Positions 1 to 2,537 of a DNA stretch of 2,537 nucleotides are shown piece after piece. The stretch comes from Escherichia coli (GTDB lineage Bacteria > Pseudomonadota > Gammaproteobacteria > Enterobacterales > Enterobacteriaceae), in the NCBI RefSeq assembly GCF_003334385.1, contig NZ_QOWN01000099.1; one strand, 5' to 3'. The notes beneath the pieces were generated by a model. It made no database searches. It was not told the origin of the DNA and saw only the letters and a list, made by a program, of their open reading frames with translations. Each line of letters opens with the position of its first letter. Positions within the stretch are counted from its first letter, which is position 1. Both the position numbers and the translations under genes were made by a program.

Positions 1-1908
1 CGGACGCTGACGCTCGACCGTGAAATCACGCTGCCATCCTCCGGTACCACGCTGATAAGCCTGGTTGACGGAAGTGGCAATCCGGTCAGCGTGGAGGTTC
101 AGTCCGTCACCGACGGCGTGAAGGTAAAAGTGAGCCGTGTTCCTGAGGGTGTTGCTGAATACAGCGTGTGGGGGCTTAAGCTGCCGACGCTGCGCCAGCG
201 CCTGTTCCGCTGCGTGAGTATCCGTGAGAACGACGACGGCACGTATGCCATCACCGCCGTGCAGCATGTGCCGGAAAAAGAGGCCATCGTGGATAACGGG
301 GCGCACTTTGACGGCGAACAGAGTGGCACGGTGAATGGTGTCACGCCGCCAGCGGTGCAGCACCTGACCGCAGAAGTCACTGCAGACAGCGGGGAATATC
401 AGGTGCTGGCGCGATGGGACACACCGAAGGTGGTGAAGGGCGTGAGCTTTATGCTTCGCCTGACCGTGGCAGCGGACGACGGCAGTGAGCGGCTGGTCAG
501 CACGGCCCGGACGACAGAAACCACATACCGCTTCAGGCAGCTGGCGCTGGGGAACTACAGGCTGACAGTCCGGGCGGTAAATGCGTGGGGGCAGCAGGGC
601 GATCCGGCATCGGTATCGTTCCGGATTGCCGCACCGGCAGCGCCTGTCACTATTGAACTGATACCGGGGTATTTTCAGATAACGGCGGTCCCGAAACTGG
701 CTGTATATGACCCGACGGTGCAGTTTGAGTTCTGGTTCTCGGAAAAGCAAATTATTGATATCAGGCAGGTTGAAACCAGCGCGCGTTATCTTGGTACGGC
801 GCTGTACTGGATAGCCGCCAGTAGCAATATTAAGCCGGGTTATGATTATTACTTTTATATCCGCAGTGTGAACACCGTTGGCAAATCGGCATTCGTGGAG
901 GCTGTCGGTCGGGCGAGCGATGATGCGGAAGGTTACCTGGATTTTTTCAAAGACAAGATAACCGAATCTCATCTCGGCAAGGAGTTGCTGGAAAAAGTCG
1001 ACCTGACGGAGGATAACGCCAGCAGACTGGATGAGTTTTCGAAAGAGTGGAAGGACGCTAACGATAAATGGAATGCCATGTGGGGCGTCAAAATTGAGCA
1101 GACCAAAGACGGCAAACATTATGTCGCGGGTATTGGCCTCAGCATGGAGGACACGGAGGAAGGCAAGCTGAGCCAGTTTCTGGTTGCCGCTAACCGTATC
1201 GCGTTTATTGACCCGACAAACGGGAATGAAACGCCGATGTTTGTGGCGCAGGGCAATCAGATATTCATGAACGACGTGTTCCTGAAGCGCCTGACGGCCC
1301 CCACCATTACCAGCGGTGGCAGTCCTCCGGTATTTTCCCTGACATCAGACGGAAAGCTGACCGCTAAAAATGCGGATATCAGTGGCAGTGTGAATGCGAA
1401 CGCCGGGACGCTCAACAATGTCACGGTAAATGAAAACTGTACGATTAAGGGCATGCTGGAGGCGACTCAGGTCAGAGGTGACTTCGTTAAAGCTGTATCC
1501 AAATCATTTCCGAAACAGGCTGGTACGTGGGGTAATACGGAAACACCAAACGGGACGGTTACAGTCACCATCAGCGATGATCATAACTTTGACCGTCAAA
1601 TCATTATTCCGCCCATTATCTTTAACGGAATAGCGTATAGCGATCCGGGAAGTGGTAATAACCCGGGAGGTACAAGATACACGGGGTATGGTTTTGAAGT
1701 TCGCAAAAACGGTGTATTAATCGCATCCAGAGAAACTAAAGGGGCCATTCCCGGTAGCTACAGTGCGGTTATTGATATGCCGAGTGGCAGGGGAAGCGTC
1801 ACTCTGGAGTTTAAGGTTTTCCATAAAGGCAATCAGCGGGCAGGTAATATCACCGACTGTACGGTGATTGTGACCAAAAAAGCCGCTTCCGGCATCAGTA
1901 TTCGTTGA
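1..1908 (+). CDS. J: Phage tail-tip central fibre / host-specificity protein J, C-terminal ~636 codons (5'-partial; the gene starts upstream of the window)
   Basis: Frame +1 is open from nt 1 to the TGA at 1906-1908. The GTG at 91 reported by the ORF track is internal, since the frame has no stop upstream of it. The translation contains two fibronectin-III-like beta-sandwich segments (e.g. ...[27 protein letters not shown]... and ...[23 protein letters not shown]...). It also contains a segment (...[69 protein letters not shown]...[13 protein letters not shown]...) that I recognise as characteristic of lambda-family J proteins. It ends ...[10 protein letters not shown], whereas lambda J as I recall it ends ...KKQALGISVV. 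Its position immediately upstream of lom matches lambda genome order. Confidence 0.9.
346..915 (+). other. Two tandem fibronectin type III-like (Ig-like beta-sandwich) domains within J (approx. 346-630 and 631-915)
   Basis: Each ~95-aa segment has the alternating hydrophobic beta-strand pattern with a conserved Trp/Tyr core and ends with a Pro/Ala-rich linker ([12 protein letters not shown] at the first boundary). Boundaries are approximate and read by eye from the translation. Confidence 0.45.
1459..1908 (+). other. C-terminal receptor-binding domain of J (distal tip, host-range determinant); allele appears divergent from lambda
   Basis: In lambda-family J proteins the last ~150 aa form the receptor-binding domain. 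Here this segment (...[149 protein letters not shown]) keeps recognisable anchor motifs (DDHxFDRQI, IDMPxGRG, GIS at the terminus) but differs at most other positions from my recollection of lambda J. Hand-counted GC is ~46% in 1501-1620, against ~62% in 1-120. Confidence 0.5.
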
Positions 1909-1929
1909 AATTGTTATAACCCATATAAG

Positions 1930-1956
1930 GGCACCAGAAATGGTGCCTTTTTTATT
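1930..1956 (+). terminator. Rho-independent (intrinsic) terminator downstream of J
   Basis: Perfect 7-bp inverted repeat GGCACCA (1930-1936) / TGGTGCC (1941-1947) with a GAAA tetraloop (1937-1940), followed immediately by TTTTTTATT (1948-1956). It lies 22 nt after the J stop codon. Confidence 0.6.
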
Positions 1957-1966
1957 GCAGAAAAGC

Positions 1967-1972
1967 GAGAGG
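1967..1972 (+). promoter_or_regulatory. Shine-Dalgarno / ribosome-binding site for lom
   Basis: GAGAGG at 1967-1972, 5 nt upstream of the ATG at 1978; purine-rich and appropriately spaced. Confidence 0.6.
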
Positions 1973-1977
1973 TAATT

Positions 1978-2049
1978 ATGCGTAAACTTTATGCCGCCAT
2001 TTTTTCCGCAGCCATTTGTCTGGCCGTATCCGGTGCGCCTGCATGGGCA
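1978..2049 (+). other. Sec signal peptide of Lom (24 aa, predicted cleavage AWA|SE)
   Basis: N-terminal basic residues (MRK), a hydrophobic core ([14 protein letters not shown]) and an A-x-A signal-peptidase I site (PAWA) before the mature sequence SEHQ. Confidence 0.75.
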
Positions 2050-2537
2050 TCTGAACATCAGTCCACGCTGAGCGCGGGGTATCTTCATGCCTCGACGAAC
2101 GTTCCCGGCAGCGATGATCTGAACGGGATTAACGTGAAATACCGTTATGAGTTTACGGACACACTGGGGCTGGTGACGTCATTCAGCTATGCAGGAGACA
2201 AGAATCGCCAGCTTACCCGTTACAGCGATACCCGCTGGCATGAAGATTCCGTGCGTAACCGCTGGTTCAGCGTGATGGTGGGGCCGTCTGTGCGCGTGAA
2301 TGAATGGTTCAGCGCGTATGCGATGGCGGGTGTGGCTTACAGCCGTATTTCGACTTTCTCCGGGGATTATCTCCGCGTAACTGACAACAAGGGGAAAACG
2401 CACGATGTGCTGACCGGAAGTGATGACGGTCGCCACAGCAACACGTCTCTGGCGTGGGGAGCTGGCGTGCAGTTTAACCCGACCGAATCCGTGGCCATTG
2501 ATATTGCTTATGAAGGCTCCGGCAGTGGTGACTGGCG
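1978..2537 (+). CDS. lom: Lom outer-membrane protein (Ail/Lom/OmpX/PagC family 8-stranded beta-barrel), 3'-partial; runs off the window edge
   Basis: ATG at 1978 preceded by the SD. Hand translation gives [186 protein letters not shown]..., which matches my recollection of bacteriophage lambda Lom almost residue for residue. No stop occurs before the window end, which is why the ORF track omits it. The position directly after J is as in lambda. Confidence 0.92.

Follow-up and report, generated by a model that had tools for sequence, protein, structure and literature searches.

A lambda-like tail fiber protein J from Escherichia coli ends in a 434-type receptor-binding tip, most likely specific for OmpC

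Our data show a J tail fiber that is lambda-like over most of its length and ends in a receptor-binding domain (RBD) of the 434 class. With good confidence we propose that the loops of this domain have been replaced on a lambda-like fiber, that the receptor is most likely OmpC and not LamB, and that the tip, the terminator behind it and lom were exchanged as one module. The window, i.e., the whole stretch of 2,537 nucleotides (nt) of E. coli contig NZ_QOWN01000099.1 that was analyzed, had been predicted to encode a lambda-type J with a substituted distal RBD, a host-range allele; the Pfam match of the tip (PF12421), its low amino acid (aa) identity to lambda J and its membership in the 434/h434 class all agree with this prediction. 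The finding is correct, and it is an ordinary one: a known h434 allele of J, in which nothing departs from the known picture. The host-range phenotype of h434 has been known since the 1970s, and near-identical tips are already annotated in many phage and prophage records.

Results

Frame 1 of the plus strand is open from nt 1 and ends with a TGA stop at positions 1906 to 1908. The open reading frame and its translation identify these 636 codons (stop included; positions 1 to 1908, plus strand) as the 3′ part of a lambdoid J gene, encoding the central tail fiber or tip attachment protein. The protein aligns end to end with residues 503 to 1132 of lambda J and corresponds to residues 503 to 1137 of J of phage 434 (1,137 aa), in which the position of the stop is conserved. 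It matches the lambda J structure 8iyk at residues 503 to 1131 (E = 0) and was assigned to PHROG 2148/31. Two Ig/FNIII-like domains of the lambda-like type occupy positions 322 to 948 on the plus strand, Ig_J (Pfam PF24421; aa 108 to 212, E = 2.3e-42) and Ig_J_second (PF24489; aa 214 to 316, E = 3.6e-38). They are followed by the Phage_Tail_Tip region, comprising the helical shaft and the beta-prism fiber (PF09327; positions 1030 to 1410, plus strand, aa 344 to 470, E = 3.6e-33), which is 94 to 97% identical to lambda in the nucleotide identity profile. At the C-terminus of J, aa 499 to 634 (nt 1495 to 1902, plus strand) match Ig_GpJ_C (PF12421, [quoted passage not shown]) with E = 1.2e-25, covering model positions 1 to 134 of 135. 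On the minus strand, an antisense open reading frame of 123 aa (1717 to 2088) spans the end of J, the terminator and the start of lom; it is presumed to be spurious.

Nucleotide identity to lambda is 94.3% over positions 1 to 1440 and drops to 48.9% over 1459 to 1908. Mismatches are sparse to about 1430 and dense from 1446 to 1459, which marks an abrupt mosaic junction and cannot be put down to noise. The breakpoint, the drop in identity, the Pfam match and the predicted fold together delimit a lambda-divergent, 434-class distal module of J at positions 1446 to 1908 on the plus strand. The original prediction of a lambda-type upstream J with about 150 divergent codons at its end is thereby borne out, and its left boundary, 1459, was right to within about 15 nt, since the mismatch density rises at 1446 to 1459. 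Over the last 150 aa, identity to lambda J amounts to 36% by BLASTP (56/155, E = 7e-28) and 36.1% by tblastn, far below the 90% identity above which the tip would have had to be regarded as an ordinary lambda allele. The lambda tip gave no blastn match to the tip of the window, even in distant mode with 11-base words. All the anchor motifs that had been said to persist are indeed present in the alignment with lambda: DDHNFDRQI (DDHPFDRQI in lambda), IDMPSGRG (VDMPAGRG) and the C-terminal GISIR (GISVV).

The GC content along the window is 62.5% in positions 1 to 600, 51.3% in 601 to 1458 and 47.6% in the tip. The tip had been described as lower in GC than the 5′ part of the window, which is literally true, but the horizontal acquisition read from this difference is poorly supported by it. 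The GC content of lambda J falls from 62% to 53% at the equivalent place, and because lambda J has the same gradient, with most of the drop starting near nt 600, the argument is mostly an artefact. Low GC was therefore rejected as specific evidence of horizontal acquisition of the tip. The sole tip-specific difference is that between 55.3% in lambda and 47.6% in the window.

The tip falls into the 434/h434 allele class of J, which is well populated and clearly set off from other classes. It is identical to the tips of phage 434 (OL657226; sequenced in 2022, PMC9119081) and of lambda h434 imm21 (OM418627) in 144 of 150 aa and in 91.6% of nucleotides, without indels, and it shares the indel pattern of 434 relative to lambda over the full length of the tip. 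The six differences from 434 are S17A, Q21K, A22V, N32D, S62D and R112G (tip numbering), three or four of which lie in or beside hypervariable segments. Closer still are the tips of phi458, an APEC prophage (150/150 aa), and of Perceval, an LF82 prophage (149/150 aa); together with those of Stx1a and Stx2c phages of O157, they are 99.3 to 100% identical to the tip of the window at the protein level. Further members are the cdtI phage, mEp460 and the long-tailed Stx1a, Stx2c and Stx2a phages of O157. Tips in the phage collection fall into two groups by aa identity, with 74 records at 90% or more, 169 below 60% and nothing in the gap.

The 14 sites that vary among nine class members are concentrated within or next to hypervariable segments A, B and D and the MPSGRG turn. 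The nucleotide divergence between window and 434, 8 to 12% over positions 1401 to 1800, is mostly synonymous (dS 0.33), with a dN/dS of 0.07; within the 434 class, dN/dS ranges from 0.07 to 0.15. These values indicate strong purifying selection on the tip, which argues for a maintained function. Identity to 434 stays at 88 to 92% up to about position 1800 and is about 100% thereafter (1801 to 2300), whereas identity to Perceval is 99 to 100% throughout 1401 to 2300. Since the identity to 434 jumps near 1800 while that to Perceval is constant, a further recombination breakpoint appears to lie inside the tip within the 434 class.

The divergence from lambda runs past the stop codon of J. What was exchanged relative to lambda thus comprises the J tip, the terminator and lom, and reaches at least as far as the window does. 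Between J and lom lies an intrinsic-terminator-like hairpin with a 10-bp stem and a 4-nt loop (1927 to 1950, plus strand), extending to 1958 with its T-run. Its sequence does not differ from those of 434 and Perceval (100% identity), and the record of phage 434 annotates a terminator at the same place between J and lom; an Rfam scan of the window returned no family match. The first 186 codons of lom, encoding an outer-membrane protein of the Ail/Lom type (PHROG 108, E = 1.4e-99), follow at positions 1978 to 2537 on the plus strand. They represent the 434-type allele, with 98% nucleotide identity to 434 and only 42% aa identity of the protein to lambda Lom. Over the whole of 1909 to 2537, intergenic DNA and lom are 98 to 100% identical to 434 and Perceval. 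In PhiR11_1, a 434-class tip is followed directly by stf, without lom, and the linkage of tip and lom is therefore not obligatory.

The left crossover of lambda h434 imm21 (record positions 17619 to 17637) corresponds to window positions of about 609 to 627, and the hybrid consists of 434 sequence from there rightwards, including the tip. Hence, the genetically defined h434 host range physically includes this tip. Since the hybrid also carries lom, stf and tfa of 434, its sequence alone leaves either the J tip or the side fiber as the possible determinant of OmpC use. In the second Ig/FNIII domain of the window, lambda, 434, Perceval and almost every phage record match a patch at about 620 to 880 with a nucleotide identity of only 84 to 88%; the few exceptions reach 90 to 95%, and the flanking DNA is 94 to 99% identical. 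At the same place, the GC content steps down from 62% to 51% and the hybrid has its left crossover; the junction here may be prone to recombination.

Residues 466 to 635 of the J protein in the window were modeled with AlphaFold2 on an alignment of 16 sequences of tip classes (mean pLDDT 81). The best PDB matches of the model in Foldseek were the RBD of lambda J (8xck, 8xcj) and gpJ 713 of A8, alone and in complex with OmpC of EDL933 (9wca, 9wcb; released in 2026), with TM scores of 0.76 to 0.78 and E values of about 1e-14; the next matches had TM scores below 0.45. The tip is thus predicted to fold as an Ig-like beta-sandwich like the solved RBD of lambda J (TM 0.77). Across the 16 tip classes, the alignment shows a conserved beta-strand framework, and the indels lie in four hypervariable segments, A to D, delimited on the plus strand by entropy and identity. 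Identity to lambda is 47/93 (51%) in the framework versus 6/61 in the four segments. Judged from the variability in the alignment and the secondary structure of the model, segments A to D would correspond to the loops L1 to L4 of lambda.

Segment A (1513 to 1548; 12 aa, RQRESSVDWP in lambda) is a candidate receptor-facing loop and aligns with S1012 of lambda, which we take to be a site of host-range mutations. Segment B (1627 to 1689; 21 aa) is 6 aa longer than its lambda counterpart and may be the extra OmpC-contacting loop predicted for the 434 fiber (PMC12502783). The third of these segments, C (1726 to 1758), comprises 11 aa. Segment D (1810 to 1848; 13 aa) is shorter than in lambda, includes three of the variable positions of the 434 class and aligns with D1107 of lambda, presumably another host-range mutation site.

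The tip allele is not unusual. In addition to the 74 phage records, a 434-class tip was found in 2,111 of 5,426 complete E. coli genomes in RefSeq, and with a share of about 39% the allele must be called ordinary. The E. coli tips fall into three identity bands, with 647 records at or above 99%, 447 at 95 to 99% and 1,006 at 90 to 95%. The best complete-genome match to the whole window is a chromosomal prophage of strain SCU-104 (99.2% identity). A search for homologous proteins returned mostly short J fragments, which are informative only on where the tip occurs (E. coli, E. albertii and Shigella); partial proteins carrying it were named from E. albertii and Shigella sonnei. An HMMER scan of 1.84 billion cluster representatives retrieved only 126 relatives, which makes the J-tip family a narrow one, divided into several clearly distinct identity bands. 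For lambda-like phages of the gut, four main J clusters have been described (Mathieu et al. 2020, PMC6969025).

Discussion

The original prediction held that the receptor could not be named from the sequence. Here a correction is due: because the tip is 96% identical at the protein level to that of 434, OmpC is its most likely receptor, and we infer the same for this exact allele. According to a statement in Ge & Wang 2024 (PMC11101478), which cites Fuerst & Bingham 1978, OmpC is the receptor of phage 434 and was also bound by a lambda in which the 434 tail-fiber gene stood in for J. A study of 2025 modeled the 434 fiber as a trimer docking on trimeric OmpC (PMC12502783). In the window, all four loop segments are replaced on a framework and a fiber that are lambda-like, and this points to OmpC, as for 434, and not to LamB. 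A lambda-type, LamB-binding tip (lambda J residues of about 983 to 1132, including L1 to L4) was excluded as a candidate by the identity of 36% overall and 6/61 in the loops.

The literature on the PhiR/mEp332 phage set, IdasGreatGrand, HannyBb, Ayreon and Perceval yielded no receptor data, nor did the papers found on phi458, Perceval and the Stx1a and Stx2c phages of O157 report a receptor. A receptor-prediction preprint of 2026 covers GpJ of Drexlerviridae and not the 434 class. Stf of Ur-lambda also binds OmpC (PMC11338833).

How such a tip would work can be modeled on lambda. The J trimer of lambda ends in three Ig-like RBDs, each of which inserts four bottom loops (L1 to L4) into a LamB monomer; binding spreads the bases of the RBDs, and the change moves up the beta-prism and the helical shaft and opens the tail tip (PMC11101478). 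In our model, three J chains would form the fiber, and their distal Ig-like domains would each present four loops to a trimeric outer-membrane porin. Binding to the porin would spread the RBDs, the change would travel up the fiber, and the tail tip would open for DNA ejection. The beta-sandwich framework and the fiber above it are lambda-like, with all four loop segments replaced, and the tip would move together with the terminator and the 434-type lom as a single recombination module.

One variant of this model deserves consideration, namely, that the tip is of the 434 class but that the phi458/Perceval-type sub-allele has a shifted or narrowed specificity, toward particular OmpC variants, or also toward OmpF or another porin. 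The six aa that differ from 434 lie in or near loops, 14 sites vary among nine class members, and the natural OmpC-binding gpJ chimeras A8 and 1A2 differ strongly in their performance across 23 OmpC variants (PMC11338833). Lambda, as mentioned in PMC11336670, gains the use of OmpF with about four substitutions in J. It is imaginable that the sub-allele is tuned to different natural OmpC variants and that the three identity bands in E. coli genomes (647, 447 and 1,006 records) are distinct host-range types. However, a dN/dS of 0.07 to 0.15 speaks of conservation and not of diversifying selection, and phages with an identical or near-identical tip grow on K-12 hosts, as does 434. We therefore consider both the shift in specificity and the reading of the bands as host-range types unlikely.

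Less likely still is a decaying J, left behind in a cryptic prophage and devoid of adsorption function. Many J copies in E. coli sit in defective prophages, and the best complete-genome match to the window is itself a chromosomal prophage (99.2%). Against decay stand the frame of 636 uninterrupted codons, whose stop sits at the position conserved in 434, the strong purifying selection on the tip, and the identical tip protein in phi458, a siphovirus able to plaque on K-12 MC1061 (PMC9701743). We regard a loss of function as improbable. Finally, that the tip is an ordinary LamB-binding allele of lambda J, and that the original prediction simply had the lambda sequence wrong, can practically be dismissed, since the 94% nucleotide identity of the upstream J to lambda and the framework motifs common to both are outweighed by a tip with 36% aa identity, indels in all four loop segments and no blastn match to lambda.

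The preferred reading, a 434-class RBD on a lambda-like fiber, describes a textbook example of how the tip of a lambdoid J is exchanged as a module, with an allele that is already in GenBank in 434, in the lambda hybrid and in many prophages. Its practical consequence lies in annotation. A J that ends in this module of about 150 aa should be labeled "434-type, probably OmpC-binding" and not "lambda-like, LamB", and the label affects the predicted host range of prophages, the assessment of the spread of Stx phages and the choice of tips for engineered lambda-based delivery particles.

Of the known systems, phage 434 has the same architecture, the same length pattern (1,137 aa) and the same terminator, with 144/150 aa in the tip and 98% nucleotide identity in lom. 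It differs from the window in the six aa substitutions, in 8 to 12% of nucleotides over 1401 to 1800 and in the separate divergent patch at about 620 to 880. The phages phi458 and Perceval and the Stx1a and Stx2c phages of O157 carry the same tip, but their upstream J and the rest of their genomes are mosaic, and the Stx phages match the window only from nt 181 onwards.

The RBD of lambda J on LamB (PDB 8xcj/8xck) shares with the tip of the window its Pfam family, the predicted fold (TM 0.77), 51% identity in the framework and the fiber above it. It differs in its overall identity of 36%, in the four loop segments, which carry indels, and in its receptor, LamB. Because the fiber above the tip is the same, the triggering mechanism is presumably also that of lambda J.

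A8 gpJ on OmpC of EDL933 (PDB 9wca/9wcb, a chimera from Brödel et al. 2024) is a natural tip grafted onto lambda that uses OmpC. It shares the fold with the tip of the window (TM 0.77 to 0.78), but it is only 46 to 50% identical over positions 1396 to 1905 and has other loops, which makes it a different allele class. A8 as a carrier of the tip of the window was ruled out by this identity of its PDB sequence, and the supplementary text of PMC11338833, on the A8 and 1A2 chimeras, contained no DNA or peptide string matching the tip. 1A2 is probably a different tip class, too; it fails on K-12 OmpC, unlike 434-class phages. Since the A8 tip is only 46 to 50% identical, several unrelated-looking tip classes appear to converge on OmpC. 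The tail fiber of phi330, an EHEC siphophage, is OmpC dependent, too, and its trimeric tip is lambda-like and bears an Ig-like RBD, but this RBD is reported to be 35 to 40% identical to that of 434, with loops that are not conserved (PMC12502783). At least three tip classes, those of 434, phi330 and A8, are thus linked to OmpC, and the tip described here belongs to the first of them.

Follow-up and report, generated by a model that had tools for sequence, protein, structure and literature searches.

The difference in host range between phages lambda and 434, which lies at the end of the J gene, has been in genetic use for decades. Lambda binds LamB, whereas 434 uses OmpC, as does lambda carrying the 434 J gene (PMC3509688; PMC11101478). 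Lambda/434 hybrid genomes have already been sequenced, and in one of them, the laboratory hybrid lambda h434 imm21 (OM418627), the switch from lambda to 434 occurs in the J stem at lambda 17620-17637, equivalent to nt ~610-627 of the DNA described here; as this crossover lies in J homology, crossovers there yield viable host-range hybrids (PMC9119081). The junction between stem and tip discussed below has also been put to use: Brodel et al. (Nature 2024) picked gpJ residue 964 as insertion point, and their engineered chimeras A8 and 1A2 (PDB 9wca/9wcb), which join the C-terminus of a natural prophage gpJ to the lambda stem, move particle targeting from LamB to OmpC (PMC11338833).

The window analysed here, a stretch of 2,537 nt from Escherichia coli, contains the final 635 codons of a lambdoid J gene, then a terminator, and then most of an Ail/Lom gene. 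We consider it very probable that this is an ordinary lambdoid tail-tip locus made up of at least four exchangeable blocks, in which the tip/lom block was swapped by recombination between phages. The blocks would be a J stem of the lambda/434 lineage (1-1401), a C-terminal receptor-binding domain of the 434 type (~1446-1869), a shared block with the end of J, the terminator and lom (~1870-2497), and the 3' end of lom running into stf, common to lambda (from 2498). Compared with lambda, the second and third blocks together amount to a single replacement of ~1.05 kb (~1446-2497) by an allele that diverged long ago. The preliminary description had the J tip alone exchanged (1400-1980), but the substituted block takes in the tip, the terminator and lom codons 1 to ~173. 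Such an arrangement is a known and very widespread form of lambdoid host-range modularity, not a new one.

The J stem (its 3' part, nt 1-1401, plus strand, frame +1) corresponds to lambda J residues 503-969 and comprises two FNIII/Ig domains, an alpha-helical shaft and a central straight fibre. Nucleotide identity to the lambda J-lom region (NC_001416, 17011-19585) is 94-97% as far as nt 1401 (97.3% over nt 1-600 and 95.0% over nt 801-1401), dS within the stem is 0.07-0.16, and blastn aligns nt 1-1464 at 94.1% identity, with homology stopping at nt 1464. The stem matches the Pfam domains Ig_J (aa 108-212), Ig_J_second (aa 214-316) and Phage_Tail_Tip (aa 344-470), and the fragment as a whole carries the lambda-type J series PF24421, PF24489, PF09327 and PF12421 in order (E 2e-42 to 1e-25). 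The C-terminal domain order is thus that of lambda: FNIII-1, FNIII-2, shaft/central fibre and Ig-like receptor-binding domain. The fragment also aligns with the lambda gpJ structure PDB 8iyk, spanning 503-1131, and the tip does so along its full length. The NCBIfam model NF049904 (lambda_TipJ) aligns over profile positions 503-1163, scoring 1091 against a cut-off of 1950; the score falls under the cut-off because the window holds only the C-terminal 635 aa and the cut-off was set for the whole protein. The N-terminal hub domains (~500 residues) lie upstream of the window, and are present in the corresponding prophage gene of E. coli SCU-104 (3414 nt), whose DNA is 99.2% identical to the window.

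The left junction coincides with a block of 54 nt (1348-1401, plus strand, 18 codons) that is 100% identical to lambda and is the likely crossover zone. Within it, nt 1363-1401 encode the 13-residue lambda-like segment that had been noticed around nt 1370-1410 by the preliminary description. No base of it varies among lambda, 434, Perceval, mEp460, phi458 and SCU-104, Evi has one change, and 36 consecutive bases of it (nt 1366-1401) are identical in phi330 too, where the rest of the J stem is ~75-77% identical. It also includes the position equivalent to lambda gpJ residue 964. Behind it comes a transition ramp (1402-1445, plus strand) covering the last beta-strands of the central fibre, with 84.1% identity to lambda, which sits between Phage_Tail_Tip, ending at aa 470, and Ig_GpJ_C, starting at aa 499; over 1402-1464, dN is 0.22 and dS 0.32. 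The best single breakpoint against lambda falls after nt 1445, with 94.3% identity to its left and 52.7% to its right (maximum chi-square 596.8, against a maximum of 17.5 among 200 permutations), which bears out the earlier placement of a left breakpoint, with divergent J downstream, at 1400-1480. The ramps at both ends of the substituted block (1402-1445 at 84% and 2450-2497 at ~70%) blur the crossover points, and protein constraint could be their cause.

The tip itself (1446-1908, plus strand, stop codon 1906-1908) matches Ig_GpJ_C (PF12421) at aa 499-634 with an E value of 1.2e-25; its last ~12 codons, from ~nt 1870, are part of the downstream shared module. It is the Ig-like trimeric domain that ends the central fibre and chooses the outer-membrane receptor. 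In the final 185 aa of J, protein identity is 100% to phi458 and SCU-104, 95% to 434 and 49% to lambda, and the close identity to the C-terminal domain of 434 J makes it a tip of the 434 (h434) type. Although the lambda tip belongs to the same Ig-like fold family (PF12421), nucleotide identity to it is 49.8%, with a dS of 3.1 and a dN of 0.58. Judging by the 95% identity to 434 J, the receptor of this tip is most probably OmpC rather than LamB; this is an extrapolation, since 10 of the 185 residues differ from 434. Related engineered gpJ tips discriminate among OmpC variants (PMC11338833). In the literature consulted, no receptor is assigned to a phage with exactly this tip (Perceval, the PhiR/ECOR phages). 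We also considered whether the tip is one of those used in the A8 and 1A2 chimeras and rejected this, as neither its peptide nor its DNA sequence turned up in the paper's supplements; the A8 tip (PDB 9wca) differs by many substitutions (129 bits) and is a more distant relative.

Among 5426 complete E. coli genomes, 2082 contain this tip with at least 80% of the query covered; lambda's own tip occurs in 98, several of which are laboratory strains. Calling the window's tip the "variant", as had been done before, therefore reverses the situation: in nature it is lambda's tip and lom that are rare (98 genomes, 21 phage records).

Between J and lom, a pattern scan detected an intrinsic terminator at 1927-1956 (plus strand) with a 10-bp stem, a GAAA loop and a T run; the RNA is predicted to fold with -18.9 kcal/mol (z -2.2), and phages 434, mEp460 and Ayreon have an annotated terminator at this place too. 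Two compensatory changes of stem pairs distinguish the form of the window and 434, GGGCACCA...TGGTGCC, from that of phi330 and BP-4795, GGGCGTCA...TGACGCC. The ribosome-binding site for lom, GAGAGG, can be read at 1967-1972 (plus strand), 5 nt upstream of the ATG, and the annotation of 434 has one at the corresponding position. Apart from the terminator hairpin, an Rfam search of the spacer and of the whole window gave no structured RNA match at E values up to 1, and a scan of the plus strand for sigma-70-like sites revealed no lom promoter. The spacer (1909-1977) is only 43.5% identical to lambda.

The lom-family gene begins with the ATG at nt 1978, as previously proposed, and occupies 1978-2497 (codons 1 to ~173 of the common, non-lambda allele, plus strand) before lambda homology resumes; its last ~13 codons lie beyond the end of the window. 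It matches Ail_Lom (PF06316) over profile positions 1-186 of 199 with an E value of 6.9e-110, so that it belongs to this family and encodes an Ail/Lom beta-barrel outer-membrane protein, with a Sec-type signal peptide of 24 residues ending in AWA predicted at its N-terminus. In lambda the gene following J is likewise of the Ail/Lom family; however, the earlier view of a near-lambda lom has to be abandoned. The protein shares 42% identity with lambda Lom, dS is 1.5, and nucleotide identity is ~47% outside two short islands (46.8% over 1978-2116 and 46.4% over 2176-2449), one of the islands being 59 nt at 2117-2175 with 85% identity. Used as a query, 1978-2496 matches Perceval and 434 at 98-99% identity, and phi330 and BP-4795 at 95.6-97.1%.

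Identity to lambda returns partly at ~2450 (~70% over 2450-2497) and sharply at 2498, from where 39 of 40 bases agree up to the end of the window in the multiple alignment (right junction, 2498-2537, plus strand, with the gene leaving the window). A value of 92.7% given for 2497-2537 by global pairwise alignment was discarded as an end effect. When only the right-hand part of the window is considered, 2449 comes out as the best breakpoint (chi-square 28.2, permutation maximum 17.9). In the SCU-104 prophage, lambda homology runs on for 1.1 kb at 86% into the side tail fibre gene, and both the 3' end of lom and the start of stf are homologous to lambda. Between ~1465 and 2449, on the other hand, there is no detectable nucleotide homology to lambda except the 59-nt island. 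As lambda homology is back only at 2498, the differing block is ~1.05 kb long and includes the receptor-binding domain, the terminator and most of lom. A sliding-window comparison with lambda, suggested by the preliminary description, thus gave the sharp drop it foresaw, after 1445, but the recovery came at ~2450/2498: neither blastn, nor the sliding-window profile, nor the breakpoint test indicated a right breakpoint at 1900-1960. The proposed pattern of conserved flanks and a swapped middle, with limits at ~1445 and ~1870-1925, does hold against phi330, BP-4795 and an Stx2a phage, which share the lom (93-95% identical) and have unrelated tips, but not against lambda.

Among described phages, 434 (OL657226) has the same gene order of J, terminator and lom, is 94.6% identical over the whole window and 99-100% from ~nt 1800 to the end, and shows the same limits against lambda, with homology ending after lambda 18474 and back at 19458. 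It differs in the N-terminal two thirds of the tip, where ~1351-1800 is 87-93% identical (step at nt 1794, chi-square 33 against a permutation maximum of 18), giving the residue differences mentioned above. The nearest relatives are the SCU-104 prophage (NZ_CP053284, 1287136-1289672), Perceval (a prophage of LF82, OV696612), phi458, the cdtI phage and Stx1a/Stx2c phages. SCU-104 differs mainly after nt 1986, where 17 of its 21 mismatches lie, mostly within lom (step chi-square 43.7). Perceval is 96.9% identical overall and 99-100% from nt 1320 on, and phi458 and Stx phages are 99.3-99.5% identical over 1400-1980.

In these genomes the block assorts independently with its neighbours. The same tip (98-100% identical) is found behind strongly differing J stems: phi458 and Ayreon have another shaft/fibre block at ~950-1250 (53-65% identical), and Stx2c phages diverge over nt 1-250 (52-69%). 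Conversely, phi330, BP-4795 and the Stx2a phage join the same lom to other tips. An obligatory or functional linkage of tip and lom, by analogy with receptor-blocking genes that follow tail genes, was rejected because this lom occurs in 162 phage records and this tip in 74, and because of those same joinings to unrelated tips. Against lambda, identity changes in abrupt steps, both in the sliding-window profile and in the breakpoint test, at synonymous and non-coding sites as well, as expected of module exchange. Such blocks most likely move by homologous recombination within brief tracts of conserved sequence; Red-type functions of the phage or RecA of the host would act on these when two phages infect the same cell or when a phage infects a lysogen. 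The left exchange tract would be the 54-nt identical block, and the right one either the conserved 3' end of lom or the spacer between J and lom. The left block is longer than the shortest segments reported to allow pairing by Red-beta (23-27 bp) and RecA (31-34 bp) (PMC3945230). We infer these exchanges rather than observe them, and either side, lambda included, may be the recombinant. In its general form, the earlier reading of homologous-recombination module exchange is thus upheld by the steps, the saturated dS, the tip with different stems and the 54-nt block, while its map of the right side is not.

Could the tip instead have diverged in place from a lambda-like ancestor, by diversifying selection for new receptors and without any DNA being exchanged? 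Positive selection is known to act on receptor-binding domains, and dN is high in this tip (0.58), but we hold this to be highly improbable: dS in the tip is saturated at 3.1 next to 0.07-0.16 in the adjoining stem, the non-coding spacer and lom are as diverged as the tip, and identical tips behind very different stems, like the same lom after different tips, do not fit it. The saturated synonymous divergence in the block points to an anciently diverged allele, not to local fast evolution. Even less credible is an artefact in which the assembly fused two prophages resident in the same genome. E. coli genomes have a median of 2 and a maximum of 16 J-like copies, which invites mis-assembly, yet the same contiguous arrangement occurs in the complete SCU-104 genome (99.2%), in Perceval (96.9%) and in 434 and its hybrid, and at least 80% of the window is covered in 74 phage records and 2821 genomes.

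A Hendrix-type model, in which joints arise by non-homologous recombination and are retained through selection, we also find improbable as the origin of this locus, if less so. The conserved junction would then be a set of constrained codons, not a crossover substrate. The left junction is indeed a domain boundary (PF09327 ends at aa 470 and PF12421 starts at aa 499), where selection of functional chimeras would give the same picture, and the ramp residues are conserved in the protein. Against it, the 54-nt block is identical across lineages at synonymous positions too, and 36 nt of it even in phi330, whose stem is ~75% identical; the laboratory lambda x 434 hybrid came from a crossover inside J homology, and Red-mediated exchange of diverged lambdoid sequences has been shown by experiment (PMC3945230). 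The model concerns the ancient source of the joints and not their present spread, so that it is compatible with homologous exchange: the joints may first have been made by illegitimate recombination and spread later via flanking homology. The idea that the 36-54-nt island at 1348-1401 is a maintained recombination "linker", kept identical to allow receptor-binding cassettes to be swapped across diverged tail genes, is a doubtful one, if slightly less so; instead, constraint on the protein, or recent exchange, might simply have produced it. "Linker" is meant here in the sense of the old modular theory of Susskind and Botstein.

The locus carries little weight as a discovery, and its practical value is for annotation. 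In E. coli it is the tip of the 434 type that is common, the "reference" tip and lom of lambda being rare alleles, and lom assorts independently of the tip; receptor predictions for such prophages should therefore rest on the final ~150 codons of J instead of on whole-gene similarity to lambda J.

Within the stem, a small patch of a different J allele was revealed by a drop in identity at 641-705 (plus strand), at the boundary between FNIII-1 and FNIII-2. The patch is 67.7% identical to lambda, Perceval, 434 and Evi, as opposed to 95-96% outside it (LLR 22-27, permutation maximum ~10), and the segment that contains it, 601-800, has a dS of 0.43. It is absent from 434, Perceval is lambda-like at this position, and SCU-104 has it. 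With a wider query including the patch (nt 600-860), the SCU-104 prophage is 100% identical, prophages of O104:H4, ST131 and others are 97.7% identical, and 198 records fall within 95-99% identity.

The window carries a real mosaic junction, of an ordinary and long-known kind, in which a 434-type host-range cassette and the common lom allele are joined to a lambda-like J stem; the arrangement as a whole is already known. The 3' part of J enters at the left edge and continues in frame +1 as a single long reading frame, alignable to lambda gpJ residues 503-1131, up to the stop at 1906-1908, with the Pfam domains Ig_J, Ig_J_second, Phage_Tail_Tip and Ig_GpJ_C (the C-terminal receptor-binding domain) in that order. 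Directly downstream of J, a pattern scan and RNA folding identified a hairpin (1927-1956) whose 10-bp stem is followed by a T run, and a terminator is annotated at the equivalent site in 434, mEp460 and Ayreon. An Ail/Lom-family gene (PF06316, E 7e-110), preceded by a GAGAGG ribosome-binding site, starts at ATG 1978 and has its 3' end outside the window. Rfam families gave zero matches across the entire window. A 123-aa antisense open reading frame (minus strand, 1717-2088), spanning the J end, the spacer and the lom start, is most likely spurious.

Compared with lambda (NC_001416) by blastn, nt 1-1464 matched at 94.1%, and past nt 1464 just two short matches were found, 2117-2175 at 85% and 2450-2537 at 81%. 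As seen in a 100-nt sliding profile, identity stays at 91-100% until ~1400, bar a dip near 600-750, and then drops to 40-65% with no recovery at ~1900-2000. The best single breakpoint by maximum chi-square falls after nt 1445, with 94.3% identity to the left and 52.7% to the right (chi2 597, versus a best of 17.5 among 200 permutations), and the sole significant change in the right-hand part is at 2449, from 50% to 80% (chi2 28 versus 17.9). In the multiple alignment, lambda identity resumes sharply at nt 2498 (39/40 bases), and in the prophage of E. coli strain SCU-104, the nearest relative (99.2% identical to the window), lambda homology extends at 86% for 1.1 kb, reaching the side tail fibre gene. 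The block substituted relative to lambda is therefore ~1446-2497, ~1.05 kb, comprising the tip, the non-coding spacer (43.5% identity) and lom codons 1 to ~173. Taken together, these comparisons bear out the lambda-like left flank and the left breakpoint at ~1400-1480 of the preliminary description, which had proposed a swapped tip between a lambda-like stem and a near-lambda lom. They contradict its right breakpoint against lambda at 1900-1960 and its near-lambda lom, since Lom is 42% identical to that of lambda; module exchange is supported in general as the mechanism, and what needed correcting was the right-hand map and the identity of lom.

The rival to exchange would be selection-driven divergence in place. 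Nei-Gojobori estimates for window versus lambda gave dS 0.07-0.16 and dN 0.014-0.024 in the J stem, dS 3.1 (saturated) and dN 0.58 in the tip, and dS 1.5 and dN 0.60 in lom (1978-2449). Synonymous and non-coding sites are thus alike saturated in the block, beside a nearly identical stem, which selection in place does not predict. The pattern is instead the one expected if an old allele replaced the original.

At the left junction lie 54 nt (1348-1401, encoding 18 residues) identical in lambda, 434, the LF82 prophage Perceval, mEp460, phi458 and SCU-104, 36 of which are also identical in phi330 despite a J stem otherwise ~75-77% identical. This block exceeds the shortest stretch that Red-beta (23-27 bp) or RecA (31-34 bp) is quoted as needing for pairing (PMC3945230), and contains the position matching lambda gpJ residue 964, the insertion point of a published chimera (PMC11338833). 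Next comes a 44-nt ramp with 84% identity to lambda, in the interval between the Pfam fibre domain, which ends at aa 470, and the receptor-binding domain, which starts at aa 499. In lambda h434 imm21, a laboratory hybrid whose genome has been sequenced, lambda sequence gives way to 434 sequence within the J stem, at lambda 17620-17637 (window ~610-627); this hybrid is direct evidence that crossovers in the J homology yield viable host-range hybrids (PMC9119081).

The last 185 J residues are 100% identical to phi458 and the SCU-104 prophage, 95% to phage 434, from which the tip differs at 10 residues, and 49% to lambda. OmpC is the receptor of phage 434 and of lambda carrying the 434 J gene (PMC3509688; PMC11101478), and by homology is most probably that of the window tip; tips related to it tell OmpC variants apart (PMC11338833). 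In lambda the equivalent domain forms an Ig-like trimer and inserts its four bottom loops into LamB, after which the receptor-binding signal passes up the central fibre and opens the tail (PMC11101478); the window tip should act likewise. Although described as a variant, this tip is the prevalent allele: the tip together with the spacer (1465-1977, coverage of 80% or more) occurs in 2082/5426 complete E. coli genomes, with 352 records at ≥99%, whereas lambda's corresponding segment occurs in 98, all at ≥99%, the listed examples including the laboratory strains K-12, BL21(DE3) and J53. It is lambda, by these counts and those of phage records, that is the variant, its lom being found in 21 phage records, each of which is lambda itself or very closely related to it. 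The record MW057783.1 ('Campylobacter phage CJLB-4'), for which Campylobacter jejuni is given as host, has a 100% match to lambda lom and an 89.4% match to the window J, the same as lambda's own; it looks like lambda rather than a Campylobacter phage, possibly through laboratory contamination.

A module boundary near 1900-1960 does exist, with a comparator other than lambda. The J stems of phi330, BP-4795 and an Stx2a phage are 70-77% identical to that of the window and their tips lack nucleotide homology to it, but identity leaps to 93-95% from nt 1870-1876, through spacer and lom, most clearly immediately 3' of the J stop. Phage records hold the window's lom allele 162 times and its tip 74 times. 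An obligatory linkage of tip type and lom allele was rejected, as the same lom stands behind the unrelated tips of these three phages. The terminator stem (window 1927-1950) carries two compensatory pair changes between two spacer types, GGGCACCA...TGGTGCC in the window and 434 and GGGCGTCA...TGACGCC in phi330, BP-4795 and the Stx2a phage (theirs at ~2450-2475), which supports a functional hairpin and is consistent with selection on it.

On a finer scale, J is a patchwork of several divergence depths, as lambdoid phages lead one to expect. Against SCU-104, 17 of the 21 mismatches lie after nt 1986 (99.8% to 96.9%, chi2 43.7), nine of the 21 being grouped within the opening 70 nt of lom (1987-2049, signal-peptide region), which suggests a further recent exchange, joined somewhere in 1510-1986. 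Phage 434 steps from ~90% to ~99% at nt 1794 (87-93% over 1351-1800, 99-100% from ~1800), so that the 434-type tip would comprise at least two sub-alleles recombining inside the receptor-binding domain. Where FNIII-1 meets FNIII-2 in J, a 65-nt patch (641-705) shows 67.7% identity to lambda, Perceval, 434 and Evi, and mEp460 is 68.6% over 642-711, with surroundings at 94-96% in all five references (LLR 19-27 versus a permutation maximum of ~10); a 261-nt query spanning it matched the SCU-104 prophage at 100% and O104:H4 and ST131 prophages at 97.7%, and it is probably a very short embedded exchange. A diverged block (53-65%) in phi458 and Ayreon, covering the alpha-helical shaft and upper fibre (~950-1250) with >90% identity on both sides, is likely a further exchangeable sub-module. 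Perceval is 93.2% identical to the window until nt 841 and 98.6% thereafter, and an Stx2c phage departs from it over 1-250.

Follow-up and report, generated by a model that had tools for sequence, protein, structure and literature searches.

The window studied here, i.e., the whole stretch of 2,537 nt of Escherichia coli DNA that was analysed, contains the 3'-terminal portion of a gene J of the lambda type, followed by the beginning of lom. The reading frame that starts at nt 1 of the plus strand (frame 1) stays open until a TGA codon at 1906-1908 and encodes 635 amino acids (aa). In a phmmer search, aa 1-634 matched residues 503-1131 of lambda gpJ (PDB 8IYK, chain J) with E = 0 and 1105 bits, and aa 1-635 of the window align with gpJ 503-1132 from end to end, large gaps being absent; the matching phage and E. 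coli sequences are annotated in their records as host specificity protein J. At the nucleotide level, the best match was a prophage of E. coli SCU-104 (99.2% identity), with 96.9% identity to phage Perceval and ~95% each to lambda h434 and to 434, and relatives of the stretch were present in 4942 of 5426 complete E. coli genomes. Given these close phage and prophage matches and this wide presence, the stretch is an ordinary lambdoid prophage J-lom junction of E. coli, which displays the following features:

1-1908, plus strand: 3' part of a lambda-type gene J (tip attachment or central tail fibre protein), recognized from the open reading frame and phmmer
1-321, plus strand: hub end (extra beta-sandwich in HDIV and long HDIV-FNIII linker), lambda gpJ 503-609
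322-636, plus strand: FNIII-1 (Ig_J, PF24421), aa 108-212, lambda gpJ 610-714
634-645, plus strand: inter-domain linker APAAP, with two invariant prolines at nt 634-636 and 643-645
640-948, plus strand: FNIII-2 (Ig_J_second, PF24489), aa 214-316, lambda gpJ 716-818
919-1077, plus strand: alpha-helical shaft, lambda gpJ 809-861, 90% identical to lambda
1030-1410, plus strand: central straight fibre, beta-prism (Phage_Tail_Tip, PF09327, aa 344-470), Pfam E 3.6e-33
1495-1905, plus strand: C-terminal receptor-binding domain (Ig_GpJ_C, PF12421, aa 499-634), Pfam E 1.2e-25
1927-1950: terminator-like hairpin between J and lom
1978 onwards: lom, partial, with its ATG at 1978 and running off the end of the stretch

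The hub end is 98% identical in amino acid sequence to that of lambda; in gpJ, whose domain names and ranges were taken from PMC10721106, the sandwich spans residues 483-569 and the linker follows. This HDIV-FNIII linker lets the fibronectin type III (FN3) pair swing out, both in lambda (PMC11101478) and in T5 (bioRxiv 10.1101/2022.09.20.507954). Downstream of the pair, the shaft helices of lambda form a bundle of three, which holds the three FNIII-2 domains together and refolds upon receptor binding (PMC11101478), and the beta-prism of the window (nt 1030-1410), which matches PDB entries 8JVM, 8XCJ and 9WCA, is the element that the original prediction had referred to as the conserved distal stem. 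The receptor-binding domain displays 96% aa identity to 434 J versus 36% to lambda J and is therefore of the 434 type; for this reason, the predicted receptor is probably OmpC rather than LamB (PMC3509688). The hairpin between J and lom coincides with a terminator annotated in phage 434.

Other features of the window were also assessed. No Rfam family was matched in the stretch, and two minus-strand open reading frames (99-380 and 399-524) were discarded, being contained within that of J and lacking support. A lone promoter-like site (minus strand, 872-845) did not exceed the number expected by chance (2.0 ± 1.5), and promoter-like and terminator-like counts were in general at chance level, the J-lom hairpin excepted.

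Boundaries and fold of the FN3 pair

Two consecutive FN3/Ig-like beta-sandwiches of ~95 residues each had been proposed from the sequence at nt 346-915, which correspond to window aa 116-305 and lambda gpJ 618-807. A Pfam-A search identified one dedicated family for each: Ig_J (PF24421; E 2.3e-42, 143.7 bits, model positions 1-104 of 104) and, immediately behind it, Ig_J_second (PF24489; E 3.6e-38, 130.2 bits, positions 2-104 of 105). The envelopes of these matches jointly cover nt 322-948 and are thus slightly wider than the proposed interval, by ~25-35 nt. The same two families are found in lambda J itself at residues 610-714 and 716-818, in the order and with the spacing observed here, and FNIII-1 lies in both proteins after the HDIV linker and directly ahead of FNIII-2. 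As had also been proposed, the pair precedes the distal stem, with the helical shaft and the Phage_Tail_Tip prism directly downstream.

In order to examine the fold, an alignment of 32 homologous sequences reaching down to 26% identity (alignment A1) was used to build an AlphaFold2 monomer model of aa 101-320, which reached a mean pLDDT of 89.1 and a pTM of 0.72. FNIII-1 was modelled as seven beta-strands between aa 120 and 209 with pLDDT above 90, and FNIII-2 as seven strands between aa 217 and 305 plus one short inserted helix (aa 254-260); a further helix begins at aa 309, downstream of the FNIII-2 core. The beta-sandwich cores thus extend over ~nt 358-915 and, taking model and Pfam matches together, each domain comprises ~95-105 residues, in agreement with the proposed size. 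Several residues of this fold are strongly conserved among the 32 homologues: the fold-defining Trp W139 (strand B, nt 415-417) and Tyr Y186 (strand F, nt 556-558) of FNIII-1 are invariant, as are N291, G294 and S296 of FNIII-2 (N191, G194 and S196 in alignment A1), whereas Y283 is conserved in ≥90%. The last four belong to the motif Y..R.VN..GKS at nt 847-888, with its N..G.S turn at nt 871-888, and the two invariant prolines of the inter-domain linker are columns P112 and P115 of the alignment.

When the model was compared with the PDB using Foldseek, the top matches were lambda gpJ chains (8IYK, 8K35, 8XCI and 9E7M; E 1e-33 to 2e-29, 94% identity), followed by neogenin FN5-6, titin A77-A78 and fibronectin Fn7B8 (E ~4e-9, probability 1.00); FN3 tandems of LAR, NCAM and contactin also had a probability of 1.00. 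There were ~480 matches at E ≤ 0.001 and, below the lambda chains, the 50 best were nearly all tandem FN3 pairs.

These data also bear on whether a beta-rich sequence could resemble FN3 domains by chance, with no real domain pair behind it. Such a reading might draw on the generic fn3 model (PF00041), which stayed below significance here (E 0.1 at aa 126-199 and E 6.4 at aa 275-297), as well as on the weak likeness between the two halves (BLASTP E 0.008, 27% identity over 49 aa), but it is at odds with E values of 1e-38 to 1e-42 for the dedicated families, with 94% identity to FN3 domains solved experimentally, with a model pLDDT of 89 and with Foldseek probabilities of 1.00 against many FN3 tandems. 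We consider it next to impossible, and refuted by Pfam, AlphaFold2 and Foldseek alike. Since the generic model is below significance, the domains were assigned to this fold from the dedicated families and from structure; precomputed Pfam lists of many close homologues do include PF00041, the score not being given. The identification of nt 322-948 as FNIII-1 and FNIII-2 of a lambda-type J is thus confirmed, far beyond chance, and the pair is itself already known, with solved structures and Pfam families of its own.

Copy number of the pair among J proteins

Variation in the number of these domains between lambdoid J alleles had been proposed as well. The 274 proteins fetched were scanned with iterated profiles of each FN3 domain, and 273 gave a match. 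Exactly one FNIII-1 adjoining one FNIII-2 was found in 195 of these 273, and another 73, all of them fragments, had one domain only. Four matches came from giant proteins, judged by their match pattern only not to be J, three of which carry arrays of 7-23 repeats; in the giant protein P0194, two FNIII-1-like matches were obtained at E < 1e-5 and ~20 at E < 1e-2. An apparent three-domain allele (P0121, FNIII-1/FNIII-2/FNIII-1) was rejected: it lies on a 2783-nt contig on which J is split into six open reading frames, and the two copies of FNIII-1 in it belong to different alleles, so that it is most likely an assembly chimera.

Among the near-full-length J-like proteins, which include those of lambda, 434, Stx2-1717, PhiR12_2, S137, mEp010 and 9g, the adjacent pair with one domain of each type was present in 28 of 28, down to 28% identity, and its position was conserved (~605-815 or ~465-660). 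Likewise, a tblastn search with the pair against 50,697 phage records located 513 places in 508 records, which indicates that it is not duplicated within a J gene. These results show that the FNIII-1/FNIII-2 count is constant at two among the informative J-like proteins sampled, all of which carry one domain of each type, contrary to the proposed variation. A recent internal duplication was also rejected as the origin of the pair, as the two domains display just the low BLASTP similarity given above, and no DNA repeat linking them was found other than chance matches of 14-18 nt; this weak mutual similarity, together with the absent repeat, points to an ancient pair rather than to a recent tandem duplication.

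A constant count is likewise informative on the possibility that the domains are passive rigid spacers, merely setting the distance between hub and receptor-binding domain. Before structures became available, FN3 repeats were regarded as possible linkers (Goulet et al., 2020, PMC7291167), and five FN3 domains are indeed strung along the central fibre of T5. A role in setting length predicts, however, that the count varies with the length of the fibre, yet it is fixed at two, and the length differences are found instead in the coiled-coil shaft, as in mEp010 J, and in the C-terminus. The mEp010 protein (1707 aa) has an extra ~575 aa between FNIII-2 and Phage_Tail_Tip; no extra FN3 domain was detected in its C-terminal 908 aa, which gave just Phage_Tail_Tip and weak coiled-coil-type matches. 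Moreover, solved structures show these domains closing the tube and moving on triggering, and a spacer role thus appears very unlikely.

Some variation exists in FN3 domains other than this pair, and across distant families. An N-terminal insertion, FNIII-A, is present in lambda and was undetected by Pfam in 9g J; neither FNIII-A nor the five-domain variation of T5 concerns the FNIII-1/FNIII-2 pair of lambdoid alleles.

Sequence divergence and mosaicism

Differences from both lambda and 434 are concentrated at nt 601-840, a patch starting approximately at the FNIII-1/FNIII-2 junction. Counted in bins of 60 nt, nt 601-720 display 23-24 differences versus 0-4 in most neighbouring bins, with the exception of nt 421-480, with 7-8. 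Synonymous divergence from lambda increases accordingly along the gene, with dS values of 0.04 at nt 1-321, 0.10 in FNIII-1 and 0.34 in FNIII-2. A large break from lambda occurs from ~nt 1441 onwards, leading into the 434-type receptor-binding domain, and the J protein of Stx2-1717 is 60% identical in FNIII-1, 87% in FNIII-2 and 35% in the shaft.

The original prediction had related mosaicism of J to differences in domain count. The mosaicism is real, but judging from these alignments it arises as stretches of sequence are replaced, the joints falling at domain borders and the copy number being unchanged. Length differences between the J proteins sampled lie in the helical shaft and in the receptor-binding domain.

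Predicted role as a gate of the tail tube

In lambda gpJ, two Ig-like domains of the FN3 family come after four hub domains and are joined to HDIV by a long linker (Xiao et al., PMC10721106). In lambda, T5 and F-type pyocins, the FN3 domains form a closed cone that seals the tube and swing out upon receptor binding (PMC10721106; PMC11101478; bioRxiv 10.1101/2022.09.20.507954; PMC12874032). The open-state mechanism of lambda was established in vitro with LamB: upon binding of this receptor, a twist moves upwards through the beta-prism and the helices of the bundle refold; the FN3 strings of the three subunits part, two and one to opposite sides, and come to lie perpendicular to the hub; the channel is then opened to ~3 nm by the hub domains together with the gpI plug (PMC10721106; PMC11101478). 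The movement is as in lambda both in T5 pb3 (bioRxiv 10.1101/2022.09.20.507954) and in the F7 pyocin (PMC12874032). The lambda gpJ structures matched by the window cover the closed tip (8IYK, 8K35 and 9E7M) as well as the open state (8XCI).

Since FNIII-1, FNIII-2, the linker and the shaft are 97%, 91%, 98% and 90% identical to those of lambda, and since lambda structures (94% identity over aa 101-320) and analogous T5 and F-pyocin structures have been solved, we infer that the FNIII-1/FNIII-2 pair encoded by nt 322-948 in this prophage lambda-type J very probably acts as gate and lever of the tail tube. Under this interpretation, the three FNIII-1/FNIII-2 strings of a J trimer would be packed round the tail axis; on triggering, they would move apart and pivot to the side by means of the long HDIV-FNIII linker, whereupon the hub domains would rotate, the gpI plug would fall away and the tube would open for DNA ejection. 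It is assumed that, with a 434-type domain binding OmpC, the signal follows the same path as in lambda with LamB.

Codon comparisons are in agreement with a constrained function. The dN/dS ratios were 0.13 for FNIII-1 and 0.19 for FNIII-2 against lambda, and 0.04 and 0.18, respectively, against 434, which supports that both domains evolve under purifying selection.

In the original prediction, such domains were described as often dispensable for assembly and as weak binders of surface carbohydrates that aid adsorption; read in this way, the pair would be an accessory decoration of the fibre shaft, with weak binding to carbohydrates such as LPS as its main role. Ig-like and FN3 domains exposed on phage particles have widely been proposed to act like this, and PMC10721106 raises carbohydrate binding for gpJ as a generic possibility, citing Fraser et al. 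(2006); in addition, the opened FN3 strings lie beside the hub near the outer membrane, where contact with LPS is geometrically conceivable (PMC11101478). Nevertheless, the published lambda, T5 and F-pyocin structures place the domains in a tube-closing cone on the tail axis, sealing the tube instead of projecting from it, and carbohydrate binding by gpJ FN3 domains is unreported in the tail-tip literature cited here. The columns conserved among the 32 homologues are generic determinants of the FN3 fold, without a recognisable ligand site, and no conserved surface motif outside the core was found in alignment A1. Furthermore, dN/dS ratios of 0.04-0.19 and the presence of exactly two copies in each homologue sampled argue for an indispensable structural part; taken together, the low dN/dS, the predicted on-axis position and the fixed count argue against dispensability. 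We therefore regard the decoration role as unlikely, and favour the gate and lever.

A second, allele-specific role following the swing-out, in which the domains would contact LPS or the porin rim and thereby steady the tail on the cell, the patch at nt 601-840 being an adaptation to cell surfaces and not neutral recombination, appears quite improbable. Docking of the side tail fibres on the pair was also considered and rejected, since the Stf collar of Ur-lambda binds gpV and gpM, not gpJ (PMC12617516).

Beyond correct annotation, the significance of these findings is small, as near-atomic descriptions of the domains, of how they fold and of the way they gate the tube in lambda have existed since 2023-2024, and Pfam has families dedicated to them. 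The useful correction is that they constitute a fixed pair forming the tail-tube closure, very probably also in this prophage, and not optional decorations of variable copy number; the diversity of J alleles in this region stems from recombination joints at domain borders, from helical-shaft length and from the receptor-binding domain.

Comparison with known systems

Counterparts of the pair include eukaryotic FN3 tandems such as those of neogenin (4BQC), titin (3LPW) and fibronectin (5N47), which have in common with it the fold, the head-to-tail arrangement and the signature residues, i.e., the strand-B Trp, the strand-F Tyr and N..G.S. They differ from it in their low identity (12-18%), in an rmsd of 9-12 Å over both domains, which reflects another inter-domain angle, and in their unrelated biology. 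The central fibre protein of F-type pyocins (F2, PDB 25VF; F7, PMC12874032) also carries FNIII-1 and FNIII-2 after the hub, although these are bacteriocins, not phages, and are distant in sequence: the phmmer match to 25VF (E 2.5e-10, query aa 1-196) comprises the hub end and FNIII-1 only.

Phage T5 resembles lambda in that the C-terminal FNIII pair of pb3 comes after HDIV through a long linker and stabilises the closed tube, and in that the strings dissociate two and one to either side on receptor binding. In T5, however, the three strings are separate and form no tight cone, and three further FNIII domains are found in pb4, giving five FN3 domains over two proteins (bioRxiv 10.1101/2022.09.20.507954).

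Lambda gpJ, solved in PDB entries 8IYK, 8IYL, 8K35, 8XCG, 8XCI and 9E7M, is like the protein studied here in the family, position and order of FNIII-1 and FNIII-2 (~610-818) and in the flanking HDIV linker and shaft, with 3 substitutions in FNIII-1 (97% identity) and 9 in FNIII-2 (91%). The two are set apart by the diverged DNA patch at nt 601-840 and by the receptor-binding domain, which here is of the 434 type, not the LamB type. The J protein of phage 434 (OL657226, CPT_434_21) is collinear with the fragment throughout, and the arrangement of J, terminator and lom is alike; identity reaches 98% in FNIII-1, 90% in FNIII-2, 97% in the prism and 96% in the receptor-binding domain. The start of FNIII-2 is nevertheless approximately as distant from 434 as from lambda (dS 0.36), and this distance from both points to a segment derived from a third lineage.

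Mosaicism along the J gene

The coding sequence of the two tandem FN3 domains, FNIII-1 and FNIII-2, was compared with the lambda and 434 alleles by difference counts per bin, which delimited a diverged patch with its onset at about the junction of both domains:

Window 601-840: diverged DNA patch

Most bins near this patch contain 0-4 differences per 60 nt, with the exception of nt 421-480 (7-8), and 23-24 differences were counted at nt 601-720 with respect to lambda and 434 alike. The dS values with respect to lambda are 0.04 (nt 1-321) and 0.10 (FNIII-1) on the upstream side, and increase to 0.34 in FNIII-2. At the sequence level, this segment looks like a small recombination patch, whose source would be a third J lineage.

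Two further segments of the gene were delimited:

Window 349-417: imperfect inverted repeat (arms 349-367 and 399-417) within the FNIII-1 coding sequence
Window 1495-1905: receptor-binding domain of the phage 434 type

The repeat arms are 79% complementary with a spacing of 31 nt, and probably represent a chance match. Downstream, the J of the window departs from lambda at about nt 1441, and its receptor-binding domain displays 96% amino acid identity with 434 J and only 36% with lambda J; given this 434-type domain, OmpC rather than LamB is the predicted receptor (PMC3509688).

Domain-wise mosaicism was also found in the J of Stx2-converting phage 1717:

L003 (comparison locus) 2195-5674: phage 1717 J

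Its identity to the window changes stepwise, with 60% in FNIII-1, 87% in FNIII-2, 35% in the helical shaft and 65% in the prism, thus placing the mosaic joints at domain borders.

Length and domain number among J proteins

Homologous J genes and ORFs from other loci:

L006 2183-7306: phage mEp010 J (1707 aa)
L007 2579-5668: phage 9g J
L008 1131-2426: ORF of protein P0121 (431 aa), domain order FNIII-1/FNIII-2/FNIII-1

mEp010 J harbors roughly 575 additional residues between FNIII-2 and Phage_Tail_Tip, and since their Pfam matches are weak and only of coiled-coil type, a greatly lengthened helical shaft is suggested; even longer representatives are P0202 (3530 aa) and P0265 (2783 aa). In 9g-type J proteins, Ig_J and Ig_J_second lie about 140 residues nearer the N-terminus, and Pfam gave no match to FNIII-A_GpJ (PF24801), which in lambda J occupies aa 86-207; therefore, it is the FN3-like insertion at the N-terminus that varies, rather than the tandem pair.

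P0121 was rejected as a three-domain J: two prophage J genes were probably joined in a chimeric assembly, as its contig has only 2783 nt, with six ORFs making up a broken J, and its second FNIII-1 is a different, lambda-like allele. Four giant proteins (P0191, P0194, P0237 and P0250; 1610-3356 aa) display long tandem arrays matching the FNIII-1 profile, with about 13-23 copies at E < 1e-2 and fewer at E < 1e-5; judging by match pattern alone, we take these not to be J.

The J-lom junction

Window 1906-1908: J stop codon
Window 1927-1950: terminator-like hairpin, 10 bp stem followed by a T-run
Between hairpin and lom ATG: GAGAGG ribosome-binding site
Window 1978: lom ATG, the gene continuing past the window end (2537)

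The lom product is an Ail/Lom outer-membrane beta-barrel, and this J-hairpin-lom layout (1906-2537) is identical to that annotated in phage 434.

Follow-up and report, generated by a model that had tools for sequence, protein, structure and literature searches.

Probable sources of intragenic GC heterogeneity in a lambda-type J gene of Escherichia coli: domain amino-acid composition and a 434-type receptor-binding end

Phage tail fibre genes are often built from parts, and the question raised by the locus studied here is whether a marked change in base composition within one such gene can be taken as the trace of a fusion. The sequence analysed is a stretch of 2,537 nt of Escherichia coli DNA (contig NZ_QOWN01000099.1 of assembly GCF_003334385.1; hereafter the window), which carries the 3' part of a phage J gene. 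A previous sequence-only reading of this DNA had obtained, from hand counts, GC contents of about 62, 48 and 46% in three samples along J, and had proposed that segments of different evolutionary origin had been fused into a single fibre protein. The counts were accurate, since nt 1-120, 721-840 and 1501-1620 have computed values of 62.5, 48.3 and 45.0%, respectively, and the strong heterogeneity was also confirmed. The single maximum-likelihood GC change point in nt 1-1908 is located at nt 644, with 62.9% GC to its left and 49.4% to its right, and its LLR of 15.8 exceeds the maximum of 9.3 reached when the codons of this ORF were shuffled 500 times (mean 2.9, sd 1.4). Recursive segmentation of nt 1-1908 gave no second raw-GC split at LLR > 8, while GC3 was found to drop in two stages, from 0.72 (nt 1-660) to 0.61 (nt 661-1260) and then to 0.51 (nt 1261-1908). 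Most of the contrast between the hand-counted samples comes from the nt 644 step; the third sample falls instead within a cassette that, as described below, is exchanged among phages.

The identity of the gene is clear. Reading frame 1 runs uninterrupted from the first nucleotide to its stop codon at nt 1906-1908 and matches residues ~503-1137 of a J of the 434 type, which has 1137 aa; in the closest relative J is full length, with 1137 aa. Because the window begins at J residue ~503, only the end of the N-terminal baseplate-hub region (residues 1-~600) is included. A phmmer comparison of the product with lambda gpJ (PDB 8iyk) gave E = 0, with query residues 1-634 aligned to residues 503-1131 of 8iyk_J, and the Pfam domain series of lambda-type J is complete (Ig_J, Ig_J_second, Phage_Tail_Tip and Ig_GpJ_C, all with E <= 1e-25). 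The features identified are listed in Table 1, where the names alpha-helical shaft and central straight fibre follow previous usage for gpJ regions (PMC11101478). Identity is 99.2% to a prophage of E. coli SCU-104 and 96.9% to the J-lom region of phage Perceval. The gene order L-K-I-J-lom-stf is found in the SCU-104 prophage, in Perceval and in phage 434, and lom is also located 3' of J in the window. The intergenic region between J and lom (nt 1909-1977) has a GC of 0.36, and phage 434 has a terminator annotated at the place homologous to the hairpin found there.

Table 1. Features of the window, with their coordinates, the basis for their assignment and their base composition.
Feature	Position (nt)	Strand	Basis	Composition
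J gene, 3' part (tip attachment protein / central tail fibre)	1-1908	+	Frame 1	
Ig_J (FNIII-1), GC-rich block	322-636	+	Pfam PF24421, aa 108-212, E 2.3e-42	GC 0.64, GC12 0.60, GC3 0.74
Raw-GC change point (nt 644), AAPAAP/VTIEL linker between two Ig/FNIII-like domains	637-651	+	LLR 15.8	
Ig_J_second (FNIII-2), AT-richer block	640-948	+	Pfam PF24489, aa 214-316, E 3.6e-38	GC 0.50, GC12 0.47, GC3 0.55; K, I, F, Y, N abundant
Short minority-allele tract	645-760	+	Mismatch map and alignment; among references common only to SCU-104 prophage	GC 0.448 (0.50-0.53 in other alleles)
Phage_Tail_Tip (alpha-helical shaft and gpJ central straight fibre)	1030-1410	+	Pfam PF09327, aa 344-470, E 3.6e-33	GC 0.53, GC3 0.65; codon usage normal (z +0.9 / -0.9)
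Conserved island (16 protein letters), same as lambda	1349-1401	+	Alignment	
434-type receptor-binding cassette (distal fibre and Ig_GpJ_C)	1402-1908	+	Pfam, identity break, codon-residual change point	GC 0.477; GC3 0.485 (0.61 expected)
Ig_GpJ_C	1495-1902	+	Pfam PF12421, aa 499-634	
Intrinsic-terminator-like hairpin followed by T run, between J and lom	1927-1950	+	Terminator scan	
lom, 5' 560 nt (Ail/Lom outer-membrane protein), cut by window end	1978-2537	+	Lom annotated under match in all relatives	GC 0.556, GC3 0.61 (normal)

The step at nt 644 coincides with a domain boundary, between the end of Ig_J at aa 212 and the start of Ig_J_second at aa 214. A step at the same residue (IELTPG/YFQITA, J aa ~718-725) was found in lambda, 434, Perceval, ev017 and Stx1_699, the last of which shares it in spite of having a J protein only 55% identical to that of the window. 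The detailed analysis covered only eight lambda-type J genes, and the step scan six of this type, i.e. the window and these five relatives. The sequence-only reading had itself named a profile common to all lambda-family J genes as one of two outcomes that would speak against mosaicism, and for the main step this is what was observed in all six genes scanned. In simulations that kept the amino-acid sequence, the expected step between segments A and B, on either side of nt 644, was 0.093 +/- 0.015, versus 0.122 observed; amino-acid composition accounts for ~75% of the step in the window, and for 75-80% across the window, lambda and Stx1_699. The GC of segment B is 0.506, and 0.507 is expected from its amino acids with lambda late-gene codon usage. 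The remaining ~25% of the step (0.03, z ~2.0-2.3) lies beyond the amino-acid prediction, and Ig_J_second is AT-shifted at the codon level with respect to J's own N-terminal codon table (z -3.3 in the window and about -2 in lambda, 434 and Perceval). There may be a small component of ancestry or selection at this boundary.

Throughout lambda-type J genes GC12 is higher in Ig_J (0.58-0.60) than in Ig_J_second (0.47-0.50). The order was the same in four of the six distant homologues and the opposite in the other two (Erwinia 49 and Klebsiella KLB29), so that the contrast does not hold for the fold in general, and the agreement in sign of the four is suggestive but not decisive. No change point was found at the homologous place in distant J genes with another architecture (Serratia OS31, Erwinia 49, Morganella IME1369_01, HK542 and Klebsiella KLB29), nor in the rV5 fibre. 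The tblastn alignments with HK97-like J proteins (query aa 1-346/403) and with rV5-like fibres (aa 165-489) span residue 214, and lambda, 434 and Perceval are 90-100% identical to the window on either side of nt 644, the sole discontinuity being a private tract of 116 nt. The presence of the step in five other J genes, along with the distant alignments across nt 644, indicates an effect of domain composition and not a fusion joint: apart from the private tract there is no identity discontinuity at this position among relatives, and the step is not lineage-specific and is for the most part accounted for by amino acids. As a mark of fusion, therefore, the most conspicuous GC step of this gene does not hold.

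The private tract (nt 645-760) has 27 differences with respect to the consensus of seven lambda-type alleles, 14 of them AT-ward and 5 GC-ward. In E. coli genomes it is present with at least 99% identity in 4 records, with 95-99% in 200 and with 80-90% in 3929. Being AT-shifted, it sharpens the nt 644 step a little.

At the 3' end of J the evidence points in the other direction. When the contribution of amino acids was removed, the sole change point in codon usage was located at codon 488 (nt ~1464), where |t| (4.8-5.0) exceeded the maximum of the null. SCU-104, Perceval and 434 also have this residual change point, at J codon 990-993, which lambda (|t| 2.5, with the null 95th percentile at 3.16) and Stx1_699 lack. 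The 3' segment (segment C) has a GC of 0.477, below the 0.526 +/- 0.012 that its amino acids predict (z -4.1; z -6.6 when J's own N-terminal codon table is used). In the C-terminal Ig domain the window has a GC3 of 0.46, compared with 0.62 in lambda and 0.69 in Stx1_699. Identity to lambda falls from 94% to 47% at the cassette, and the maximum chi-square break (551) was placed at nt 1445, before which divergence is 0.057 and after which it is 0.529. Beyond the conserved island at nt 1349-1401 the alleles diverge, and this last identical stretch is likely the crossover zone for homologous recombination; it corresponds to the 'insertion point' defined at lambda gpJ aa 964 (PMC11338833).

The receptor-binding domain (RBD) alleles form discrete classes, with 74 records at 92.9% identity or above and 169 at 39-47%, and that of the window belongs to the 434 class, with 96% amino-acid identity in Ig_GpJ_C and 91% nucleotide identity to 434. 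The cassette is 99.0-99.4% identical to Stx2c/Stx1a-converting phages (99.4%) and cdtI. The best relatives vary along J, being first lambda/DE3-type, then Perceval/434 and then Stx/cdtI phages, and in a ten-sequence alignment Perceval shows 0-1 mismatch per 60 nt over nt 1621-1860. Mosaicism in J is real. All named relatives of the 434-type RBD are from Escherichia or Shigella, many of them partial sequences, and no lower-GC donor for it was found by tblastn against phages or in a search of 5.8 billion proteins. Both the identity edge and the synonymous-site shift identify nt ~1402-1908 as a horizontally exchanged mosaic module, which is the known host-range cassette. Lambda's J allele binds LamB. 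The 434 J is reported to redirect lambda to OmpC (PMC11101478) and, judging from the 96% protein identity to phage 434, the J allele of the window probably binds OmpC as well.

Taken together, these data made us consider it probable that the GC heterogeneity of J has two unrelated causes, the amino-acid composition of the domains on either side of nt 644 and an exchanged receptor-binding end of the 434 type. Most of the nt 644 step is set by protein sequence, because the GC content of the codons for the residues of the two domains differs: Ig_J is rich in Ala, Arg, Val, Thr and Gly, with GC-rich codons, and Ig_J_second in Lys, Ile, Phe, Tyr and Asn, with AT-rich ones. The step would have been inherited by every lambda-type J gene, with nt 645-760 as a putative recombined minority-allele tract adding slightly to it. 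The last ~500 nt, in turn, would be a cassette swapped among lambdoid phages by homologous recombination via the island at nt 1349-1401, and the synonymous sites of this receptor-binding end, far richer in AT than those elsewhere in J, probably reflect a separate evolutionary history. The idea of a fusion is in this way supported in part, for the 3' end (with the break versus lambda at nt ~1445 and the codon-level AT shift) and not for the nt 644 step, that is, at another coordinate and for a feature that was already known.

An origin of its own for each of the GC blocks (~62, 48 and 46%), with nt 644 as the joint between foreign modules, seems unlikely to us. Such an origin could be argued from the exact position of the step on a domain boundary, from the quarter of it that exceeds the amino-acid prediction, from the private recombined tract beginning precisely there, from a codon-level change point nearby (J codon 688) in ev017 and PhiR55, and from the demonstrable mosaicism of J elsewhere. 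However, identity to lambda, 434 and Perceval is unbroken at nt 644 save for the 116-nt patch, the step is kept down to 55% amino-acid identity, the GC of segment B is exactly as its amino acids predict under lambda late-gene codon usage, and lambda lacks a codon-level change point; besides, the boundary is spanned by alignments to myovirus fibres and to very distant J proteins, which argues that the two domains travel together. The opposite extreme, in which protein constraint alone generates all the heterogeneity, including that of the 3' end, and mosaicism plays no part, is very unlikely. It would be in agreement with the share of the main step explained by amino acids in the window, lambda and Stx1_699, and with a profile that is common to the clade up to nt ~1400, but it is contradicted by the codon-level test at nt ~1400-1908, where segment C is predicted to be GC-richer than B (0.526 versus 0.507) and is poorer (0.477; z -4.1 to -6.6). 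Homologous RBD alleles with a GC3 of 0.62-0.69 (lambda, Stx1_699) versus 0.46 in the window, the sharp identity break and the discrete allele classes also stand against it.

With respect to the receptor-binding end, its low GC3 could alternatively result from selection or relaxed selection and not from foreign ancestry, the candidates being poorer codon adaptation in a region that evolves fast and diversifies, and slow-translation codons aiding the folding of the trimeric tip. The variable distal blocks examined all tend to be AT-shifted (z -4.2 to -4.9 in the mid block of ev017/PhiR55 and -3.7 to -5.8 in the C-ends of these two), even the lambda C-end reaches z -2.9 versus J's N-terminal table, and the searches mentioned above provided no donor outside Escherichia/Shigella. 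We nonetheless find this improbable, given that alleles differ in how large the shift is at one structural position (GC3 0.46 versus 0.62 and 0.69), that it begins at the break in sequence identity and that in the Stx1_699 C-end z is only -2.0. A further candidate was the edge between the genome-scale GC domains of lambda, the GC-rich left arm and the AT-rich central region, falling in J by chance: the lambda genome splits into halves of differing GC3 (PMC2266997) with J close to where the GC-rich arm ends. When the lambda genome was segmented as a whole, however, the major boundary was placed at 21.6-22.5 kb, outside J, ~4 kb past the J step and after stf/tfa, and GC is back to 0.55-0.61 in lom and stf, with normal values in the window lom (Table 1). 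This cause of the step was ruled out as having a negligible probability.

The two-cause reading can be set against known systems. Lambda gpJ (PDB 8iyk, 8k35, 8xcg, 8xci, 8xcj) is the product of the same gene, also upstream of lom, with the GC step at the same residue and the domain order hub, FNIII-1, FNIII-2, alpha-helical shaft, central straight fibre and RBD in common with the window, from which it diverges by 5.7% at the nucleotide level over nt 1-1445. It differs in the last ~165 residues, which are another allele (39% amino-acid identity in Ig_GpJ_C) with a normal GC3 (0.62), and in the lom allele. The J of phage 434, that of the 'lambda h434' host-range hybrid, is alike in its 1137-aa length, in having a low GC3 (0.46) and in its residual change point (J codon 993), and differs by ~10% nucleotide divergence over nt 1381-1800, the closest relatives of the window RBD being the Stx2c/Stx1a-converting phages and cdtI. 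Engineered and natural gpJ chimeras (A8, 1A2; Brodel et al., Nature 2024; PDB 9wca/9wcb) also consist of a lambda-type body and another C-terminal RBD joined at the last conserved stretch; functional chimeras were joined at lambda aa 964 (PMC11338833), and the natural joint in the window is at nt ~1386-1445. The A8 RBD aligns over the whole 169-residue RBD at 131 bits, versus near-identity within the 434 class, and the window is a natural prophage/phage sequence. The A8 gpJ structure (9wca) was discarded as a direct model of the window RBD, since it belongs to a different allele class. Previous descriptions of lambdoid mosaicism and GC3 landscapes (Juhala et al. 2000; Hendrix & Casjens; Lucks et al. 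2008, PMC2266997) share with this gene the varied nearest relatives, the sharp breakpoints and the codon differences beyond amino acids, although they are at gene or genome scale, whereas the present analysis is intragenic and its most visible step is no mosaic joint. No earlier account of intragenic GC heterogeneity in J was found in the literature, which yielded only GC3 landscapes at genome scale (PMC2266997) and papers on structure or engineering.

A tentative and rather doubtful extension of these results is that the distal host-range modules of lambdoid J might be systematically AT-shifted at synonymous sites with respect to the conserved hub part; the shift is present in the 434-type RBD of the window and in the mid block and RBD of the ev017/PhiR55 type. 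If that were true, RBD cassettes would circulate in a gene pool of their own, wider and richer in AT than that of the phage bodies, or AT-ending codons would be selected, and the intragenic GC3 residual could be used as a sequence-only marker to locate RBD cassettes open to exchange, along with their joints. The practical impact of the results is minor, and the knowledge on the modularity of J and tail fibres is unchanged, but a word of caution can be drawn: a large GC step within a gene may not mark a recombination joint, and here the true joint became visible only after controlling for amino acids. In terms of host-range annotation, this J can be classed as having a 434-type end, probably using OmpC, whose joint lies at the conserved island also exploited in the engineered retargeting of lambda particles.

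Frame 1 stays open from the first nucleotide of the window until a stop codon at nt 1906-1908 and encodes 635 residues of J, the lambda-type tip attachment protein (also called central tail fibre), matched end to end by lambda gpJ residues 503-1131 (PDB 8iyk and others, E = 0). The four Pfam domains of the product match, in order, the gpJ parts described by cryo-EM, i.e. FNIII-1, FNIII-2, the alpha-helical shaft plus central straight fibre, and the receptor-binding domain (PMC11101478). The closest matches to the window are the E. coli SCU-104 prophage (99.2%), phage Perceval (96.9%) and phage 434 (94.6%), and J-lom-like sequence was found in 4942 of 5426 complete E. coli genomes.

Features of the J-lom window
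Feature	Nucleotides	Residues	Remark
Ig_J	322-636	108-212	Pfam
Ig_J_second	640-948	214-316	Pfam
Phage_Tail_Tip	1030-1410	344-470	Pfam
Ig_GpJ_C	1495-1902	499-634	Pfam
Terminator-like hairpin	1927-1950		AAGGGCACCAGAAATGGTGCCTTT then T run; between J and lom
lom, 5' part	from 1978		

Computed GC was 62.5% for nt 1-120, 48.3% for nt 721-840 and 45.0% for nt 1501-1620, close to the hand counts of the sequence-only reading (~62, ~48 and ~46%), which were thus accurate. A likelihood-ratio scan placed a single raw-GC change point at nt 644 (62.9% to its left, 49.4% to its right), and its LLR of 15.8 exceeded the highest value obtained from 500 codon shuffles (9.3); GC heterogeneity in this J is therefore real and beyond chance. 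The comparison was extended to the full J genes of lambda, Perceval, 434, ev017 and the Stx1 phage Stx1_699, whose J protein is 55% identical. In all of them the best change point fell at the identical residue (IELTPG/YFQITA, J aa 723-725), and it was significant in four of the five, the exception being lambda, where it was modest (LLR 6.0, null 95th percentile 4.9). No change point was present at the homologous place in the rV5 fibre or in the distant J of Serratia OS31, Erwinia 49, Morganella, HK542 and Klebsiella KLB29, which have other C-terminal architectures. The occurrence of the step at one residue across lambda-type J genes makes it a property of this clade, and not of the window. The soluble fragments used for gpJ structures ('gpJ713' and 'A8 gpJ 713'; PDB 8xcj/8xck, 9wca/9wcb) start at lambda residue 713, no more than five residues from the GC change point, so that experimenters picked the same domain boundary.

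The contribution of amino acids and codon choice was separated with simulated genes keeping the exact protein sequence of the window, with lambda late genes (4887 codons) as codon reference. Expected and observed GC were 0.600 and 0.628 in segment A (nt 1-645), and 0.507 and 0.506 in segment B (nt 646-1398). Since protein sequence alone predicts an A-to-B step of 0.093 +/- 0.015 and 0.122 was observed, around 75% of it corresponds to amino acid composition, the excess being marginal (z ~2). Val, Thr, Ala, Gly and Arg are abundant in segment A, while Lys, Ile, Phe, Tyr and Asn are more frequent in B. Proportions were similar in lambda (expected 0.080, observed 0.099) and Stx1_699 (0.066 and 0.087). 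Clade-wide, GC at codon positions 1+2 is 0.58-0.60 in Ig_J versus 0.47-0.50 in Ig_J_second, a difference of the same sign being found in four of six distant homologues.

The sequence-only reading had attributed the GC swing to fused segments of different origin, naming beforehand a profile shared among lambda-type J genes as refuting, and for the main step such sharing is what was found. The proposal is therefore partly supported. The step from 62% to 48% is mainly a conserved contrast in amino acid composition between two adjoining domains; the proposal does hold in that J is mosaic, its 3' ~500 nt forming a cassette that has a history and a codon composition of its own. These results fit established knowledge of lambdoid mosaicism and J host-range cassettes, and are in that sense already known.

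In tblastn searches, HK97-like and other distant J proteins align over query residues 1 to ~330-403, and rV5-like myovirus fibres, 9g and PY54 over residues ~132-165 to ~427-495; both sets span residue 214 uninterrupted, which argues that the two Ig-like domains were inherited together across very distant phages. Within reach of these data, the alignments speak against an ancient fusion at nt 644, and neither the mismatch map against nine references nor max chi-square tests revealed a lineage break there. Small but real mosaicism does begin at the FNIII-1/FNIII-2 boundary, as judged from a tract (nt 645-760) private to the window and SCU-104 among the references. Compared with a consensus built from seven lambda-type alleles, it has 27 changes (14 AT-ward, 5 GC-ward, 8 neutral), and its local GC is 0.448 versus 0.50-0.53 in other alleles. 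This is a minority allele: of the ~4200 E. coli records that match, about 200 reach at least 95% identity (4 at ≥99%, 200 at 95-99%, 3929 at 80-90%). The tract resembles the product of a short gene conversion whose donor was an unsampled J lineage, and it sharpens the main step without creating it. A few of its variants are also present in the diverged Stx1_699 J. Lambda has been described as having an AT-rich central region (PMC2266997), and whether the step marks its edge was also considered. This reading was rejected, given that the major GC boundary in the lambda genome falls beyond the side-tail-fibre genes, at 21.6-22.5 kb, and GC is back to 0.55-0.61 in lom and stf, contrary to a genome-scale GC domain.

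Segment-wise BLASTN, proposed in the sequence-only reading, did return different nearest relatives along J: PhiR55_1 (97.8%) and lambda/DE3 (97.2%) for nt 1-644; Perceval and 434 (~94%, with no match reaching 95%) for nt 645-1400; and Stx2c-/Stx1a-converting phages (99.4%) and cdtI (99.0%) for nt 1401-1908, where lambda-type phages match the first ~60 nt only. The break with lambda was mapped by max chi-square to nt 1445 (divergence 5.7% left, 52.9% right), shortly after a perfectly conserved island (nt 1349-1401, encoding 16 residues) at the position of lambda gpJ residue 964, the junction chosen for functional gpJ chimeras (PMC11338833). Breaks in other lineages map to nt ~245 (Stx2c), ~905-926 (PhiR55, ev017) and ~1347 (cdtI). 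The converting phages sharing the receptor-binding end of the window are ~39% diverged over nt 1-245 and ~5% beyond (max chi-square at nt 245), a pattern that points to one more mosaic joint, close to where the hub region ends. In ev017 (L007) and PhiR55_1 (L016), a different middle block (J codons ~690-996, shaft/fibre), 28 residues longer, diverges from nt ~905-926 on.

Codon choice sets the cassette apart. Segment C (nt 1399-1905) has a GC of 0.477 against an expected 0.526 +/- 0.012 (z -4.1, or -6.6 with the N-terminal codon table of J itself as reference). Once the amino acid expectation was subtracted for each codon, the sole change point in the window was codon 488 (nt 1464; |t| 4.8-5.0, exceeding all null replicates), with a matching one at J codon 990-993 in SCU-104, Perceval and 434 that the same scan did not find in lambda or Stx1_699. 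In the C-terminal Ig domain, the window, Perceval and 434 have a GC3 of 0.46, whereas lambda reaches 0.62 and Stx1_699 0.69. Two causes are conceivable for this AT shift: descent from a separate gene pool, or selection acting on the distal part of the fibre. The mid block and C-ends of ev017/PhiR55 are also AT-shifted with respect to the J N-terminus (z -4.2 to -4.9 and -3.7 to -5.8, respectively), so an AT shift may be a general trait of variable distal modules. When 5.8 billion proteins were searched with the 434-type end, matches came only from Escherichia coli, E. albertii and Shigella, with no lower-GC donor lineage among them. Ancestry is nonetheless favoured over selection, since alleles differ in how far they are shifted at one and the same structural position, and the shift starts where identity breaks.

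Over the last 169 residues, the proteins sort into discrete classes: 74 phage records are ≥92.9% identical, another 169 only 39-47%, and no intermediate values occurred. Replacing lambda J with 434 J reportedly changes the receptor to OmpC (PMC11101478); given the 96% protein identity between the C-terminal domains of the window and 434, OmpC would be the predicted receptor here. The phage record MW057783.1 ('Campylobacter phage CJLB-4', 48,361 bp), labelled as a Campylobacter jejuni phage, contains a lambda-type receptor-binding domain at 18329-18817. This domain and that of lambda are both 39.7% identical to the query at nearly the same coordinates, and record length is near that of lambda; it may be lambda DNA under another name, through contamination or mislabelling.

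The J-lom spacer has a GC of 36%, and phage 434 has a terminator annotated at the place matching the hairpin, so that lom, within the late operon, comes after a terminator. The lom allele of the window is carried by Perceval, 434 and Stx2c, and that of lambda is strongly diverged, so receptor-binding and lom alleles appear linked. SCU-104 shows 4 mismatches over nt 1-1980 and clustered differences in lom (8 in nt 1981-2040, 5 in nt 2161-2220), which suggests another small recombination tract inside this gene.

Follow-up and report, generated by a model that had tools for sequence, protein, structure and literature searches.

A terminator-type hairpin at the 3′ end of phage gene J in Escherichia coli, probably an element of the J module and not of lom

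The 69-nt spacer between the tail-tip gene J and the outer membrane protein gene lom carries, at positions 1927-1956, what is most probably an intrinsic (Rho-independent) terminator-type hairpin with its U-tract, located at the 3′ end of J and forming part of the J module in lambda-like phages of E. coli, not of lom. From the sequence comparisons presented here, we assign this reading a probability of about 0.8. The structure has the anatomy of a terminator, is more stable than its shuffled counterparts, exhibits covariation in its stem, occurs independently of lom and is accompanied by no promoter consensus. The window, i.e. the whole stretch of 2,537 nt that was analyzed, contains the features given below. 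An earlier note on this DNA had placed the 69-nt spacer, the hairpin with its T-tract, the SD and two promoter-like hexamers at coordinates which all proved correct on direct reading of the sequence.

1-1908, plus strand: tail-tip host-specificity gene J, 3′ part, phage 434 type; the ORF runs to 1908, with stop codon TGA at 1906-1908
1909-1977, plus strand: J-lom spacer, 69 nt, between the J stop (1906-1908) and the lom ATG (1978)
1905-1910, plus strand: TTGAAA, the -35-like hexamer of the earlier note, overlapping the J stop codon; CTGAAT in most relatives
1914-1922, plus strand: TTATAACCC, a near-invariant motif between the J stop and the hairpin, kept in nearly all of the ~165 contigs compared, with or without lom
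1923-1928, plus strand: hypervariable segment adjoining the 5′ side of the stem, ATATAA in the window; it holds most of TATAAG (1924-1929)
1927-1950, plus strand: stem-loop of 10 pairs, from terminator scan, folding and compensatory changes
1948-1956, plus strand: T-tract TTTTTTATT (T6ATT), the putative terminator U-tract, invariant in 30 distinct variants; the lom/stf module junction lies directly 3′ of it
1957-1977, plus strand: lom-specific leader GCAGAAAAGCGAGAGGTAATT (21 nt), found only where lom comes next
1967-1972, plus strand: SD GAGAGG, 5 nt before the lom ATG; an RBS is annotated in the phage 434 record
1978-2537, plus strand: lom, Ail/Lom/OmpX-family outer membrane protein, 5′ part; it runs off the end of the window

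The ORF ending at 1908 comprises the C-terminal 635 residues of J and matches the NCBIfam family lambda_TipJ over profile positions 503-1163 (E = 0); the phage 434 record labels the equivalent gene central tail fiber J. The lom ORF matches Rck (3.8e-28) and OmpX (4.6e-25) of NCBIfam, both under the curated cut-offs, and its relatives are annotated either as Lom or as Ail/PagC/OmpX. In a BLAST search of phage records, the 301 nt of positions 1800-2100, which include the end of J, the spacer and the start of lom, matched phage phi458 at 100% and phage 434 at 99.7% identity. On the basis of this identity and of the identities of the two genes, the window represents the J-lom junction of a 434-type lambdoid phage. 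An antisense ORF of 123 aa (1717-2088, minus strand) extends across the end of J, the spacer and the start of lom; given its overlap with two genes that are well supported, it is probably spurious.

The core of the hairpin consists of GGCACCA (1930-1936) paired with TGGTGCC (1941-1947) around a GAAA loop (1937-1940), i.e. seven pairs, five of them G-C and two A-U. The base of the stem is extended by G1929-U1948, A1928-U1949 and A1927-U1950 to a total of 10 pairs, and T6ATT begins directly after the core stem. On the same strand as J, the distance from the J stop is 18 nt to the stem and 21 nt to its core. The terminator scan recovered the structure at 1927-1950 with a 10-pair stem, a 4-nt loop and a TTTATT tail, although this loose scan taken alone yields a chance-level number of sites for the window (3, versus 2.1 ± 1.4 in shuffles). 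Folding is more discriminating: the hairpin with its tail has a free energy of -15.2 kcal/mol versus -4.8 ± 2.2 in shuffled sequences (z = -4.7), none of the 200 shuffles was as stable, and the spacer as a whole folds with a z score of -3.05. The hairpin and T-tract which the earlier note had seen at 1930-1956 are thus real, as judged by this stability and by the compensatory substitutions in relatives described below. The characteristics of an intrinsic terminator are found together in this element: a G+C-rich stem (usually ~5-14 pairs) with a short loop (3-8 nt), a U-tract immediately 3′ of the stem, stability, a position after the stop codon and compensatory changes. Rfam, searched at permissive thresholds, gave no match anywhere in the window. 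A bidirectional terminator was considered and rejected; read on the minus strand, the stem precedes CUUAUAUGGG and was not called by the scan, and its fold reaches -12.1 kcal/mol (z = -2.4).

The spacer is widely distributed. About 200 phage records carry it at 83-100% identity (BLAST), and, of 5426 complete E. coli genomes, 4315 (~80%) contain a close megablast match to a 121-nt stretch that runs from the J end through the spacer into the start of lom, with a median of 2 and a maximum of 12 copies per genome. The junctions compared were taken from viral contigs, more than 120 of the J-lom type and 45 of the J-stf type (~165 contigs), from which 40 distinct upstream variants were tabulated and 30 distinct variants were aligned. 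The segment at 1923-1928 varies strongly among these relatives (ATATAC, AGATAC, CAATAC, AGAAC, ATAAC, CAATAAA and others). The stem itself exists in three main states, namely GGCGCCA/TGGCGCC, which is the commonest, GGCGTCA/TGACGCC, and GGCACCA/TGGTGCC, the state of the window. These are connected by G-U intermediates, and the few remaining variants each have a single mismatch.

Two pairs of the stem are changed on both sides in the alignment of 30 variants, amounting to 11 cells in addition to the G-U intermediates. Pair 1933-1944 is G-C in 24 variants, A-U, as in the window, in five and G-U in one; pair 1934-1943 is C-G, as in the window, in 21, U-A in six and U-G in two. Overall, 89.7% of the cells are paired, compared to 34-61% when the partners are slid, and the covariation score was reached by none of 500 shuffles. 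The number of independent compensatory events is nevertheless small, since the sequences compared are close relatives (~85-100% identical). In five contigs (L038, L044, L076 and two more) the loop is inverted, the equivalent of 1937-1940 reading TTTC in place of GAAA, while the stem GGCGCCA/TGGCGCC and the T-tract are unchanged. The loop sequence is therefore not the conserved property, and the change resembles what inversion of the entire hairpin would give.

Several rearranged or divergent junctions were also observed. In the viral contig IMGVR_UViG_2537561977_000017 (L090, 4600-6090) an IS4-like insertion sequence with a 336-aa transposase-like ORF lies within the J-lom hairpin; its ends read TAATGCC... 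and ...GGCATTA, and the hairpin top CACCAGAAATGGTG is present on both sides of it as a 14-bp target duplication. In phage PhiR63_2 (L188, 4177-4445) a premature stop truncates J 267 nt before its usual end; the 3′ remnant of J and the hairpin are kept, followed by stf. The cryptic Rac prophage of E. coli K-12 MG1655 (L187, 3390-3483) has lost the spacer and hairpin by deletion; its annotated ynaA, a J-like remnant, overlaps lomR, which is itself split by IS5. More distant J homologues, those of Salmonella SPN3UB (8-nt spacer) and Serratia Swain, have no hairpin after them; the hairpin is therefore no general requirement of J genes.

The hairpin is an ordinary, very widespread and already known terminator structure. 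The phage 434 record (OL657226.1, 18940-18966) annotates a terminator whose sequence is identical to 1930-1956 of the window, and the phage Ayreon record (MF807953.1, 18454-18494) annotates one that corresponds to about 1919-1959, a longer span in which the hairpin is identical and a single difference lies near the start of the spacer; both annotations are computational, the records carrying no experimental note. Phage lambda presents the same layout in its J-lom spacer (NC_001416, 18904-18964): the J stop, a hairpin with a GNRA loop, TTTTATT, an A-rich leader, the SD GAGAGG and the lom ATG. Its spacer, however, is 61 nt long compared to 69 nt in the window, and its stem is different and weaker, consisting of CGTCCG-GGAA-CGGGCG with 6 pairs, including one G-U (-9.7 kcal/mol), followed by TTTTATTAT. 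Neither lambda record (NC_001416, J02459) annotates a terminator at the J-lom spacer. Known small RNAs were rejected as identities for the spacer: LPR1/PreS, LPR2 and 6S of lambda map elsewhere, 24B_1 of Phi24B lies downstream of lom, and the multicopy EHEC sRNA HnrS/EcOnc10-12 is encoded upstream of the genes for packaging and the head.

The question of which module owns the hairpin is addressed by junctions that do not contain lom. Phages ev207, ev017 and 1W, together with the 45 viral contigs, have the order J-hairpin-stf, and these junctions keep the J end, TTATAACCC, the hairpin and T6ATT, after which TGTGGAGTGA(G/A)T-ATG of stf follows. Where lom is present, divergence begins exactly after TTTTTTATT, with GCAGAAAAGCGAGAGGTAATT-ATG. 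Since the same hairpin and T-tract occur in 45 contigs devoid of lom, the hairpin is an element of the J end and not a lom leader. In phage 434 the gene order is J, hairpin, lom, a second terminator and stf. This second terminator, which follows lom and lies outside the window, reads AGCCCGCC-GGTTCA-GGCGGGCT-T6 and is stronger than the J hairpin (-18.2 kcal/mol). The late tail-fibre gene stf consequently lies beyond both hairpins. The stf leader of phage 434 (L001, 2279-2342), GTGGGGGGAAT-ATG, is homologous to the leader which follows the J hairpin in lom-less phages.

The terminator of lom and the homologous stf leader in phage 434 together define both ends of the lom cassette. The cassette comprises a 21-nt leader with an SD, the ORF and its own stronger terminator, all inserted exactly behind the T-tract. 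The G+C content is 0.43-0.49 over the 3′ end of J and climbs to ~0.55-0.58 within lom. Such an arrangement recalls the morons, extra genes that carry a promoter and a terminator of their own and lie inserted between two genes of a phage (Juhala et al. 2000; reviewed in PMC3594210). Like them, lom is an extra gene between J and stf, which are neighbours in related phages, and it has its own downstream terminator and a higher G+C content. It differs in lacking a recognisable promoter, whether in the 21 nt or in the whole 69 nt upstream, where a non-canonical promoter is nevertheless possible.

The function of the element may be considered in the context of the lambda late operon. The earlier note had proposed that the hairpin might be a terminator that the late, Q-antiterminated polymerase reads through, and this is still the best-supported reading: its canonical anatomy, its covarying stem and its position after J and before either lom or stf all agree with it, while termination in vivo, Q read-through and insulation are functions that we infer from lambda biology and from the order J-lom-stf(-tfa). 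In the prophage, unmodified RNA polymerase coming from within the silent tail genes would mostly stop at the U-tract, at ~1950-1956. Such a stop would insulate the downstream genes and leave a hairpin-protected 3′ end. During lytic growth, the Q-modified polymerase would continue past the J hairpin, lom and the lom terminator into stf and tfa. It is established that, with Q, terminators throughout the lambda late operon are read through, a point restated in bioRxiv 10.1101/2023.05.14.540688. The nearest known counterpart is tR′, the Q-overridden late terminator of lambdoid phages downstream of pR′, which likewise has the anatomy of an intrinsic terminator inside a unit with distal late genes (here stf and tfa). 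It is, however, promoter-proximal and experimentally characterised, whereas the J hairpin is distal and its termination and read-through are what we infer.

A stable, conserved stem inside a transcription unit that needs read-through for stf and tfa might also act mainly as an RNA 3′-end barrier or processing product, shielding the J-proximal late mRNA from 3′ exonucleases. This role is compatible with the terminator reading; as the main one it is possible but unlikely. An invariant T6ATT after the stem is needed for termination and not for blocking exonucleases, and the variants with an inverted loop keep the T-tract on the same side.

The expression of lom in lysogens bears on how efficient the terminator would be. 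Production of Lom has been reported in lysogens of lambda (PMC1151598, PMC7067206) and of Phi24B, where the level resembles that of induced cells (PMC3342100); in one array study lom went undetected, and its promoter was described as little known (PMC2147009). No mapped start site was found in the literature on lom transcription, where the phrase “lom promoter” turns up in a single paper, as something uncharacterised. That Lom should be made in lysogens is awkward for an efficient terminator with no promoter downstream of it. With what looks like a good terminator 21 nt ahead of the ATG and with no promoter consensus, expression of lom in lysogens implies either that the terminator is leaky or that an unrecognised or non-canonical promoter is at work. 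The sequence by itself cannot decide between leak-through and such a promoter, and we agree with the earlier note that the start site of lom is not to be resolved in this way. One speculative and rather unlikely extension is that lom has no promoter at all and is expressed in the prophage only from weak, cryptic transcription arising inside J and leaking through the terminator. The hairpin would then set the level of Lom, as in a terminator-gated moron, and TTATAACCC would modulate it, for example by pairing with the SD.

A more distant alternative, also raised in the earlier note, is that the hairpin is mainly a 5′-UTR structure of the lom mRNA, acting as a 5′ stabiliser or translational modulator, with lom transcription starting just upstream. 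Just 21 nt indeed separate the hairpin from the lom ATG, ACCC (1919-1922) is placed by the MFE fold of the spacer in a weak predicted pairing with the lom SD region (G1969 and GGU 1971-1973), and Lom is made in lysogens (PMC1151598). As a primary role this is nevertheless disfavoured and very unlikely, since the identical hairpin precedes stf in 45 junctions that have no lom, and nothing lom-specific precedes the end of the T-tract. There is, moreover, no promoter-like site upstream from which such an mRNA could start, and a U-tract placed directly after the stem is a feature of terminators and not of 5′ stabilisers.

A promoter within the spacer was suggested by two hexamers, TTGAAA (1905-1910) and TATAAG (1924-1929), which are present as letters and lie 13 nt apart, as the earlier note had stated. 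The spacer between the sigma-70 hexamers is usually ~16-18 nt long and functional at ~15-19 nt, and the T at -7 is near-invariant. That the two hexamers form a sigma-70 promoter for lom overlapping the terminator is highly improbable: although TTGAAA agrees with the -35 and TATAAG with the -10 consensus at 5 of 6 positions each, their 13-nt spacing lies outside the working range of sigma-70, TATAAG has no T at -7 (it ends in G, and the conserved TATAAC in C) and occupies the most variable part of the spacer (TATACG, GATACG, AATACG, AGAACG, ATAACG or AATAAA in relatives), and TTGAAA is replaced by CTGAAT in most relatives.

Broader searches for a promoter gave the same picture. A consensus scan found no plus-strand promoter anywhere in the window, and within 1895-1971 no A2/T6 -10 hexamer has a usable -35. 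On a rough sigma-70 PWM, with frequencies after the classic compilations, the best site with its -10 at 1840-1970 reached at most 3.3 bits, compared to 13.4 for pR and 9.9 for lac on the same scale. Since 99.7% of shuffles of 1801-1980 score as high as or higher than the best site of the region, the region is if anything depleted of sigma-70 sites, and the below-shuffle score also leaves the hexamers unsupported as a promoter. The only better PWM site, TTTATT-17-AATTAT (6.0 bits), is placed such that the transcript would begin only after the lom ATG. The spacers of lambda and of EHEC-type phages are similarly poor in sigma-70 sites. A PhoP box or a sigma-S -10 at ~1912-1929 was considered and rejected; by eye, the matches are weak, and they fall within the variable segment. 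The only sigma-70 consensus match in the window is TTCACA-16-AATAAT (845-872, minus strand, 10/12), which is antisense inside J, and a single minus-strand match is within chance expectation (2.0 ± 1.5). The spacer therefore has no recognisable sigma-70 promoter, such that the long-assumed “lom promoter” cannot be read off the hexamers.

The present analysis thus describes a structure which alone is of little importance, being a routine intrinsic terminator already called by annotation pipelines. For the organization of lambda-like phages, it shows where the J module ends on its 3′ side and at precisely which point the lom cassette is inserted.

Follow-up and report, generated by a model that had tools for sequence, protein, structure and literature searches.

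The lom gene has been known since 1979, and the allele described here is itself already known: existing annotations cover it for phages 434 and Perceval, for many Stx phages and for the majority of complete Escherichia coli genomes, and in E. coli genomes this 199-aa allele is far commoner than the lambda allele. Its nearest counterparts, Lom of 434 (UMO75287.1) and Perceval (CAH1234817.1), have 98–99% identity to it over mature residues 25–186, belong to the same 199-aa class, and share its position between J and stf, the upstream hairpin, the Shine-Dalgarno sequence and the downstream terminator. The differences are few substitutions, e.g. F9 in the signal peptide and V119/I124, and the last 13 codons, which our stretch of DNA lacks. 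Lom of phage lambda (NP_040601.1, 206 aa; PDB 9wso chain C) occupies the same slot and is of the same family and fold; its last ~40 residues are near-identical, and the terminator after lom and the start of stf are identical to those of the relatives of our allele. Its overall identity, however, is 42% (tblastn) to 46% (blastp, mature part), with 30% in the predicted extracellular parts but 60% in those facing the membrane and periplasm, and its loop 1 is longer by 7–8 residues. Lambda J binds LamB, whereas the 434-type J of our locus has a different receptor-binding domain (47% identity).

More distant members of the family, Ail of Yersinia (3qra), OmpX of E. coli (1qj8/1qj9) and PagC/Rck of Salmonella, have the same 8-stranded barrel with protruding extracellular strands, at ~29–31% identity to Lom and sequence E-values of 1e-16 to 6e-14. 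Unlike these, Lom is phage-borne beside tail genes and longer (175 mature residues vs ~148–156). Cor, known from HK022, phi80 and N15, is an outer-membrane protein that blocks FhuA, its phage's own receptor. This superinfection exclusion protein is encoded downstream of J in HK022, which parallels lambda Lom with LamB; it is, however, unrelated to Lom, small (77 aa by coordinates) and not a beta-barrel, and the amount made from a prophage suffices for its exclusion, whereas Lom had to be overexpressed.

The window analysed here, a stretch of 2537 bases, spans the boundary between two genes of a lambda-like E. coli prophage. Compared over its whole length, the DNA shows 99.2% identity with a prophage of E. 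coli SCU-104, against 96.9% for phage Perceval and 94.6% for phage 434; of 5426 complete E. coli genomes, 4942 contain some window-like match, the J fragment included. An Rfam scan of the window returned no RNA family, and PADLOC returned no match. The features discussed below, all on the plus strand, are as follows.

1..1908, +: 3' part of J (central tail fibre / host-specificity), last 635 codons and the TGA stop at 1906–1908
1400..1905, +: C-terminal receptor-binding region of J, 434 type, beginning where the block diverging from lambda starts
1927..1953, +: intrinsic terminator after J, hairpin AAGGGCACCA-GAAA-TGGTGCCTTT at 1927–1950 and T-run to 1953
1967..1973, +: Shine-Dalgarno sequence of lom, GAGAGGT, 4 nt before the ATG, annotated as ribosome-binding site in phage 434
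1978..2049, +: lom codons 1–24, Sec signal peptide, predicted cleavage after AWA, mature start SEHQ
2050..2537, +: lom codons 25–186, predicted mature 8-stranded beta-barrel; the window ends 13 codons before the stop
2086..2121, +: lom codons 37–48, predicted extracellular loop 1 and flanks, variability 0.41, the most variable among alleles after the signal peptide
2191..2223, +: lom codons 72–82, outer end of strand 3 to loop 2, with two main variants, the 10-residue form of the window and NAEDEQKTHY

The first reading frame is open from base 1 and extends beyond the window on the 5' side, with its first in-frame start at 91. It matches PHROG 2148 and 31 ('central tail fiber J') and is annotated as gpJ in relatives. 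Over its last 200 amino acids it matches Perceval and SCU-104 at 100% identity, phage 434 at 96% and lambda at 47%, and the nearest solved structure to the receptor-binding region is 9wca ('A8 gpJ'). A spacer of 69 nt separates J from the second frame, lom, which opens with the ATG at 1978–1980 and runs for 186 codons without a stop, the last complete one at 2535. Records of relatives name this frame Lom or 'Ail/Lom family outer membrane beta-barrel protein', and its amino-acid identity to the annotated Lom of Perceval and phage 434 is 98%.

Matches at the levels of Pfam, PHROG, PDB sequence and fold agreed on a gene for an outer-membrane protein of the Ail/Lom/OmpX family, as the earlier note on this DNA had proposed. 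The product matched Ail_Lom (PF06316, E=6.9e-110) with query residues 1–186 on model positions 1–186 of 199, and PHROG 108 'Lom outer membrane protein' (E=1.4e-99); among PDB sequences lambda Lom ranked first (9wso chain C, E=2e-39), with OmpX and Ail next. Scores against the NCBIfam equivalogs were far under the cut-offs, with 98.5 bits vs 258 for NF011777 ('resistance to complement killing') and 88.5 bits vs 176 for NF006917 (OmpX), and judged by these scores Lom is therefore a relative, not an orthologue, of PagC/Rck or OmpX. The Lom proteins of the closest relatives are all 199 aa long, end in RTDGFIVGVGYKF* and have their stop 40 nt beyond the position of the window end; the length of ~206 aa anticipated previously belongs to the lambda allele, which is 42–46% identical. 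From these relatives, the window gene is expected to continue as ...CGCACTGACGGTTTCATCGTGGGTGTCGGTTATAAATTCTGA, followed by the terminator GCCCGCCGG…CGGGC-T6 and the start of stf. In identity and anatomy, positions 1978–2537 almost certainly encode residues 1–186 of a 199-residue Lom of the phage 434 type.

The signal peptide with its A-x-A cleavage site was assigned by inspection of 24 residues; residue 3 of mature OmpX aligns with residue 29 of Lom, and the OmpX mature N-terminus corresponds to about residues 27–29. An AF2 model of Lom was built from a 21-sequence alignment, with the last 13 residues taken from relatives (pLDDT 84.8, pTM 0.70). It has a helix at 2–18, a low-confidence or disordered linker at 19–25 and eight strands (29–40, 47–58, 63–81, 86–106, 111–135, 141–166, 172–183 and 186–198), and its top Foldseek matches were Ail (3qra, E=2e-15) and OmpX (1qj9), with E-values of 2e-15 to 1e-14. 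The mature protein is thus predicted to be an 8-stranded antiparallel Ail/OmpX-like barrel in the outer membrane. Full-length relatives carry a C-terminal beta-signal with a final aromatic residue (…GYKF) that is invariant in the alignment and lies beyond the window. With a signal peptide and a predicted 8-stranded barrel, lom is strongly predicted to be an accessory gene of the prophage and not part of the virion, in agreement with what had been suggested before.

Both elements previously described ahead of lom are present in the spacer, a terminator and a Shine-Dalgarno sequence belonging to lom itself. The terminator hairpin has 10 pairs closed by a GAAA loop, and a terminator is annotated at the same place in phage 434. 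Folding of 1905–1980 gave -18.5 kcal/mol (z = -2.87), and none of 200 shuffled sequences was as stable. A GC-rich hairpin with a T-run was present in 15 of 16 distinct spacer versions from relatives; in an alignment of 14 spacer variants pairing holds in 98.2% of cells, compensatory changes (GC to AU, CG to UA) are seen at three stem pairs, and the covariation score is 0.280 vs 0.127 in shuffles, with 0/500 shuffles reaching 0.280. By this comparison the hairpin is therefore a conserved, selected structure and not a product of chance. Lambda has a hairpin of other sequence in the same place, and conservation between lambda and the 434 type starts at the T-run. The 14-nt stretch before the ATG, AGCGAGAGGTAATT, which includes GAGAGGT, is identical in 79 of 80 related loci, and the Shine-Dalgarno sequence is conserved in lambda as well. 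Downstream of lom, the terminator motif GCCCGCCGG…CGGGC followed by T6 occurs ~30 nt past the stop in 74 of 79 loci, and a terminator is annotated there in phage 434, at a site beyond the window.

The earlier note had placed lom at the end of the tail operon, which does not hold for the long-tailed relatives: stf follows lom in every one with enough downstream DNA, and tfa follows stf where the DNA extends further. The order lom, second terminator and, ~60 nt later, stf is found in Perceval, 434, SCU-104, lambda and long-tailed prophage loci. Lom lies between J and stf in lambda, 434, Perceval and prophages, and HK97 has stf directly after J, without lom. By gene order, lom is an insert within the tail block, between J and stf, bracketed by two predicted intrinsic terminators. 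In HK022 cor lies downstream of J, ~1 kb after the J stop, and is annotated both as moron and as superinfection exclusion protein. Short-tailed Stx phages carry a distant Lom (~38% identity) two genes after the tail fibre gene of an unrelated tail module. The proposal that lom is a moron, taken in the sense of Juhala and Hendrix, holds for its presence or absence, as in HK97, and for the downstream terminator in relatives, but not for a distinct base composition: GC compared along the window revealed no island at lom (0.55–0.57 in lom, 0.46–0.53 in the adjoining 3' region of J and 0.61–0.65 in the 5' part of J).

Selection on the gene was assessed in 80 IMG/VR loci with a Lom at least 95% identical to the window allele. 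All 80 have the ATG and an intact 199-aa frame, and pooled dN/dS against the window is 0.22 (74 distinct sequences). On this comparative evidence lom is functional and maintained by selection. Alternatively, it could be a passenger that no longer does anything, left to decay in prophages that are mostly defective. Many E. coli copies do belong to cryptic prophages, a tail gene of the SCU-104 prophage is interrupted by an internal stop, one IMG/VR locus (L076) has an IS element just upstream of lom, and lambda lom is dispensable for laboratory growth. Against such decay stand the intact frames in all 80 relatives, the dN/dS of 0.22, the Shine-Dalgarno sequence invariant in 79 of 80 and the compensatory changes that keep the flanking hairpin, and we regard this explanation as barely credible. 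The L076 locus was also considered as a new left junction of the lom unit and rejected, as only an IS transposase gene is inserted upstream of the Shine-Dalgarno sequence.

Variation among alleles bears on whether Lom and the neighbouring J form a matched pair, each Lom allele masking the receptor of the adjoining J and both moving as one host-range cassette. Past about base 1400, identity of the window DNA to lambda drops from 91–100% to 43–68%, and the divergent block extends to about 2490, covering the J receptor-binding domain, the spacer and three quarters of lom between flanks that are again 91–100% identical to lambda. The block looks like a single host-range cassette, and in an initial set of five J types the signal peptide and loop 1 did differ from one type to the next. 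The presence of lambda Lom with LamB in 9wso and the location of cor downstream of J in HK022 would also suit such pairing. In the 80 loci, however, the window allele with identical loop 1 was found behind at least four types of J receptor-binding domain with 50–65% mutual identity, distributed as follows.

434 type: 31 loci
L012 (O157 prophage) type: 18 loci
L010 type: 4 loci
type 76–80% identical to L010: 21 loci
J not within the locus: 5 loci
IS-disrupted (L076): 1 locus

This distribution largely refutes the pairing; because the same allele stands behind at least four J types, a lock-and-key relation between Lom and the neighbouring J is unsupported unless these J types share a receptor. 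Loop 2 variants are likewise uncoupled from J type, since L010 and L019 have the same J receptor-binding domain and different loop 2 forms, and the residual association weakens with distance from J, as plain linkage predicts. Some alleles (P0072, P0106) have a long lambda-like loop 1. We consider the matched pair highly unlikely. Either the window allele targets something common to the four J-type phages, or its function is not tied to its neighbour's receptor.

Expression of lom independent of the late genes, as formerly assumed, is not visible in the sequence. A consensus scan found no sigma-70-like site in 1700–2537, the maximum of a PWM promoter scan of the whole window (8.8) was under the median shuffled maximum (9.2), and the same scan of the lambda spacer gave nothing above shuffled sequence. 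Only ~13 nt lie between the T-run of the J terminator and the Shine-Dalgarno sequence. Two candidates, TGtTATAAC (1912–1920) and TATAAG (1924–1929), were rejected, as they have no usable -35 and no final T; a start at either would transcribe the entire terminator hairpin, and the stretch is absent from lambda. A weak, activator-dependent or alternative-sigma promoter of lom could still be present. It is established lambda biology that Q-antiterminated late transcription ignores the J terminator. On this basis, and because a rise of Lom late in infection is reported for lambda, the main transcription of lom would be the Q-antiterminated late transcript passing the J terminator, with a low, condition-dependent level in lysogens from an unmapped start.

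A lysogenic-conversion virulence factor would behave differently: Lom would be expressed independently of the late genes, confer adhesion, invasion or serum resistance, and benefit the lysogen in an animal host. The family is common to Ail, PagC and OmpX, and lom is widespread in E. coli including pathogens and under purifying selection; yet the scores of Lom far under the virulence equivalog cut-offs and the absence of a detectable promoter in the scans speak against this role. Reports on lambda lom in lysogens conflict. It is reported as expressed in PMC7067206, which lists it among the few lambda genes active in lysogens, and in PMC12366544, both citing Liu 2013, whereas an array study found it undetected there and described its promoter as little known (PMC2147009). 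For phage phi24B, similar lom expression was reported in stable lysogens and induced cells (PMC3342100). In lambda, lom expression climbs strongly in the late phase of infection (PMC12366544), hardly what one would expect of a gene serving the lysogen only. The adhesion role attributed to lambda Lom in the earlier note goes back to one report from 1997, as cited in PMC3594210, PMC7067206 and PMC12366544, that lambda lom raises adhesion of K-12 to human buccal cells (Vica Pacheco 1997); the report stands for the lambda allele, which is 42–46% identical to ours, but newer evidence concerns blocked phage adsorption instead (PMC12366544, 9wso). A role as adhesin also leaves unexplained why, in two unrelated tail modules, lom constantly neighbours receptor-binding tail genes. 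Altogether we judge the virulence reading unlikely, though it ranks second, behind receptor masking.

The newer evidence comes from lambda. Overexpressed lambda Lom gave strong defence against lambda-vir and none against T7 (PMC12366544 / PMC11888456), OmpX had no phage-defence phenotype where Lom gave one, and the authors proposed that Lom keeps phages from adsorbing unproductively to cells already infected (PMC12366544). Lambda lysogens were not resistant to lambda-vir and the defence required overexpression (PMC12366544); the level of Lom made from a prophage would therefore be too low to exclude. PDB entry 9wso includes chains of lambda Lom and of maltoporin/LamB, the LamB sequence being the same as in the J-LamB complex 8xcj, and a sequence search with J found no J chain in 9wso. 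Read from its chain composition only, the entry would represent a solved Lom–LamB complex.

We therefore tentatively prefer receptor masking over adhesion as the mechanism of the window allele, by analogy with lambda and with confidence falling a little short of even. Lom would bind an outer-membrane porin that serves lambda-like phages as receptor, so that fewer sibling phages are wasted by adsorption to already infected or lysogenic cells. Such a role fits the location of cor downstream of J in HK022, the distant Lom shortly after the tail fibre gene in short-tailed Stx phages, and the low identity between this allele and lambda Lom in the predicted outward-facing parts. OmpC is the receptor of phage 434, and it would be the obvious candidate partner of the window allele. 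Receptor masking and adhesion or virulence are compatible and not mutually exclusive, and host-cell adhesion may be an additional effect. Taken as a whole, this explanation is in our estimate evenly balanced between right and wrong, a grading that reflects the mechanism. A more speculative extension, which we consider rather improbable, is that lambda-like phages have a general 'receptor-shield' position shortly after J, occupied by lom in LamB/OmpC phages and by cor in FhuA phages. The 199-aa allele would then cover a porin such as OmpC and, since several different J domains precede it, could be a broad shield that works against a whole group of lambdoid phages and not just its own.

The textbook picture of a virulence or adhesion moron with its own promoter is thus weaker than commonly presented, with the promoter invisible, the lysogen data conflicting and newer evidence linking lambda Lom to LamB. 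If the 199-aa allele does shield a porin receptor, the virulence-factor label that lom carries in Stx phages and pathogenic E. coli would have to be reconsidered, and if the broad shield is true, the abundance of lom in E. coli, including pathogens, would mirror competition among phages and not virulence.

Across the J–lom region, identity of the window to lambda is 91–100% up to approximately position 1400, except for one 100-nt bin (601–700) at 80%, falls to 43–68% between 1400 and 2490, a span that takes in the C-terminal domain of J, the spacer and the greater part of lom, and is back at 97% in the last ~40 nt. A single divergent block, flanked on both sides by sequence homologous to lambda, holds both the J receptor-binding domain and lom; this block matches the classical h434 host-range region. 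The 100-nt stretch at 601–700 has 79–80% identity to Perceval, 434, and lambda and 100% to the SCU-104 prophage, and the G+C content drops at the same place from 0.61–0.65 to approximately 0.47–0.53. From its sequence, this stretch looks like a small mosaic patch within J.

Structures related to both products of the divergent block are present in the PDB. Entry 9wso contains lambda Lom and maltoporin together, while 9wca and 9wcb are designated 'A8 gpJ 713'. The J C-terminal domain of the window is nearer to 'A8 gpJ 713' (E = 5e-55) than to lambda J (E = 4e-47). Our literature search recovered no paper for 9wso or for 9wca/9wcb.

Two features were considered in and around the spacer between J and lom:
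1914–1922, motif TTATAACCC, between the J stop codon and the hairpin
1717–2088, minus strand, antisense ORF of 123 aa, covering the J end, the spacer, and the lom start
The motif is retained in nearly all non-lambda spacer variants, across differing J types, with two variants reading TTAACCC; it is absent from lambda. The motif looks like a −10 box with TG in front, yet no −35 element accompanies it, and transcription starting there would include the entire terminator. The antisense ORF was unsupported by every search and is most likely spurious.

The position occupied by lom differs among other phages. HK022 (L008, 6739–6972) carries the superinfection-exclusion gene cor ~1 kb 3' of J, whereas in HK97 (L007, 7032–7240) the slot is empty and stf directly follows J after a spacer of ~200 nt. 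The short-tailed Stx phages VT2-Sakai (L005, 4734–5468) and PhiR5_2 (L006, 5007–5738) encode a distant, longer Lom (243–244 aa, ~38% identity), which lies 3' of the tail fibre gene, separated from it by two small genes, in a tail module unrelated to that of lambda. In one IMG/VR prophage (L076, 907–2445 and 2446–2500), an IS transposase (PHROG 688) has inserted directly 5' of the lom Shine–Dalgarno sequence, in place of the J end and terminator, and lom is still intact at 199 aa. The closest relative of the window, the SCU-104 prophage (L003), has a tail gene (2089–2418), between the tape-measure gene and the gene for minor tail protein L, that is interrupted by an internal stop and carries a pseudogene annotation. 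This prophage may be defective despite its intact J, lom, stf, and tfa.

Mosaicism was also found within Lom itself. Alleles of 207 aa (P0072, P0076, and P0106; loci L009–L011, L019, and L020) combine a long, lambda-like loop 1 (VHPGGVPALSGTG…) with a remaining body of the 199-aa type. Loop 2 occurs in two forms, that of the window and NAEDEQKTHY, and which of them an allele carries is independent of its loop 1 and of the J type.
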